Of a stretch of 64,000 bases of DNA, positions 1 to 64,000 are shown piece after piece; within the stretch, counting starts at the first letter, position 1, and each line of letters begins with the position of its first letter. The notes under the pieces were generated by a model. It saw only the letters and a list, made by a program, of their open reading frames with translations. It was not told the DNA's origin and did not search any database. The DNA lies in NCBI GenBank assembly GCA_965217895.1, contig CBDCJV010000002.1, positions 640,001 to 704,000 on the forward strand. The letters are read 5' to 3'. The stretch is from Waterburya sp. Lineage in GTDB: Bacteria > Cyanobacteriota > Cyanobacteriia > Cyanobacteriales > Xenococcaceae. Position numbers and translations under genes: made by a program.

Positions 1-1442
1 CCCTGAGGACAAACATAAAAATCAAGTAGTTCTTTTCCCAAATCAGACAGAGGAGTATCAGAATTTTGTTCTTGTTCTGTCTTAATTTGCTGGGTAAGTT
101 CCTGCCAATTTTTATCTAACGGCACTTTAGCTAAAACTGAAGGAAGATCGTGTTTTGGAAGTTGCTCGTCTGATAATATTCTATTTTGATGATCGCGGAA
201 GCTAAGATATTGACGGCGACAGATTAAATCTTGATGATACCCAGCGTAAATTTGATAGATAGCAGAGTACCCTTTAGGATTAAAAAGCTCTCGCGGATCG
301 GCGGTATGCAGCATGGTTGCGAACCAACCTGGATGGATAAACACTTCTTGTTCAATTAGTTGAGCGTCTTGAATTGTTACCTTACGCAATACTCCAGGGT
401 CAAAGGCAAACATCCAAGGTATACCATGATATTCGGTTGTATAGCGATCGCCACTAAAGTGTCTGACATCGTTGGGTTTTATGGCTTCAGTTAAGCTAAT
501 GGTTGCCTGTTGGACGGCCACACAATAAGTTTTCTGCTTAATCTGATGATAGTTACATAAGAAGTGATAACTATCCCCAGCAAAAGTTATTAGACGTGAC
601 GGCACAGAGTCTGCTTTTTCGGTTAAATCTCGGCGGTTGACTAGATAAAGTTGCGTTTTTGGATAAGCCTGTTGAGGCGCAACTTTCACTCCCAATAACG
701 TCGCTACTCCCATCTGGAAAGGCATATCGGGAATCATAATAAACTCTTGGGTAACTATTGTCGTATGCGCGCTACCGTCAAGGATTGTACCTTCTATTTG
801 CCAGTGTTTTAAAGTGCCTTCCCCATCCCAAAGAGTAATATAGGGTTCACTAATCATATCGCTAAACAAACTTCCTGGACGGAGTTCTGACTTTAATTCA
901 CAGCTAATTAGTTCTTTAGTCTGAGAATCGTAAAAAGGGTGTGCCGTATTTGCCACCAAAGGAAAAAACGAGAGGGGAATAGAAACAATATGTTCGTCAA
1001 AATAGCCTATGGGAGTAGCAGTTTCTAGGGTAACTGGATCTACTTCCCAGTAACGCCCTGCATCGGCGGTGAGAATTAGCCTGCCGTCCATGTTGACCAT
1101 AGCAGTGTTAGCTATCTCGGCAATGCCAATCAGACCAAGCCTAGCAGGAAAAAATGCTTCTGGCAGTAGTTCAGTCAGGGGCGATTCTACTAAATGCCAA
1201 AGACTATCCCAAGTGTTCAATTTTTGGCTTTGGACTTTAATTCTTCCCTGTTGAGGCTGGAGATCCCACCTGATAACTACACCTTCTCCAGCAAATAAAT
1301 GGCGATCGCGTCGCCGATGGCAAGGTGCAACAATAAAAACATGACCCGCTAAATTCTCTGACCAATTCCCTTCAATCTTGGCATATTCACATAAGCTAGT
1401 TGAATTGGCAGAACTGCGAAACTTACTAACATCAACCAACAT
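1..1442 (-). CDS. Carotenoid oxygenase / lignostilbene dioxygenase (RPE65) family protein, runs off the window start
   Basis: Manual translation from ATG 1442: MLVDVSKFRSS...IEGNWSENLAGHVF...ANTAMVNMDGRLILTADAGRYWEVDPVTLET...NTAHPFYD; ANT, EVDPxTLET and TAHP motifs typical of the family; absent from the ORF track because it has no stop in the window. Confidence 0.8.
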   Translation of the reverse strand, partial: MLVDVSKFRSSANSTSLCEYAKIEGNWSENLAGHVFIVAPCHRRRDRHLFAGEGVVIRWDLQPQQGRIKVQSQKLNTWDSLWHLVESPLTELLPEAFFPARLGLIGIAEIANTAMVNMDGRLILTADAGRYWEVDPVTLETATPIGYFDEHIVSIPLSFFPLVANTAHPFYDSQTKELISCELKSELRPGSLFSDMISEPYITLWDGEGTLKHWQIEGTILDGSAHTTIVTQEFIMIPDMPFQMGVATLLGVKVAPQQAYPKTQLYLVNRRDLTEKADSVPSRLITFAGDSYHFLCNYHQIKQKTYCVAVQQATISLTEAIKPNDVRHFSGDRYTTEYHGIPWMFAFDPGVLRKVTIQDAQLIEQEVFIHPGWFATMLHTADPRELFNPKGYSAIYQIYAGYHQDLICRRQYLSFRDHQNRILSDEQLPKHDLPSVLAKVPLDKNWQELTQQIKTEQEQNSDTPLSDLGKELLDFYVCPQ

Positions 1443-1803
1443 AATAAGATACTCCTAAAGTCTCCAAGAATCTAAGCAGTGAAAAAAACTTCAATTATCT
1501 TCATTAAATACGTGTATAAGACTTGATTTATGCCTTTTTATTAATCTGTGACTCAATTAATACTCGTATTTGAGATCTGATATTTCATCTTAGTTTTACT
1601 TTTAGTATTCCAATCTCATAAAGCTCATAAAAAAACTCATATATTCTTACTTAAACTGCATTTCCTCGCTTCCACTCGCTTGTTAAACCCCCTAGTTTTT
1701 AGTTATCTGTTTGAGAGAGTAGGGATGATCCTAAATCCGATTGATAAAGGTAGTTATCCACTTTCTGACCTCTGACCTCTGACCAGCGATCGCCATAAAT
1801 TCG

Positions 1804-2301
1804 TCAAAGCAGAAATTGTAATTGCTTTTCCATTAAATAATTCTTAAAAGTTTCTCCTCTACAAGCTACCTGTTGTTCTTTAACTATGCTAAATCCTTGC
1901 TTGATGAAAAATGCTTGAGCGGTAATGCTAGCTTCAGTAAATAAACGAATTAAATTTAACTCTACAGCTTTATTTTCTATGGCTTTATATATTTTTTCGC
2001 CAACTCCTTGACGTTGATAGTTACAATGACAATAAAAGAAATCAATGTGACCATTTGCTTCTAATTCGCCAAAACCAATTATTTTACTATCTTTTTCAGC
2101 CACATAAGTAAATCTGCTCAAACATATTTCCAGCCAATTTCTGAAATAAATATCATTAGGTGACCAAGCTTCAACCTGTTCTTGAAAATAGTCTTGAATA
2201 TTTATATATCTAACCGTATCGTGAAATAGTTGGGCTATTTGTTCAGTATCTTCTGGTTGAAACAATCTAATTTTCATCATAGCTACAAAATGTAATTTCA
2301 C
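1804..2301 (-). CDS. GNAT family N-acetyltransferase (YafP-like)
   Basis: YQRQGVG acetyl-CoA motif, EASITAQAFF motif; real start probably a downstream Met. Confidence 0.85.
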   Translation of the reverse strand: MKLHFVAMMKIRLFQPEDTEQIAQLFHDTVRYINIQDYFQEQVEAWSPNDIYFRNWLEICLSRFTYVAEKDSKIIGFGELEANGHIDFFYCHCNYQRQGVGEKIYKAIENKAVELNLIRLFTEASITAQAFFIKQGFSIVKEQQVACRGETFKNYLMEKQLQFLL

Positions 2302-2362
2302 CTTAGCTAATAGCTAACGGCTAAGAGCTACGAACAGAATTATTATGTATGTCATTACTGTC

Positions 2363-2460
2363 TTGAACGAGTTGCTCATTGAGGGAAAGCCAAGGCGCGT
2401 TTTGAGTGAGAAGTTTCCCACTCAAAAGCCGCCGTCCCAAGACCGCACTCGTTCGCTAAA
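2363..2460. repeat. Nested palindromic small dispersed repeat (SDR-like) element
   Basis: Outer arms GAACGAGTTGC / GCACTCGTTC and inner hairpin TTTTGAGTG...CACTCAAAA; GC-rich in an AT-rich spacer. Confidence 0.55.
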
Positions 2461-2491
2461 TCAGCAACGCCAAATTTTTTTGGTTAAAGTC

Positions 2492-4807
2492 TTATTCCAC
2501 TTTTTCCATTGGAGCAATTTTTGGGATGATTTTAGTTACTCCCATGCTCAGAAATTTAACTGCTAGAGTTGCCTTTTTGCCACTACCTAAAATATGAGTA
2601 ACTTCGCCGTCTCCAAACTCATGATGCAAGACGCGATCGCCTACACTCCAGTCAATATCAATAGCTTGAGAAGTTCTTTCGGCGCGGTTACGGCGACGAT
2701 AGGTAGTTGCCAAATTAATATTACTGCTAATTAATTCTCCTGGAAGCTCCTGCAAAAACTGGGAGGATACCGCAGGTTCTCTTGTTCCCCAAAGACGGCG
2801 TTCTCTGGCGTAGGTAAGAAATAACTGTTCTTGAGCGCGAGTTACCCCTACATAACATAGACGACGCTCTTCTTCTATTTCCAAAGGATCGTTCAAAGTT
2901 CGATTGTGGGGTAACAAACCTTGTTCCATACCTACTAGAAAAACTACAGGAAATTCTAAACCTTTAGCTGAATGTAGGGTCATCATCGAGACTTTTTGCT
3001 GTTCTTCGTTCAAATTATCTAAATCTGAGGAGAGAGATGCACTAGCCAGAAATGCTTCTAAGCTATTTTCTTCATTATCTTCCTGAAACTGCTGCACCGC
3101 GTTATATAATTCGTAAATGTTAGCAATACGGTTATCGGCTTCGTCTGTACCCTGTTGCTGTAGTTCTGTGACGTAGCCTGTCTGTTCGATAATCTGACTT
3201 AAAACTTCTGCTGCCGTGAGGTTTTCAAGCTGATCCTTAGTTGCTTGGATCATTCGGGCAAACTCATTTAGAGATTTTGCTGCTCGTCCTCCCATAGTGT
3301 TAACCGAGGTTTCGTCGTTCACAATTTCCCATAAAGGTATGCCCATTTGCTGTGAGGCATTCATCAATCTATCCATGGTTGTTTTACCGATACCACGACG
3401 GGGAGTATTGATAATTCGCAGTAGGCTAACGGTATCTTCGGGGTTCACTATAAGGCGTAAATAAGCGATCGCATCTTTGACTTCTTTGCGGTCATAAAAC
3501 TTTAAACCGCCGACAATATTATAAGGAATATTATTGTGTAACAGTAAATCCTCAAAGGGACGAGACTGAGCATTAGTGCGATACAAAATAGAAAAATCAC
3601 CCCAGTCTATTTCAGGATGATTTTCTTTAATCTGCTTTATTTGCTGCACTACAAACCGCGCTTCTTCCTGCTCTTCATCGGCTTTGTGCAGGTAAATTTG
3701 TTCGCCCACACCTCTTGTCGGCTTAAGAACTTTATCAATCCGTTGGCTATTGTGAGCAATGAGATGATTCGCTGCCTGTAATATATTCTCGCGGGAACGA
3801 TAATTCTCTTCCAGCTTAATCATAGTGCGGGTATCTTCATCGGCTAGACCATCACCAAAATCTTTTTGAAAATCTAGCAGAATCGTAAAGTCAGCTAAAC
3901 GGAAAGAATAAATTGACTGATCTGCATCTCCTACTACAAAAAGCGATCGCCTATTCCAATTCCACTCGCTCTTATTTGTCTCTCCATTAGTTGCCAGCAG
4001 TCGAATCAAGTCATACTGAATACGGTTAGTATCCTGATATTCATCAACTAAAATGTGCTGAAATTGCGTATGCCAATAGCCCAAAATTGATTCATTTTGC
4101 TGAAAAAGCTTAACAGGAACCCAGATTAAATCATCAAAATCCAAGGCATTGTTTGCTGCCAACCGCGACTGATATTCGTTATAAATTTCTGAAACTACGC
4201 GCCCACGATAACCAGGCTCTTGTTTAGCAAAGTCATCTGGAGTCAAACCCTGATTTTTAGCATTACTAACAATGTATCTAATCTTTTTAGGATCGAACTT
4301 TTTGTTATCTAGATTTAATTCTTTAGTAACAATATTCTTAAATAGACTTTGCACATCCGACTCATCAAAGATCGAAAAATTGCGTTTCCAAGTGCGCCCG
4401 CGTTCATCTTGGTATTTATTAATATCAAAGCGCAGTAGCTTGGCAAATAAACTATGAAAAGTACCAATCCACAGCTTTTTGGTTGTTCTTTTATATACCC
4501 TCGATTTTAGAGCCTTTTGCTCATACTCTGTCAAAAACTCCAGCCGTTGACCATGGTGTTCTAAAGCTAACTCCGTGGCAAAGATATATTCAATCCTTTC
4601 CCGCATCTCCCGGGCAGCTTTATTTGTAAAGGTAACTGCCAAAATATGCTCTGGATCTGTCTTTTGGTTACGAATCAAATTAGCAATGCGATAGGTCAAC
4701 GCCCTGGTTTTACCCGAACCTGCCCCCGCAACTACCAACATTGGCCCACAGTAATGCTCTACAGCAAGGCGTTGTGAAGGATTAAGTTGGCTCAGAAAGT
4801 CAGACAT
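2492..4807 (-). CDS. pcrA: ATP-dependent DNA helicase PcrA/UvrD
   Basis: AGAGSGKT Walker A, VDEYQD, ENYRS, TLHSAKGLEF, EERRLCYVGVTRA, C-terminal Tudor-like domain. Confidence 0.95.
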   Translation of the reverse strand: MSDFLSQLNPSQRLAVEHYCGPMLVVAGAGSGKTRALTYRIANLIRNQKTDPEHILAVTFTNKAAREMRERIEYIFATELALEHHGQRLEFLTEYEQKALKSRVYKRTTKKLWIGTFHSLFAKLLRFDINKYQDERGRTWKRNFSIFDESDVQSLFKNIVTKELNLDNKKFDPKKIRYIVSNAKNQGLTPDDFAKQEPGYRGRVVSEIYNEYQSRLAANNALDFDDLIWVPVKLFQQNESILGYWHTQFQHILVDEYQDTNRIQYDLIRLLATNGETNKSEWNWNRRSLFVVGDADQSIYSFRLADFTILLDFQKDFGDGLADEDTRTMIKLEENYRSRENILQAANHLIAHNSQRIDKVLKPTRGVGEQIYLHKADEEQEEARFVVQQIKQIKENHPEIDWGDFSILYRTNAQSRPFEDLLLHNNIPYNIVGGLKFYDRKEVKDAIAYLRLIVNPEDTVSLLRIINTPRRGIGKTTMDRLMNASQQMGIPLWEIVNDETSVNTMGGRAAKSLNEFARMIQATKDQLENLTAAEVLSQIIEQTGYVTELQQQGTDEADNRIANIYELYNAVQQFQEDNEENSLEAFLASASLSSDLDNLNEEQQKVSMMTLHSAKGLEFPVVFLVGMEQGLLPHNRTLNDPLEIEEERRLCYVGVTRAQEQLFLTYARERRLWGTREPAVSSQFLQELPGELISSNINLATTYRRRNRAERTSQAIDIDWSVGDRVLHHEFGDGEVTHILGSGKKATLAVKFLSMGVTKIIPKIAPMEKVE

Positions 4808-4969
4808 TTTGCAAGGATGAGAAACTATAAAGGGATGAGGGTGGAAGTATAAGGATTAAAGATGAAATAAATAATTCCTGGTTGTCTATGTTATCAAGAT
4901 TTTGATTTTAAAACTCAACATACCCCTCTTTTGTCATACCAAATTAAATTGTATCCGCTACAGATTAAT

Positions 4970-4999
4970 TGTAAGGGTGAACGGTCGTTCGCCCTTACA
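4970..4999. repeat. REP-like palindrome
   Basis: TGTAAGGGTGAACG-GT-CGTTCGCCCTTACA; related copies at 36565 and 54352. Confidence 0.7.
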
Positions 5000-5026
5000 G
5001 AAAACTTTACGAAAATTAAACACAAT

Positions 5027-5071
5027 CAAAAAAAAGCAAAAAGAGATGTTTTTAAAAGGACATCCCTTTTT
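5027..5071 (-). terminator. Probable intrinsic terminator of glgP
   Basis: Minus strand AAAAAGGGATGTCC..AAACATCTCTTTTT followed by a T-run, just after the glgP stop. Confidence 0.55.
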
Positions 5072-5091
5072 ATTGGTTAAAAATTTATAAT

Positions 5092-7659
5092 TTATTGCTC
5101 GTGATTGATTACGCTGTTTTCTTGGCTGTATGCTTCTAAACTGATTTCAACTGGTTTTAAATCCCAGATTTGCTCACAGTATTCTTTGATAGTGCGATCG
5201 CTAGAAAACTTACCCATTCTCGCCGAATTAAGAATAGACATTTTTGTCCACTTGTCTTTGTCTTTATAGGTTTGGGAAACCATATCTTGACAATAAATAT
5301 ATGCCTGATAGTCTGCCAAGAGCATATATGGATCGTCATAAAGCAAAGAATCAACAATTGGCTTAAATAGCTTAGTATCACCATAGCTAAAATCACCATT
5401 GGCAACGCGATCGATTACCGCCTTCAATTCTTCATTGCTATTGTAATAAGCCATGGGATCGTAACCTTCTGCCTTCATTTTGTATACTTCTTCAGCAGTC
5501 AAACCAAACAAGAAAAAGTTATCCGCGCCAGCTTCTTCGCGGATTTCAATATTTGCACCATCTAAAGTACCAATAGTTAAAGCACCATTCATGGCAAACT
5601 TCATGTTACCTGTACCAGAAGCTTCTTTTCCTGCGGTAGAAATCTGTTCTGATAAATCAGCAGCAGGATAAATTTTTTGTCCCAAGGAAACATTAAAGTT
5701 AGGCAAGAAAACAACTTTTAAACGTCCTTTGACATCAGGATCTTTGTTAACGACTTCTCCTACGGCGTTGGCAAATTTAATGATCAACTTTGCCATAAAG
5801 TAACCAGGTGCAGCTTTGCCACCAAAGATAAAGGTACGAGGCACGATATCAATATTGGGGTTTTGCTTGATGCGATTGTAGAGAGTAATAATGTGCAGCA
5901 CCATCAAGTGTTGACGTTTATATTCGTGAATCCGTTTAACTAGAACATCAAATATCGAATCAACGTTAACGTCAATATTTTTAATTTTTTTGATTTGTGC
6001 AGCTAGGGAAATTTTATTTTTGCGCTTAATTTCCCGCCATTCCTGGCAAAATTCAGGATCGTCAAGAAAGTTCTCCAATACTCTCATCTCGTCTAGGTTT
6101 TTTAACCAGCTATCGCCTTTGGTTTTTTCCGTGACTAATTTTGCCAATCGAGGATTACTTAAGAGAATCCAGCGACGGGGAGTGACACCATTAGTTTTAT
6201 TAAAGAATTTTTCAGGCCAAAGTTTGGCAAAACCTTGAAGCGTGTATTTTTGGAGTAATTGCGTGTGTAGTGCAGCTACACCGTTAATAGCATGACTACC
6301 AACACAGGCTAAGTTTGCCATGCGAACTTTTTTTTCTGCGCCTTCTTCAATGATCGAAAGCTCAGAAGCAAGCTCCTGATCGTCAGGAAACCAGGTGCGA
6401 ATATCTTCTAAGAAACGATGATTAATCTCGTAAATGATTTCAATATGTCTGGGTAGCATTCTACCGAACAAGCTGACTGACCATCTTTCTAAAGCTTCTG
6501 GTAGTAAAGTGTGATTTGTATATGCCAAAGTCTTTTGCGTAATATCCCAAGCCTGATCCCAGTCTATACTGTGTTCATCAATCAACAAGCGCATCAACTC
6601 TGCTACGGCTACTGCTGGGTGGGTATCGTTTAGCTGAATTGCTGCTCGTTCGTGGAAGTTGCTGAGATTAGGATGAACATGAAGGTGAATCTGAATTAAG
6701 TCTTGCAAAGAGGCAGAGACAAAGAAATACTGCTGCGCCAGACGTAGTTCTTTACCCTGTGGGGTATTGTCGTTGGGATACAGCACTTTAGAAATCGTTT
6801 CCGAACTCATTTTTTCGCCTACGGCGCGGTCATAGTTACCTGCATTAAATGCCTCAAAGTTAAATTCTTCACTGGCTTCAGCTTTCCATAACCGTAGGGC
6901 GTTAACAGTATTGGTGCGATATCCTGGTACTGGCGTATCATAGGGAACTGCTTTGACTTTGCGATCGCAAATCCAGCTAACGCGACTGTTTCCTTTTTCA
7001 TCGCGATAGGCTTCAGTATGTCCACCTAGCTTAATTTCCACTGAATCTTCAGGACGAGCAATCTCCCAGGGATTTTGGAACATTAACCAGTTATCAGGAA
7101 TTTCTGCTTGCCAGCCGTCTCTTAACGCCTGATGGAAGATTCCAAATTCATAGCGGATACCGTAACCAATAGCTGGCATTTCTAAATTAGCCAAAGAATC
7201 AAGGAAACAGGCAGCCAATCTACCCAAACCACCGTTACCTAAACCAGGATCGGGTTCTTGTTCGATTAGGTCTTCGATATCCAAACCTGATTCATGGACT
7301 ACCTGACGCATCTTTTCGTAAATACCCAGAGAAATGAGGTTGTTTTCCAAATGACGACCCATCAAAAACTCTGCCGAGAGATAAGAAACTACCTTGACGT
7401 TTTCTTCGTAGTAGGTGCGTCCTGTTTTAATAAAGCGGTGTAACAAGCGATCGCGTACCGTATATGCTAATGCTTGATAGTAATCGTGAAGAGTGGCAGT
7501 AGATTCATCTTTTCCCTGGAGATAAAACAAATTGTCGGCAAAGGCTCGTTTGAGAGTCTCCACGCTCATTCCTGTGCGATCGTCTTCTATCTGAATATTT
7601 TGTGCCAAATTGCTAGTAGCAACAGTTTGATTAAGCTTTTGAGAAGATTTTGTTTCCAT
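5092..7659 (-). CDS. glgP: Glycogen/starch phosphorylase
   Basis: GLGNGGLGRLAACF, QLNDTHP, KRIHEYKRQ, EASGTGNMKF PLP-lysine motif. Confidence 0.97.
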   Translation of the reverse strand: METKSSQKLNQTVATSNLAQNIQIEDDRTGMSVETLKRAFADNLFYLQGKDESTATLHDYYQALAYTVRDRLLHRFIKTGRTYYEENVKVVSYLSAEFLMGRHLENNLISLGIYEKMRQVVHESGLDIEDLIEQEPDPGLGNGGLGRLAACFLDSLANLEMPAIGYGIRYEFGIFHQALRDGWQAEIPDNWLMFQNPWEIARPEDSVEIKLGGHTEAYRDEKGNSRVSWICDRKVKAVPYDTPVPGYRTNTVNALRLWKAEASEEFNFEAFNAGNYDRAVGEKMSSETISKVLYPNDNTPQGKELRLAQQYFFVSASLQDLIQIHLHVHPNLSNFHERAAIQLNDTHPAVAVAELMRLLIDEHSIDWDQAWDITQKTLAYTNHTLLPEALERWSVSLFGRMLPRHIEIIYEINHRFLEDIRTWFPDDQELASELSIIEEGAEKKVRMANLACVGSHAINGVAALHTQLLQKYTLQGFAKLWPEKFFNKTNGVTPRRWILLSNPRLAKLVTEKTKGDSWLKNLDEMRVLENFLDDPEFCQEWREIKRKNKISLAAQIKKIKNIDVNVDSIFDVLVKRIHEYKRQHLMVLHIITLYNRIKQNPNIDIVPRTFIFGGKAAPGYFMAKLIIKFANAVGEVVNKDPDVKGRLKVVFLPNFNVSLGQKIYPAADLSEQISTAGKEASGTGNMKFAMNGALTIGTLDGANIEIREEAGADNFFLFGLTAEEVYKMKAEGYDPMAYYNSNEELKAVIDRVANGDFSYGDTKLFKPIVDSLLYDDPYMLLADYQAYIYCQDMVSQTYKDKDKWTKMSILNSARMGKFSSDRTIKEYCEQIWDLKPVEISLEAYSQENSVINHEQ

Positions 7660-7897
7660 GTTTGCCTAGATTATAGTGTCTGAATGAATAATTGCTGAGG
7701 TTATTGAGTAATTTTTAAAAAACCTTTGTAGGGGCAAATGTCTAGATTAAATTTCATATAACCTGTTTTATGTACTTATATATTGCCATGCCAAATTTAA
7801 TTCGACTGTTTACAGGTTACTACTAGATTTGCGATTAAAGCCTGGGAGCAATCCAAGCCTTAATTTTTGGTTTAGAAACTCAACTGAAGGATAAGGA

Positions 7898-9202
<1,305 letters not shown>

Positions 9203-9481
9203 TTAAGTTTCTAATTATCTATTTCTTTCGTAATGCAAGCGAAAATTAATATATCTTTTTTTGAGACAATCAGGTTAATCAATAGCTACAAATCTACCCG
9301 ATCGCAAAAAATGCACTTTAGTCTACTTTTTACATCAGTGCAAAACTATAGGTCAAGCACCAAGTATAGAATAGATAAATATTGCATACTGTCTAGATCT
9401 ATACAGCAATTAACATTTCTGTTTTCTGAGCTACTATCGCTACAATCAAATTAATCCCACTATTGTAGTAACCTGAATTCA

Positions 9482-10279
9482 ATGAACAATAAACCTGAAG
9501 AAAATATTGATTTAGGTCGCACTATGTTTAATAAAGCTGCGGAAATGGCGATCGCAACTCAAGTAGAATCTGCTAAAAACATCAAAATCAAGGTTGATAG
9601 TCAAGCGTCTCAAACAATTCAGGGAAAAGCAGAGTCTGTAGAATTTTTGGGCGAAAAAGTTGTTGCTTTTAAAGATATTCAGCTAGAACAAATAAACATC
9701 ACTTCTGATAATATTTCTCTCGATCTAACTCAGGCACTCTTAGGCAAAATTGCTTTTGAACAGCCAGGCAACTTTAAGGTCAAAATCATCTTTACTGAAT
9801 CAGATTGCGATCGCTTATTAAATTCGGAATATGTCAGGATTCTCTTACAAAGTTTGGCTTTAGAGATAAATCACTCCTCAGCAAATTTTTATCTCCAGCA
9901 GGCGAAATGTCATTTAAACGACAACGGTAAAGTATCTTTAACAGCCACTAACGTTTTAAATCGAGAACAACAAATTAAAACGGCAGAATTTCAAATTGCC
10001 CTTCAGTTTAAACAAGATGGTGCAGTAATTAAGTTTAAAGGCGGTAAATATTTAGACAAACAGAGTTTAGATTTAGACGAAACAGTAGCCATCATGAACA
10101 AAGTGCGGGATATACTTTATCTGCGTCACTTCTCTAATGCTGACTTGGCTATCGACATTACCAAGATTGAAATTGAAGCCCAAAAGCTTACTTTACAGGG
10201 AAATATGCAAATCAAAAAATTACCTGATTCTCTGGCTGAGTCAATTAAGTCTGTCGCTTCCGAAATAAATGACGCTTAG
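9482..10279 (+). CDS. DUF2993 / LmeA-like phospholipid-binding family protein
   Basis: Cyanobacterial pattern (ALLGKI..EQP, FTESDCDRLLNSEY). Confidence 0.65.
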   Translation: MNNKPEENIDLGRTMFNKAAEMAIATQVESAKNIKIKVDSQASQTIQGKAESVEFLGEKVVAFKDIQLEQINITSDNISLDLTQALLGKIAFEQPGNFKVKIIFTESDCDRLLNSEYVRILLQSLALEINHSSANFYLQQAKCHLNDNGKVSLTATNVLNREQQIKTAEFQIALQFKQDGAVIKFKGGKYLDKQSLDLDETVAIMNKVRDILYLRHFSNADLAIDITKIEIEAQKLTLQGNMQIKKLPDSLAESIKSVASEINDA

Positions 10280-10476
10280 TGTGAATTAGCTTCGCTCTAA
10301 TTTACTAGTTTTTTAGCTATCAGCTATTAGCTCTTAGCCCTTAGCTTTAGAAAACTACGTGAAAATTCATCACTTTTTATAGCTTAGGAGGCGTGTTTAT
10401 TCTTCTGCAACTCGAAAAAGCCAATATTTCCATAACCAAAGCTATCCTAAAAGCAAGTTTTAATTCACACCAGACG
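10272..10476. mobile_element. MITE-like element with imperfect terminal inverted repeats
   Basis: ACGCTTAGTGTGAATTA ... TAATTCACACCAGACGT enclosing degenerate TTAGC heptamer repeats. Confidence 0.4.
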
Positions 10477-10608
10477 TAAATGATAATTAATTATTTCTAA
10501 ATAAAAATTTTAGATGTCAGTTTTAAGCTTCTACGATTAAACTAAGTGGTCTAAAGTTTTAAAATAATCTAGAGGACGAATATAAAATATCGTTAGGAGT
10601 ATAGGCAA

Positions 10609-11112
10609 TTGACAGAACAACATAGGCAAGTTCCTCAGCTACCAAAACTACCTACTTCAGCTATTGAGCCAGAGCAAGGGTTAGAGGCTCAAAGTCAAGG
10701 ATGGTTTGAGTATCCAGTCAAAGCTCAACCCCACCACACAGATTATGCTGGTATTGTCTGGCACGGTACATATTTGACCTGGATGGAAGAGGCTAGGGTA
10801 GAGTATTTACGCTCTATTGGCGTTGAATTTGCCGATTTAGTAGCGTTAGGTTGCGATTTGCCAGTAGTTGAAGTGTCCCTACGCTATCACTTGCCAATTC
10901 GCTTAGGAGTATCAGCAATAGTCAAAACTCGTCTAATAGAAACCAAAGGAGTTCGCATTAACTGGGATTATGAAATTCAGTCATACAACAGGGAAGAATT
11001 ATTTGTCTCAGGAACAGTTGTTTTAGTCGGAGTAGATCGAGAGAAAGGCAAAATCATGCGCCAACTTCCCCCTGTAGTCCAAGATGCTTTGGTCAAACGC
11101 ACTATACTCTGA
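10609..11112 (+). CDS. Acyl-CoA thioesterase (4HBT/YbgC family)
   Basis: TDYAGIVWHGTYLTWMEEAR hotdog thioesterase motif. Confidence 0.9.
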   Translation: MTEQHRQVPQLPKLPTSAIEPEQGLEAQSQGWFEYPVKAQPHHTDYAGIVWHGTYLTWMEEARVEYLRSIGVEFADLVALGCDLPVVEVSLRYHLPIRLGVSAIVKTRLIETKGVRINWDYEIQSYNREELFVSGTVVLVGVDREKGKIMRQLPPVVQDALVKRTIL

Positions 11113-11779
11113 TTAAAGTTACAGCAATATTACCGCCAAAACATACGTCTACATCTGTTCCAGAAGTGCGATCGCGCTTGGCGTATTCTCCTTGATAATA
11201 ATACATATCTTCTTCAACTCGAAAATCTACAGGCAGGGGCGCAGTACTAGGCTCGCAGAGAATAATTTTAGGTTCGGGCTGATCTGGTTCTAAATGGGGT
11301 AAATTAACATTCCAAAAACTATTAGGAGGGGAAGGACGAGGTAACAAGTCTTCAAGTACTTTACTTGTCCACAGAGTAGCCACTTCCCAATCAATCAGCA
11401 AAGGTTTTTTAATCCAATGAGAAATAGCAACACCAGGAATACCGTGAATTGCAGCTTCTCTTACCGCAGCCACCGTCCCTGAAATATAAACATCTACACC
11501 AAGATTTCCCCCCGCGTTAATTCCTGACAGGACTAGTTTAGTATTTGTAGCTATTTGCTTAATTGCTAAGCGGGTACAGTCAACAGGAGTACCCTCTAGG
11601 GCATATTCTGTGTTCGATCTGCGTTCTAGCTTAATTCCTCGCTGGGTAGTTACCCGATGTCCGCAACCCGAATGCGGTTTCTTGGGAGCAACAATTATAG
11701 TTTCTCCTGTGACGGCCTTTTGTAAGGCACAAATCCCAGGTGCGTCGATCCCATCGTCGTTAGTCAAAATAATTGTCAT
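11102..11779 (-). CDS. surE: 5'/3'-nucleotidase SurE
   Basis: ILTNDDGIDAPG, GTPVDC, SGINAGGN, SGTVAA. Confidence 0.95.
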   Translation of the reverse strand: MTIILTNDDGIDAPGICALQKAVTGETIIVAPKKPHSGCGHRVTTQRGIKLERRSNTEYALEGTPVDCTRLAIKQIATNTKLVLSGINAGGNLGVDVYISGTVAAVREAAIHGIPGVAISHWIKKPLLIDWEVATLWTSKVLEDLLPRPSPPNSFWNVNLPHLEPDQPEPKIILCEPSTAPLPVDFRVEEDMYYYQGEYAKRDRTSGTDVDVCFGGNIAVTLIRV

Positions 11780-11844
11780 GGAGTGATTGATAATTGATAA
11801 TTGATTTATTGTCCCAAATAAGCTTTTAGTACTGACTCATTATT

Positions 11845-12201
11845 TTAAATCTCTTCAGGCATACCTTCTGCTAAAATCCAAAGGCGATCGCCTAAACTCA
11901 TAATTACATCCATGTTGTGTTCAATTACTAAAAAAGAAATTCCCTGCTGATTCGAGCTAACTATATGTTCGCAGATTTGATTGATTAAAGTCGGATTGAC
12001 CCCTGCTGCAAGTTCATCTAATAAAATTAGATAGTAAATCAAATAAATAAAGTCGTTTTACCTGCTCCGTTTAGACCAATTAAGCCCATAATACTGCCAT
12101 AATTATTCTAGATGAGCATTATTTACTACTTTAATTCCACCAAAGCTTTTAGACAGTTTTGTTGCCTGAAGTAATGATTTGGCTGATAATTTTTTTGGCA
12201 C
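11845..12201 (-). pseudogene. Branched-chain/neutral amino acid ABC ATPase (LivG/NatA-like) remnant with a large internal deletion
   Basis: Fragments LSKSFGGIKVV*, GLIGLNGAGKTTLF (Walker A), then directly LILLDELAAGVNP (Walker B) and IEHNMDVIM; stop, frameshifts and missing middle. Confidence 0.8.
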
Positions 12202-12378
12202 GACTCAATCAAATAAATTATGTTTGTTTGATAGTTTAAATAAATTACCAAAAATTTCTGTTTGATTCTCAAAGAAATCAAACACAATGACAACTAAGTA
12301 AGTGTCCCGCCTTCAACACACATTTTGTTAAAGAAAAATTAAGCTGGTAAATAGAATGAATATAATCTTAGTTCATTA

Positions 12379-13089
12379 ATGACTCAGCTAAAACCACCCC
12401 AGAAATCAAGCAGTTTATCTTCAAAACAATCAAAGGAACTAAATTCTTCTGTATCTCCTTGGGTAGCCAAAATAATTTATCCCCTAGGATCTTATTTTGT
12501 GTTGCCTTTTTTCTTTAGCAAGATCCAAATTACTGGACAAGAGAACATTCCTCAAGATGACCCCGTTATTATTGCCCCAACTCATCGTTCTCGTTGGGAT
12601 GCCTTTATTGTTCCTTATGCAGTAGGAAGATTAGTAAGTGGCAGAGATCCTAGATTCATGGTTTCTGCCAATGAGGTCAAAGGAATACAAGGCTGGGTCA
12701 TTCGCCGTATGGGAGGTTTTCCTGTAGATACTGAACGTCCCCAACTCAACAGCGTGCGTCACAGTATTGAACTCTTGAAAAATGAGCGAGAAATGTTGGT
12801 TATTTTTCCTGAGGGGGGAATTTTTAACGACTATCAAATTCATCCCCTTAAAAGAGGTGTGGCAGCGATCGCCTTACAGGCAGAAACCAATAAATCAAAG
12901 AAAAAGGTTAAAATATTACCGATGGGGATTCGCTATAGCAAGCCTTATCCTACCTGGGGAACAGAGGTTAAAGTAGATATAGGCTCGCCTTTAACCGTAG
13001 CCGACTATCTCGATAGTTCATTACGTCAAAGCTCTTTAAAGCTAACTTCGGCTTTGGAGAAAAGTTTGAAGGAACTATATGAATCTTAA
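12379..13089 (+). CDS. plsC: 1-acyl-sn-glycerol-3-phosphate acyltransferase
   Basis: HRSRWD (HX4D) and IFPEG motifs. Confidence 0.85.
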   Translation: MTQLKPPQKSSSLSSKQSKELNSSVSPWVAKIIYPLGSYFVLPFFFSKIQITGQENIPQDDPVIIAPTHRSRWDAFIVPYAVGRLVSGRDPRFMVSANEVKGIQGWVIRRMGGFPVDTERPQLNSVRHSIELLKNEREMLVIFPEGGIFNDYQIHPLKRGVAAIALQAETNKSKKKVKILPMGIRYSKPYPTWGTEVKVDIGSPLTVADYLDSSLRQSSLKLTSALEKSLKELYES

Positions 13090-13357
13090 AATTGGATAGA
13101 GCAATCATAGATCGATAGTTGCGGATTGAGACTCACATAAAAACTGCTAAATTTTCGATTACTATGGAGAAACTTCATTTACTAAACTATTTGAAGCCAT
13201 AAATTGATCGATGAGTTTATAATATTTGTCTGAAAGTTACAGATTAAGATCGAGTTTATGTGATTGCTATTTGTATACAAGCTTTAGTAATCCTTAGTGT
13301 CCAAACATGACCTAATCTCCAAGAAATATGGAGTATGCTCAATAGTTCAAAATATCT

Positions 13358-15256
13358 ATGTCACATCCTGAGCCTGAAATACAATGCTCGAATCCTCAAT
13401 GCGCAACGTCTAACCAACTAGAGGCTCGTTGTTGTCGTCAATGTGATACTCCACTGATTAGAAGATATTTATGGAGCAACAAGACAGTATCTCCAGAACA
13501 CAAGCAAGCCTTAATTAACAGTAGATATTTAGCCTTAGGTACGCGAATCTGGCTCGATACTCAACCAAATAAACCCCCAATTACTCCAGAAGAAGTTCCT
13601 CAAGAAATTGTAGTTTATTTGCAGCTTTTTTCCTGTTATCCTCATATACCACAGGTGTATGGACTTTTAGATAGTACGGATGTTTGGCTGTTTGATTATG
13701 GTACTGTACCGAGCAATGCCAGAGGAAAACTAGATTATCCTCAGCAGCTTGTTCCTAAACTTGATTGTTTATGGTCTGAGGCTAACGCTTTTCAACAAAT
13801 CAGTTGGCTATGGCAGATAGCTAAACTCTGGAAACCTTTGTTTAATAAAAAAGTAGCTTCTACCTTACTGAATCCAGACCAAATCCGAATTAATGGACAA
13901 ATAGTTCAAGTTATTCAGCTACAGCAGGATCGTAATCTTCAGCCAACTTTAAGAGATTTGGGAAGTTTATGGTCGCAGTGGGCAAACAATGCCCGTCCTG
14001 AAATTAAGGAAGTGTTAAAACAAATTGCTTCTCGTTTGGAGACTGGCAAAATTGAGCAAGTTAGTCAAGTACTGGCACTATTAGATAAAGTAGCAGAACA
14101 ATGCAGCAAAGCCAGAAAGTACTCTTATCATATTTATGCTTTGAGTGATTCAGGACCTAATCGCTCAAACAATGAAGATGCAGCCTATCCTATCTATCAT
14201 CAACCAAATAAAATTAATGGATCACAAAGTTCCTTAGCCATTGTTTGTGATGGAGTGGGGGGACACGATGGTGGAGAAATTGCTTCTCAAGCAACCATCA
14301 AATATTTACACGATCAAATATCAGCCTTAAAGCCCAACGAGCAAGATCATAATCCTCGGAAAATATTAAAGCAGTTGACCAAATATATTAATGGGTCTAA
14401 TGATATCATTAGCGATCGCAATGATAGCGAACAGCGTCAGGAACGACAGCGCATGGGAACTACCCTGGTCATGACTCTTGCTTACGCCCATGAAATGTAT
14501 CTGGCTCACGTTGGTGATTCTCGTATTTATTGGATTACCCCCAATAGCTGTCATCAAGTAACTATTGATGATGATCTTGCTTCTAGGGAGGTGCGTTTGG
14601 GTTATGCAGTCTATCGAGATTCTTTGCAGTATCCTTCGGCGGGAGCTTTAATTCAGGCTATAGGCATGAGAGATTCAGCAGCACTCCACCCCAATTTACA
14701 ACACTATATGATTGACGGTGACTGTATTTTCTTACTTTGCACCGATGGTTTAAGCGATTTTGACCGAGTTGAACAACAGTGGCGACAAAAGATATTACCA
14801 GTTTTAGAAGGAACTCAAAATCTTACTAGCGCAGTTCATGATTTAATTGACTTTGCTAATCAAGTAAATGGTCATGACAATGTGACGGTGGCATTGGTTC
14901 ACTGTCAAGTAAAAGATCGGCTTAATGAAAAGATGACCGTATCTTGGTCGGATATTAAATATGCTCTCCAAGAAGCAAAACTTTGGTCACAGGATAATTC
15001 GACTAATTCTTCGGTAAAAGAGCAGAGTCTGGTTGATAATACATCGGTGACAACCGCCTTCCCCGAACAGCAAATTGGCGAACCGACAATTGGCGAGCCG
15101 CTAGCAGCGAAAAAACAATCAAAGTGGTCTAAACCCTTGATTCTAGCTTTAGCCACAGCTACCGTTGTCGGACTGATTGCCTTTGTCTTGCAAGATCGTA
15201 CTGACAAACCAAATAATGAACCATTGCCAGACTCAGCCGCAGAAATCAGACAGTAA
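13358..15256 (+). CDS. PP2C-family Ser/Thr phosphatase with N-terminal zinc ribbon, degenerate kinase-like region and C-terminal TM helix
   Basis: CxxxxC..CxxC; RSNNEDA, VCDGVGGH, HVGDSR, LCTDGL, GHDNVT. Confidence 0.88.
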   Translation: MSHPEPEIQCSNPQCATSNQLEARCCRQCDTPLIRRYLWSNKTVSPEHKQALINSRYLALGTRIWLDTQPNKPPITPEEVPQEIVVYLQLFSCYPHIPQVYGLLDSTDVWLFDYGTVPSNARGKLDYPQQLVPKLDCLWSEANAFQQISWLWQIAKLWKPLFNKKVASTLLNPDQIRINGQIVQVIQLQQDRNLQPTLRDLGSLWSQWANNARPEIKEVLKQIASRLETGKIEQVSQVLALLDKVAEQCSKARKYSYHIYALSDSGPNRSNNEDAAYPIYHQPNKINGSQSSLAIVCDGVGGHDGGEIASQATIKYLHDQISALKPNEQDHNPRKILKQLTKYINGSNDIISDRNDSEQRQERQRMGTTLVMTLAYAHEMYLAHVGDSRIYWITPNSCHQVTIDDDLASREVRLGYAVYRDSLQYPSAGALIQAIGMRDSAALHPNLQHYMIDGDCIFLLCTDGLSDFDRVEQQWRQKILPVLEGTQNLTSAVHDLIDFANQVNGHDNVTVALVHCQVKDRLNEKMTVSWSDIKYALQEAKLWSQDNSTNSSVKEQSLVDNTSVTTAFPEQQIGEPTIGEPLAAKKQSKWSKPLILALATATVVGLIAFVLQDRTDKPNNEPLPDSAAEIRQ

Positions 15257-15313
15257 AATTAACGCTACTTTCGGGTTAATAGCAATCAAAATAATTGAAT
15301 AGTTTGAACCTAT

Positions 15314-15381
15314 AGACGCGAAGCGCGTCTCGCCGTTGCTTCGCAACGGCGACAGCCCCCAGGTTGCATAACGGCTTCGCC
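15314..15381. repeat. Tandem GC-rich hairpins (SDR-like nested repeat; may also act as terminator)
   Basis: AGACGCG-AAG-CGCGTCT adjoining TCGCCGTTGC-TTC-GCAACGGCGA. Confidence 0.6.
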
Positions 15382-15464
15382 TTAAATCAAAAAACATAGT
15401 AGATAGTAGGTAGTTTTCTGTGGCTACGAACTACAAACTACAAACTACAAACTTAATGTTTAAT

Positions 15465-16229
15465 ATGTATTGGTATGAAGGGGAATTAATTAATTCCGAT
15501 CGCCTGCAACTCAATATTAATGAGCCAGGATTGCTTTATGGTGCCAATATTTTTACTACGCTGCGAGTATATGAAAAGTCATTGGAACACCCTCTTACCT
15601 ATTGGCAATCTCACTGCGATCGCCTTAGTCAGAGTTTGAGTACATTTCAATGGCAACAGCCTAATTGGCAAAATCTTAGTCAAGGGGCAAAAGAACTAGC
15701 TGCTTATTTTCCCGTCTTAAGAATGATGATATTTCCTGATGGTAAAGAACTAATCTCAGGGCGTAATTTGCCCTTAAACCTAAAGCAACGCCAAACTGAG
15801 GGGATAACTGCCTGGGTGGCTACGGGGAATTTATACAAAAGAGATTTAGCAAAGCATAAAACGGGTAATTATTTAGGAGCTTACTTAGCCCGAAATCAAG
15901 CCTTGAGCTTTAATGCCTCTGAAGCAATTTTAATTGATCGCCACCGAAATTGGTTAGAAACAAGTACTGGAAATCTTTGGGGTTGGCGAGATGGTTGTTG
16001 GTATACTCCCCGCTTAGATAGAGGAATCTTACCAGGTATAGAGCGATCGCATCTACTAAAGTTTTTCCAAAAGCAAAATATTCCAGTCAAAGAAAACCTT
16101 TGGACTCCTCAATTTACCAGAACCTTGGAAAGCATATTTTATAGTAATTGCGTCGTCAAAATGATACCAATAAAAGAAGTTTTGGATTCAGAGGAACATA
16201 TACATTACTCTATTGGCAATTTTCCTTAA
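15465..16229 (+). CDS. Class IV aminotransferase / 4-amino-4-deoxychorismate lyase-like
   Basis: GLLYGANIFTTLR, HKTGNYL, ETSTGNL, ILPGI. Confidence 0.85.
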   Translation: MYWYEGELINSDRLQLNINEPGLLYGANIFTTLRVYEKSLEHPLTYWQSHCDRLSQSLSTFQWQQPNWQNLSQGAKELAAYFPVLRMMIFPDGKELISGRNLPLNLKQRQTEGITAWVATGNLYKRDLAKHKTGNYLGAYLARNQALSFNASEAILIDRHRNWLETSTGNLWGWRDGCWYTPRLDRGILPGIERSHLLKFFQKQNIPVKENLWTPQFTRTLESIFYSNCVVKMIPIKEVLDSEEHIHYSIGNFP

Positions 16230-16341
16230 AGATTTATTACATGAAATATCAAAAAAAAGGATATAGATAAACCTTCCCCTAGTCTCCTAGTCCCCTAGTC
16301 TCCCCACCAGTCATCTGTAGCAAACTTTAACAGAAAAGATA

Positions 16342-18057
16342 TTACGTAGCGGTTAGTTCGTTAATAATCTGCTCTATTTCCAGAACAGCTTTTCCAAGTT
16401 CTGCCTCATTTGCCATTAATTGCTCCATTTGCGAAACTTGGTTATCAATAGCATCTAGAGCATCTTGTAATGGCTGTAGCTCTTGCTGATAAAAATCAAT
16501 CTGAGACTGTATCTGAACTACATCAAAATTCAATTTGCGCCAGGTGTCTTGCTGTTGAACTAAGGCTGACTCTAATTCGCTTTTTTCTGTCTGCTGCTGG
16601 TTTAATTTAGCTTCAAGGCTTTTAATATTCTCTTGGATTTGAGTTACTTCTTGAGCTAGTTCTTGCTGCTGCTGCTGTAGCTTTTGAGATTGTTTCTCCA
16701 ATCCCTGTTTAATAGGTGTCAAATCAACATCTTCAATTGCCGATTCAAGGTCAAAATCAATTATGCCCTGACGACGTTTAAGGACTCTAGAATGCTGTAA
16801 CAAAAAATTATGTCTTTCTTTAAGCGATCGCCGTTGACCAACTAGAGTTTGATCTAACATCTTTTTAGCCTCAAGCTCATCTGCTAATTCTTGCTCTAGA
16901 GTAAAACGCTCAAATTCTCCCATGTTCGCAATTTTAGCTTCTAGCTCTTCTACGGCTTTACACTGCCACCCTAGTTCCTCTTCCTGATCGTTGACAAATC
17001 GAGCCACCTTCTCCAAATCTTTTTTCAGGTTGGCTACCATATCCTCTAAATTTGGCAGAGGCATATTCTCTAGCTCTTCCAGGTTTACTCTAGAATCTGC
17101 ATTCGAGTCAGATTCAGAGCCAGCCAGCATCGATATCATGCTGTTTTGAGCTTCTGATTGAACATTAAGAAACTGCGTTAACTCTTGTTTAGCCTCTAAT
17201 GATTTTTGTTCAATACCTAATTGTCTCCCCATTTCGGCGATCGAAGCTATTAAAGACTGTATTTTTTGATTTTTCGTCGCTAGTTCCGTATCAGTAAGTT
17301 CTAATTCTTGACGTTTTATTTGCAAGTCCTGAGCATATAGCGTCAAATTTTGCCAGTGAGGTTGCAAAATCTCTTGTTGATTTTTAACTGCTTCAGCAGC
17401 TAAATTAAGCTTACTTTTAAAAGATTTATTAGAGTCTGTGACCATAGCTAAGACAGACAATTTTTCCTTAATTGTCACAGCCTGAGATTCATTCAATACT
17501 TTAGATTGTTTTAACTGCTCATCTAAATTTTGCTGCTGTCCTCGTAACTGTTCCCAAGCACCTTGAAGTTCTGCGCTTTTGGCTGCAAATTCTGCTCTGA
17601 CTTTTTCTGTTTCTGCTTTAGCTACTACAATTTCTTCTCTTTGCTGTTCAAACTGCTGAAACTCTTCTTCCATATGTTCGACTTGCTCAAGACGAGTTTC
17701 CATCTCCAGTTGTCGTATGCTTAATTCTTCACTTTGTCTTTCTAGTGACTCTTTCCACTGTTCAATTTCTTGTTCTTGATCCTTGGTCTTTTCCAAGAGA
17801 CGAGAAAAGTTCTTTAAAATACCAACAATTTTGGGAGAGGCTAATTCCATATTGCCCTGTATCTGACGGTTAACACCTAGGTTAACGGCAACTAAAGCAC
17901 CATCGCCAAAATCACTAGCATCATTAATCGCAATAGATTCATTGCCGACAACACTCCAGCTTTCATCGTTACGCTGACAAGCTATGAGCTTTAGCTTGGT
18001 GTCGGTACCGCCCATAAATCCCTTACTTTGTTTTTGTACTTCTGCCAGATATAGCAC
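16342..18057 (-). CDS. hmpF: Pilus motility/taxis coiled-coil protein HmpF
   Basis: Conserved N-terminus MLYLAEVQKQ, long coiled coil, divergent from the che-like pil cluster. Confidence 0.9.
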   Translation of the reverse strand: MLYLAEVQKQSKGFMGGTDTKLKLIACQRNDESWSVVGNESIAINDASDFGDGALVAVNLGVNRQIQGNMELASPKIVGILKNFSRLLEKTKDQEQEIEQWKESLERQSEELSIRQLEMETRLEQVEHMEEEFQQFEQQREEIVVAKAETEKVRAEFAAKSAELQGAWEQLRGQQQNLDEQLKQSKVLNESQAVTIKEKLSVLAMVTDSNKSFKSKLNLAAEAVKNQQEILQPHWQNLTLYAQDLQIKRQELELTDTELATKNQKIQSLIASIAEMGRQLGIEQKSLEAKQELTQFLNVQSEAQNSMISMLAGSESDSNADSRVNLEELENMPLPNLEDMVANLKKDLEKVARFVNDQEEELGWQCKAVEELEAKIANMGEFERFTLEQELADELEAKKMLDQTLVGQRRSLKERHNFLLQHSRVLKRRQGIIDFDLESAIEDVDLTPIKQGLEKQSQKLQQQQQELAQEVTQIQENIKSLEAKLNQQQTEKSELESALVQQQDTWRKLNFDVVQIQSQIDFYQQELQPLQDALDAIDNQVSQMEQLMANEAELGKAVLEIEQIINELTAT

Positions 18058-18881
18058 TATGCGCCTTCCTCTTGATTTTTTCTGTGCTGAAACTCAGAAA
18101 AATTAAGCTTTTCTAGTTTACTGTCGATTTGTTAAAACATCCAGATTAGAACCTAATTTAATCTAATAGAGTTTAGTGATTAATCAATTTTGATTTCCTT
18201 AGCATAACTAGCATTAGAATAGGTTGCCAATACTTTAGATCGAATATCGCTTTTAAGTTAAATTGCCAAGCACTAAATATCTTAACTATAAGTATCAATT
18301 AAGTTCGTCCGTTAATTAACTAGAGTTTACACATCTAAATTTTATTTATTATGTAATTTCAACTAGATTTATCTGGCAAATAAAGCAAAGTTATTTTAGG
18401 AGACACAAACGCCATCTATATTTATTAAAATGCTTTAAACATAAGCAATCTTTCATTAAAGCTCAAAATCTGACTTTATTAGTAATTTAATGCCAATAAA
18501 TTGTTTAAAATTTAATTTAATTAAAATACAAACTCGATCTTGTTTATGTTGATCGTGACGTGGCGATTGATTAAAAAGTAGAGTATATTCTGAAGCAAAG
18601 AGATTAGTAGTCTACTTTTTTATTGACTAATTCGCCTTACTCGATTAGAAAAATCTTGTAAGTTGAACCAAAGTTTAATCTCTGCTCAACTAATTAATTT
18701 TGATCGACTGAATGCAGCTTTAATAAAATGGAGGAATATATAGGAATATATGTGGTTAGTAAGTTATTCTCTTATGGGGTAATTACCAACTAGCAAATTA
18801 AGCAAAAAGTTTGATTTTTCCATATTTAATAAACTGCCAAGTAGATTTAAACTTGAATGTGACTTTTGTAGATAGCGTGTT

Positions 18882-19247
18882 ATGAGCAAAGTTCTAATCG
18901 TAGAAGATAGTTTGGCACAAAGACAGATGATTTCCGATCTTTTAAAAGGTAGCGGTTTAAAGGTGACTGTTGCTTGTGATGGCGTAGAAGCTTTGGAGCA
19001 TTTGGAATCATTTAGTCCTGACATAGTTGTTATGGATATTGTTATGCCCAGAATGAATGGCTATGAGCTATGTCGTCGTTTAAAATCAGATCCTAAAACC
19101 CAAAATGTTCCAGTAGTTATGTGTTCTTCTAAAGGAGAGGAATTCGATCGCTACTGGGGGATGAAGCAAGGCGCAGATGCTTACATTGCTAAACCTTTTC
19201 AGCCAGTAGAATTAATTGGCACCGTAAAACAACTGCTGCGGGCTTAA
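18882..19247 (+). CDS. pilH: CheY-like response regulator PilH/HmpB
   Basis: Single receiver domain (VEDS, DIVMP, KPF), FDRYWGMKQGADAY. Confidence 0.9.
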   Translation: MSKVLIVEDSLAQRQMISDLLKGSGLKVTVACDGVEALEHLESFSPDIVVMDIVMPRMNGYELCRRLKSDPKTQNVPVVMCSSKGEEFDRYWGMKQGADAYIAKPFQPVELIGTVKQLLRA

Positions 19248-19309
19248 GATTGCCATTTATATTCAATAATGTAACTAGCAGTGGTTGAGTAGTACATAAA
19301 AAAGAAATT

Positions 19310-19843
19310 ATGGTTAGTAATCCAGAACTGTATACGGATGATCTAGATTTATCTTTATCTTTAGATATACAGCCCTTAGAAAACCCAGAGGGTGAATTAC
19401 ATCTTCGTTTCTATCTGCCATCAGGAGAAGCTTGCGCTTTTCCCGCTACGGGTATTGCTGAGGTGATGCAGCAAACCCCAGATCAGATTGCGCCGATTCC
19501 TAATGCGTCGCCCTTATTGTTGGGGACGATTAATTTGAGAGGCAGAGTAATTTGGGTAGCAGATCTTGGTCAGTTTTTAGGAGATAAAGGAGTGCTGAAA
19601 ACAGACCGACCGACAATTCCTGTAATTGCGATCGAAGATCAAGAGCAAATACTAGGTTTAGCCATAAATAGTATTGGAGATATGGATTGGTTAAACGTGG
19701 AACAACTAAAAATCAATCATCCTTTATCAGACACTATGGCTCCTTTTGTTCAGGCTCAATGGCAGCCAGAAGACGAAAGTGATGTAGTCGTGAATTTATT
19801 AGATTCAGCAAAAATCTTGCGTTCGGCACGATGGGCAACCTAA
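19310..19843 (+). CDS. pilI: CheW-like protein PilI/HmpC
   Basis: LLGTINLRGRVIWVADL CheW motif; synteny. Confidence 0.9.
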   Translation: MVSNPELYTDDLDLSLSLDIQPLENPEGELHLRFYLPSGEACAFPATGIAEVMQQTPDQIAPIPNASPLLLGTINLRGRVIWVADLGQFLGDKGVLKTDRPTIPVIAIEDQEQILGLAINSIGDMDWLNVEQLKINHPLSDTMAPFVQAQWQPEDESDVVVNLLDSAKILRSARWAT

Positions 19844-20061
19844 GAATATAAATATACTGCGCATGATTAATTAATGCGTAGGTTTAAACTTATACTTACT
19901 TATACTTATTGGGCAATATTAATTAAAGAGAACATCATTATTTATTTTGACTTTCTTATTTTCTTATAAAAATTGACTGTCATTGACAGGTCTGAATTTA
20001 AAAGCAATATCATTCGTCAGCGCAAGTAACAAATAACTTAGATTAATTTGGCAAGAAGCAC

Positions 20062-22650
20062 ATGGCATCAGGAACTAACTATTCACAGGAATACGGACAA
20101 GCAGAAAAGGCTTATTTAGAAAGTAATTTTGCTCAAGCAGCAGAAATAATCGATCACTTAGCTGAAGAATTCCCCAACGATCCCAATGTCTTGTTGCTGC
20201 GAGGTCATATTTATTGTTATGGATTTCAAGACTACGATCTGGCTATACGACAATATGAAAACGTCTTAGAATTAAGCCAACAGAAAGATTTGCTTGATTT
20301 CGCCCGTAGTGGAATTGAACAGGTAGAGCAGCTACAGCAGTTAGATGAGCCAGAATTAGCTTTCGACCAAAGTAATTTTGCTCAGACAGAAATGCTGAAT
20401 ATAGGGCAGATTGACGAAGTAGAAGATTCAGTAGAAATTGATTTTTCTGACGACGAAGAATTTGCCAAAAGCTTTGGTGAAAATGATTTTGATCTCGACC
20501 AAGAATACGATTTGAAATTAGATGATGCTATAGAGTCAGATATTAAGCATAATCTTATTCCTGAAAGTGATAACTCTTACGAAAATTCTTTTGCAGAGTC
20601 GGGGTTGGAAGATGCTGAGGATTTGACATCAACTGATAATGATACTAGTTTAAGCAATCCTTTTGCGCAATTTGAGTCAGTGCCATCTCCAGAGTCTCAA
20701 AATTTGCCATCATCAGAACAACCAGGAATTCATACCAGCTCAACTTTTATGATAGATTCTGATGATGATGATTCACTTCCTGATTATACTGAAGAAGACT
20801 TTGCGATCGCCAATCAAAAGGAATACGAAAATGATTATGATGACAGTTCTGAATTAGAAATTGATACGGTTTTAACTGAACCATTCTCTATGGATGGCAG
20901 TGAAGAATATGGAATAGAAATGCCTGATGTTTCAGGTCAGGAGGGCTTGGATTATCAAGATGAACTAGAATTTGATGAAATTGACAGTAGCTTTTTTGAC
21001 CTGGAAGAATTAGAACAAGGGTTGCCTGATACTGGTTTGTTTAATGTTGCCGAAGAGCCAAGCAACGTTAGCATGAATTTATCTAACGATTTGGCTTCAG
21101 AAGCAAATGCTATTGGTGTTGATGAAGTTGCTATTAGTGAGATAGGAGCAGGAACGAATGCTTCAACCTCTTTGACAGCCGATAAAGAAGAACCGCAAGT
21201 AGAAGTTCAGCAAGGAGCTTTAGCTGGGTTTATTAATGCGCCGATTCAGAAAAAACAGTTGATTACGGCTGGAGTTACAGGAGTAGTTTCCGCGATCGCC
21301 GTTTTATTAATTGGCACCGCAGGTTCGGCTATTATTAATCCTAACCCTAACAGACCTTTTGAGGGTGCTAGAAATAGCCTGCTTTTAAGTTTAATTGCTG
21401 GAGTTACCAGTTTTGGGACAGCAGCCGCTTTGGGTAAAGTTACCGCTAAGCACGTAACCAAAGCTAGTCATAATTTACAGGCTCAGTTTGATGATGTCTA
21501 TCAGGGAAATCTCAACGCCAAAGCGACGGTATATGCTCAAGATGAATTTGGGCAGCTAGCTAGCGGTTTTAACCGCATGACTAGAGTTATTTTGACCACC
21601 ACTCAAGAAGCCCAAAGAAGAGCCGAAGAAACTGAACAGGCAAAAGAAGACCTTCAGCGTCAGGTAATCCGCCTCCTAGATGATGTAGAGGGCGCAGCTA
21701 GAGGAGATTTGACAGTCCAGGCTACCGTAACTGCCGACGTATTGGGCGCAGTGGCTGATGCTTTTAACTTAACCATCCAAAGTCTAAGAGAAATTGTCCG
21801 TCAGGTAAAAGAAGCAGCAGAACAGGTAAACAAAGGTTCTACCGATAGTGAACTGTTTGCTCGTAATCAATCTAGTGAAGCATTACGGATGGCAGAAGAG
21901 CTTGCTGTTACTTTGAATTCAGTGCAGATGATGACCGAATCGATTGAAAGGGTGGCAGATAATGCTCGTGAGGCAGAAGAAGTTGCCCGTTCATCTTCTG
22001 TAACTGCCCTTAAAGGCGGTAAAGCGGTAGAAAGAACAGTATCGGGAATTTTTCAGATTAGAGAAACAGTATCAGAAACTGCCCGTAAGGTAAAGCGTCT
22101 AGCTGAAGCATCTCAAGAAATCTCGAAAATTGTTCTATTGATTTCGCAAATTGCTGAAAGAACTAACCAGCTTGCACTTAATGCCTCAATTCAGGCAGCA
22201 AAAGCAGGGGAAGCAGGTCGTGGTTTTGCGGTAGTTGCCGATGAGGTGAGACAGCTAGCAGATAGATCGGGTAAATCTCTCAAAGAGATTGAGCAAATCG
22301 TACTGCAAATTCAAAGTGAAACGGGGTCGGTAATGACCGCTATGGAAGAAGGTATTCAAGAGGTAATTGACGTAACCGAAAGAGCAGAACAGGCAAAAAC
22401 TGCCCTAGAGGATATTATTCAAGTATCCAATCGTATTGATACTCTGGTGCGATCGATTACAGCCGATACAGTTGAACAAAGGGAAAACTCTCGTGCTGTG
22501 GCTCAAGTAATGCAGTCCGTAGAGCTAACGGCTCAGGCTACTTCCCAAGAGTCTCAAAGGGTTGGAGGCGCACTCCAAAATCTTGTGGGTATTGCTCGTG
22601 GTTTATTATCTTCAGTTGAAAGATTTCGTATTGATAAAGGTGATAAATAA
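20062..22650 (+). CDS. pilJ: Methyl-accepting chemotaxis protein PilJ/HmpD (TPR, acidic linker, 2 TM, HAMP, MCP signal domain)
   Basis: [33 protein letters not shown] signature. Confidence 0.92.
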
Positions 22651-22652
22651 AC

Positions 22653-22767
22653 TATAGCCGTACAAAGTTACGTTAGGACATATTTGGTTATCGGCTTGAA
22701 AGTAGCAAGTAGCAAGTAGCAAGTAGCAAGTTTATAAAATGTCCTAATCTTGATGCGTAATGCTATA
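22653..22767. mobile_element. MITE with TATAGC/GCTATA ends carrying (AAGTAGC)x4
   Basis: Inverted ends TATAGC..TTAGGACAT / ATGTCCTAA..GCTATA; first 18 bp identical to the copy at 41165. Confidence 0.65.
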
Positions 22768-22955
22768 CTTTTGCTAAAATAAGATTTTATTTTAAGTAAC
22801 GCGAGTTCGTATTGAAGCTAAAATCCATACTTTCCAGATACTCATAAAAATATCTTTAATCTCCAAATTTCCTTTATACTAATCTGTGCAATCAGATCAA
22901 AGGCTAAAAGCTAAAAGCTATCTAAACCGTTTAATTGTCTTAACCCAAACTCAGA

Positions 22956-24728
22956 TTATTTACTAATTTTCAACTCTTCCAAATTCCAAAAAGCACCGCC
23001 TAAAGCCGAATACTTTACACCTTTTATCTTATTGCGTATTGCTGCCATAGAATAAGGATTTACCAGACAAATTACAGGTAGTTGTTCTGATACTAACTGC
23101 TGCACTTGGCTATAGATTGCTTTACGTTTTTCTCGATCTAGTTCTCTTGCACCTTCAATATAGAGTCTGGCTATTTCTGTTTCCCAGCCAGCTATTTTTC
23201 TAGCTTTCAAATCTGGAACGTTTTGATTAAATATGTGAGAGTTACCATCAACCGCCCACAAGTTATAACCACTATTAGGCTCGTTTCCGCCAGTAAAACC
23301 TAATAAAATACAGTCCCAATCAAGAGTGTTATCTAGTTTGCCGATCAGCACGTTAAAGTTAACGGTTCTAAAGTTAACTTTAATGCCAATGGTAGCCAAG
23401 TCTTCTTCGATCTGATTACCCATTGCCTCGCGGATAGTATTGCCTGTATTGGTGTTTAAAGTAAAGCTAACGCGATCGCCTTGCTGGTCAAATAACTGAC
23501 CCTGCTGGTTGTATTTAAATCCTGCTTCTAACAATAGCTGCTTGGCTTTTTCAGGATTGTAAGAATATCCTGCGATACTTTTGTCATAAAAGGGAGACTG
23601 CTTTGGCATAAAGGAATTTTGTGGCGCACCTAATCCGCGAAAGATATTTTTGATCATGCGATCGCGGTTAATTCCATAGGATACAGCTTGCCTAAAATTA
23701 ACGTTGTTAAACCAGTCTGATTTATTAGGATTGATTACAGGTTTGCCATTTTTTTTGCCTTGATTGAGGTTAAAGGCGATAAAGGTCATGCTATAAACTT
23801 CTCCGCCTTCTTCAATTCTAAAGTTTCCTTTCTTCTCTTCTTTTTTAAGCAGGGAAAAATACTCAGGTGAAACGCTCAGGGAATCTAAACTTCCAGAGCG
23901 AAACTGCACCAAAGAAGTATCGGTAGATTCAACAATTTCCCAAATGACGCGCTTGATATAAGGTAGAGGTTCGTTGACGACCTCTTTTTTCCAATAATTA
24001 GGATTTGCTTCAAAAACTAGTCTTTCAGAGGTAGCATAGCTTTTTAGCTTGTAAGCACTACTAGCAACAATATTTTCTGGAGGAGTATCCAACGACCAAG
24101 TAGAAAGAAACTTTAAATTTCCATCTTTGCCTTTTTGCTTGACAGTTTCTTGCAAGATATGAGCGGGATATATAGATGCGCCAGTTACTTCTAGAAATGG
24201 AGCGAATGGTTCGGGGATAGTAAACTTGACCTGAAGATCGTTAATCTTGGTAACTTCAGGAAAACCTTCACTTTGCCCAATTTTCAAGATATCTCTCATC
24301 CCTGTAGGAATATCTGGATTGAGATAAATCTGATTATAGGTAAAAACTACATCATCTGCGGTTAATGGATGACCATCAGACCATTGAAGATTTGGTCTTA
24401 GAGTATAGACAATTTCGAGATCATCGTCGGAAATTGACCACGATTTAGCCAACGCTGGTTTTGTTTCCCCTGTAATGGGATTTTGGGTAGTCAAGCCATC
24501 GAATAGCATTCCTCCTACACTACTACTAGTTTCATCGGTGGCAATTACAGGATTAAAGGTTTTGGGATCGCTCAAGATTGTCATAACTAGTTCGGGTGGT
24601 TGACTAGGGTTGGCAGTCAATGTAGCAGGGTTACAGGCGGTTAAAGGAATTAACAGCACCGTAACCCAAATTAAGATCAGACATTTAGTGACCAATGTGC
24701 GGAGAGAATTTAGTAAACCCAAAACCAA
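22956..24728 (-). CDS. ABC transporter substrate-binding lipoprotein, family 5 (peptide/nickel)
   Basis: Lipobox LTAC, DPKTFN, WSDGHPLTADDVVFT. Confidence 0.9.
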   Translation of the reverse strand: MVLGLLNSLRTLVTKCLILIWVTVLLIPLTACNPATLTANPSQPPELVMTILSDPKTFNPVIATDETSSSVGGMLFDGLTTQNPITGETKPALAKSWSISDDDLEIVYTLRPNLQWSDGHPLTADDVVFTYNQIYLNPDIPTGMRDILKIGQSEGFPEVTKINDLQVKFTIPEPFAPFLEVTGASIYPAHILQETVKQKGKDGNLKFLSTWSLDTPPENIVASSAYKLKSYATSERLVFEANPNYWKKEVVNEPLPYIKRVIWEIVESTDTSLVQFRSGSLDSLSVSPEYFSLLKKEEKKGNFRIEEGGEVYSMTFIAFNLNQGKKNGKPVINPNKSDWFNNVNFRQAVSYGINRDRMIKNIFRGLGAPQNSFMPKQSPFYDKSIAGYSYNPEKAKQLLLEAGFKYNQQGQLFDQQGDRVSFTLNTNTGNTIREAMGNQIEEDLATIGIKVNFRTVNFNVLIGKLDNTLDWDCILLGFTGGNEPNSGYNLWAVDGNSHIFNQNVPDLKARKIAGWETEIARLYIEGARELDREKRKAIYSQVQQLVSEQLPVICLVNPYSMAAIRNKIKGVKYSALGGAFWNLEELKISK

Positions 24729-24821
24729 TAATTTCCCTTACTCAGTTTTATGACACATTATATTTGTTACTTTCAATTTGAGGTGTGAATTTGATGGCGA
24801 TCGCGGGTAATGCCCAAATAA

Positions 24822-25100
24822 AAATACAAACAAAGAACAGGTTTACAATTTGGTAGAGAAGTAGAGCAAGATATCTTTTATGAAGGAATACAGGTTGGAA
24901 CAAGACGGGCTGGCTTTACCGTAGAAGACAAAGTAATAGTCGAACTAAAAGCAGTAATCAACTTAGAAAACGTTCATTTAGCACAAGCAAAAAACTATGT
25001 ATTAGCATATAACTTTCCTGTAGGTTTATTGATCAACTTTGGCTCGACTAGTCTACAATACAAAAAAATATTCCATCCCAAACAGCGATCGAGATTATGA
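24822..25100 (+). pseudogene. 5'-truncated GxxExxY (PD-(D/E)XK) protein remnant
   Basis: Frame reads ...REVEQDIFYEGIQVGTRRAGFTVEDKVIVELKAV...HLAQAKNY...GLLINFG; preceded by an in-frame stop, GxxExxY N-terminus absent. Confidence 0.8.
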
Positions 25101-25285
25101 GGATTAAAGGATTATCAGGATTTAGTTGTCTTTTTCCTCTGAAATTAATTAAAAATGCAAATCAGGATTATAAAAATTTAGAGGATGAACAAGATTAGGC
25201 TATTTATGAGAATCATAATTTGAGATAAATCTCGCAGCTAACCAATAACCTAATCCTGCAAATCCTAAAATCCTAAAAATCCCGA
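25101..25285. repeat. GGATT / AATCC short-repeat tracts in inverted orientation
   Basis: GGATTAAAGGATTATCAGGATTT ... AATCCTGCAAATCCTAAAATCCTAAAAATCCC. Confidence 0.6.
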
Positions 25286-25319
25286 TCTGCTATGAATAAA
25301 GTTGGCTTTTTATCTAACT

Positions 25320-27293
25320 ATGGATCTATCTCCTACTAAAAAAGCACTACTGGCGTTGAAACAAATGCAGAGTAAATTAGAAGCTCTCGAACAGGCTAAA
25401 CATGAGCCGATCGCTATAGTAGGAATAGGATGTCGTTTTCCTGGTGCGGATAACCCAGAAGAGTTTTGGCAGTTATTACAAAATGGTAAAGATGCGATTG
25501 TCGAGACTCCAGCAGAACGTTGGGATAAGTCTGATTATTATGCCCAACCAAGTACAACAGGTAAAATCTGCACTATCTATGGCGGATTTGTTTCCCATCT
25601 AAAGGAGTTTGATGCCAGTTTTTTTCGTATTGCACCAAGAGAAGCAGTTAGTCTCGATCCTCAACAAAGGCTGTTACTAGAGGTTAGTTGGGAAGCGTTG
25701 GAAAATGCTGCTATTCCCGCCGACAAAGTTCGAGGAAGTCAGACAGGAGTGTTTATCGGTGTCTCGGCTATAGACTATTGGCATCAGCTATTAAGCAGAA
25801 ACAATACAGAAATTGATGCTTACCTGACTACTGGCAATACTCACAGCTTGGCATCGGGACGAATATCGCACTTTTTTGATTTTACTGCTACCAGCATCTC
25901 TTTTGACACGGCTTGTTCATCATCTTTAGTAGCAGTACATTTAGCTATTAAAAGTTTACGCGATCGCGAGTGTAATATGGCTCTTGCAGGAGGAGTTAAC
26001 CGCCTTATTTCTCCTAAAATTAGCATTAATTTTTCTCAGGCAAAAATGCTTTCCCCTGATGGACGCTGCAAGACTTTTGATGCGGGTGCAAATGGTTTTG
26101 TTAGATCCGAAGGTTGCGGCATAGTAGTCTTGAAAAGATTAAGTGATGCGATCGCAAATGGCGATAATATTAGAGCTATCTTATTAGGTTCGGCTACAAA
26201 TCAGGATGGACGCACCAGCAGCATTACTACGCCTAATAGTTTGTCTCAGCAAGCGGTAATTGAACAGGCTTTGATTAATAGCAAAGTAGAAGCCAAGCAG
26301 ATTAGTTATCTAGAAACCCATGGTACAGGTACATCTTTAGGAGATGCGATCGAACTTGAGGCTTTGAGCAAAGTTTTTCAAGATAACGAGCAATTAATCT
26401 TAGGTGCGGTTAAAACTAATATTGGTCACTCGGAATCGGCAGCAGGGATAGCAAGTCTGATTAAAACTGTTTTAGCTTTAGAAAATAAGCTCATTCCTCC
26501 TAATTTACATCTCAATCAGCCTAATTCTAATGTAGAGTGGCAAAATTTACCTTTCAAACTGCCAGAGAAACCAATTAACTGGAACAAATCAACGCAACCC
26601 CGCATAGCTGGAGTTAGTGGCTTTGGCTTTAGTGGCACTAATGCTCATGTTGTTGTTAAAGAGGCTGATCTATTAGTTAGGGGAGATGGGGAGATAGACT
26701 TGCATCTGTTTACTTTATCTGCCAGAAACCAAAAGGCTCTATTTCAATTAGCTGCGGATTATATTAGTTATTTGGAATTACACCCCGATGTTTTAATTGA
26801 AGATATTTGCTATACGGTTAATGTAGGGCGATCGCATTTTAATCATAGAATAGCTCTTGTCGTTACCTCGATCGCCGAGCTGCAAGCCGAGTTAGTCCGA
26901 TACACTACTCAAGAAACATCATCAAAATTGTGGCAAAGTAAAGCCAATCTTAATCAAGAGCCAAAACTTACTTTAATAGTTTCGGCTCAAGTTAGTAGCG
27001 AGTTAAAAGAATTAGCTGAATCTTTGATCGAGAATTCCTTTGTTTCAAGCGATACAGCTAATATTTATTGGCAGATACATAACCCTCAAACAATACCAAA
27101 TAATAACCAGAAAACTATTGTTTCTCAAATCAAGCCAGATTTAAATAATTGGCAAATAATTATTTCTGGACTGGCTCAACTATATATATTAGGAGTAAAT
27201 ATAAGCTGGGAAGTACTAAGTAAAAACTGTAGTGGTAAAAAAATTAGTCTTCCTACTTATCCGTTTCAGCGACAAAAATATTGGTTAGATTAA
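25320..27293 (+). CDS. Type I PKS ketosynthase with docking domain and post-KS linker; no AT or ACP domain
   Basis: EPIAIVGIGCRFPG, DTACSSS, HGTGT, KTNIGH, GFSGTNAH, terminal LPTYPFQRQKYW. Confidence 0.9.
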   Translation: MDLSPTKKALLALKQMQSKLEALEQAKHEPIAIVGIGCRFPGADNPEEFWQLLQNGKDAIVETPAERWDKSDYYAQPSTTGKICTIYGGFVSHLKEFDASFFRIAPREAVSLDPQQRLLLEVSWEALENAAIPADKVRGSQTGVFIGVSAIDYWHQLLSRNNTEIDAYLTTGNTHSLASGRISHFFDFTATSISFDTACSSSLVAVHLAIKSLRDRECNMALAGGVNRLISPKISINFSQAKMLSPDGRCKTFDAGANGFVRSEGCGIVVLKRLSDAIANGDNIRAILLGSATNQDGRTSSITTPNSLSQQAVIEQALINSKVEAKQISYLETHGTGTSLGDAIELEALSKVFQDNEQLILGAVKTNIGHSESAAGIASLIKTVLALENKLIPPNLHLNQPNSNVEWQNLPFKLPEKPINWNKSTQPRIAGVSGFGFSGTNAHVVVKEADLLVRGDGEIDLHLFTLSARNQKALFQLAADYISYLELHPDVLIEDICYTVNVGRSHFNHRIALVVTSIAELQAELVRYTTQETSSKLWQSKANLNQEPKLTLIVSAQVSSELKELAESLIENSFVSSDTANIYWQIHNPQTIPNNNQKTIVSQIKPDLNNWQIIISGLAQLYILGVNISWEVLSKNCSGKKISLPTYPFQRQKYWLD

Positions 27294-27295
27294 AA

Positions 27296-27391
27296 TGTAG
27301 CAGTCCTATTTCGTTTGTGAACAGTTAAATCTTGGAACAGGGAATAGGAAATAGGGAACGAAGATTTCACGATTCATCTAAGATTATTATA
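27296..27391. mobile_element. Degenerate MITE carrying GGAATAG-type heptamers
   Basis: Imperfect inverted ends TGTAGCAGTCCTA..GTGAA / TTCAC..TAAGATTATTATA. Confidence 0.4.
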
Positions 27392-27454
27392 TCATACTTA
27401 GTTATATCAATAAACAATTATATATTTATTTTTTATTAAGACAAATCATATTTA

Positions 27455-28906
27455 ATGTATTTATTAAACAATATACAATGGCACGATTTAGCCTATATAT
27501 ATCGTCAGAAACACAGGCTAAATCGCTTAAAAGAAAGCAGCAAAAACTATCAATATAACTATAAAAATATAGGAATACCTATATTACCTATTGGTTTAAA
27601 GCTGAGAGGTTATCAACACCAAGCTGTAGGTAATTGGTTAGAAAACAAAGGCAGAGGGACGCTAAAGATGGCGACAGGTAGCGGTAAAACTATTATTGCC
27701 CTGGCGATCGCCGTAGAACTTTATCAACAAATAGGACTTCAAGCATTAATTATAGTCTGCCCATATCGGCACTTAGTAACTCAATGGTCGAGAGAATGTC
27801 AAAAGTTTAATCTTCAGCCAGTTATTGCCATGACGCGGGTAGATAATTGGCAAAGCGAACTATCTAATCAGCTATACAATTTAGCAAATAATCCTCAATA
27901 TTTTCTGACAATTATTACTACTAATTCCACTTTAATAAGTGCAGGATTTCAATCTCAGCTTAAATATTTTCCGCCTAAAACATTAATTGTTGGCGATGAG
28001 GCACATAATTTAGGTTCAACTCGCATCGAGTCTAGTTTACCCAGAAATATTGGCTTACGTTTGGCTCTTTCTGCTACTCCAGAAAGACAATATGATGAAC
28101 TAGGAACAGAAGCTTTACTAAGCTATTTCGGCTCAATAATTCAACCAGAATTTACATTAGCTGATGCCATCAAACAAGAAGCATTAGTTCACTATTTATA
28201 TTACCCTGTTTTTGTTGAATTAACCGCCATAGAAGCATCTACTTATGCCAAGCTAACTAAGCGTATTGGCTGGAATTTGAGCAAGAATCATAGTTTTGCA
28301 GCTAACGATACCTTAACCTCTTTACTGACAAAGCGATCGCGTTTAATTGCCACAGCAGCTAATAAGTTAACTTGCCTTCAAGAATTAATGGCATCTAGAC
28401 TTAATACTAGCCATACGCTGTTTTATTGCGGTGATGGATATTTAGATAGTGGTGTACGTCAAATTGATGCGGTGACTCATTTATTAGGCAAAAAGCTAGG
28501 CTATCGCGTCAATACCTATACTACCGAAACATCCTTAGATGAAAGAGAACGTTTACGCCGTCAGTTTGAAGCGGGAGAGTTGCAGGGTTTGGTTGCCATT
28601 CGTTGTCTAGACGAGGGAATAGATATACCTGCAATCAAAACCGCTGTTATTCTCGCCAGCAGCAGTAACCCGCGTCAGTTTATTCAACGTCGCGGTAGAA
28701 TTTTACGTCCTCATCCTGGCAAAAAACAGGCAACTTTATTTGACACTATTGTTATACCTCCTAATTTAGATCGCGAAACTTGGGAAGTTGAAAGAAACTT
28801 ATTACGCAAAGAATTACTCAGATTTATTACTTTTGCTGAATTAGCAGATAACGCTAATGAGGCTACAAGGAAATTATTAAGATTGCAAGAACAATATGAA
28901 CTTTAG
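27455..28906 (+). CDS. SF2 DEAD/DEAH helicase resembling the DNA phosphorothioation-associated restriction protein
   Basis: MATGSGKT, DEAH, LSATPER, CLDEGIDIP, NPRQFIQRRGRILR; family assignment from recall. Confidence 0.8.
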   Translation: MYLLNNIQWHDLAYIYRQKHRLNRLKESSKNYQYNYKNIGIPILPIGLKLRGYQHQAVGNWLENKGRGTLKMATGSGKTIIALAIAVELYQQIGLQALIIVCPYRHLVTQWSRECQKFNLQPVIAMTRVDNWQSELSNQLYNLANNPQYFLTIITTNSTLISAGFQSQLKYFPPKTLIVGDEAHNLGSTRIESSLPRNIGLRLALSATPERQYDELGTEALLSYFGSIIQPEFTLADAIKQEALVHYLYYPVFVELTAIEASTYAKLTKRIGWNLSKNHSFAANDTLTSLLTKRSRLIATAANKLTCLQELMASRLNTSHTLFYCGDGYLDSGVRQIDAVTHLLGKKLGYRVNTYTTETSLDERERLRRQFEAGELQGLVAIRCLDEGIDIPAIKTAVILASSSNPRQFIQRRGRILRPHPGKKQATLFDTIVIPPNLDRETWEVERNLLRKELLRFITFAELADNANEATRKLLRLQEQYEL

Positions 28907-28970
28907 TCTTTAGTTAGTCAACAGTTAATAAACAATAGCAGAATAATATTGTAATAGTAATAAAAAACCG

Positions 28971-29579
28971 ATGGCAAAATTTTATTCTCAACTAACTTCC
29001 CCGTTACAAACTTTTATCCAGAATCAAAAGATCTTTTTTACCGCAACCGCACCTCTATCGGGCAGGATTAATTTATCTCCTAAAGGTATTGATACTTTTT
29101 GCTGTATTGATGACAACACGGTGGCATATTTAGATTTAACTGGTAGTGGTAACGAAACTGCGGCACATCTGCACGAAAATAGCAGAATAACTATTATGTT
29201 TTGTAGTTTTGATGAAGATCCTCTAATCTTAAGATTATACGGTCAAGGAGAAGTAATTAGTAGTCAGAGCGATCGCGAAGCTAGAGCGGGCGGAAACGCC
29301 GAATTTAGTTCGGCTTGTTCCACGCCCGCTAGAAGGCATCGCTTTAACACTTTACATTCCCTGTTTCCTAACCTCCCTGGGGAAAGACAGATAATATTAC
29401 TTAATATCGAATCGGTACAAACTTCCTGTGGTTTTGGCGTACCCGTATATGAATTTAAAGAAGATCGGGAAACTTTAATTAATTGGGCAGCTAAAAAAGG
29501 AAAATCAGGTATTAAGCAATATCAACAAGAAAATAACCTAGAAAGTATCGATGGATTACCTACCAATCTTGGTAAATGA
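28971..29579 (+). CDS. Pyridoxamine 5'-phosphate oxidase-like FMN-binding protein with a 22-aa in-frame insertion
   Basis: INLSPKG, YLDLTGSGNETAAH, ILRLYG, VQTSCGFGVP. Confidence 0.88.
   Translation: MAKFYSQLTSPLQTFIQNQKIFFTATAPLSGRINLSPKGIDTFCCIDDNTVAYLDLTGSGNETAAHLHENSRITIMFCSFDEDPLILRLYGQGEVISSQSDREARAGGNAEFSSACSTPARRHRFNTLHSLFPNLPGERQIILLNIESVQTSCGFGVPVYEFKEDRETLINWAAKKGKSGIKQYQQENNLESIDGLPTNLGK
29269..29342. mobile_element. HIP1-associated nested palindromic insertion (SDR5-like), 66 nt, in frame
   Basis: GCGATCGC, then GAAGCTAG..AGCGGGCG..GCCGAA-TTTAG-TTCGGC..CGCCCGCT..AGAAGGC, then ATCGC. Confidence 0.7.
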
Positions 29580-29832
29580 ACCTTCGCTTTGTTAATGGTT
29601 AATTGCAGTCGCCGAAAATCAATCTCTAACAATTGTTAAGTAGTCTGTGCGCTGTTGATTGCAATCAACAATTAACAATCAACTACCAACATGAAATCCC
29701 ACTTCAATTATGGGTAGATGAGCTTAATTGATTCAACAATAGTTAAAATCAGTAGCATTTTGATGAGCTAAAATTATTTTGTCTAGGGATACGAACTAAT
29801 CAAAATTTGATGATAGAAAAAGATAAATTAAT

Positions 29833-30381
29833 ATGGCTTCAACTATTTACAAATGGTCTATAGATGAATGGCACGAGTTAGTGGACTCAGGGGTATTAGA
29901 AGAAAAGCCTGTTGAACTCCTAGAAGGAAATATAGTTGAAATAAGTCCCGAAGGAATTGAACATAGCTATACGAATCAGTCAGTCAGCGATTACCTTAGG
30001 AACTTGCTTAAGGGAAAAGCATCTATTAGAGATGCTCATCCAATCACCTTAGATAATAGTGAACCAGAACCCGATATTGCGATCGTTCAACTACCAACAA
30101 CTATTTATCGTCAACATCATCCTTTTTCACAGAATATTTATCTGCTGATTGAGGTATCTAATAGGACTTTAAAGAAAGATCTTGAAGAAAAAATCATTAC
30201 TTATGCTCGTAACGGTATACCTGAATATTGGGTGATAGATTTGAAGAATAAAAAGCTGATCGCTCATACTAAACCACAAAATGGTATCTATTCACAAATT
30301 GTTGAATACCAATCAGGCACAATTACGCCTCAAGCCTTTCCTGATATTGATATTAATTTAAGCAAACTGCTGCTGTATTAA
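29833..30381 (+). CDS. Uma2 family endonuclease-like protein
   Basis: SEPEPD, LLIEVS, KxxxYARNGIPEYWVIDL. Confidence 0.92.
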   Translation: MASTIYKWSIDEWHELVDSGVLEEKPVELLEGNIVEISPEGIEHSYTNQSVSDYLRNLLKGKASIRDAHPITLDNSEPEPDIAIVQLPTTIYRQHHPFSQNIYLLIEVSNRTLKKDLEEKIITYARNGIPEYWVIDLKNKKLIAHTKPQNGIYSQIVEYQSGTITPQAFPDIDINLSKLLLY

Positions 30382-30412
30382 TATTTTATTTTTTGTCAAA
30401 TAATTGGAAATT

Positions 30413-30470
30413 GGTGGGCAAAAAAATTATTTATGAAGTGTTTTCTATATTCTAAATTTGCCCACCCTAC
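30413..30470. repeat. REP-like inverted repeat
   Basis: GGTGGGCAAA ... TTTGCCCACC followed by CTAC. Confidence 0.6.
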
Positions 30471-30627
30471 AAGCGATCGCACTTTTAGATATTTGTGTTA
30501 AACAATAGCTATTTAGCTACATCGTAAAGCTGTCGGTTTAGCTTGGCAATAGCTTGCTCACAATACCAGTCAATAGACTTGCAACGAAAATGGATAACAC
30601 AGTGGGCAATAAGCAACGGGATGGTAA

Positions 30628-31395
30628 TTACTGTGGAGATTGTGTAGTGTTTATCTGTGGTGAGTCGGGTATCTCAAGCAGTCGCAAATATCCTTTGAAA
30701 AAATATGGTACTAGTCCACAGGTTATATCCAGGACATTTTTATCCATTCTTATAGCTAAGTCTCTTAAAGTTCTCTTTCCATTGAGTAAGCGAGTCATGT
30801 TAGCCAGAATAACGTCTGGCAGATGTTTTTGTAATTCGTGATATCGCTTGAGAAGTGGAGCATGATGAGGAGAACAAGAGGCTAAACCCTTGGCACCCCA
30901 AGTTGACCATTCTGTTTGAGAGCGAAAAAGGATTTGCTCTAGGTTAATAAACGCTAAAGATAGGCTAAAGCCAGCTTTGAGTAAATAATGGGCTGAAGTC
31001 TCTTGCACTGCATACTTTAAACCATTGTTATATTCCTTTTGCAACAAATCAAAAAATATCTCTTGGCTATGATTTTCAATTAAAGCTTTTACCTGTTCTC
31101 GCTTAACCATTTTTCGTTGGAGCAAAACATTGATTAAGCAATAATTTGGCGATCGCAATTCACTCTGGTTACGTAAAGCAATAGAAATAGTATCAACGCC
31201 AGGACAATAATAAGCAAAATTTCTGCGCCAGGAGCGATTTACGTGGTATCCTCCATCAGCCCATAAATATTTTCCTAAATAAAAAAACAATTCCCACTTT
31301 TGTTCATCATCTTGAGATGTTATGGTCAAAATACCTGTGAATTTTTCTCGATGGAGAGCAATAAGTTGTTCACTTAGTTTACTATTAGCACTCAT
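30628..31395 (-). CDS. PatA N-terminal (PATAN/DUF4388-like) domain protein without receiver domain
   Basis: FTGILTI...W.LFFYLG...WADGG.H..R.WRR, LLNGKRTLRDLA; ends before any receiver; start at MSANSK. Confidence 0.75.
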   Translation of the reverse strand: MSANSKLSEQLIALHREKFTGILTITSQDDEQKWELFFYLGKYLWADGGYHVNRSWRRNFAYYCPGVDTISIALRNQSELRSPNYCLINVLLQRKMVKREQVKALIENHSQEIFFDLLQKEYNNGLKYAVQETSAHYLLKAGFSLSLAFINLEQILFRSQTEWSTWGAKGLASCSPHHAPLLKRYHELQKHLPDVILANMTRLLNGKRTLRDLAIRMDKNVLDITCGLVPYFFKGYLRLLEIPDSPQINTTQSPQ

Positions 31396-31486
31396 GAAAA
31401 TTATCGAAGAGTAAACAAAAAGTTGGTAATTAAGAACACAATCATAACCCTCGAAGTTGAAAACTGGTAGATGGTCATAGAGCAAG

Positions 31487-32503
31487 CTAGAATTCTAGAT
31501 AATATTTGCCGTCTTCCATTTTATAAAAAACAAGCTCATCTTTCCCATACTCGGTAAGGGTTTCTTGGGTGACAGGTTCATATTTCTTTAGAGTTCCAGA
31601 GCGTTCTAACTTACCCTTAAGCCATATACCAAATATTTGTAAGCTGTTTTTAGAACGAATGTTCTTATTATTGTCACCCTGAGTTCTCATCGGTATGATG
31701 TAACCGTCATCAGTGTAGGCTTCAAAATCACCTTGAGGATAATACTCTTGTGAATTCAAATCCTTATCGGCTATTAATTCAATTTCATACCAGGGGCGCG
31801 GTGTGATTATACCCGTCTTACTATTTAATCGACCCTTACCAAAATAAACATTTAGGTTTGACTGTTGTTTATCAACTACTCTCGATAAAGGAAAAACAAA
31901 TCTGGATAAATTATCTTTTGATACAGTTCTGGGATCGTATGTTGATAGACTATTCCACTGATTTTGAATCGTTGATAAAGTACTTTTCTTTTTAGTTGAA
32001 ACGATGTTGCCAGCTTTATCTATGTTTATTGCATATTCTTGTGAATATAATTCTTCTAGAAAACTGACGATTGCATCTTTTTGCTGAGGAATTATTACAG
32101 GTAGAGTACATTCAATGTTAGTTTTTGTCCCACTACTTGAAAAGTTAGAAGAACCTACATATATACTTGATTTTGATTTTCTTTCAAAATAGTAAACCTT
32201 TCCGTGATAACGTCTGCCATTCGTTAGGTATACGCCTGAAGCATTACCATAGCTTTTGAGTAGAGAATTAAGCTGAATAAGAGCATCGTATTTTTTCTGA
32301 CTCAAGCCTTCATAGAACGCCATTCCTAACAGTAGGCGTGAGCTACCGCCAGAATTGGCAATTCTGATAAAATCTGAGGTGTAAGTATTAATGATATCGA
32401 GCGATGTATAGCCAGAAGCTATAGTAACGTTTGTAGCTTTTCTGAACTCTACATCAAGTATATTACAAAAATTACCGCCAAATGCCGCTAAATTGGTAAA
32501 CAT
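31487..32503 (-). CDS. NgoFVII/CglI-type restriction endonuclease (PLD nuclease plus DNA-binding domain)
   Basis: YHGKVY...YVGSSNFS PLD motif; SNLNVYFGKGR, PRPWYEIEL, TDDG, GIWLKGKLE C-terminal motifs; overlaps the MTase. Confidence 0.85.
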   Translation of the reverse strand: MFTNLAAFGGNFCNILDVEFRKATNVTIASGYTSLDIINTYTSDFIRIANSGGSSRLLLGMAFYEGLSQKKYDALIQLNSLLKSYGNASGVYLTNGRRYHGKVYYFERKSKSSIYVGSSNFSSSGTKTNIECTLPVIIPQQKDAIVSFLEELYSQEYAINIDKAGNIVSTKKKSTLSTIQNQWNSLSTYDPRTVSKDNLSRFVFPLSRVVDKQQSNLNVYFGKGRLNSKTGIITPRPWYEIELIADKDLNSQEYYPQGDFEAYTDDGYIIPMRTQGDNNKNIRSKNSLQIFGIWLKGKLERSGTLKKYEPVTQETLTEYGKDELVFYKMEDGKYYLEF

Positions 32504-33546
32504 AATTCTGCCTTAACTCTCTCCAAATAAGGCTGAATAGCTTTTGCAAAGGGTAATATGCCAACAGGAGGAACTGAATTGCCAATTTGCCTTCTTACCT
32601 CGGTAATTGTACCTTCAAAAACAAAATTATCGGGATAACCAAAAAGTCTTGCTCTTTCGCGATTAGTGAGTGGTCTAGGTTCAGAGTAGTGATAGCCCCA
32701 AGTACCACCACCACCACCAGCAATAATTGTTGTAGAAGGTTTATCTGGATGTAAGCGTCGATAAACATGAGATATCATGCCTTTGACGTAGTGAGGTGAA
32801 TCTTTGGGAATATCTGTAAAGTTACCGCCAGCAGGAATAAGCTTTAGCTTCTCAACAGTGCTACGCTGAATGTTTTGATGCTGATTATTATGCTCTACTT
32901 TTTCAACGCCATAAAGTGCTTCTGAAGCAGAAACATAGTTGTCAAGAGTATGTGTTGGTCTAGGAACTTCAAAAGTATGTTTTATGTCTTTTCTAACGCC
33001 AATAATTAAAACTCGCTTCCTTAGCTGAGGTGTTCCATAATCAGCAAAGTTTACTAAGTGAGGTGTAGTTGTGTAGCCATACTGACCCGTTGAAGAAAAG
33101 TCTTCAACAATTTGTTTAATAGCTTTACCTTTATTGGCAGTCATTAAACCTTTAACATTTTCAGCAATAAACATTAGTGGTTCTTTCAAAGCAACAATAT
33201 CTACAAAGCTTCGATATAGATTACCTCTTTCGGTTTTAATTCCGCCACGTTTCCATATCATAGAAAAATCTTGGCAAGGAAAACCTCCTAAAATCAAGTC
33301 TGCATCAGGTATTGTAGAATGATCGAGCTTTTGTATATCTCCATGAACAATGTGTCTGCCTATATTTTTCTCGTATGTCTCACAAGCTTTTTGATCGATA
33401 TCATTTGCCCAAAGAATATTAAATCCAGCTTGGTGAAATCCTAAATCCATGCCACCACAACCTGAAAATAAAGAAATAACATCTATCTTTTGTTCAGACT
33501 TTAGTGTAGATATAGGTTCATTAAATAAGTTCAATTGAATCATCAA
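32488..33546 (-). CDS. C5 cytosine DNA methyltransferase (M.NgoFVII-like, predicted GCSGC)
   Basis: FSGCGG, GFPCQDFS, ENVKG, Q.RKR, GGGGGTWGYHY.EPR.LTNRERAR, IGNSVPP. Confidence 0.92.
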   Translation of the reverse strand: MMIQLNLFNEPISTLKSEQKIDVISLFSGCGGMDLGFHQAGFNILWANDIDQKACETYEKNIGRHIVHGDIQKLDHSTIPDADLILGGFPCQDFSMIWKRGGIKTERGNLYRSFVDIVALKEPLMFIAENVKGLMTANKGKAIKQIVEDFSSTGQYGYTTTPHLVNFADYGTPQLRKRVLIIGVRKDIKHTFEVPRPTHTLDNYVSASEALYGVEKVEHNNQHQNIQRSTVEKLKLIPAGGNFTDIPKDSPHYVKGMISHVYRRLHPDKPSTTIIAGGGGGTWGYHYSEPRPLTNRERARLFGYPDNFVFEGTITEVRRQIGNSVPPVGILPFAKAIQPYLERVKAELCLPI

Positions 33547-33712
33547 ATTGGATAACTATTAAAAAAATATTGTTTAATCGCAATTTTTAGTATCATGCAA
33601 AATCTGGGATTGCTTCTTTATTAATGATTATTTTTAACATATTTGAAGACTATTTTATGTAGAAAGGATGTAGCCAATCCTAGTATCATCAGTAAATACC
33701 CATAAATTTAAG

Positions 33713-34558
33713 ATGGTAAGTAATTTAGAATTGGGCAAGCTCTATTTAGTGGGAACTCCCATTGGCAACTTAGAAGATATTACCCTACGGGCAATTCGCA
33801 CACTGACAGAAGTTGATTTGATTGCAGCAGAAGATACACGCCGTACTGGCAAGTTATTACAGCACCTACAGATTAAGACACCTCAACTGAGCTACAACGA
33901 ACACAATCATAACTCTCGCATCCAAGAGTTAATTAATCGTCTACAGCAGGGAGAAAGTATTGCTTTAGTTACAGATGCAGGAATGCCGAGTATTTCCGAT
34001 CCTGGAGTTCAGTTAGTGCAAGTTGCGATCGCATACAATATTAGAGTAATTCCCATTCCTGGAGGCACAGCAGTCGTTAGTGCCTTAGCTGCATCGGGTT
34101 TGCCCACCGACAAATTTGTTTTTGAGGGCTTTTTACCCCAGAAAGAAACAGAGCGTATTGCTCGATTAGAATTATTACGTAGCGAAACTCGCACCGTAGT
34201 TTTTTATGAAGCACCTCACCGAATTATTAAAACTTTAACCGACTTAGCTAAGACAGTAGGCGCAGAAAAAGAAATTGTCTTAGCACGGGAATTAACCAAA
34301 ATACACGAGGAGTTTTGGCGAGGAAATATTGGCGAGGCGATCGCTTTATACACAAAACGTCAACCCAAGGGAGAATATACTCTAGTTTTAAAAGGTGCAG
34401 CCGAAACTAATTTAATCATCTCAGAAGCTGAACTAAAATTGGAATTGCAGCAGCTATTAGATCAAGGAATGACGCGATCGCAAGCTAGTCGTCATCTGGC
34501 AAAGCTTACTTCTTTATCGCGACGAGAAATTTATCAGCTAGATTTATCCCTCTCCTAA
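33713..34558 (+). CDS. rsmI: 16S rRNA (cytidine1402-2'-O)-methyltransferase
   Basis: VGTPIGNLEDIT, AAEDTR, DAGMPSISDPG, YEAPHR, RELTKIHEE. Confidence 0.96.
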   Translation: MVSNLELGKLYLVGTPIGNLEDITLRAIRTLTEVDLIAAEDTRRTGKLLQHLQIKTPQLSYNEHNHNSRIQELINRLQQGESIALVTDAGMPSISDPGVQLVQVAIAYNIRVIPIPGGTAVVSALAASGLPTDKFVFEGFLPQKETERIARLELLRSETRTVVFYEAPHRIIKTLTDLAKTVGAEKEIVLARELTKIHEEFWRGNIGEAIALYTKRQPKGEYTLVLKGAAETNLIISEAELKLELQQLLDQGMTRSQASRHLAKLTSLSRREIYQLDLSLS

Positions 34559-34655
34559 GAAACAAAAGCTGTAGTTATTTCATGATTGAATTCTTTTATG
34601 GTTGTCATATATTTTAACCATAAATAATTAATGTCTTTGAGGTTTTGTATGAAAT

Positions 34656-34688
34656 CCTCACAGATTCTTCAAATTTAAAAACTATGAT
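34656..34688 (+). promoter_or_regulatory. Direct-repeat box plus -10 (copy 1 of 4)
   Basis: CCTCACAGATTCTTCA, 11-nt spacer, TATGAT (34683-34688), upstream of ATG 34723. Confidence 0.65.
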
Positions 34689-34722
34689 TTAAATCAGATT
34701 GAAAAACTTGGTTTAAATAATT

Positions 34723-34929
34723 ATGAACTCTTTAACTATCTGCCCCTGTTGTTCTGCTCCCTTGTTACACCACTTAGGAAATCATCGAGAATATTGGTTT
34801 TGCCGTCACTGCTGGCAAGAAATGCCAGATCTAGGACTTGTCAAACATGAAAGGCAAGTGAAATTTTCTAAGATTATCAACCTATCAACTAGTTTTCCTC
34901 GTTACCAACCACGACTTCTACCAACCTAG
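34723..34929 (+). CDS. Small zinc-ribbon protein, conserved cyanobacterial hypothetical
   Basis: CPCC...YWFCRHCWQEMP. Confidence 0.75.
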   Translation: MNSLTICPCCSAPLLHHLGNHREYWFCRHCWQEMPDLGLVKHERQVKFSKIINLSTSFPRYQPRLLPT

Positions 34930-34993
34930 CAATAGAATTTGTTTTCAAACATCTGGGAAGACGGATAATTTCTAAAACAATACTTTTCTAGTT

Positions 34994-36529
34994 ATGGCTG
35001 ATATTTCCCAATTAATTGCTCGAATGCAGCAGCCTGATTTTTATTCTCATCATGTCGAGCAAAACATTGAGCTGGTTCAAACTCATGCTTCCTATATCTT
35101 TTTGACAGGTGAATATACCTATAAGCTAAAAAAAAATGTTGACTATGGTTTTCTAGATTATTCGACTTTAGCTAAAAGGAAATTTTTTTTAAATGAAGAG
35201 CTGAGACTTAATCAGAAAATAGCCGCCGAACTATATTTAGAAGTTATGCCGATCAGTCGTAACGAGCAGGGATTTGTTCTTGGCAACTGCGATCGCATTG
35301 TAGAATACGCTTTGAAAATGCGTCAGTTTCCTCAAGAAAACTTGTTCAGTAATTTGTTAAAAGCTGGTAAGCTCAATGGCGATCGCTTTACTAAGTTAGG
35401 AAAAATCGTCGCTAAATTTCATTTTTCTGCTGAGAGTAATGATTACATCAATAGTTTTGGCACTGTAGCCAAGATTAGTGCTGCTTTTGCAGAAAACTAT
35501 CGCCAATCTCAGAAATATGTCGGCATAGTGCAAACACAGAAACAGTTTGAAGCAACAAAAGCCTATACTGATGCTTTTTTTGCCGAACGACAAGATTTAT
35601 TCCAGGCTAGAGTCTATCGAGGCAAAATAAAAGAATGCCACGGCGACCTGCATCTCAAAAATATTTGCCTATGGAAAGACAAGATTCAGCTATTTGATCG
35701 CCTTGAATTTAATGAATCTTTCCGCTTCGTTGACACGATGTACGATATTGCGTTTACCATCATGGACTTAGAAGCGCGTGAAAAACTAGAATTCGCCAAT
35801 GCTTTCCTAAATAGTTATCTAGAATATACAGGGGACTGGGAAGGGTTACTTATATTGCCTCTATATTTAAGTAGACAGGCTTATGTTAGAGCTAAGGTAA
35901 ATTCTTTTTTACTAGACGATCCTCAAGTTGCTGAAACAGATCGACAAGAGGCTAGAAAAGCTGCTAGTAATTATTATCGACAGGCTTGCCAATATACCCA
36001 AAGTACATCAGGCAATATAATTTTGATGTCTGGCTTATCAGGGTCGGGCAAAAGTACAGTGGCTCAAAGCATTGCTAGAAAGAAAGGTGCAATCCAGATT
36101 CGCTCCGATGCTGTTCGCAAACATTTAGCAGGGATATCTTTAGATGAGTCTGGGACAGATAATATTTACTCTCAACAGATGACTCAAGGAACTTACGATC
36201 GCCTTGGGGAATTGGGAATTATTCTAGCCCAAGAAGGATATACGATAATTCTCGATGCCAAATACGATCGCCTTAGTTTGCGTCAGTCTGTGATTACCCA
36301 AGCCCAGAATAATAATATAGCTTGGAAAATAATTCACTGTACTGCACCTGTATCTGTGTTGCGCGATCGCTTAAACCAACGTCAAAATGATATCTCCGAT
36401 GCCACCGCAGATTTAATTACCAATCAGCAAGCAAAAGCAGAAGATTTCTCCCCAGCAGAACAAGCTTACGTAACAGAAATAGATACATCTCAAGCCAACT
36501 GGCAAGAAAAACTGAGTAATATCATTTAA
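34994..36529 (+). CDS. Aminoglycoside phosphotransferase-like plus P-loop kinase (AAA_33) fusion
   Basis: QTHAS, ECHGDLHLKNI, GLSGSGKS, IRSDAVRK. Confidence 0.88.
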   Translation: MADISQLIARMQQPDFYSHHVEQNIELVQTHASYIFLTGEYTYKLKKNVDYGFLDYSTLAKRKFFLNEELRLNQKIAAELYLEVMPISRNEQGFVLGNCDRIVEYALKMRQFPQENLFSNLLKAGKLNGDRFTKLGKIVAKFHFSAESNDYINSFGTVAKISAAFAENYRQSQKYVGIVQTQKQFEATKAYTDAFFAERQDLFQARVYRGKIKECHGDLHLKNICLWKDKIQLFDRLEFNESFRFVDTMYDIAFTIMDLEAREKLEFANAFLNSYLEYTGDWEGLLILPLYLSRQAYVRAKVNSFLLDDPQVAETDRQEARKAASNYYRQACQYTQSTSGNIILMSGLSGSGKSTVAQSIARKKGAIQIRSDAVRKHLAGISLDESGTDNIYSQQMTQGTYDRLGELGIILAQEGYTIILDAKYDRLSLRQSVITQAQNNNIAWKIIHCTAPVSVLRDRLNQRQNDISDATADLITNQQAKAEDFSPAEQAYVTEIDTSQANWQEKLSNII

Positions 36530-36564
36530 ACATTGTTCAACCAAAATCATCACTTTTGACTTTT

Positions 36565-36593
36565 GTACGGGCGAACGACCGTTCGCCCCTTAC
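36565..36593. repeat. REP-like palindrome
   Basis: GTACGGGCGAACG-AC-CGTTCGCCCCTTAC. Confidence 0.7.
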
Positions 36594-36614
36594 TGAATTT
36601 TGACCAACGGTCAG

Positions 36615-36693
36615 AGCAGCGCGAAAAACCGTTGCGGGGGTTTCCCCCGTTGAGGCTATTGAGTAAGCAGGCTCCGTCGTTTTACGGCGGAGT
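36615..36693. repeat. SDR-like hairpin cluster
   Basis: CGGGGG-TTT-CCCCCG and CTCCGTCG-TTTTA-CGGCGGAG between convergent genes. Confidence 0.55.
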
Positions 36694-36709
36694 AATCTCT
36701 GACTTCATT

Positions 36710-37240
36710 CTATCCCGACCAACTAACCCAATGACGGGAAGTATTCTCTTGCTTTCTTTCACATCCACCCCAATTTATGTGTTCTATAATTGCGTTTTTG
36801 GTTTCTGCTACAGAAATATCTGTGCCAGCCAGTTTTGCTTCAGTCAAATCTGCACCGCTTAAATCTGCGCCACCAAGATCTACATCAGTCAAATTGGCAC
36901 TGCATAAATTAGCACGGTGTAGATTAGCGCAGCGTAAATCAGCACCACTCAAATCTGCGCCTCTGAGATCGGCATTTTCTAGATCTGCACCAATTAGATT
37001 TACTTCTGATAAATTTGCCCCTATTAAGCTAGCGTTTACCAAATTAACGTTAGTCAAATTAGCCTGCTCTAAACAAGCACCGCTTAAATCAGTATCACTG
37101 AGGTCTGCATCACTAAGATCTGCTTGAGTTAAGTTAATTCGCGTTAGATCGGCAGCTTCAAGATGAACAGAATGTAAATTTGCACCCCTGAAATCTAATA
37201 TGCCATAACGATATTGTCGGAGTAATTGTGTAGCTTTCAT
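36710..37240 (-). CDS. Pentapeptide repeat protein
   Basis: Continuous A(D/N)LxX repeats. Confidence 0.95.
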   Translation of the reverse strand: MKATQLLRQYRYGILDFRGANLHSVHLEAADLTRINLTQADLSDADLSDTDLSGACLEQANLTNVNLVNASLIGANLSEVNLIGADLENADLRGADLSGADLRCANLHRANLCSANLTDVDLGGADLSGADLTEAKLAGTDISVAETKNAIIEHINWGGCERKQENTSRHWVSWSG

Positions 37241-37411
37241 AATCGTTTTGTTCCTTTTGCTTGTAATTCAACAGTCAACTCAAGAAACACCACCAACAAG
37301 AGTTAACTATTAGCTGTAAATAAAAATTAGAACCTTCAAATTAACTATTGAAACTTATAAAAAGCGTTAATTGTAATTGAGATTTCTAATTCATAGTCTT
37401 CATAACAAAAT

Positions 37412-37444
37412 ATATTACAAATAAAACTTGAGGAAGTTGTGAAG
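37412..37444 (-). promoter_or_regulatory. Direct-repeat box plus -10 (copy 2 of 4)
   Basis: Minus strand CTTCACAACTTCCTCA, 11-nt spacer, TAATAT. Confidence 0.6.
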
Positions 37445-37509
37445 GAAAATATTATTAAATTAGGTCATTTTAATAAAAATTACACAGTTTTTAAGTCAGA
37501 CCCTTAGTT

Positions 37510-37731
37510 TTAAAGACCATCTGTATATTGCTTGTGTAGATAGTTATAGTGTTCTCGTATAGCAGACTGTATTTCTGGTGATAAGTTATCAAACCCTGTT
37601 ATGTATCGTACGTCTGCACCCAATATCGCTAGGTCGTGAATTTGATTAGCTATAATTTTTATCCACTTGTGCTTTAAATTATGTGACTTTAATAGTTCTA
37701 TAAAATTTTGCTCAAAATGCGAACTAGTCAT
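37510..37731 (-). CDS. Small hypothetical protein
   Basis: 73-aa ORF with a well-positioned upstream CRP-type promoter. Confidence 0.6.
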   Translation of the reverse strand: MTSSHFEQNFIELLKSHNLKHKWIKIIANQIHDLAILGADVRYITGFDNLSPEIQSAIREHYNYLHKQYTDGL

Positions 37732-37760
37732 ATAACAAAATACTCATGCAATACCCTAGC

Positions 37761-37803
37761 AGTATATTAGTAAATATTTGTAGTAAATATGATCTTGATC
37801 ACA
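37761..37803 (-). promoter_or_regulatory. CRP-family (SyCRP1-like) class II promoter
   Basis: Minus strand TGTGA-TCAAGA-TCATA (37803-37788), centred at -41.5 relative to the TSS implied by -10 TATACT (37766-37761). Confidence 0.65.
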
Positions 37804-37829
37804 ATAGTATCGTTAGAGTACTGTTCGTT

Positions 37830-37866
37830 AGAAAGAAGCCAGTAGGGTTTTCCATTTCTACTGGCT
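37830..37866 (-). terminator. Intrinsic terminator after the atpT-like gene
   Basis: AGCCAGTAG / CTACTGGCT 9-bp stem followed by TCTTTCT on the minus strand. Confidence 0.6.
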
Positions 37867-37928
37867 AGGACATGAACGATAAATTTTTACCGCCTTCCGC
37901 GGTAACTAAAATTTTAGCAATGCTTCCC

Positions 37929-38063
37929 TTAGTCTTCGCTAGAATCTCCGCTAAAAGGCTGCACTCCTGATTTTGGATAATCGTCGTCTGTAGGTTTAAA
38001 GAGTCTTGAAACTCCATCCCAAAGATATTGAGTTGTGTCTTTTATCCATATAAAAATCTTCAT
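37929..38063 (-). CDS. atpT: AtpTheta (Norf1)-like 44-aa ATP synthase inhibitor, not in the ORF track
   Basis: MKIFIWIKDTTQYLWDGVSRLFKPTDDDYPKSGVQPFSGDSSED; amphipathic helix then DDxYPxxGVQPFxGD; RBS AGAGG; family recognised from memory. Confidence 0.75.
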   Translation of the reverse strand: MKIFIWIKDTTQYLWDGVSRLFKPTDDDYPKSGVQPFSGDSSED

Positions 38064-38084
38064 ATCTTTTACCTCTTTAATTAA

Positions 38085-38276
38085 TTATTCAGCTAGGAAA
38101 TCTTGATTAAATTGTTGTTTTGTCAGAGGATATTCCAAAGTAAATCCTAGATGCGGACGAGTCCTTATTACCCTACTTAATGCCCAAAGAACACTAGTCT
38201 GAGCTATGAACATTAGCAATACAGAAAATCCGATTAGTATTTGTGTTGAGCTTGATGATTTGCTACGTACTTTCAT
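38085..38276 (-). CDS. Small single-TM hypothetical protein
   Basis: 63 aa, hydrophobic ILIGFSVLLMFIA stretch, RBS GAGGT, operon position. Confidence 0.6.
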   Translation of the reverse strand: MKVRSKSSSSTQILIGFSVLLMFIAQTSVLWALSRVIRTRPHLGFTLEYPLTKQQFNQDFLAE

Positions 38277-38334
38277 TGCTTTGACCTCGACTTTCCGAAT
38301 CTATAGTTTTCTCTTATTTATCGCCAGAAGACTA

Positions 38335-38676
38335 TTAAGTAATAGCTACGCTTGTTATATTTGCCTTCGGCATAGTTATTGTTAGGACTCCATCAATTAG
38401 TTCTGCTCTAACATGGTTGATTTGAATTGGTTCTGGTAAAGAAACATTACATTCAAGCTGCCCATAGTGGAGTTGAGAGGGAATTAATTCTTTTTCCGCC
38501 AATGACTGATGATGGTCATGAATTCCAGTAATTGAGATAGATTCGGGTTCTGCACTAATATTTAGATGTTTGATTTCAATTCCAGGAATTTCCGCTTTGA
38601 GAATTAAATTTCTATCGGTTTCATTAAATTCCATGGCTGGACACCATATTTTGCCTTCTTCTGTCATTGCCTCCAT
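38335..38676 (-). CDS. Hsp20/alpha-crystallin family protein with a short N-terminus
   Basis: LILKAEIPGI, YGQL...LP, GVLTITMPK. Confidence 0.85.
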   Translation of the reverse strand: MEAMTEEGKIWCPAMEFNETDRNLILKAEIPGIEIKHLNISAEPESISITGIHDHHQSLAEKELIPSQLHYGQLECNVSLPEPIQINHVRAELIDGVLTITMPKANITSVAIT

Positions 38677-38734
38677 CTCCTGAGCTTTAATTTAGTTTGG
38701 TAATCTATTAAAACCACTTTTCTTTTATGGATTG

Positions 38735-38767
38735 AGAATAGCAACAAAGTTTGAAGAAATTGTGAGG
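38735..38767 (-). promoter_or_regulatory. Direct-repeat box plus -10 (copy 3 of 4)
   Basis: Minus strand CCTCACAATTTCTTCA, 11-nt spacer, TATTCT. Confidence 0.65.
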
Positions 38768-38794
38768 ATGGCTGGATATTTTCGTTACTATTTA

Positions 38795-39268
38795 TTAACT
38801 ACTACCAGACTTTTCTGGAGTATTAATATTTTTAGAATTTAAAGGCTGTTGAGAGCTATCTAATTCAACTATGCCAGGCTCGAATTGAACGTTATTAATA
38901 TTTATACTTAAAATCTTTTTAGTTTGATAAGTAACACCACGATACTTTAGCTTTATGCTGGGTTGAATTATTAAAATTGCATTCGGAGGTAGTTGCTGAA
39001 CAGGAAAATGACTAGACAAAAATATTTCCGTAAATTTTGTGTTTCCACAATTTATTGCTTTTGAAGCTTGCCATTTTAGCTGATGGCAACGTTCTAAATA
39101 TTCGACTATATCTAGTTCGTGACAAGTTTCCAAGTGTTGAATTCTATATCTACGCCAGAAGCCAAAGGGATTAATAAATCTAACGTAAGTATCATGAGAA
39201 AATAGCTGTTTAAAATACAGGCTAATAGGAAAACTGATTTTAACTGGTCTTGTTTCTTTTGTATTCAT
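38795..39268 (-). CDS. Hypothetical protein with a DUF4278-like LKYRGVxY motif
   Basis: KLKYRGVTY near the C-terminus; RBS GGAG. Confidence 0.6.
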   Translation of the reverse strand: MNTKETRPVKISFPISLYFKQLFSHDTYVRFINPFGFWRRYRIQHLETCHELDIVEYLERCHQLKWQASKAINCGNTKFTEIFLSSHFPVQQLPPNAILIIQPSIKLKYRGVTYQTKKILSININNVQFEPGIVELDSSQQPLNSKNINTPEKSGSS

Positions 39269-39298
39269 CAGACATCTCCAATACTCATTTTTATCCTC

Positions 39299-39331
39299 AG
39301 ATTAAGCTAATAACTTGAAGAACTTGTGAGA
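39299..39331 (-). promoter_or_regulatory. Direct-repeat box plus -10 (copy 4 of 4)
   Basis: Minus strand TCTCACAAGTTCTTCA, 11-nt spacer, TAATCT. Confidence 0.65.
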
Positions 39332-39372
39332 CAGACCGTGTTCATTATCTTTACCTGCTTAAATTTGTAACT

Positions 39373-40044
39373 TTAACTAGCCGAATTTAAGACGATCTTA
39401 GCTACCCAATCAGCTAAACCATTGAGGATCAACTTAACCCCAACTGCTAAGATAAATAAACCTAATAAACGGCTCAGAGCTTTTATTCCTGTCTCTTTAA
39501 GAGCTAAGAGCAGCAAATTGCTAAAGCGCAAACACAAATAAAGTAAAGTACCAACAATAACAATCGCCAAGCCAACAGCCAGCAGGTTAATTCCTGTTTG
39601 CCAATCAAAACTGTGACCCGCCTCGGCTGCTAACCCCAAAGTTACGGCGATAGAACCCGGTCCTGCTGATAGGGGAATGGTCATGGGGATAAATGAAATA
39701 TCCTCATAGTTTTCTTCATAGGTTGTTGGATTTTTATCTGTTGTTGGCTTAAGTTTAGGTTCGGAGTTGAGGGTTTGCCATCCAGCTTTAAAAACGATGA
39801 TCCCGCCAGCAATTTTTACTATTTCCAAGGAAATACCAAAAAAGCGTAAAATATTGCCACCAACTAACAAGAAAAAGATTAATAAGCAAACTGCATAGAT
39901 AGCCGTTTGACGAGCATACTTTTTTCTTAACTTTAAGGGTATACCAACCGTCAATGACAAAAAAATGGGTACTAATCCAATCGGATCTACTACGGGAATT
40001 AATGCTGCCAAGCTTTGGACTAAAAAGCCACAAAATTGTTCCAT
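39373..40044 (-). CDS. MarC family membrane protein
   Basis: VDPIGLVPIF, IAGGI, PMTIPLSAGPGSI, RLLGL. Confidence 0.92.
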   Translation of the reverse strand: MEQFCGFLVQSLAALIPVVDPIGLVPIFLSLTVGIPLKLRKKYARQTAIYAVCLLIFFLLVGGNILRFFGISLEIVKIAGGIIVFKAGWQTLNSEPKLKPTTDKNPTTYEENYEDISFIPMTIPLSAGPGSIAVTLGLAAEAGHSFDWQTGINLLAVGLAIVIVGTLLYLCLRFSNLLLLALKETGIKALSRLLGLFILAVGVKLILNGLADWVAKIVLNSAS

Positions 40045-40400
40045 ATTTATACCGCGGTAGGCTGTTTTGGTGATTTATAGAAGTTAATTAATCCCTCAGC
40101 TAGAATAATTGCTCTTTGACGGGAGCTTAAGGTGTATGTCAAAGTATAAATGCGATCGCTGCGTGTTTTCGACTCAAACCCTCTAATTCGACTCTGCTTT
40201 CGCCTTCTGGTGGTGCTAGCAGCATATTAGTCTTGGACGTATTTTCTGAGTACATTTATTGTAACGTCTCCATAGCTTGCTAAAAAGTAAGCATTAATCC
40301 AAAACACTCGTTACGAACAAGCAAGTTCTTCAGGGATGGAGCTGTTAGGATATACAAAATAGCATTAATAATTTCCCTCATCCTCTAAGTTTCGTCTTCT

Positions 40401-41183
40401 GTGAATCCTTACGTCGCTAGATTGTTTATTTACCCAATTAAATCTTTAGATCCTGTAGCGGTCGATCGCGTTACTATTTTGGAGTCTGGAGCTTTAAAAG
40501 GCGATCGCGCCTGGGCAATATTTGATCGAGATGATAATTTTGTTAACGGTAAACGGCAGCAGAAAATTCACGCCTTACGTTCAGAATTCGATCTAGCAAC
40601 TAATGTTTTATCATTACGAATACAGGGGACAGATAAAACAGTAACTTTTAATTTACAACAAGAACCAGAAGCGGTTGGTAACTGGCTAGAAACATACTTT
40701 GCTTTTCCTGTCAAAATCAAGCAGAATTTAAGCATGGGGTTTCCTGATGATACCGTTTCTCCTGGGGCAACTATAGTTAGTACTGCAACTTTAGAAGCGA
40801 TCGCCTCTTGGTATCCTGAACTAGATGCAGAAGATATTCGTCGCCGTTTTCGCACCAACATCGAAATTGCTGGTGTACCTGCTTTTTGGGAAGATAGACT
40901 ATTTACAACTCCAGAGCAAACGGTTAAATTTAAACTCGGCAACGTAGAGTTTATGGGCGTAAATCCTTGTCAACGCTGTGTTGTTATTACCCGCGATCCG
41001 CAAACGGGAAAGTCATATCCAAAATTTCAAAAGACCTTTATCAATCAAAGAAAAAAGAATCTGCCTGAATGGACAGAGCGATCGCGTTTTAATCATTTTT
41101 TTCGTTTAGCAATCAATACTAGGCTACCGCCAACTGAAGCGGGAAAAGTAATTGAAATAGGAGATATAGCCGTACAAAGTTAA
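40401..41183 (+). CDS. MOSC domain protein
   Basis: IYPIKSL, GDRAW, RRFRTNI, PCQRC. Confidence 0.9.
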   Translation: MNPYVARLFIYPIKSLDPVAVDRVTILESGALKGDRAWAIFDRDDNFVNGKRQQKIHALRSEFDLATNVLSLRIQGTDKTVTFNLQQEPEAVGNWLETYFAFPVKIKQNLSMGFPDDTVSPGATIVSTATLEAIASWYPELDAEDIRRRFRTNIEIAGVPAFWEDRLFTTPEQTVKFKLGNVEFMGVNPCQRCVVITRDPQTGKSYPKFQKTFINQRKKNLPEWTERSRFNHFFRLAINTRLPPTEAGKVIEIGDIAVQS

Positions 41184-41288
41184 ATGATAGACAAGTCTAG
41201 TTAACCGTTCGTAGGTAATAAGTAATAGGTAATAGGTAATAGGTAATAGGTAATCAGTGTCCTAACTGTTGTTTGAATCTAAGCTATT
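41165..41288. mobile_element. MITE of the same family as 22653, carrying TAGGTAA heptamers
   Basis: Left end TATAGCCGTACAAAGTTA identical to 22653; right part TGTCCTAA..GCTATT. Confidence 0.6.
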
Positions 41289-41642
41289 AGGCAAAAGCCA
41301 TTTTATCAGCTTGGCTACTAGCCAACCAGAAATTAAACCTATAACGTTAGCTAGCAAATCTTGAAATTCGCGGTAGCGGTTGACATATGGTTGCAACAAC
41401 TCAATAACGCCACTCTAACAAACGAAAAAAACGCCAATTATGAGCCAATATTTAGGTTTCCTTAACGCCGTAGGCAACATTAATACTCCATAAGCAATAA
41501 AATGGTGAATCTTATCACTACCAGGTACAGCAGGCAGTTGTGATAGTGGTCGAAGAGATAAAACAGTGATGAGGCTCAGGATTAAAAGCGTGGTAGATAT
41601 CCAGTATCTTCTAATAAAGTTTAATAGTGCAATCATTAGCAA
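41262..41642 (-). pseudogene. VanZ family protein interrupted by a single TAG
   Basis: DKIHHFIAY before the stop at 41415-41417; the frame continues SGVIELLQPYVNRYREFQDLLAN. Confidence 0.8.
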
Positions 41643-41805
41643 TAAACTCGGAATCTAATTTAAACAAGTTTCAAGAGTAACATTCGGACTGCTAGAGACA
41701 GTCTATTAATACTTTTTCTGTTGGATTTTGTCAGGGTTCATTTTTGATAGATAATTACAGTAACAACTGCTTTAACTGCTCTAACTGCTCTAACTATATA
41801 CTTTC

Positions 41806-43011
41806 ATGACCACTACACCTCTTACCTGGCAACAGCTATCAGAACTTACAGATTTCAAGCTAGATACGGTTAACGGCTTGACTAATTCTCAAGCTACCCT
41901 GCGTCTATTTGGTCAGACAGAAGCGGATATTCGCGTCACTTTATATCGGGATAATCATGCCTGGTGTCCTTACTGCCAAAAGATTTGGCTGTGGCTAGAA
42001 GAAAAGCGCATACCTTACCGCATCAAAAAGGTAACTATGTTTTGTTATGGCAAAAAAGAAAGCTGGTATAAACAGCGAGTACCATCGGGAATGTTACCTG
42101 CTCTTGAACTAGACGGACAAATGATTACCGAAAGCGATGATATTCTAATTGCTTTAGAACAAGCTTTTGGAGTTTTGTATTTGGGTATGCAAGATCCAAA
42201 GGTGTTGCCGTTAAGACGTTTGGAAAGATTATTATTTAGAGCCTGGTGTAGTTGGCTATGTCAGCGAGCTATATTTCCTGGACAAGAAAAAAACAGCCGT
42301 CAACAATTTATTGAAGCAATTGGTCTAGTAGAGGAAGCTCTAGCCAACACTCCATCTCCATACTTTTTAGCAGAGTTTAGTACTGCCGACGTAATTTTTA
42401 CTCCTTATGTAGAAAGAATGAATGCCAGTCTTTACTACTATAAAGGCTATTCCATCAGAGATGAAAATCCGCGTATGTCTGCGTGGTTTGAGGCAATGGA
42501 AAGCCGAACTACCTACCGTGGTACGCAAAGTGATTTTCATACCCATGTTCATGACCTACCGCCACAGATGGGAGGATGTTATGCTAACGGTGAACTGCAA
42601 ACTCTGCTTAACCAAGAAAAAGTAGACCGTGGTTCTTGGTTTGGACTACCTGATGTGACTTACTCTGAACCTGAAACTTCAAGGGCTGAAGCTTTGCAAC
42701 GAGTAATCAAACATCGTCATAATATTCTCAAAGTCAATCCTGCTGACGATCTCCTGTTTGATGAGGCTCTGCGATGTGCTTTGACCAACATGATGACAGG
42801 GACAACCTGCACTCCACCTTTAGGCTCGGATCTAGCTTTAAGATACCTAAGAGATAGAATCAATGTCCCTAGAGATATGTCTATCTATGCTGCCAAAAGA
42901 CTGCGAGAAGCATTAGAAAGTACCGCTGCCTTAGTAGGCGATCGCCAGTCAGACCCCCTTCCCGTTAAGCATCGTTACGATCAAAACCCTGTTAATTTTG
43001 CTTTTAGCTAA
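41806..43011 (+). CDS. Glutathione S-transferase family protein
   Basis: [23 protein letters not shown]. Confidence 0.9.
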
Positions 43012-43193
43012 ATTTTGTAAGCGTGGAGAACAAATAAATAAATTTAATTTTCATACCCCTTAAAAGTCTTCTTTCTCTGACAATTTAAGCAAAAATGTAA
43101 AGAAAAGTGCCAGGATATCAGAAAAATCCAAGAGACTTTGAGACACTATAGTTTAGTTTATTGGGCGCGGAACAGAACTTGGGTTTGAACGAA

Positions 43194-44354
43194 ATGAAAC
43201 TATCAGCAAGAGTAAATCAAGTATCACCATCTCTTACCTTGGCAATTGCTGCCAAAGCTAAAGCTATGCAAGCTAAAGGCATAGATGTCTGTAGCTTTAG
43301 TGCAGGAGAACCAGATTTTCCGACACCGCAGCATATTTGCGAAGCTGCTAAAACTGCCTTGGATGAAGGCAAAACTCGCTATGGTGCTGCGGTAGGGGAG
43401 TTGAGGCTGAGAGAAGCGATCGCCAATAAACTCAAAAAAGACAATAATCTTAATTACGAAGCGGACAATATTATTGTTACCAACGGCGGCAAGTTTTCTT
43501 TGTTTAACCTGATGCAGGTGTTAATTGAGCCAGGAGATGAGGTAATTATTCCTGCACCTTATTGGTTGAGCTATCCAGAGATGGTTAAGCTGGCTGGTGG
43601 TACGCCAGTTATTGTCGAAACTTTAGCCGAGAATGATTATAAAATTACCATAGAGCAGCTAGAGCAGGCTATTACGCCCAATACTAAGCTGTTTGTGTTT
43701 AATTCGCCTTCTAACCCTACGGGGACAGTTTACGCACCCGATGAAGTTCGCGCCATAGCTAAGATAATCGTTGAGCGAGATATCTTAGTGGTTTCGGATG
43801 AGATCTACGAAAAGATTCTTTATGATGATGCTCAACATCTAAGTATTGGTTCAATAGATGAAGAAATATTTAGTCGCACCATTACCAGTAGTGGTTTTGC
43901 CAAAAGCCATTCCATGACTGGCTGGCGGGTAGGTTACGCAGCAGCACCGATAGAAATCCTCAAGGGCATGGCTAAAATTCAAGGGCATAGTACCTCTAAT
44001 GTTTGTACCTTTGCCCAATATGGCGCGATCGCAGCATTAGAATCATCTCAAGAATGTGTGCAAGAGATGCTTACAGCTTTTGCTCAACGTAGGAGCTTTA
44101 TGTATGAGGCAGTTAATGCAATTCCTGGCTTAAGCTGCCCCAAACCTTTTGGTGCATTCTATCTCTTTGTAGATATCTCCAAGACTGGTAAAAAATCCCT
44201 CGATTTTTGTAATCAGCTGTTAGAAACTAAACAGATGGCTGCTATTCCTGGTGTGGCATTTGGTATGGATGATTGTATCCGCTTTTCCTATGCTACAGAT
44301 ATGGACACGATTAAAGAGGGAATTAAAAGATTAACTGAGTTTGTTGATAGTTAA
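43194..44354 (+). CDS. aspC: PLP-dependent class I/II (aspartate) aminotransferase
   Basis: [30 protein letters not shown]. Confidence 0.88.
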
Positions 44355-44370
44355 AATAGCTGGTTGATTT

Positions 44371-45255
44371 TTAAGCTTGAAATAAATTAGCTACTGCTTG
44401 CTCGATATTTTCTTGCTTGACTAAGGATTCCCCAATTAAAACTGCTTTTGCACCTGCTGCTTTAACGGTGTTTAAATCTTCTGGGGTATGTAAACCAGAT
44501 TCACTTACGACTAAAATACCCCGCTGTTCGAGCGTTTCTTTTCTAGCTGCCAAAATATCCCTAGTAGTCTGGAGGCTAACGGAAAAATCTTCTAGGTTGC
44601 GGTTATTGATCCCAATTAATTCTACCCCCTTAACTGCCAGCACTCGATCTAACTCTTCTAGAGTATGTACTTCAATTAAAGGAGTCATACCCAAAGCTTT
44701 GGTTATTTTGACAAAGTAATTCAAATCTTTATCTTCTAACACCGCAGCAATTAAGAGTATGGCATCGGCACCTTTAGCGCGAGCGAAATAGATCTGATAT
44801 GGATAAATAATAAACTCTTTGCACAACAGAGGTAAGTCTACTTCTTGTCTGATTAAATTCAAATTATCAAAGCTTCCCTGAAAGAATTTTTGATCGGTTA
44901 AGACAGATAAACAGCTTGCACCCGCTTTTTCATAAGCCTTGGCGATCGCCACTGGGTTAAAGTCTTCTCTAATTACTCCTTTAGAAGGCGAGGCTTTCTT
45001 AACTTCGGCAATTAAGGCAGGGTTGTTTTTACCGTTGCGTAAAGCAGCTAAAAAGTCTTGAGCAGGAGGAGCATCATTTACCTGCTGCTGCAACTGAATT
45101 AAAGGCAGGCGATCGCGCATCTGTTCAACTTCAACTTCTTTATGCCAAACTATCTCTTCTAAGATATTATTTGGTTCAGCATTAGGAATCTTTGATTGAT
45201 ATACCACTTCTCCTGACTTGACTTTGGGGTTAGGATTTCTACGTCTAATCTGCAT
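44371..45255 (-). CDS. trpC: Indole-3-glycerol phosphate synthase
   Basis: [30 protein letters not shown]. Confidence 0.96.
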
Positions 45256-45587
45256 TATCTAATTGTTACTGGAATAATCAATCTTTTATCTTAGGTTAAA
45301 ACAGTCCAAGATAAATCAAACTATAGTGGTTTTCATTCATTCTAAGAGAACATCTAAAAAGCTGTTTTTTTCAAAAAATCAAAATGATATTCGTTAATAG
45401 CTAAGGGAATAATGAGGTTTTCAAGTCTGGCGATCGCTAGATGATTTGCTTAGATCTTAATGCAGGTTTCTCAAGAAATTCTTGTGAATTTTAAATGTTT
45501 TGCAATTTAATTAAAAGTAGAATATGATTATTTTCAAATTTAGAAAACAAAGTTACTGGAGTTGTCTTAGAGATAAATCTAAAAATT

Positions 45588-47378
45588 ATGACTATTTTTC
45601 TCATGTTAGGTGTAGTTGTTGTAGCTTTAATCTGTTTTATTACTGAATTGCTACCTGTGGATATTACTGCTTTGTGTGTAGCGGTAGTATTAATTGTTTT
45701 AGGGCTAGTTACTCCCGATGAAGGCATAGCTGGGTTTGGTAACTCTGCCACAATTACCGTCATGGCAATGTTTATTCTCAGTGCAGGAATTAGTCGTACT
45801 GGAGTAATTCAAGTTTTTCGCGATTTACTCCTTAAGTGGGGTGGCAAAAGTATTACTCGCCAGATCTTAGTTATGGGATTACTTGTCGGTCCCATTTCTG
45901 GGTTTATTAATAACACGGCGGTAGTAGCAATATTTCTGCCGATTGTAGAAGAATGGTGCAGAAAGCGAGGTATATCTCCTTCTAAGCTTTTAATCCCACT
46001 GTCTTTTGTCACTATTTTAGGAGGCATGATTACCCTTATTGGTACATCGACTAATATTCTTGCCAGCGGTATTTCTAAAGATTTGGGATACGGAGAATTT
46101 CGTCTGTTCCAGTTTACGGGGTTGGGTATTATTACTTTTTTAGTTGGTTTGGCTTATTTAGCGTTTATTGCTCCCCGTCTATTGCCTAACCGTAAAAATC
46201 CTGCTAGTGATTTAGTTAGTGAGGGCTATGGCTTAGAAGATTATGTTACCGAAGTTGTCGTTACCCCTAGTTCAAAATTAATTGGCAGTACCTTTCGCTC
46301 AGCGCAACTACAGCGCAATTCTCAGGTAGATGTATTAGAAATTATCAGGGACAAAGAGCGTTTACCTCAACCTGTTACAAGCCGAATCATTCGTGCCGAG
46401 GATATTCTCTTGGTGCGGGGAAAAACAGAAAATGTATTACAAATTAAAACAGAGCAAGGATTAGATATTTTACCTGATGTTAAATTCAACCAAAAAAACC
46501 TGGAAACCGAACTAAGTTCAACTGATGAAGGTATTGCTGAGGTTTTAATCTTATCCAACTCTCGTTTAATTGGGACAACCCTCAATGACTTGCGTTTTCG
46601 TCAACGTTATAACCTAACAGTATTAGCTATTCGTCGGGGAGAGGAACTAATTAGAGATAGATTAGGTAAAGTGAGTTTGCGGTTTGGTGACTTGCTGTTA
46701 GTTCAAGGAGCGAAACAAAGTTTACTGGGTTTACAAACCACAAGGGAATTATTGGTTATGGAGCAAAAAGAGCCTGAATCAATCCGTCGTGATAAAGCTT
46801 GGATTGCTATAGGCATTGTCCTTGGAGTTATCCTGCTAGCTGCGTTTGACGTATTGCCAATCTTAGTTAGTGCTTTAGTTGGGGTAGTGCTGATGATTAT
46901 TACGGGCTGTCTTAAGCCTGGAGAACTTTATGGCGCAGTGCGTTGGGACGTAATTTTTCTCTTGGCAGGATTAATTCCTTTAGGTACGGCGATGGAAAAC
47001 TCTGGCGCAACTAAATGGCTGGCAGATAATATTTTGGCTGTTGGTGGCAACTTAAGCGGCTACTGGATATTACTGTTTTTCTTTGTAATTACTTCTTTGA
47101 TCACAGAGATACTTTCCAACAATGCTTCGGTGGTGCTGTTGATTCCTATTGCTGCCAAAGTAGCTGAATCACTCAACCTCAATCCTATCGCTATGATGTT
47201 TGCCGTTACCTTCGCAGCTTCTAATAGCTTTATGACTCCGATCGGCTATCAGACAAATACAATGGTTTATACTCCTGGTGGTTATAAGTTTTGGGACTTT
47301 TTCCGAGTTGGCGCACCTTTAAACTTAATTATGGCAATTGTCACGCCTTTACTAATCATGTCGTTATACGGACTGTAA
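45588..47378 (+). CDS. SLC13/DASS permease with two TrkA-C (RCK_C) domains
   Basis: SGFINNT, TLIGTSTN, cytoplasmic RCK_C repeats, TPIGYQTN.MV. Confidence 0.9.
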   Translation: MTIFLMLGVVVVALICFITELLPVDITALCVAVVLIVLGLVTPDEGIAGFGNSATITVMAMFILSAGISRTGVIQVFRDLLLKWGGKSITRQILVMGLLVGPISGFINNTAVVAIFLPIVEEWCRKRGISPSKLLIPLSFVTILGGMITLIGTSTNILASGISKDLGYGEFRLFQFTGLGIITFLVGLAYLAFIAPRLLPNRKNPASDLVSEGYGLEDYVTEVVVTPSSKLIGSTFRSAQLQRNSQVDVLEIIRDKERLPQPVTSRIIRAEDILLVRGKTENVLQIKTEQGLDILPDVKFNQKNLETELSSTDEGIAEVLILSNSRLIGTTLNDLRFRQRYNLTVLAIRRGEELIRDRLGKVSLRFGDLLLVQGAKQSLLGLQTTRELLVMEQKEPESIRRDKAWIAIGIVLGVILLAAFDVLPILVSALVGVVLMIITGCLKPGELYGAVRWDVIFLLAGLIPLGTAMENSGATKWLADNILAVGGNLSGYWILLFFFVITSLITEILSNNASVVLLIPIAAKVAESLNLNPIAMMFAVTFAASNSFMTPIGYQTNTMVYTPGGYKFWDFFRVGAPLNLIMAIVTPLLIMSLYGL

Positions 47379-47482
47379 TTAGGTGATGTCTGCTTCAAAG
47401 ACTTGTCAAAATTGACATATTGTTGGCACAACATATTCATATTAATTGTTTATCTTGATCGAGAACAAAAACCAGAGTTGCC

Positions 47483-47612
47483 AGTCAGCCTAGTTCTGTA
47501 GTCACATACAGAAGCGGGGGAACCAATTTCGGGGCTTATTTCTACGGTAAATAGAAAGGGACATCTCTCAGTCCCAGCCCGTCAGCTAACCTCGTCGGCA
47601 TTGAGAGGAGAT
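47483..47612 (+). ncRNA. c-di-AMP riboswitch (ydaO/yuaA leader)
   Basis: Conserved blocks GCGGGGGAACCA, CGGGG, AGGGA..TCTCA, CCCGTCAGCTAACCTCGTCGGC, TGAGAG in canonical order; stems TTCTGTA/TACAGAA and TTTCTA/TAGAAA. Confidence 0.88.
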
Positions 47613-47687
47613 TGAAGATAGCAATATTTATAATTAGTATTGTTTTCATCACGATCCTTAGTTACCAACTGCTCTCTACATCTAGCT

Positions 47688-47718
47688 GCGATTTGCGTAG
47701 CATAGCCGAAGGTATCGC
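47688..47718. mobile_element. SDR5-like insertion splitting a HIP1 site
   Basis: GCG|ATTTGCGTAGCATAGCCGAAGGT|ATCGC. Confidence 0.55.
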
Positions 47719-47780
47719 CCTTACTTATTTAAAATTGGCGATCGCCTTCAGATAACCAGTTACCAAGGAGACTTATAATT

Positions 47781-48008
47781 ATGTTTAAAATTGACGACCT
47801 TGTTCAACACAAAACCACAGGGAAAATTGGCAAAATAGTCGGTTATGGATGTCGAGAGTGCGATCGCATCTATTTTATGACATTAAAAGTCAAACCTTCA
47901 AAAGGACATTATTTTAAACCACCCATTGAAGACATCATGAGTGAATGGCGTTTTATTCGTGACTGTCCTCAGTCCTCAGCTACTTGCTCAAAGTTTAGGA
48001 CAGCATAA
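47781..48008 (+). CDS. Uncharacterised small beta-barrel (SH3/KOW-like) protein, paralog 1
   Basis: RBS AAGGAG; FKIDDLVQHKTTGKIGKIVGYG...TLKVK. Confidence 0.75.
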   Translation: MFKIDDLVQHKTTGKIGKIVGYGCRECDRIYFMTLKVKPSKGHYFKPPIEDIMSEWRFIRDCPQSSATCSKFRTA

Positions 48009-48115
48009 TCGCGTTGCCTAGAACTAAATTACAGCTACAAGCAATTGTTACTCTTTTTCACAGCAAATATTATTCATTGCAGATCATAATTTTATCTAAG
48101 GAAAATTAACAGCTT

Positions 48116-48373
48116 ATGGTTATAGAAATTGGAGATATTGTTCAACACAGAGCAACTAGTCTTAAAGGCAAAGTAATCGGTTATGGATATCGCCAAGTTG
48201 CCGATAGTTGTTATTTGACCACTCTCAAGGTTGAGCTTCGATCTTATAGTTCTTGCCCTATTCAACCCATAGCAGAAGATTTGTTCGATCAATGGCAAGT
48301 AGATAGACGAATACAAACATTAGCCTGCACTTTGCCTCGTTTTCCTAAAGGTACCTTGTGTGAAGTTGCTTGA
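48116..48373 (+). CDS. Uncharacterised small beta-barrel protein, paralog 2
   Basis: IEIGDIVQHRATSLKGKVIGYG...TLKVE; aligns with paralog 1. Confidence 0.75.
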   Translation: MVIEIGDIVQHRATSLKGKVIGYGYRQVADSCYLTTLKVELRSYSSCPIQPIAEDLFDQWQVDRRIQTLACTLPRFPKGTLCEVA

Positions 48374-48464
48374 AACAAAGCGATTTTTCACGGCAAATAA
48401 TTTTTAAATAGCTGGTCAATTAAAATCTTTGTTTAGTTGGCAAGTCATACCTAACTCAATTTTG

Positions 48465-48498
48465 AGACAGTCAGTATTTTATCTGACTGCCTTTTTTT
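48465..48498 (+). terminator. Probable intrinsic terminator after the two microprotein genes
   Basis: CAGTCAG-N8-CTGACTG followed by CCTTTTTTT. Confidence 0.55.
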
Positions 48499-48524
48499 AG
48501 CGAAGTTATCGCTCGGGAATAATC

Positions 48525-49874
48525 ATGGAAACAACCGCTACCAATTTGCCATCGATAGTGGCAGCCGTTACTTTTGCGACTGTAACTATAGCCATCTTGA
48601 CGGAACGATTACATTTAACTGTTGCTGCATTTTTAGGGGCGTTAGTTTTAATCTTCGCCCACGTCATGACCCTCAATCAGGCGATTGAATATATCAGCCA
48701 GAGTTATGCCACTTTAGCTTTGTTTTTGGGGGTAATGATTCTAGTTAGAGTTTTTGAACCCACAAATATTTTTGCCTATTTAGCCACACAGATGGTGGTA
48801 TTAGCCAAGGGAGATGGTAAACGTCTGGTACTAGGGGTAATTGCCATTACTACACCTATTTGTGCGGTATTACCCAATGCCACTACCGTCATGCTGCTTG
48901 CTCCTCTGATTCCACCTATTGCCCAGGAAATTGGCGTAGATTTTGTACCTTTGCTAATTTTGATGGTTTTTGTGGCAAATAGCGCAGGATTATTAACTTT
49001 GGTGGGCGATCCTGCTACTTTTATTGTGGGAGATGCAGTTAACTTAAGCTTCAATGACTATTTGATGAGGTTGAGTTTGGGTGGCGCGATCGCTGTTGGC
49101 TCAATTTTAATTATGGCTCCCTTTTTGTTCCGTAGTATCTGGAACAAGAAATTGGCAGACATGAATACTTTGCCTCATCCTAAAATTAATCATCCTAGGG
49201 TATTAATGTTGGGGGGATTGCTAATTGTTGTAGTGCTAACTTTTTTTGTGATTGGCGATTCTTTACCAACGCCGATCCCTCCAGCAGCCGTGGCTTTGTT
49301 GGGGGCAGCAGTGGCTTTATTCCTTGCCGATCAAAGCAAAATTGATACAGTCAACAACATTCTCAAGGACATTGACTGGAGTACTTTGTTGTTTTTCATG
49401 TCTACTTTTGTGCTAATTGGCGGACTAGAAAAAACAGGAGTTTTAGACAGCATATCCAGCTTATTGGCAATTATCTTGGGTAAAAATATTGCCTTGGGTT
49501 CCATTGTCTTACTAGTCTTGGTGGGTCTATTATCTAGTATCGTGCCGAATATTCCTTTGGTAGTGGCGATGGTTCCTCTACTCAAGCAATATTTAGTTAA
49601 TGTCGGTTTAGTTGGGGCAGAAGTATTAAGCCCCAATTTTACAGGACAATTACCTCCAGAAGTTTTGCCCTTATTCTATGCCATGATGTTTGGGGCGACA
49701 CTTGGGGGTAACGGTACTTTAATGGGTGCATCTTCTAATATTGTGGCAGCAGGGGTGGCAGAACAACACGGTAGGAGTATATCTTTTAGCAAGTTTTTAA
49801 AATATGGTATTCCTGTAATGTTAGTACAGCTTGTTGTTGCTGCTTTATTTATTGCCGTTGCTTTTCTCTTTTAA
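48525..49874 (+). CDS. ArsB/NhaD/CitM-family ion transporter
   Basis: LPNATTV, TLVGDP, IDWSTLLFF, TLGGNGTLMGASSN. Confidence 0.88.
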   Translation: METTATNLPSIVAAVTFATVTIAILTERLHLTVAAFLGALVLIFAHVMTLNQAIEYISQSYATLALFLGVMILVRVFEPTNIFAYLATQMVVLAKGDGKRLVLGVIAITTPICAVLPNATTVMLLAPLIPPIAQEIGVDFVPLLILMVFVANSAGLLTLVGDPATFIVGDAVNLSFNDYLMRLSLGGAIAVGSILIMAPFLFRSIWNKKLADMNTLPHPKINHPRVLMLGGLLIVVVLTFFVIGDSLPTPIPPAAVALLGAAVALFLADQSKIDTVNNILKDIDWSTLLFFMSTFVLIGGLEKTGVLDSISSLLAIILGKNIALGSIVLLVLVGLLSSIVPNIPLVVAMVPLLKQYLVNVGLVGAEVLSPNFTGQLPPEVLPLFYAMMFGATLGGNGTLMGASSNIVAAGVAEQHGRSISFSKFLKYGIPVMLVQLVVAALFIAVAFLF

Positions 49875-49913
49875 AGAAAATAGGTAAATACTTCTGACTA
49901 AACACTGCTTTCC

Positions 49914-51062
49914 ATGAGCGCAAAATCTTTTCGTTTATTCCATCGTCATAAAAGTTTACCTACCCAGAGTTTATTTAACTACTCTTACAATCAAGTAGGT
50001 AGTCTGCCAGGCACAATCACTGTTGCCAAGCAGGCTTCGACTCCTGAAATAAATTTAATTGACTACAACCACGATAAGCATGAGCGTCTAACCCATTTAA
50101 CTCCAGAAGAATGTGCTATTCATTTAGATACGGAATCGGTATCTTGGGTTGATGTAGGAGGATTGGGAGACAAATCAATCCTGCAAAAACTAGCTCAAAT
50201 ATTTGATTTAAATTCTTTAGTTTTAGAAAGTGTGGTTAATGTGCCTCAACGACCAAAAATAGAAGACTATCAAGAACAGTTGGTCATCATTACTCAAATG
50301 GCTAATCTTAAACCACAAGCAGCGGGATTTTGGCTCGAACAGGTAAGTTTTGTTTTAGGAAAAAATTATGTTTTGACGGTGCAGGAAGAACCAGAAAGAG
50401 ACTGTTTTGAACCAATACGCGATCGCCTAAAACGCGATCGCGGTATTATCAGAAAGCAAAACTCAGATTATTTAACCTATGCTCTTTGGGATGCCATTAT
50501 CGATGGTTATTTTCCCGTGTTAGAAGCTTACGGTGAAAAAATTGAACTATTAGAAGATGAAGTAATTGGACAGCCAAACAACCATACCTTAACCAAAATT
50601 TATCAGACTAGGCGAGAATTACTAATTTTACGTCGGGGAATTTGGTCTCAAAGAGATGCCATAAACACCCTGATAAGAGACGGTCATCCATTAATAGATG
50701 AGCGCGTGCTGATTTATTTTAAAGACTGTTACGATCACACAGTTCAAATTATTGACACGATCGAAACCTATCGAGAATTAGCTTCTGGTTTGATGGATGT
50801 TTACCTATCGGCAGTTAATAACAAAATGAATGAGGTAATGAAAACCTTAACAGTGATTTCTAGTATTTTTATTCCCTTAACCTTTATTGCGGGAATTTAT
50901 GGCATGAACTTTAATACTGATGTTTCTCCCTGGAATATGCCAGAGTTCAACTGGTATTGGGGCTATCCTTGTTGTTTGGGGATTATGGCAGCGATCGCTT
51001 TGTTTCTCATTACTTATTTTTGGCGACGGGGTTGGTTAAAAAACACTTCTACAATTCAATAG
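49914..51062 (+). CDS. corA: Magnesium/cobalt transporter CorA
   Basis: PLTFIAGIYGMNF (GMN), QRPKIE, MPE. Confidence 0.95.
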   Translation: MSAKSFRLFHRHKSLPTQSLFNYSYNQVGSLPGTITVAKQASTPEINLIDYNHDKHERLTHLTPEECAIHLDTESVSWVDVGGLGDKSILQKLAQIFDLNSLVLESVVNVPQRPKIEDYQEQLVIITQMANLKPQAAGFWLEQVSFVLGKNYVLTVQEEPERDCFEPIRDRLKRDRGIIRKQNSDYLTYALWDAIIDGYFPVLEAYGEKIELLEDEVIGQPNNHTLTKIYQTRRELLILRRGIWSQRDAINTLIRDGHPLIDERVLIYFKDCYDHTVQIIDTIETYRELASGLMDVYLSAVNNKMNEVMKTLTVISSIFIPLTFIAGIYGMNFNTDVSPWNMPEFNWYWGYPCCLGIMAAIALFLITYFWRRGWLKNTSTIQ

Positions 51063-51071
51063 GTGTAATTA

Positions 51072-51563
51072 ATGATCGAAGTTCTATTGTGTTTGGTAAT
51101 CCTGTTCTATTCTTGGTTTAATTTTGGAGTGCGATCGGCAATTGCTGGACAAGTTAAATCAGAAGTCTTTCCTGGAACAATTGTCTGTTTTTCAGGTGGT
51201 AGAGAAATCTTACGCAAACAGATGGTTTCAGGACCATTTGCCGATGAGTATAAATTCGCTCACGAAGTCAAGGTAAAAGACGAGACAGGAGAACATAGTT
51301 TGAATTTCGCAGGGGGACTGTGCATCATCGATCGCAGTGTTACATTTGTCCCAAAAGGTTTGACTATGACTGATAAGTTGAGTTGCTATTCTGGAGCTTA
51401 TGACATTGTTACTTTTGAAGTTTATGGCAGAGAAACTACGGTAGATGAATATGTAGAAGGCAGAACTTTTTTGGCAAAAGCGCAAGGCGATGCTTTTAAT
51501 TCAGATTCCATACATGAATATTTAGTGTTTGGCGGTGGGTCTTGTATTGGCAACGAAATTTGA
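51072..51563 (+). CDS. Putative exported hypothetical protein with two Cys-bounded internal repeats
   Basis: Signal-like N-terminus; CFSGG...FAGGLCI and CYSGA...FGGGSCI. Confidence 0.65.
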   Translation: MIEVLLCLVILFYSWFNFGVRSAIAGQVKSEVFPGTIVCFSGGREILRKQMVSGPFADEYKFAHEVKVKDETGEHSLNFAGGLCIIDRSVTFVPKGLTMTDKLSCYSGAYDIVTFEVYGRETTVDEYVEGRTFLAKAQGDAFNSDSIHEYLVFGGGSCIGNEI

Positions 51564-51610
51564 CAATATAAATAGTAGATTTATACTTTTTTATCTTATT
51601 ACTGACAAAT

Positions 51611-53650
51611 ATGGAATCTATCTCTGAAACAATACGTGAGCCGATTTTTACCTTTGCCTTGCTCTTGGCAATTATTTTGCTAGTGCCACCATTTTTTGAA
51701 AAATTAAAGCTGCCAGGATTAGTAGGCTTATTAGTAGCAGGAGTATTATTTGGCTCTAGCGGTTTGGGTTTGCTTAACAGCAAATCGGAAACTATGATTT
51801 TGCTAGCAGATATCGGTAAGATTTATCTGATGTTTGTGGCGGGATTAGAAATTGACATGGAGCAGTTTCGCCGTACCAGAAATCGCTCCATGGGTTTTGG
51901 TTTTGCTACTTTTGCTACTCCCTTGATTGGCGGTATTTTAGTGGGGCGAGTATTTGGTTTTGGCTGGAATACTGCTGTCCTCATTGGTTCGCTGTTGGCT
52001 TCCCATACTTTGCTGGCATATCCAATTGTCAAACGCCTAGGAGTAGTTAATGACGAAGCTGTTACCGTCACCATTGGCGCGACAATCTTTACTGATATTG
52101 GTTCTTTGCTGGTGTTAGCGATTTGTTTAGGGATAAATAAAGGAGATTTTACCGCCATTGATTTAGGCATATTATTAGGTTCTTTAATTATTTATACCCT
52201 GGTAGTCTTGTTAGGCTTGGATCGTTTGGGGAAAGCTTTTTTCCGCCGTTCGAGGAACGAACAAAGTAGTCAGTTTTTGTTTGTACTCCTAGCTTTGTTT
52301 GTAGCTTCAGTGGGAGCGGAGGCAATTGGGATTGAAAAGATTGTTGGAGCTTTTTTGACTGGATTAGCGGTCAATGACGTAATCGGCGATGGTCCCGTTA
52401 AAGAAAAGGTGGAATTTATCGGTTCAGTATTGTTTATTCCCATTTTCTTTGTGGATATGGGTTTGTTGATCGACCTCGAAGCCTTTCAAGATATTTTTCG
52501 CTCTATTGGTATTCCACTCTCCATTGTCGGAGTGTTAATTTTAAGTAAGTTTATAGCAGCTTGCTTGGCTAAACTGGCATATCGCTATAGTTGGCAACAA
52601 ACTATAACCATGTGGTCGCTGTCTTTACCCCAGGTAGCTGCAACTCTAGCTGCTGCTTTAATTGGTTTTCAAGCACAGATTATTAACGAGCGGGTATTTA
52701 ATAGCGTCATTTTATTGATGTTAGTAACCTCGATCGCAGGACCTTTAATTACTTCCCGTGCTGCTGCTCAATTAGGTGAGAAAGACTCATCTGAAGCTGA
52801 ACCAAGAGATGAATCTATTGCTGATGCTCCCCTGGCAAAAGGGTTGCGAGTTGTTGTTCCTGTATATAACCCCCAAACTGAGCGTTATCTATTAGAGTTG
52901 GCTTCTTTGCTAACCCGAAAAAATGAAGGAGAAATTATACCTTTGGCGATCGCTAAAGCTGAATCCCGCTTAGATTCTCCTCAACTAAATGTAGATGTAG
53001 AACGTTGTCAAAGATTGCTTGCTCAAGCCCAAGAAATTTGCGAAGAATTAGGTATTGTTGCTCAACCAGAATTAAGAATTGAATATGATATTGCTCATGG
53101 TATTAGTCATGCCAGTCGTGAAGTTAATGCTGATTTAATTGTCTTAGGATTTGATAATTTTAAGAGTTTTCGCTCTCGTTTCTTTAGCTCTGTTACCGAT
53201 AGCGTACTTTGGTCTGCTCATTGCTCGGTAGTTATGGCTAGTCTGCGCGATTCTCCTCTAACAATTAGACGTGCTTTAGTACCCGTAGAAAGCTTTTATC
53301 CTGATGGTTTGCGTCCGATTCGTTTTGCTCAAAATTTAGTTACCGAAGGTACAGAAATCACCTTGCTTCATGTCTGTCCTTCAGGTACGTCTAAAGAGCG
53401 CAAAACTCATCTACATAATAAATTAGAAAATTTAGGCAAACACTTATTACCAGAGGCAACAGTAGATATTCAGGTTACTGCTCAAAACAATTTTGTCAGA
53501 GAAATTTTAAATGCCAGTCGTACCCATGAACTAGTAATATTGCGATCGCAACGCCAGCGTGTTGGGGTAAATAGTTTAGCTCTTGGTGCCACCACTAAGC
53601 CTTTAATTCAAAATTTAAAATGTTCTACAATTTTGCTCGGAGAACTTTGA
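51611..53650 (+). CDS. Cation:proton antiporter (CPA2) with C-terminal USP-like domains
   Basis: LMFVAGLEID, SHTL, TIFTD, PIFFV.MG; C-terminal ADLIVLG..VLWSAHC. Confidence 0.9.
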   Translation: MESISETIREPIFTFALLLAIILLVPPFFEKLKLPGLVGLLVAGVLFGSSGLGLLNSKSETMILLADIGKIYLMFVAGLEIDMEQFRRTRNRSMGFGFATFATPLIGGILVGRVFGFGWNTAVLIGSLLASHTLLAYPIVKRLGVVNDEAVTVTIGATIFTDIGSLLVLAICLGINKGDFTAIDLGILLGSLIIYTLVVLLGLDRLGKAFFRRSRNEQSSQFLFVLLALFVASVGAEAIGIEKIVGAFLTGLAVNDVIGDGPVKEKVEFIGSVLFIPIFFVDMGLLIDLEAFQDIFRSIGIPLSIVGVLILSKFIAACLAKLAYRYSWQQTITMWSLSLPQVAATLAAALIGFQAQIINERVFNSVILLMLVTSIAGPLITSRAAAQLGEKDSSEAEPRDESIADAPLAKGLRVVVPVYNPQTERYLLELASLLTRKNEGEIIPLAIAKAESRLDSPQLNVDVERCQRLLAQAQEICEELGIVAQPELRIEYDIAHGISHASREVNADLIVLGFDNFKSFRSRFFSSVTDSVLWSAHCSVVMASLRDSPLTIRRALVPVESFYPDGLRPIRFAQNLVTEGTEITLLHVCPSGTSKERKTHLHNKLENLGKHLLPEATVDIQVTAQNNFVREILNASRTHELVILRSQRQRVGVNSLALGATTKPLIQNLKCSTILLGEL

Positions 53651-53693
53651 TCAATTATTATTGATAATTGATCATCGATCATTAATTTATAAC

Positions 53694-54341
53694 GTGGACT
53701 CTTCAATCGCCGATTTACGACAAAACTATACCCTAGCAGGATTATCTGAAGCCGATTTAGATGCCGATCCCCTTAAGCAGTTTGAAGTTTGGTTTCAACA
53801 AGCTTTGGATGCCGATCTAATTGAACCAAACGCTATGACTTTAGCTACTGCTACTCCTGACGGGAAACCTACCGCTAGAATTGTCTTACTCAAAGGCGTT
53901 AACCAAGGCGGTTTTGTCTTTTATACCAACTACGAAAGCCAAAAGGGTCAACAGTTAATTGCCAATCCTTATGCTGCGCTGGTTTTTCTCTGGGACAAAT
54001 TAGAAAGACAGGTTCGTATCGAGGGAGAAGTAGAAAAACTAGCTACTGAAGAATCCGAGGCATATTTCCATAGTCGCCCTAAAGCCTCACAGTTGGGTGC
54101 ATGGGCATCTGCTCAAAGTCGGGTAATTCCCAATCGCCAAATATTAGAACAACAATCAGCAGATCTAGAGGCTAAATACAAAGGAGATGCTACTGTTCCT
54201 CTTCCCGAACACTGGGGCGGATTTCGCGTCATACCTAACCGTATTGAATTTTGGCAAGGTCGTCCCAATCGTCTTCACGATCGCCTAGTATACGATCTAC
54301 AGGCTGATGGTAGTTGGCAGATTGCCAGGTTATCTCCTTGA
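53694..54341 (+). CDS. pdxH: Pyridoxamine 5'-phosphate oxidase
   Basis: ARIVLLKG, FYTNYES.KG, YFHSRP, EFWQGR.NRLHDR; GTG start. Confidence 0.95.
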   Translation: MDSSIADLRQNYTLAGLSEADLDADPLKQFEVWFQQALDADLIEPNAMTLATATPDGKPTARIVLLKGVNQGGFVFYTNYESQKGQQLIANPYAALVFLWDKLERQVRIEGEVEKLATEESEAYFHSRPKASQLGAWASAQSRVIPNRQILEQQSADLEAKYKGDATVPLPEHWGGFRVIPNRIEFWQGRPNRLHDRLVYDLQADGSWQIARLSP

Positions 54342-54351
54342 ATGGGTAAAT

Positions 54352-54382
54352 CGTAGGGGGCGGTTCGCGAACCGCCCGTACG
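54352..54382. repeat. REP-like palindrome
   Basis: CGTAGGGGGCGGTTCGCGAACCGCCCGTACG. Confidence 0.7.
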
Positions 54383-54412
54383 TAAGTAATAGGTAGCAAG
54401 TAAAAATGTAGA

Positions 54413-55189
54413 GTGGATAATTTAATTTCTTTAGATGCAGTCGATTTAGTCTTATGTTTAGGCATGATCGGCATGGCGATCGCTTTATCTCTTTGGCAAA
54501 GGCTAGAATTAGAAAAGCAGTTAGCATATAGTGCGGTTCGCTCTTTGATGCAGTTAATTGCCATTGGCTATATTTTAAATATAGTTTTTGCGATCAATAA
54601 TTGGCTGGTGGTATTAGGTATTTTGGTCATGATGATTACTATTGCCTCTATCGTTACCCGCAACCGCATCGATAAAAAGCTTCAGGGGCTTTTCCCTGTG
54701 GTATTTTTAGCTATTATTTCTAGTAGTGCCTTTACTTTAGGTTATGTAATTCTTTTGATCCTGCAACCCGATAAATGGTATGAACCCCGCTACCTGATAC
54801 CTTTGGCGGGAATGCTGTTTGGTAATGTTATGAATGGTGCTTCTCTTGCTGGCGATCGCTTTTTAAATGCCGTCAATCAAAATCGTTTAGAAATTGAAAC
54901 TCACCTGTGTTTGGGTGCTACTGCCAAACAAGCTATATCAGGCTATCAAAAAGAAGCGATTCGCACTGGCTTAATTCCTACTCTGAATAATATGGTGGTG
55001 ATGGGTTTAGTTAGCTTGCCTGGAATGTTTACAGGACAGGTTTTAGGAGGTAGTGACCCTTTAGATGCAGCTTCTTATCAAATCATGATCTTGTTTGCCA
55101 TTGTCTTAGCTAATTTGATTTCGACAATTTTAGTCACCGAAGGAATATATAAACGTTTATTTAATCAGGATAGTCAGCTTATTGGCTAG
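54413..55189 (+). CDS. fetB: ABC transporter permease FetB/YbbM (UPF0014)
   Basis: YLIPLAGML.GN, GLVSLPGMFTGQVLGG.DPL.AASYQI. Confidence 0.85.
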   Translation: MDNLISLDAVDLVLCLGMIGMAIALSLWQRLELEKQLAYSAVRSLMQLIAIGYILNIVFAINNWLVVLGILVMMITIASIVTRNRIDKKLQGLFPVVFLAIISSSAFTLGYVILLILQPDKWYEPRYLIPLAGMLFGNVMNGASLAGDRFLNAVNQNRLEIETHLCLGATAKQAISGYQKEAIRTGLIPTLNNMVVMGLVSLPGMFTGQVLGGSDPLDAASYQIMILFAIVLANLISTILVTEGIYKRLFNQDSQLIG

Positions 55190-55229
55190 ATAATTTAGTT
55201 GTTAGTTATTAGTTGTTAGTTGTTAGCTT

Positions 55230-55874
55230 ATGTCCGTCCTCAATAGCCATAAATATGCGATCGCTCTCCACACCAGTACACCCCAGCTAGGAATAGCTCT
55301 CAATAATTATCAGGGAAACAGTCGCCATCAGGTGTGGGACTTGGGGCGAAATTTAGCATCTCATCTGCATCAATACCTGCAAGAAATGCTCCTACCGCAA
55401 ACCTGGCAGGATATAGAGTTTATTGCCGTTGCCAAAGGACCTGGAGGCTTTACAGGAACTCGTGTAGGGGTTGTAACAGCCCGCACCATAGCTCAACAGT
55501 TAGATATTCCCTTATTTGGTATTTCTAATCTAGCAGCAGTGGCAGCAGCCCAAAATCATCTTGGCAATGAATTATTAGCGGTACAAATGGCTGCCAGGAG
55601 AGAAGAACTGTTTGTCGCTATTTACCAGCTAAATGAAAAAGGGCAGCTTCAAGCATATATGGAGGATACGCTAATGAGTCAGGCAGCTTGGCAAGAAATT
55701 TTAGATAATTTAGATAATTTGAAATCCTCTTATAAACTAATCATTGCCGAGGATAATATTGCTGCTACGGTAACTAATGTCTTGGATTTGGCTTATGCCG
55801 ACTGGCAACAGGGAAAGTTCGCTCATTGGTCAGAAGTGATCCCTTTTTATGGTCAACATCCAGTCAGTCATTAG
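55230..55874 (+). CDS. tsaB: tRNA threonylcarbamoyladenosine biosynthesis protein TsaB
   Basis: AVAKGPGGFTGTRVG, ARR motif. Confidence 0.93.
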   Translation: MSVLNSHKYAIALHTSTPQLGIALNNYQGNSRHQVWDLGRNLASHLHQYLQEMLLPQTWQDIEFIAVAKGPGGFTGTRVGVVTARTIAQQLDIPLFGISNLAAVAAAQNHLGNELLAVQMAARREELFVAIYQLNEKGQLQAYMEDTLMSQAAWQEILDNLDNLKSSYKLIIAEDNIAATVTNVLDLAYADWQQGKFAHWSEVIPFYGQHPVSH

Positions 55875-55970
55875 TCTTAAATCTCGAATCCCTGACTCTT
55901 TTATCACCAGATAATGATTAGAATAACTATAAGTTTTCTAAATACCTGTATATAGCTAACAATATATTTA

Positions 55971-57254
55971 ATGACTTCTACCATTACTAAACAGCCTAAG
56001 CTCAATGCTCCAACTATACGTCAATTAGATAATGGCTTAACTATTATCGCTGAACAAATGCCTGTGGATGCGGTGAACCTCAATGTGTGGATTAACGTCG
56101 GTTCAGCCAAAGAAAGTGACGATATTAACGGCATGGCGCATTTTTTGGAACATATGGTGTTTAAAGGTACGCCTAATCTAAAAATGGGTGAATTTGAGCA
56201 TTTAATCGAAGAACGGGGTGCAGTAACCAATGCAGCTACTAGTCAAGATTATACTCATTACTATATAACCACTGCTCCCAAAGATTTTGCTGAACTAGCT
56301 CCTTTACAGCTAGACGTGGTTTTAAATCCTAGTATTGAAAATGAAGCATTTGAACGAGAAAAATTAGTTGTACTCGAAGAAATTCGTCGCTCGGAAGACA
56401 GTCCCCGTCGCCGTACCTTTTATCGCTCGATGGAAGCCTGTTTTGAAACTCTTCCTTATCGTCGTCCTGTACTAGGTCCTGGCACAGTAATTGAAAACTT
56501 GCGATCGCAACAAATGCGCGATTTTCATGGTGCTTGGTATCAACCCCGGTCAATGACCGCAGCGGTTGTAGGTAATCTGCCAGTAGAAGAGTTAATTGAG
56601 ATTGTTACCCAAGGATTTGCCCAGCATTATAATTCCCGCGAGGAATATACTAAAAATACTACTCCCTCGGTAACTCCAGAACAGCCTTTTACTTCCATAG
56701 CTCGTTATGAATATATTGATGAGAGTTTGCAGCAGGCACGATTAGTCATGGGTTGGCGTGTTCCTGGTATGGAAGATTTAGCCGAAACCTATGCTCTAGA
56801 TATTCTGGCAGTAATTTTAGGACAGGGTAAGGTGTCCCGTTTATTTAGAGAGTTGCGCGAAGAAAAAGGTTTGGTTAGTCAGATAGGCGTTAGCAATATG
56901 ACCCAAACCCACCAAGGAGTATTTTATATTTCTGCTGCTTTGCCCACTGAAAATATTCCTGAAGTAGAACAGGCGATCGCCCAACAAATCAAGGACATTC
57001 AGACTGAACCGATTGCAGCTAAAGATATTGAGCGTATTCGTACTCAAGTGGCAAATCGATTTGTCTTTGCTAATGAACGACCAAGCGATCGCGCTAACCT
57101 CTATGGCTATTATTATTCACAGCTAAAAGATTTAGCACCCGCCCTCAATTATCCACAACATATTCAAGCTATATCTGCCCAAGATTTACAGGCAGCAGCC
57201 CAGAAATATCTCAATCCAAAAGCCTATGGCATTGTAACCATGAAACCTGAGTAA
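55971..57254 (+). CDS. M16 (pitrilysin) family zinc peptidase
   Basis: GMAHFLEHMVFKG (HxxEH), NAATS.DYT.Y. Confidence 0.93.
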   Translation: MTSTITKQPKLNAPTIRQLDNGLTIIAEQMPVDAVNLNVWINVGSAKESDDINGMAHFLEHMVFKGTPNLKMGEFEHLIEERGAVTNAATSQDYTHYYITTAPKDFAELAPLQLDVVLNPSIENEAFEREKLVVLEEIRRSEDSPRRRTFYRSMEACFETLPYRRPVLGPGTVIENLRSQQMRDFHGAWYQPRSMTAAVVGNLPVEELIEIVTQGFAQHYNSREEYTKNTTPSVTPEQPFTSIARYEYIDESLQQARLVMGWRVPGMEDLAETYALDILAVILGQGKVSRLFRELREEKGLVSQIGVSNMTQTHQGVFYISAALPTENIPEVEQAIAQQIKDIQTEPIAAKDIERIRTQVANRFVFANERPSDRANLYGYYYSQLKDLAPALNYPQHIQAISAQDLQAAAQKYLNPKAYGIVTMKPE

Positions 57255-57347
57255 ACGAGCCAAGTTCGTAGCTTTAAACTTTTATAGCGTGAGTGCGGAT
57301 TAAGAGGATATTTAAAAAGTTATTTTGGCTAAATTTTTACTTGTTTT

Positions 57348-57387
57348 CGCCCCCCCAACCCCCCAAGTTTGGGGGATTTAGGGGGCT
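57348..57387. repeat. C-run/G-run palindromic repeat, likely a bidirectional terminator
   Basis: GCCCCCCCAACCCCCCAAGTTTGGGGGATTTAGGGGGC between convergent genes. Confidence 0.5.
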
Positions 57388-57456
57388 TTAGTGTAATAAA
57401 TTAGACTTCTCAGACGACCTCTAAGATAATTAGAAGCTTAAGGCAGCTTTTATGCC

Positions 57457-59061
57457 TCATCCCTCATCCTTCTCTTTAGCTTTTGTCCACCAAGCCAAAC
57501 CATAGGATTGAACTGGCTCGTTGAATTGATGGCGATAACGAACCCGAATTTTATAACGTCCTGTAGCAGGAATAGGGCAAAATATGTGTTCAACACTGTC
57601 TTCAAAACTAGAGGAAGAACAGGTGTTTCTCATGTCGCTCTCTTGATCTACAGGTAAGAGATAAACATCTAAATTATTTAAACCGCGATCGCTAAAGGTC
57701 TCTCCTTCATCATACTGCTCATTGCGATTAAGATCATTTAAGATTACTAAACGATCCCAAGCTAAAGTAATAGCTGCATAACTTCCTTTAACTAAGGGTT
57801 TTTGCAAATAGTATTCTTGATAATTATTGGCTGCTATTTTTCTATAATCCCAACCAAGAGCATTTACAGGTTTGTTTTTGTTTGCCTGTCCTGCACTAAA
57901 CTGTTGGTATGCTCGCCAAACATTTAATTGCCCTGTACCCATCTGTATATCTAAAGGCACACGGGGATTTTGATAGGCATCAGAGTCAAACCAGGTATGG
58001 TTTTTTTTACCCAAAATAGTATGCTCCATACCTAATAATAAGCCATCGCCGCGATCGGCAATTTTATCGGCGGAATTTAACAGCACAGCCTTCATTACTT
58101 CATGGCGGCGGGAATCTAAACTCCAGTTAGATGAAGTTGGTGCCTGTTTTAAACGCTCATCCCCATCTTCCTGTAACAAAGCCACCGCACCTGTAATATG
58201 GGGGGCAGCAAAGCTTGTACCACTAACTTTTTCTATTTCTCTTTTTTGATTAAAAACAGCAATTTGTCCGCCTGGGGCAAGTAAACTAACGGCACGGCGA
58301 TCGCCATAATCAATCTCTTTCTTAATAAAGCTACGTCCAATTCCTTTGGGTAAATCGCTTAAATTAGCAAAATCTACCTTATTGAATTTACCCTTCCTTT
58401 TTGTAGTGTAGGCAGCAGTAATGCCGTTAAAATTATCTGTGGGGATCGGAATTCCTCCCTCCCCCTGGTTTCCTGCTATTACATACAAAACCTCATGCTT
58501 GCGGGCAGACCAATCAATACAGGAAGTTAACAATGCTTTGCCGTCTAGTTTTGCTTCATCTCGTTCATCTCGCTCTAGAGATTCTCCAAAACTAAAATTA
58601 ATAGCTCGAATATCACCGCCATTCTGTTGAGCAATATGTTGACTCGCCAGACATTCTTGAGGCTGTCCTCCCTCATTTAAAGAGCCAACCGCTGAGGCAT
58701 ACAGCTTGGCTTTGGGAGCAATACCCTGTAGCTGTTTATCTTCGGCAATCATTACCTCTGCAACCATACTGGCGTGATCGTCTATGTTTTTATCTGTCGT
58801 CGCAGCTCGATCGCGATAAAAAACTGCCCTTGGAGAAATTGTTTTTAAGGTATTAGCTGCTTTATCCCTACCCAGTTTAACAGGGCGACCTACCTCTACT
58901 TGACCAATACCAATTTTTCGACCCAACAAATTATAGGGAGAGGAGTGTAAACGCAGAGCATTAACTCCTTTTTCGCTGATAGAATCATTTAAAGCCAAAA
59001 CAGGAGTAATAAACCCAGCAATTATCCATCCAGAAACTATAAATATTTCTTTTCTACCCAT
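57457..59061 (-). CDS. Exported S8 (subtilase) serine peptidase
   Basis: Signal peptide; IGQVEVG, DHASMVA, AGNQG, SGTSFAAPHITG. Confidence 0.88.
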   Translation of the reverse strand: MGRKEIFIVSGWIIAGFITPVLALNDSISEKGVNALRLHSSPYNLLGRKIGIGQVEVGRPVKLGRDKAANTLKTISPRAVFYRDRAATTDKNIDDHASMVAEVMIAEDKQLQGIAPKAKLYASAVGSLNEGGQPQECLASQHIAQQNGGDIRAINFSFGESLERDERDEAKLDGKALLTSCIDWSARKHEVLYVIAGNQGEGGIPIPTDNFNGITAAYTTKRKGKFNKVDFANLSDLPKGIGRSFIKKEIDYGDRRAVSLLAPGGQIAVFNQKREIEKVSGTSFAAPHITGAVALLQEDGDERLKQAPTSSNWSLDSRRHEVMKAVLLNSADKIADRGDGLLLGMEHTILGKKNHTWFDSDAYQNPRVPLDIQMGTGQLNVWRAYQQFSAGQANKNKPVNALGWDYRKIAANNYQEYYLQKPLVKGSYAAITLAWDRLVILNDLNRNEQYDEGETFSDRGLNNLDVYLLPVDQESDMRNTCSSSSFEDSVEHIFCPIPATGRYKIRVRYRHQFNEPVQSYGLAWWTKAKEKDEG

Positions 59062-59272
59062 AATTGTTTATTTGCTTATTGTCGGCTATCCTCACTTTAT
59101 AGAGTAATTACCGTACTAATTGAGACAAACCCTTGCGAAATAGTATATTGTAAGTTACAAGTATGTCAGGTTGATCTGAGAACTTCAGGCTTAAAGTTTC
59201 AAAACATAAGCCAGACAGAAACCAGACCCTAAACTATTTAATCAACATATCATAGCAGGCAAAATTAAGCGT

Positions 59273-59491
59273 ATGACAAAGCAAGTTGCGCATCCAATGA
59301 TGAAATTGCAGCGCAAGGTTTCTTCCTTAGTAGACTCTAATATCGTTAAACCAGACGATCGTATTGGCAAAATTGCCCTATTATTGGGCGATGATTGGTC
59401 ATATTGGAAAAATGAACTATTGGACTTCGATTTTTCGACTCAAGATCCGATCTGTGAACTACTCTCTGTAGAAGATTGGGATGAAAACTAG
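59273..59491 (+). CDS. DUF4327 family small protein
   Basis: HPMMKLQRKV.SLVDS...WKNELLDFDF...DPI.ELL. Confidence 0.8.
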   Translation: MTKQVAHPMMKLQRKVSSLVDSNIVKPDDRIGKIALLLGDDWSYWKNELLDFDFSTQDPICELLSVEDWDEN

Positions 59492-59506
59492 TACTGTTCT
59501 GGGGAA

Positions 59507-59675
59507 GTCAGAGGTCAGAGGTCAATTCAAGCATTACATGGGGAAATGCGCCTTTGTTTGCGCCTGATGGCGACGCGGTGAAGCACTCCGTTGGGCGGGT
59601 TTCCCGACTTGAAACAAAGGACTTGTCCGCATGTACTGCTGAACCCTTTAGAAGGTCTCGAAACAGGTCAGAAGT
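59507..59675. repeat. Composite SDR-like insertion inside GTCAGAG heptamer repeats
   Basis: GTCAGAGGTCAGAGGTCA ... GC-rich block including GGGCGGGTTTCCCGAC ... AGGTCAGAAG. Confidence 0.5.
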
Positions 59676-59715
59676 TTGAATGCTCAATGTTTAATGAGAA
59701 ATGTTCAATGTAACC

Positions 59716-60957
59716 TTATAGGCAAGCAGAAAGAGCATCCTTTAATTCTCTAGCTGTCTGATAACGGTCTTTTGGTTCGGGTTGGCAAGCAATTGATAAA
59801 ACTTCTCCTAAGTTAGTAGGCAGTCCAGGAATGCTATCAATATCAAACTCAAATTTGCTACTTTGATAGCGATAATATTGCATTGGTGTTTGGCTAGTTA
59901 AAAGAAAAATAATCGTCGTGCCTATTCCATAGATATCTGATTGAGGACAAGGTTTGCCTCGATATTGTTCTGGCGCACTGTATCCTTCCACACCAATGCG
60001 AGTTTCTAAAGCCGTACCTAGTTCCTTTACTGCCCCGAAATCTAACAGCATTAGGCGACTATCTAAATTACGCAGCATTAAGTTGGCTGGTTTGATATCC
60101 CGATGTACTAAAGGTGGTTCTAAGTTGTGCAGGTATTTCACAATATCGCACACTTGAATCATCCAGTTAATTGTTCTTGAGACATCGGTTGCGCCTCGTA
60201 GGTTAACTAACTGCTCTAAATTATGACCATGAATTAATTCCATGACAATGTACTTGTGGTTGTTTTCCACAAAAAAATCAAAATATTTAGGAATACCCTT
60301 ATGCTCTAAAGACTTTAAGATACGTGCTTCTCTTTCAAATAATTCTCTCGCTTTAGCAATGCGCGCCATATCTGCGTTCATTTCCTTAAGAACTAACAGC
60401 ATAGGTGCATTCTTGACAGTGCGGTGGCGATCCCAAGCCAGATAGGTAGTTCCCATTCCTCCTCTACCAAGAGTCCGTAAGACTTGATAAGAGCCAATAT
60501 AATGCTCATCGCTGACTATTGGTTCGCCACAATGGCGACAAAAAATACTGCCTTCTGGATTATCTTGATGATCGCAAATAACAGCAGGCTTAAGAATCTG
60601 AGTTGTTTCTACCTCTTCTTGGTTTTCAGCTAAGTAAGATTCTAGTTCAAACTTAAATACGGGTCCATTTTCTGCCAGTCGAATCAAATCATTGTGATTT
60701 AAGATAGTTTCGGTCACAAAATCATTATTGACTAAAGTACCGTTAGTTCCTCTGCTAATTAACTGCCACTTTTCTTGTTGAGGATCTATGAGAGTTAATT
60801 CTAGATGCTGTCGAGAGACTTGAAAATAGCCATGCAGCACAATGTCATTATTTTGAGCGCGACCAATACGAATCACTGATTGCTCTAAAAACTCCCACTG
60901 TTGAAGAGGTTGGTTTGTCTGTGGTTCTAAAAGCGTAAAAATGACCATATTGGGCAA
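59716..60957 (-). CDS. FHA domain plus zinc ribbon plus Ser/Thr protein kinase
   Basis: IGR..N...VSRQH..GTNGT (FHA); LGRGGMG, VHRDIKPANL, DFG, YSAPEQ. Confidence 0.93.
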   Translation of the reverse strand: MPNMVIFTLLEPQTNQPLQQWEFLEQSVIRIGRAQNNDIVLHGYFQVSRQHLELTLIDPQQEKWQLISRGTNGTLVNNDFVTETILNHNDLIRLAENGPVFKFELESYLAENQEEVETTQILKPAVICDHQDNPEGSIFCRHCGEPIVSDEHYIGSYQVLRTLGRGGMGTTYLAWDRHRTVKNAPMLLVLKEMNADMARIAKARELFEREARILKSLEHKGIPKYFDFFVENNHKYIVMELIHGHNLEQLVNLRGATDVSRTINWMIQVCDIVKYLHNLEPPLVHRDIKPANLMLRNLDSRLMLLDFGAVKELGTALETRIGVEGYSAPEQYRGKPCPQSDIYGIGTTIIFLLTSQTPMQYYRYQSSKFEFDIDSIPGLPTNLGEVLSIACQPEPKDRYQTARELKDALSACL

Positions 60958-61066
60958 TTATCAATTAGGGCGTGTGATCAACATGGCGATTGCACAAGCT
61001 GTTTGCACAGCGTCAGATGAGGCTAAAGCCTTTGTCGCCATCAATTAGAAAAAAGAACTACGATCT

Positions 61067-63127
61067 TTAAAAATTAGGCTTTAGCTTGACTCTGACTAAG
61101 ACCGCAGTAATATTATCGTGACCATTGTGTTCGTTAGCAAAATTTACCAGTTTAAATAGACCTCCTTGAAGATCGCTTTGGGAACTAAGCAAAGGTTTAA
61201 GATATTCTTGCCAGTTTTCCTCTAATAAGTCATTATCTGAAAGACCATCAGAACAAAGCAATAGTAAGCAATCTTCGGTAATTTCGATAAACTGAATATC
61301 AGGACGCACATAGTTGTTGTCTCTAGGTCCTAAGGCTTGAGTCAACTGATAGGCATCAGGTCTGCCATAGGCAATGTCGGGTTCGACCCCCCGATTAATT
61401 TCTCTTTGACCAACTTCATGATCCAAGGTTAAGCGTTCTAGTCCTTGCTTGCGAGTAAGGCGATAGATGCGACTGTCTCCGACGTGGGCGATCGCTAGCT
61501 GAGTATCCTGTAAAAAAGCCATCACTAAAGTAGTCCCCATTCTACCGCTACCAGAACGAGAATTATCTATATTTGTTTGATAGAGAGCTTGATTGGCTAA
61601 TAAAATCCCTTTTTCAATAGTTTTTTGCGCTGGTAATTCTTGCTGCCAGTGGCTTTGAAAATACTTTTGGAGATTTTCTACCGCCATAGCACTAGCAACT
61701 TCTCCAGCTGCATGACCTCCCATGCCATCACAGACTATATACAAACCACGCATTTTGAGGTTGGTTTCGGTAGTATTTTCTGCTTTCTCAATTGAGGTTT
61801 TGACCCCAAAAAAATCTTCATTATGGTCTCTTTGGGAGCCAATGTCGGTACAGCTAGCATCAGCAATACTTCTTAAATGCATAGGTATCATTGCCGTGGC
61901 TTGTTCTTCAAAATCGCTACTATACATCATATCTTCTTCCTGTTCCTGGAAAAAAACTGGTTGTTCAGCAGACTCTGAATCATTGTTGAATTGGATTTTG
62001 TCGGGTTCAGATTGGGGAATGTTCACGTCAGAATAATTAGTATGAATATCAAAGGACTCAATTTCGTCTTCACCAAGACCAATATTATGAAGCTCTAATC
62101 TTAACTGTTCTATTTCATCTATCTCTCCTGAAATAACTCTCTCTAATAATTTATTTAGTTCATCTAGACTATCTGAATTTGATTCGGCAAAGCAAGCTTG
62201 CCATACTTTAGCTAAATCTTTGAGAGTCGGGCAACTGTCAGACTCATCCATATACAATTGCTGTAAGCAAAAGGCTTGATCTTCATCTATGCGTAAATTT
62301 TTGTCTACTAGCAAACTTTGAGCGCAGCTAATCTGCTGCAAAGGTTGCCACATTTTTGCCATTTCATCTAAAAACCAAATTATCTGTAGCAGTGGCAGTT
62401 TTTGTTGAGACCATAAATCTTTAAGTAATTGCCACTCAGAACGATCTGGTAGTAACACGACTCCTCGATCTTCTTGCTGCCACGCATCATAGATTCTGGG
62501 AACTGTAGGCGTATATTTCTCTAGAATTAGATAGGGTAAAGCATGAGTTGGCAGTCCGACTAAATTCCAGTATTGAGCTACTTTTAAATAGGAATCATTT
62601 AGACTTTGGCTTAATTCTGCAAACAAATCCATTTGTTGTTTTTGCAGGGTTGCCAAGTGGGATTTTTGCAAAGGATATTTATCAATTACTTTTTTTTGTA
62701 GATATGTATGCTCAGAATTGTAGTCTTTAGTAAGCAAAAATGTTTCAGAATTATTATCCCCCTCAATTTCGTAGCGACTTAAGGTATGGTCTTCTTTATG
62801 AAGCTGTAATAGAGATTTGGCTTTGTCTCGACATTCAATAAATAGGTCAGATATACTTTCAATTTCTAATTGTTCGTGATTGTTGTTATAAATACCGATT
62901 GTCTTAGCTAATTCTGCTTGAGGTAAAGGTTCTGCTACTGGTTTTTGAGAAATTATTGCCCACAGCACAGTATGATTAGCAGCACCGCAAAAGCTACAGC
63001 TTTTTGCTTCGATAGGAATATTTGCTTGGCATTGACAGCACATTTTATCCGTCAGTGAAACACCGCAATTTTGGCAAAATTTATTAGCTTCAGGATTTTC
63101 AAATTCACACTGTGGACAAATAAGCAT
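61067..63127 (-). CDS. PP2C-family Ser/Thr phosphatase with double zinc ribbon
   Basis: CPQC..CQNC..CQC..CSFC; RDHNED, VCDGMGGH, HVGDSR, CSDGL, GHDNIT. Confidence 0.92.
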   Translation of the reverse strand: MLICPQCEFENPEANKFCQNCGVSLTDKMCCQCQANIPIEAKSCSFCGAANHTVLWAIISQKPVAEPLPQAELAKTIGIYNNNHEQLEIESISDLFIECRDKAKSLLQLHKEDHTLSRYEIEGDNNSETFLLTKDYNSEHTYLQKKVIDKYPLQKSHLATLQKQQMDLFAELSQSLNDSYLKVAQYWNLVGLPTHALPYLILEKYTPTVPRIYDAWQQEDRGVVLLPDRSEWQLLKDLWSQQKLPLLQIIWFLDEMAKMWQPLQQISCAQSLLVDKNLRIDEDQAFCLQQLYMDESDSCPTLKDLAKVWQACFAESNSDSLDELNKLLERVISGEIDEIEQLRLELHNIGLGEDEIESFDIHTNYSDVNIPQSEPDKIQFNNDSESAEQPVFFQEQEEDMMYSSDFEEQATAMIPMHLRSIADASCTDIGSQRDHNEDFFGVKTSIEKAENTTETNLKMRGLYIVCDGMGGHAAGEVASAMAVENLQKYFQSHWQQELPAQKTIEKGILLANQALYQTNIDNSRSGSGRMGTTLVMAFLQDTQLAIAHVGDSRIYRLTRKQGLERLTLDHEVGQREINRGVEPDIAYGRPDAYQLTQALGPRDNNYVRPDIQFIEITEDCLLLLCSDGLSDNDLLEENWQEYLKPLLSSQSDLQGGLFKLVNFANEHNGHDNITAVLVRVKLKPNF

Positions 63128-63534
63128 AATGTACTTTCCTAATAGATATAATTTTTGCCTACATTAATTTATTTTTTCTAATGGGTTAATTGGTAAAGGT
63201 ATTTCGCAGATAGATTTTTACTACGGAGAAAGGACAAGCCCTTTGGCAAAATGAGGAGCAGTTGGCAAATAAGCGAAATAGATTGCTGAAGGTAATAATT
63301 ATTGTTATTAGGGATGCAGTCAAAAATAAAGCTTAATTTAGTTGACACAATTAATCAAAATCTAAAAAATAAAGGTAATTATATCTGCAATCTTAGCTCA
63401 TCGTCTTTTTTTGGCAATCTCTTCTTAGTCGTTGTTGATTTAAAGGCTAGATTTTGATAATACTATCTGTGCTGAATCGCTTTTAGCTTTTAAACAATTG
63501 GAAATTGAGCATTTACTAAGCCTTACCTGGTAAT

Positions 63535-63777
63535 TTATTCAGAACCAAACCTGCTAGAGATTTTATTAATTAACCAAGTAGCGAATGCCCCTAAAAAGAG
63601 AATACCGATCGCTGGATTGAAAACTGGTATCCAAAGCCTATACCAAATATCAAAACCCAAAGGAATGTTTAGATAACGACCAATAACGGCGATCGCAAAC
63701 CAGATAAAGCCAAAGAAAACTAAAAATACATCAGCAACAAGAATACGGTTTAACCAAGTGACAATTTGTTCTTTCAT
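63535..63777 (-). CDS. Small two-TM conserved cyanobacterial hypothetical protein
   Basis: LVADVFLV...W.RLW.PVFNPAIGIL. Confidence 0.75.
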   Translation of the reverse strand: MKEQIVTWLNRILVADVFLVFFGFIWFAIAVIGRYLNIPLGFDIWYRLWIPVFNPAIGILFLGAFATWLINKISSRFGSE

Positions 63778-63789
63778 TTCTTGACTCGT

Positions 63790-64000
63790 TTAATTAATCG
63801 TGGCTAATTCTGGCTGTAGAGACTGTTTCCAGGTGGCTAAATCGGCAAAAGAGCGATCGCGATACTGACCATATCTTTCTCTTTTGTTTTTAACTTTAAT
63901 TGGCAATGGGGGAATAATACCAAAGTTAGGTGGCATGGGCTGAAAATGTTTGGCAGATGCCGAACTGATAAAATCAAAGAGCGCGCCCATCATTGTTGTC
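63790..64000 (-). CDS. trmFO: tRNA (uracil-5)-methyltransferase TrmFO (Gid), C-terminal part
   Basis: TTMMGAL...[11 protein letters not shown]...KRERY. Confidence 0.85.

Follow-up and report, generated by a model that had tools for sequence, protein, structure and literature searches.

The RfpABC (far-red photoacclimation) and RcaEFC (chromatic acclimation) phosphorelays have been described previously (PMC5737509). In RfpA-RfpC-RfpB and RcaE-RcaF-RcaC, as at the locus reported here, a kinase, a single receiver and a REC-wHTH-Hpt-REC regulator are adjacent. The far-red promoters controlled by RfpB also have a sister box whose layout is the same: chlF, psaA2 and psbA3 have CTTCAT-NAGTTC-TTCAT-N10-TANNNT in two genomes, compared with CTCAC-AAGTTC-CTCAA for the box described here. 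A preprint (bioRxiv 10.1101/2024.05.15.594131) reports a T-rich motif of FaRLiP promoters, the short form of which spans 33 bp, and proposes it for RfpB. The systems differ in sensor (a bilin GAF domain in those relays, a FixL-like PAS domain here), in recognition helix (EDTVTAHIKGLR in the RfpB system, EEAVRTHIKGLR here) and in targets (FaRLiP or phycobilisome genes as against fermentation and dormancy genes). In the present genome (G000), chlF was not found and there are 0 FaRLiP-type cores, which sets the locus apart from RfpABC/RcaEFC proper.

Other known systems share single features with this locus. FixL-FixJ of rhizobia and Escherichia coli DosP are similar in having a PAS domain with a conserved proximal His and in histidine-kinase coupling. 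However, the match to FixL concerns the PAS domain alone, the kinase here is multi-domain, soluble and often fused to the regulator, and an OmpR-type wHTH on a direct repeat takes the place of the NarL-type FixJ. The DosR-DosS/DosT regulon of Mycobacterium tuberculosis includes several universal stress proteins (USPs), Hsp20, P-type ATPases, a phosphofructokinase, a phosphoribosyltransferase, a ribosome hibernation factor and an AAA_33 protein, and a like set occurs here. DosS/T are heme-GAF proteins and DosR is a NarL-type regulator on a palindrome, unlike the direct repeat and Trans_reg_C domain of this system; the likeness is thus one of analogy, not homology, and the gas-sensing switch here is predicted. 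PhoB is the best match of the wHTH among solved structures (1.5e-15), and the pho box is likewise an 11-bp repeat with a TCA core that ends 11 nt before the -10, but half-site flanks, helix residues, sensor and targets all differ. Hrr1 from Nostoc flagelliforme is also of the OmpR type, and its H box is an 11-nt direct repeat that has AGGAA-TT in common with the reverse strand of the present box; it differs in its TTAC rather than TCA core, its targets (sigB1, cpeR1 and wspA) and its induction by rehydration (PMC13079394). A 2026 review of low-oxygen control covers ChlR, cyAbrB/SigE and RpaA alone, with no occurrence of 'FixL' or 'RcaC'; the physiology overlaps (hox, nifJ and atpT), but these are an Fe-S sensor on a palindrome, nucleoid proteins and clock output (PMC13421787).

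The window (the whole stretch of DNA analysed, 64 kb) had been described as containing four boxes, each with two half-sites 11 bp apart, followed by 11 nt and TANNNT. All four 16-mers, spacers and hexamers are present at the positions and strands listed in Table 1. Searching the window for YTCANNNNTTCYTCA-N11-TANNNT with at most one mismatch gives five matches, of which the four exact ones are these sites; shuffled windows give a mean of 0.30 matches and 0/100 reach five. Scanned with the matrix at a threshold of ≥12 bits, the window likewise yields solely the four boxes. Outside box and -10, their flanks have 23–33 of 85 positions in common, and the four promoters are therefore not copies of one segment. 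Conservation upstream of orthologues, which the preliminary description had named as a test, holds in the same-genus genome G097, where 4/4 orthologous promoters retain the box, the spacer length and the -10.

Table 1. Boxes, -10 hexamers and genes in the window, with the candidate regulator and its neighbours
Feature	Position	Strand	Remarks
Direct-repeat box 1, CCTCACAGATTCTTCA, CAC type	34656..34671	+	sequence; conserved in G097
-10 hexamer TATGAT, 11 nt after box 1	34683..34688	+	predicted start ~34695
68-aa Zn-ribbon protein (CPCC...CRHC)	34723..34929	+	after box 1
511-aa protein, C-terminal AAA_33 P-loop domain	34994..36529	+	likely co-transcribed with Zn-ribbon gene
176-aa pentapeptide-repeat protein	36710..37240	-	PF00805, 7e-41
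-10 hexamer TAATAT of box 2	37412..37417	-	predicted start ~37405
Direct-repeat box 2, CTTCACAACTTCCTCA, CAC type	37429..37444	-	sequence; conserved in G097
44-aa peptide, presumably AtpTheta-like	37929..38063	-	without any family-model match
63-aa remnant of GerMN (Germane) gene	38085..38276	-	internal deletion relative to intact copies
113-aa Hsp20	38335..38676	-	PF00011, 4e-11
-10 hexamer TATTCT of box 3	38735..38740	-	predicted start ~38728
Direct-repeat box 3, CCTCACAATTTCTTCA, CAC type	38752..38767	-	sequence; conserved in G097
157-aa protein of no family	38795..39268	-	after box 4
-10 hexamer TAATCT of box 4	39299..39304	-	predicted start ~39292
Direct-repeat box 4, TCTCACAAGTTCTTCA, CAC type	39316..39331	-	sequence; conserved in G097
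Regulator RR606, REC-wHTH-Hpt-pseudoREC-REC	G000:C2:4,809,562-4,811,382		RcaC/RfpB-type; outside window
Kinase HK1160, CBS-PAS-GAF-PAS-PAS-PAS-HisKA-HATPase (Pfam)	G000:C2:4,812,206-4,815,688		adjoins RR606
Single receiver REC129	G000:C2:4,816,028-4,816,417		near RR606 and HK1160

Across the whole genome, the matrix scan yields 27 box sites of at least 20 bits (the next best scores 18.4), whereas column-shuffled matrices give 0–2 sites. One box is shared by the four promoters, but the proposed regulon comprises 27 sites in the genome, not four. Their consensus is YYTCAY-AANTTC-YTCAA, then 10 nt and TANNNT, and TCA is invariant in both half-sites (27/27). Half-sites repeated directly at 11 bp, together with a fixed orientation and distance to the -10 and coverage of the -35 region, are as expected of an OmpR/PhoB-type site, and this geometry supports the earlier proposal that an activator of that type probably binds here. 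Between [CT]TCA....TTC[CT]TCA and a downstream TANNNT, a spacing of 11 occurs 14 times genome-wide and one of 17 five times, while any other spacing from 4 to 21 occurs at most once each. Only 1/27 sites lies within an ORF, compared with 72% of random places. Of the 27 sites, 22 fall within 165 kb, an island of genes for fermentation and dormancy, and targets in this genome are ppsA, ldh, phosphoketolase, gpm, ackA, glgP and glgX, as well as genes for an H+-ATPase, USPs, Hsp20, HPF and HypC. Of the dark/low-energy/stress theme suggested at first, the low-energy part is supported by these targets, but the centre is fermentation.

The genes behind the window's boxes required some reassignment. 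Box 1 does precede the Zn-ribbon microprotein, as first described, but the unit likely extends into the AAA_33 gene 64 nt downstream, the product of which may resemble Rv2004c of the DosR regulon. In many genomes a Zn-ribbon homologue is found behind the box, and at L040 and L050 one immediately precedes the gene of the regulator. What had been called a TM peptide of 63 aa is, by comparison with intact copies, an internally deleted GerMN gene; intact GerMN (199–274 aa), in the order Hsp20-GerMN-AtpTheta, is found at C2:512,791, in G097 and in Chlorogloeopsis. The 44-aa peptide, presumably AtpTheta-like, has a second copy at C2:512,612. A homologue of it carries the NCBI name 'isochorismate synthase'. 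For the 157-aa protein, the match to DUF4278 reaches only E 0.05 across 13 residues; two paralogues (54% and 36%) occur in the island, each with its own box.

A search of related cyanobacteria, as had been suggested, shows that the box recurs outside this genome. A box-only search of 29 genomes, picked for having box or regulator, gives 101 matches against 2 control matches, and TA follows exactly 11 nt after the box in 96/101. In other cyanobacteria the box precedes nifJ, USP-hoxEFUYH, hoxW, ppsA, pfkA and AtpTheta-like and Zn-ribbon genes. Neither box nor regulator was found in the literature searched, on topics other than heme-PAS kinases.

In agreement with the preliminary description, the likely regulator lies outside the window; the candidates named there (RpaA, RpaB, NblR, SphR, ManR and Rre34) give way to an RcaC/RfpB-type hybrid as the likely regulator, with RR606 at C2:4,809,562 as the likely reader. 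RR606 has the RcaC/RfpB-type REC-wHTH-Hpt-REC(-REC) order, a neighbouring kinase and a single-domain receiver; its Asp and His phosphosites are present, and its second receiver has His in place of Asp. In G097 (locus L031), the RR606 orthologue (77%), kinase and receiver adjoin pentapeptide, AAA_33 and Zn-ribbon genes, and in Nostocaceae-like genomes the regulator is fused to the kinase and divergent from USP-hox. Among 81 RcaC-like loci, a box lies within 5 kb of 17/24 with the recognition helix AVRT[HQ][IM]K[GCT]LR but of only 7/57 without it; for the 59 loci not selected by box, the counts are 5/10 and 3/49. In five genomes taken through named records, the box is within ~1.5 kb of 4/6 best matches and of 1/19 others, this one lying in the far-red cluster. 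Against this assignment, the promoter of RR606 itself is without a box, and in a quick tree (backbone open) the regulators of G000 and G097 did not join the fused clade.

Box variants point to a division of labour. CAT-type boxes account for 10/11 sites near RR619, an RR606 paralogue, and for 2/16 elsewhere in the genome, while all 17 box matches in G097 are of the CAC type; no RR619 orthologue was found in G097 (best match 50%). This indicates that recognition helix and box co-vary. The CAT variant at 520–600 kb is likely the site of RR619, whose kinase is of the cyanobacteriochrome type, and the four CAC boxes of the window likely belong to RR606, as judged from these sequences.

One PAS domain of HK1160, present as a single FixL-like copy in the genome, has FixL (5e-14) and DosP as its best relatives among solved structures. 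The heme-ligand His at the FixL position is present in 18/18 aligned PAS sequences and in 22/22 strong matches to a PAS profile searched against 84 loci, nearly all within or adjoining the signature regulator. A FixL/DosP-type PAS domain with an invariant heme-ligating His points to O2 sensing. Against the curated FixL family the PAS domain alone scores 72.2 bits (cut-off 850), which does not place it in that family; for the full-length kinase the comparison was with Pfam alone. In family f6 the box occurs in 20/20 genomes with the heme-PAS versus 4/9 without it; outside f6 the link is weak (4/18 versus 2/33, p 0.17), and the CAC box is absent from 14 of the 38 genomes having the heme-PAS. The profile includes 17 rows from the genomes scored in these counts, and related genomes are not independent.

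We therefore read the boxes as a conserved element 11 nt before the -10 that is, with a probability of roughly 0.6, the activator site of an RcaC/RfpB-type regulator predicted to be phosphorylated through a heme-PAS kinase at falling O2. At low O2, deoxy-heme would activate HK1160, as in FixL, and phosphate from His947 would reach the N-terminal receiver by way of REC129 and the Hpt, the route taken in RcaE-F-C and RfpA-C-B. A pair of wHTH domains would then occupy the half-sites head to tail across the -35 region, recruiting sigma-70 polymerase in the fashion of PhoB. Expression data from Nostoc PCC 7120 favour this reading: nifJ, alr0750-hox and ppsA drop together 42-, 74- and 107-fold within one hour (PMC7699953), and hox and nifJ cluster again in a second study (PMC4915528). 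That the first of these shifts was in CO2, not O2, counts against it. So do PCC 7120 biofilms, in which all1483 is up 452-fold while alr0750, alr0751 and all0635 are missing from the changed-gene table, and, as detailed below, the genomes with boxes but no signature regulator found, G011 and G038 with no match to the PAS profile, and the altered distal Arg.

The same regulator and box could instead serve another input, namely light quality, darkness or adenylate charge (CBS), redox, NO/CO or carbon–nitrogen balance, which we consider unlikely. In favour of oxygen, the products of nifJ and hox are O2-labile fermentation enzymes, and the FixL-like PAS is the sole sensor domain retained in all fused forms, down to the shortest (875 aa). 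Light input is suggested by the island kinase HK1446, whose GAF has DPCF and CY motifs, presumably cyanobacteriochrome marks, and by the box-linked kinase of family f3, a PAS-GAF-PHY phytochrome. However, in the GAF of HK1160 the DPCF and CYIK of HK1446 are replaced by DPLL and LDIK, so that both bilin cysteines are missing, and HK1160 has no PHY domain; HK1160 is thus no bilin photoreceptor of the known kind. A non-oxygen input is also favoured by the CBS domains that begin both kinases of this genome, by G011 and G038, in which regulator and boxes are present and a PAS-profile match was not found, and by the distal Arg of FixL, which is kept in 15/16 rows other than G000 and G097 but is Ser/Thr in these two, where one residue is inserted and an Arg stands two positions before. 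The co-regulation seen in Nostoc PCC 7120 likewise followed shifts of CO2 and Ca2+ (PMC7699953, PMC4915528).

A different reader, with the hybrid gene a mere neighbour or target, appears improbable. It could be a single-domain OmpR regulator such as Hrr1, or a general regulator (RpaA, RpaB or cyAbrB), and four to five genomes do hold boxes without the signature regulator: it was not found in G099, G191, G026 or G086, despite 1 to 6 boxes each at the same kinds of promoter as elsewhere, and is probably lacking in G065. The Hrr1 H box (two copies of AGGAATTTACM; PMC13079394) is similar to the reverse strand of the box, AGGAAYTTRTG, sharing 7 to 9 of 11 positions when site letters alone are compared, but it departs from the invariant TCA core. 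The closest homologues of this genome's three RcaC-like single-domain regulators also lie mostly in box-less genomes (60 genomes, 48–49 candidates scored per genome). Although hox and nifJ are under RpaA and cyAbrB in model strains (PMC13421787), the CAC box is missing from 50/80 cyanobacterial genomes, unlike a universal regulator, and in Synechocystis atpT relies instead on an HLR1-like element between -45 and -60 (PMC9241938). A Crp-family gene lies downstream of the box adjoining the regulator in G097, but the best match to its product in the present genome is 41% and the box is no palindrome. That the element is an extended -35 of an alternative sigma factor, needing no activator, is very improbable: the fixed distance to TANNNT would suit any sigma promoter, but 17 conserved bases, set out as two half-sites at a distance of one helical turn, are more than a -35 element would have, RfpB-dependent promoters bear the sister element, and the element is linked to a wHTH regulator whose recognition helix is tracked by the box variant. 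Least probable of all are repressor sites, which coverage of the -35 region would allow by blocking polymerase but strict orientation and spacing do not favour, and relics of a repeated element, which 22/27 sites in one duplicated, IS-rich region might suggest but unrelated flanks at the four sites and the element's place before unrelated genes in distant genomes speak against.

Taken more broadly, our reading of an RcaC/RfpB-type regulator under heme-PAS control would mean that an undescribed O2 master switch exists in many cyanobacteria of the filamentous and baeocyte-forming kinds, a claim to which we give even odds. In it, a FixL-type kinase and an RcaC/RfpB-type regulator, often fused, would act through one box to activate the bidirectional hydrogenase, pyruvate:ferredoxin oxidoreductase, the phosphoketolase-acetate-lactate route and dormancy proteins, as a counterpart of FixLJ/DosR; RfpB would read the sister box, with 2–3 helix residues setting specificity. 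This would supply a base-level model of the RfpB site, the search for which was still under way in 2023 (PMC10127269), and a low-oxygen promoter, both strong and tight, for the engineering of hydrogen production and fermentation. For the anoxic induction of hox and nifJ in Nostoc-type cyanobacteria, the literature searched gave no named sensor. The finding provides a DNA site and a list of targets, together with candidates for the regulator and for the sensor residue, and the regulon, if true, would explain how anaerobic metabolism is switched on in photosynthetic bacteria.

The four boxes that the preliminary description had placed in the window were recovered at its positions, with the spacers and −10 hexamers that it gave: each is a direct repeat of two TCA half-sites 11 bp apart, 11 nt before a TANNNT −10. 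The window holds four exact matches and one with a single mismatch, compared to 0.30 expected, and five matches were reached in 0 of 100 shuffles. The conservation upstream of orthologues on which that description had staked its shared regulon is found in the same-genus genome G097, which keeps the box, the 11-nt spacer and the −10 at all four orthologous promoters. The box is very probably an activator site. Copying of one promoter by duplication is ruled out by the unrelated flanks of the four boxes (23–33 identities in 85 positions), and a Crp/Fnr site by the box not being palindromic.

Two other features were seen in the window. A cytosine methyltransferase and PLD-type nuclease pair adjoins rsmI (a restriction–modification system, by eye from the translations), and GC-richer palindromic intergenic repeats, likely a common cyanobacterial repeat element, separate the AAA_33 gene from the pentapeptide gene convergent with it.

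The whole genome (G000) was scanned with a matrix built from the four sites, as had been proposed. The seeded matrix converges on 27 sites of at least 20 bits (next best 18.4), while ten column-shuffled control matrices yield 0–2 sites each. The consensus is YYTCAY-AANTTC-YTCAA, 10 nt, TANNNT, in which neither TCA varies. An ORF contains one of the 27 sites, versus 72% of random places. Twenty-two sites are confined to 3% of the genome, and the window's block forms the end of this island of fermentation and dormancy genes. With boundaries inferred from gene order, the box-led units include (i) ppsA-USP-USP-USP-SpoIIAA-ldh-phosphoketolase-gpm-ackA (USP, universal stress protein); (ii) DUF5335-PII-glgP-(GNAT)-DUF308-glgX; (iii) units for an H+-ATPase, a ribosome hibernation factor, an Na+/H+ antiporter, USPs and Hsp20; and (iv) DUF4327, HypC, DUF7219-CHAD and phosphoribosyltransferase units. 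We take this gene set to resemble the mycobacterial DosR regulon. A NiFe-hydrogenase large subunit was not found in the G000 genome, so hox is a target in relatives only.

Several genes of the island merit separate description. An orphan HypC gene belongs to one of the box-led units, though the genome yielded no NiFe-hydrogenase large subunit. A divergent psbA-like gene, broken into three frames, lies 3′ of a box-led Hsp20 gene; it scores 59–77% to standard D1, is not ChlF and is possibly a decayed low-oxygen or 'rogue' D1. A paralogue of the window block comprises genes for a 157-aa protein, Hsp20, GerMN and an AtpTheta-like protein; its Hsp20 gene is split by an IS630-like insertion and its GerMN gene is whole, whereas in the window copy the situation is the opposite.

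Positions of the boxes, candidate regulators and neighbouring features (C2, contig coordinates in G000; L-numbers, loci read)
Feature	Coordinates	Strand	Setting
Box	window 34656	+	
Box	window 37444	−	
Box	window 38767	−	
Box	window 39331	−	
Methyltransferase–nuclease pair	window 31487-33546		
Palindromic repeats	window 36550-36700		
Span of 22 of the 27 sites	C2:514,887-679,330		
Regulator RR606	C2:4,809,562	+	adjoins box, kinase, single receiver
Paralogue RR619	C2:568,999		inside island
CAT-box sub-island	C2:520,000-600,000 (L020-L023)		
Box-led pseudo-receiver	C2:592,410		CAT-box sub-island
Paralogue of window block	C2:512,612-515,387 (L019)		
Orphan HypC gene	C2:617,595-617,831		
psbA-like gene	C2:618,326-619,398 (L025)		
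KaiA C-terminal-domain gene	L031:3343-3780		G097
Candidate RfpB sites	L292:9298, 9804, 16805		C. fritschii PCC 6912
Candidate RfpB sites	L302:12356, 18586		Calothrix PCC 7716

The box also occurs in other cyanobacteria. A strict pattern matches in 45 of 251 genomes of the phylum, of which 42 belong to the window's class (111 genomes); control matches total 4. A box-only pattern gave 101 matches and 2 control matches in 29 genomes chosen for having box or regulator, many of the matches being orthologous sites; by hand count, TA follows exactly 11 nt on in 96 of the 101. Among the matches listed for named genomes, 26 of 65 cyanobacterial sites precede a gene homologous to one in the island (USP, Hsp20, Zn-ribbon, AtpTheta-like, pfkA), against 2 of 21 in records classed as non-cyanobacterial by title; other listed sites lie ahead of genes that were recognized by eye, from the N-termini, as nifJ, hoxW and a protoglobin-like gene. 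In Chlorogloeopsis fritschii PCC 6912, the search gave 13 sites and no control matches. These sites lie before nifJ, hoxF, ppsA, a Zn-ribbon gene, DUF2949-pfkA, Hsp20 and an ADP-forming acyl-CoA ligase, and the same set occurs in G020 and G059. ComFB-like genes of ∼118 aa repeatedly lie 3′ of a box (L034, L035, L248, L297 and L358), called by Pfam match for L034 and L038 and by likeness at the remaining loci; they hint at a link to cyclic-dinucleotide signalling, with which we presume such genes are associated.

Which regulator reads the box? We assign a probability of roughly 0.8 to a regulator of the RR606 type, on the genomic associations that follow. Two of the 18 wHTH genes in G000 encode REC-wHTH-Hpt-REC-REC hybrids, RR606 and RR619. 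The G097 orthologue of RR606 lies, together with its kinase and receiver, next to the window's pentapeptide, AAA_33 and Zn-ribbon genes; this 20-kb stretch contains five boxes. (Between the latter two genes, G097 also carries a 145-aa KaiA C-terminal-domain gene that is absent there in the window.) Family f6 has the orthologue fused to a kinase (875–1770 aa) and mostly divergent from a box-led USP gene, with hoxE-F-U-Y-H next in five of the loci read. A box lies within 5 kb of 17 of 24 regulators carrying the signature helix AVRT[HQ][IM]K[GCT]LR versus 7 of 57 without it, in 81 loci whose kin are not independent; a nearby box was the reason for including 13 of the first 20, and in the 59 loci not so picked, the counts are 5/10 versus 3/49. 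When loci were instead selected by similarity of the protein, a box lay close to 4 of the 6 best matches versus 1 of the other 19 (no helix was read for L266), the exception being a far-red cluster. In a quick tree, computed without L210, which lacked a match, the fused forms group with support 88 (box in 13/18) and the three G000/G097 proteins with support 97 (box in 3/3), the two groups not being joined to each other. The distribution of the box does not follow that of the three single-domain relatives in G000, and presence of any RcaC-like gene (69 of 80 genomes) is uninformative. Autoregulation of RR606 in G000 was dropped because the gene is convergent with a box-led DUF2949 unit; a box lies <500 nt upstream of 0 of 18 wHTH genes. 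Box-led transcription into the regulator was seen only at L040, L050, L035 and L190.

Helix and box also co-vary: RfpB has EDTVTAH with TCAT..TCAT; f3, a family with a phytochrome kinase, EEAVTAH with TTCATAATTTCCTCAT; RR606 EEAVRTHIKG with TCAC..TCAA; and RR619 EGAVRTHIKT with TCAT..TCAA. In PhoB, the co-varying residues correspond to the recognition helix. In G000, TCAT..TCAA sites make up 10 of 11 at 520–600 kb versus 2 of 16 elsewhere, and G097, without an RR619 orthologue, has CAC boxes only. RR606 is the better candidate for the window boxes because all four are CAC. The far-red cluster served as a positive control. Its box, CTTCAT-NAGTTC-TTCAT, 10 nt, TANNNT, precedes chlF in both C. 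fritschii and Calothrix PCC 7716, psaA2 in the former and psbA3 in the latter; a weaker fifth copy stands before a receiver gene. This box is probably the 3′ part of a T-rich FaRLiP motif proposed as the RfpB site (bioRxiv 2024.05.15.594131), read here as a direct repeat plus −10. Far-red genes are activated through RfpB (PMC10127269); therefore, promoters targeted by a known member of the regulator family share this geometry.

Variants of the module were also observed. The CAT-box sub-island holds RR619 and HK1446, a kinase with a DPCF/CY GAF domain, and looks like a second, acquired copy. At L038 and L039 (f3), a regulator–phytochrome kinase–receiver cluster, with variant boxes before DUF1830 and ComFB genes, is a possible third, light-driven member.

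Oxygen is a rather likely main input. Residues 552–680 of HK1160, the kinase neighbouring RR606, have FixL (5e-14) and DosP as best solved-structure matches, as does the Chlorogloeopsis domain. His617 occupies the FixL heme-ligand position and is invariant in 18 aligned domains (G000 and 17 of 22 strong matches); this His is also kept in 22/22 strong PAS matches among 84 loci (the signature-regulator loci and L190). Within the 84, no FixL-like PAS was found in far-red loci, HK1446, L045, L046, L201 or L211. Apart from G000 and G097, which have Ser or Thr at this place, 15 of 16 rows retain the FixL distal Arg. CAC boxes occur in 24 of 38 genomes with the heme-PAS versus 6 of 42 without (80 genomes): 20/20 versus 4/9 within f6 and 4/18 versus 2/33 outside it. 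Phosphosites are intact in the kinase, the receiver, the Hpt domain and the first and third receivers of the regulator. The input varies, which counts against this reading: both G011 and G038 carry boxes and regulator but lack the heme-PAS, and f3 pairs the regulator with a phytochrome kinase.

Further observations also weigh against the proposed regulator and sensor. Four genomes (G099, G191, G026 and G086) keep 1–6 boxes, and no signature regulator was found in them; in G191, the place beside USP-hox is filled by another gene. Reading of these boxes by a second regulator would fit, as would their being relics after regulator loss. The H box of Hrr1 (PMC13079394) is similar to our box when the latter is read on its reverse strand. 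In biofilm, all1483 rises 452-fold, and alr0750, alr0751 and all0635 are not among the changes given in the accessible portion of PMC13156569.

The module to which an RR606-type reader would belong resembles FixLJ or DosR in function and RfpABC in construction, without being a member of either kind. We found no account of box or regulator in literature from which subscription papers were largely absent, using searches not aimed at heme-PAS kinases; literal motif strings returned unrelated papers only. A 2026 review of cyanobacterial redox signalling, in its accessible text, places low-oxygen genes under ChlR, cyAbrB/SigE and RpaA and does not contain 'FixL' (PMC13421787).

By analogy with FixL, a drop in O2 would leave deoxy-heme that turns the kinase on; phosphate would pass via the single receiver and Hpt to RR606, as in RcaEFC/RfpABC; and an RR606 dimer would, as PhoB does, bind the repeat over the −35 region and recruit sigma-70 polymerase. 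The mechanism is modelled on these systems, and we somewhat favour the whole chain from heme-PAS kinase through the RR606 type to the box. In Nostoc PCC 7120, nifJ, alr0750-hox and ppsA fall 42-, 74- and 107-fold 1 h after CO2 step-down (PMC7699953); the accessible text assigns these genes no regulator. When Ca2+ is shifted, hox and nifJ fall into one cluster (PMC4915528). These CO2 and Ca2+ (not O2) shift data fit a shared switch.
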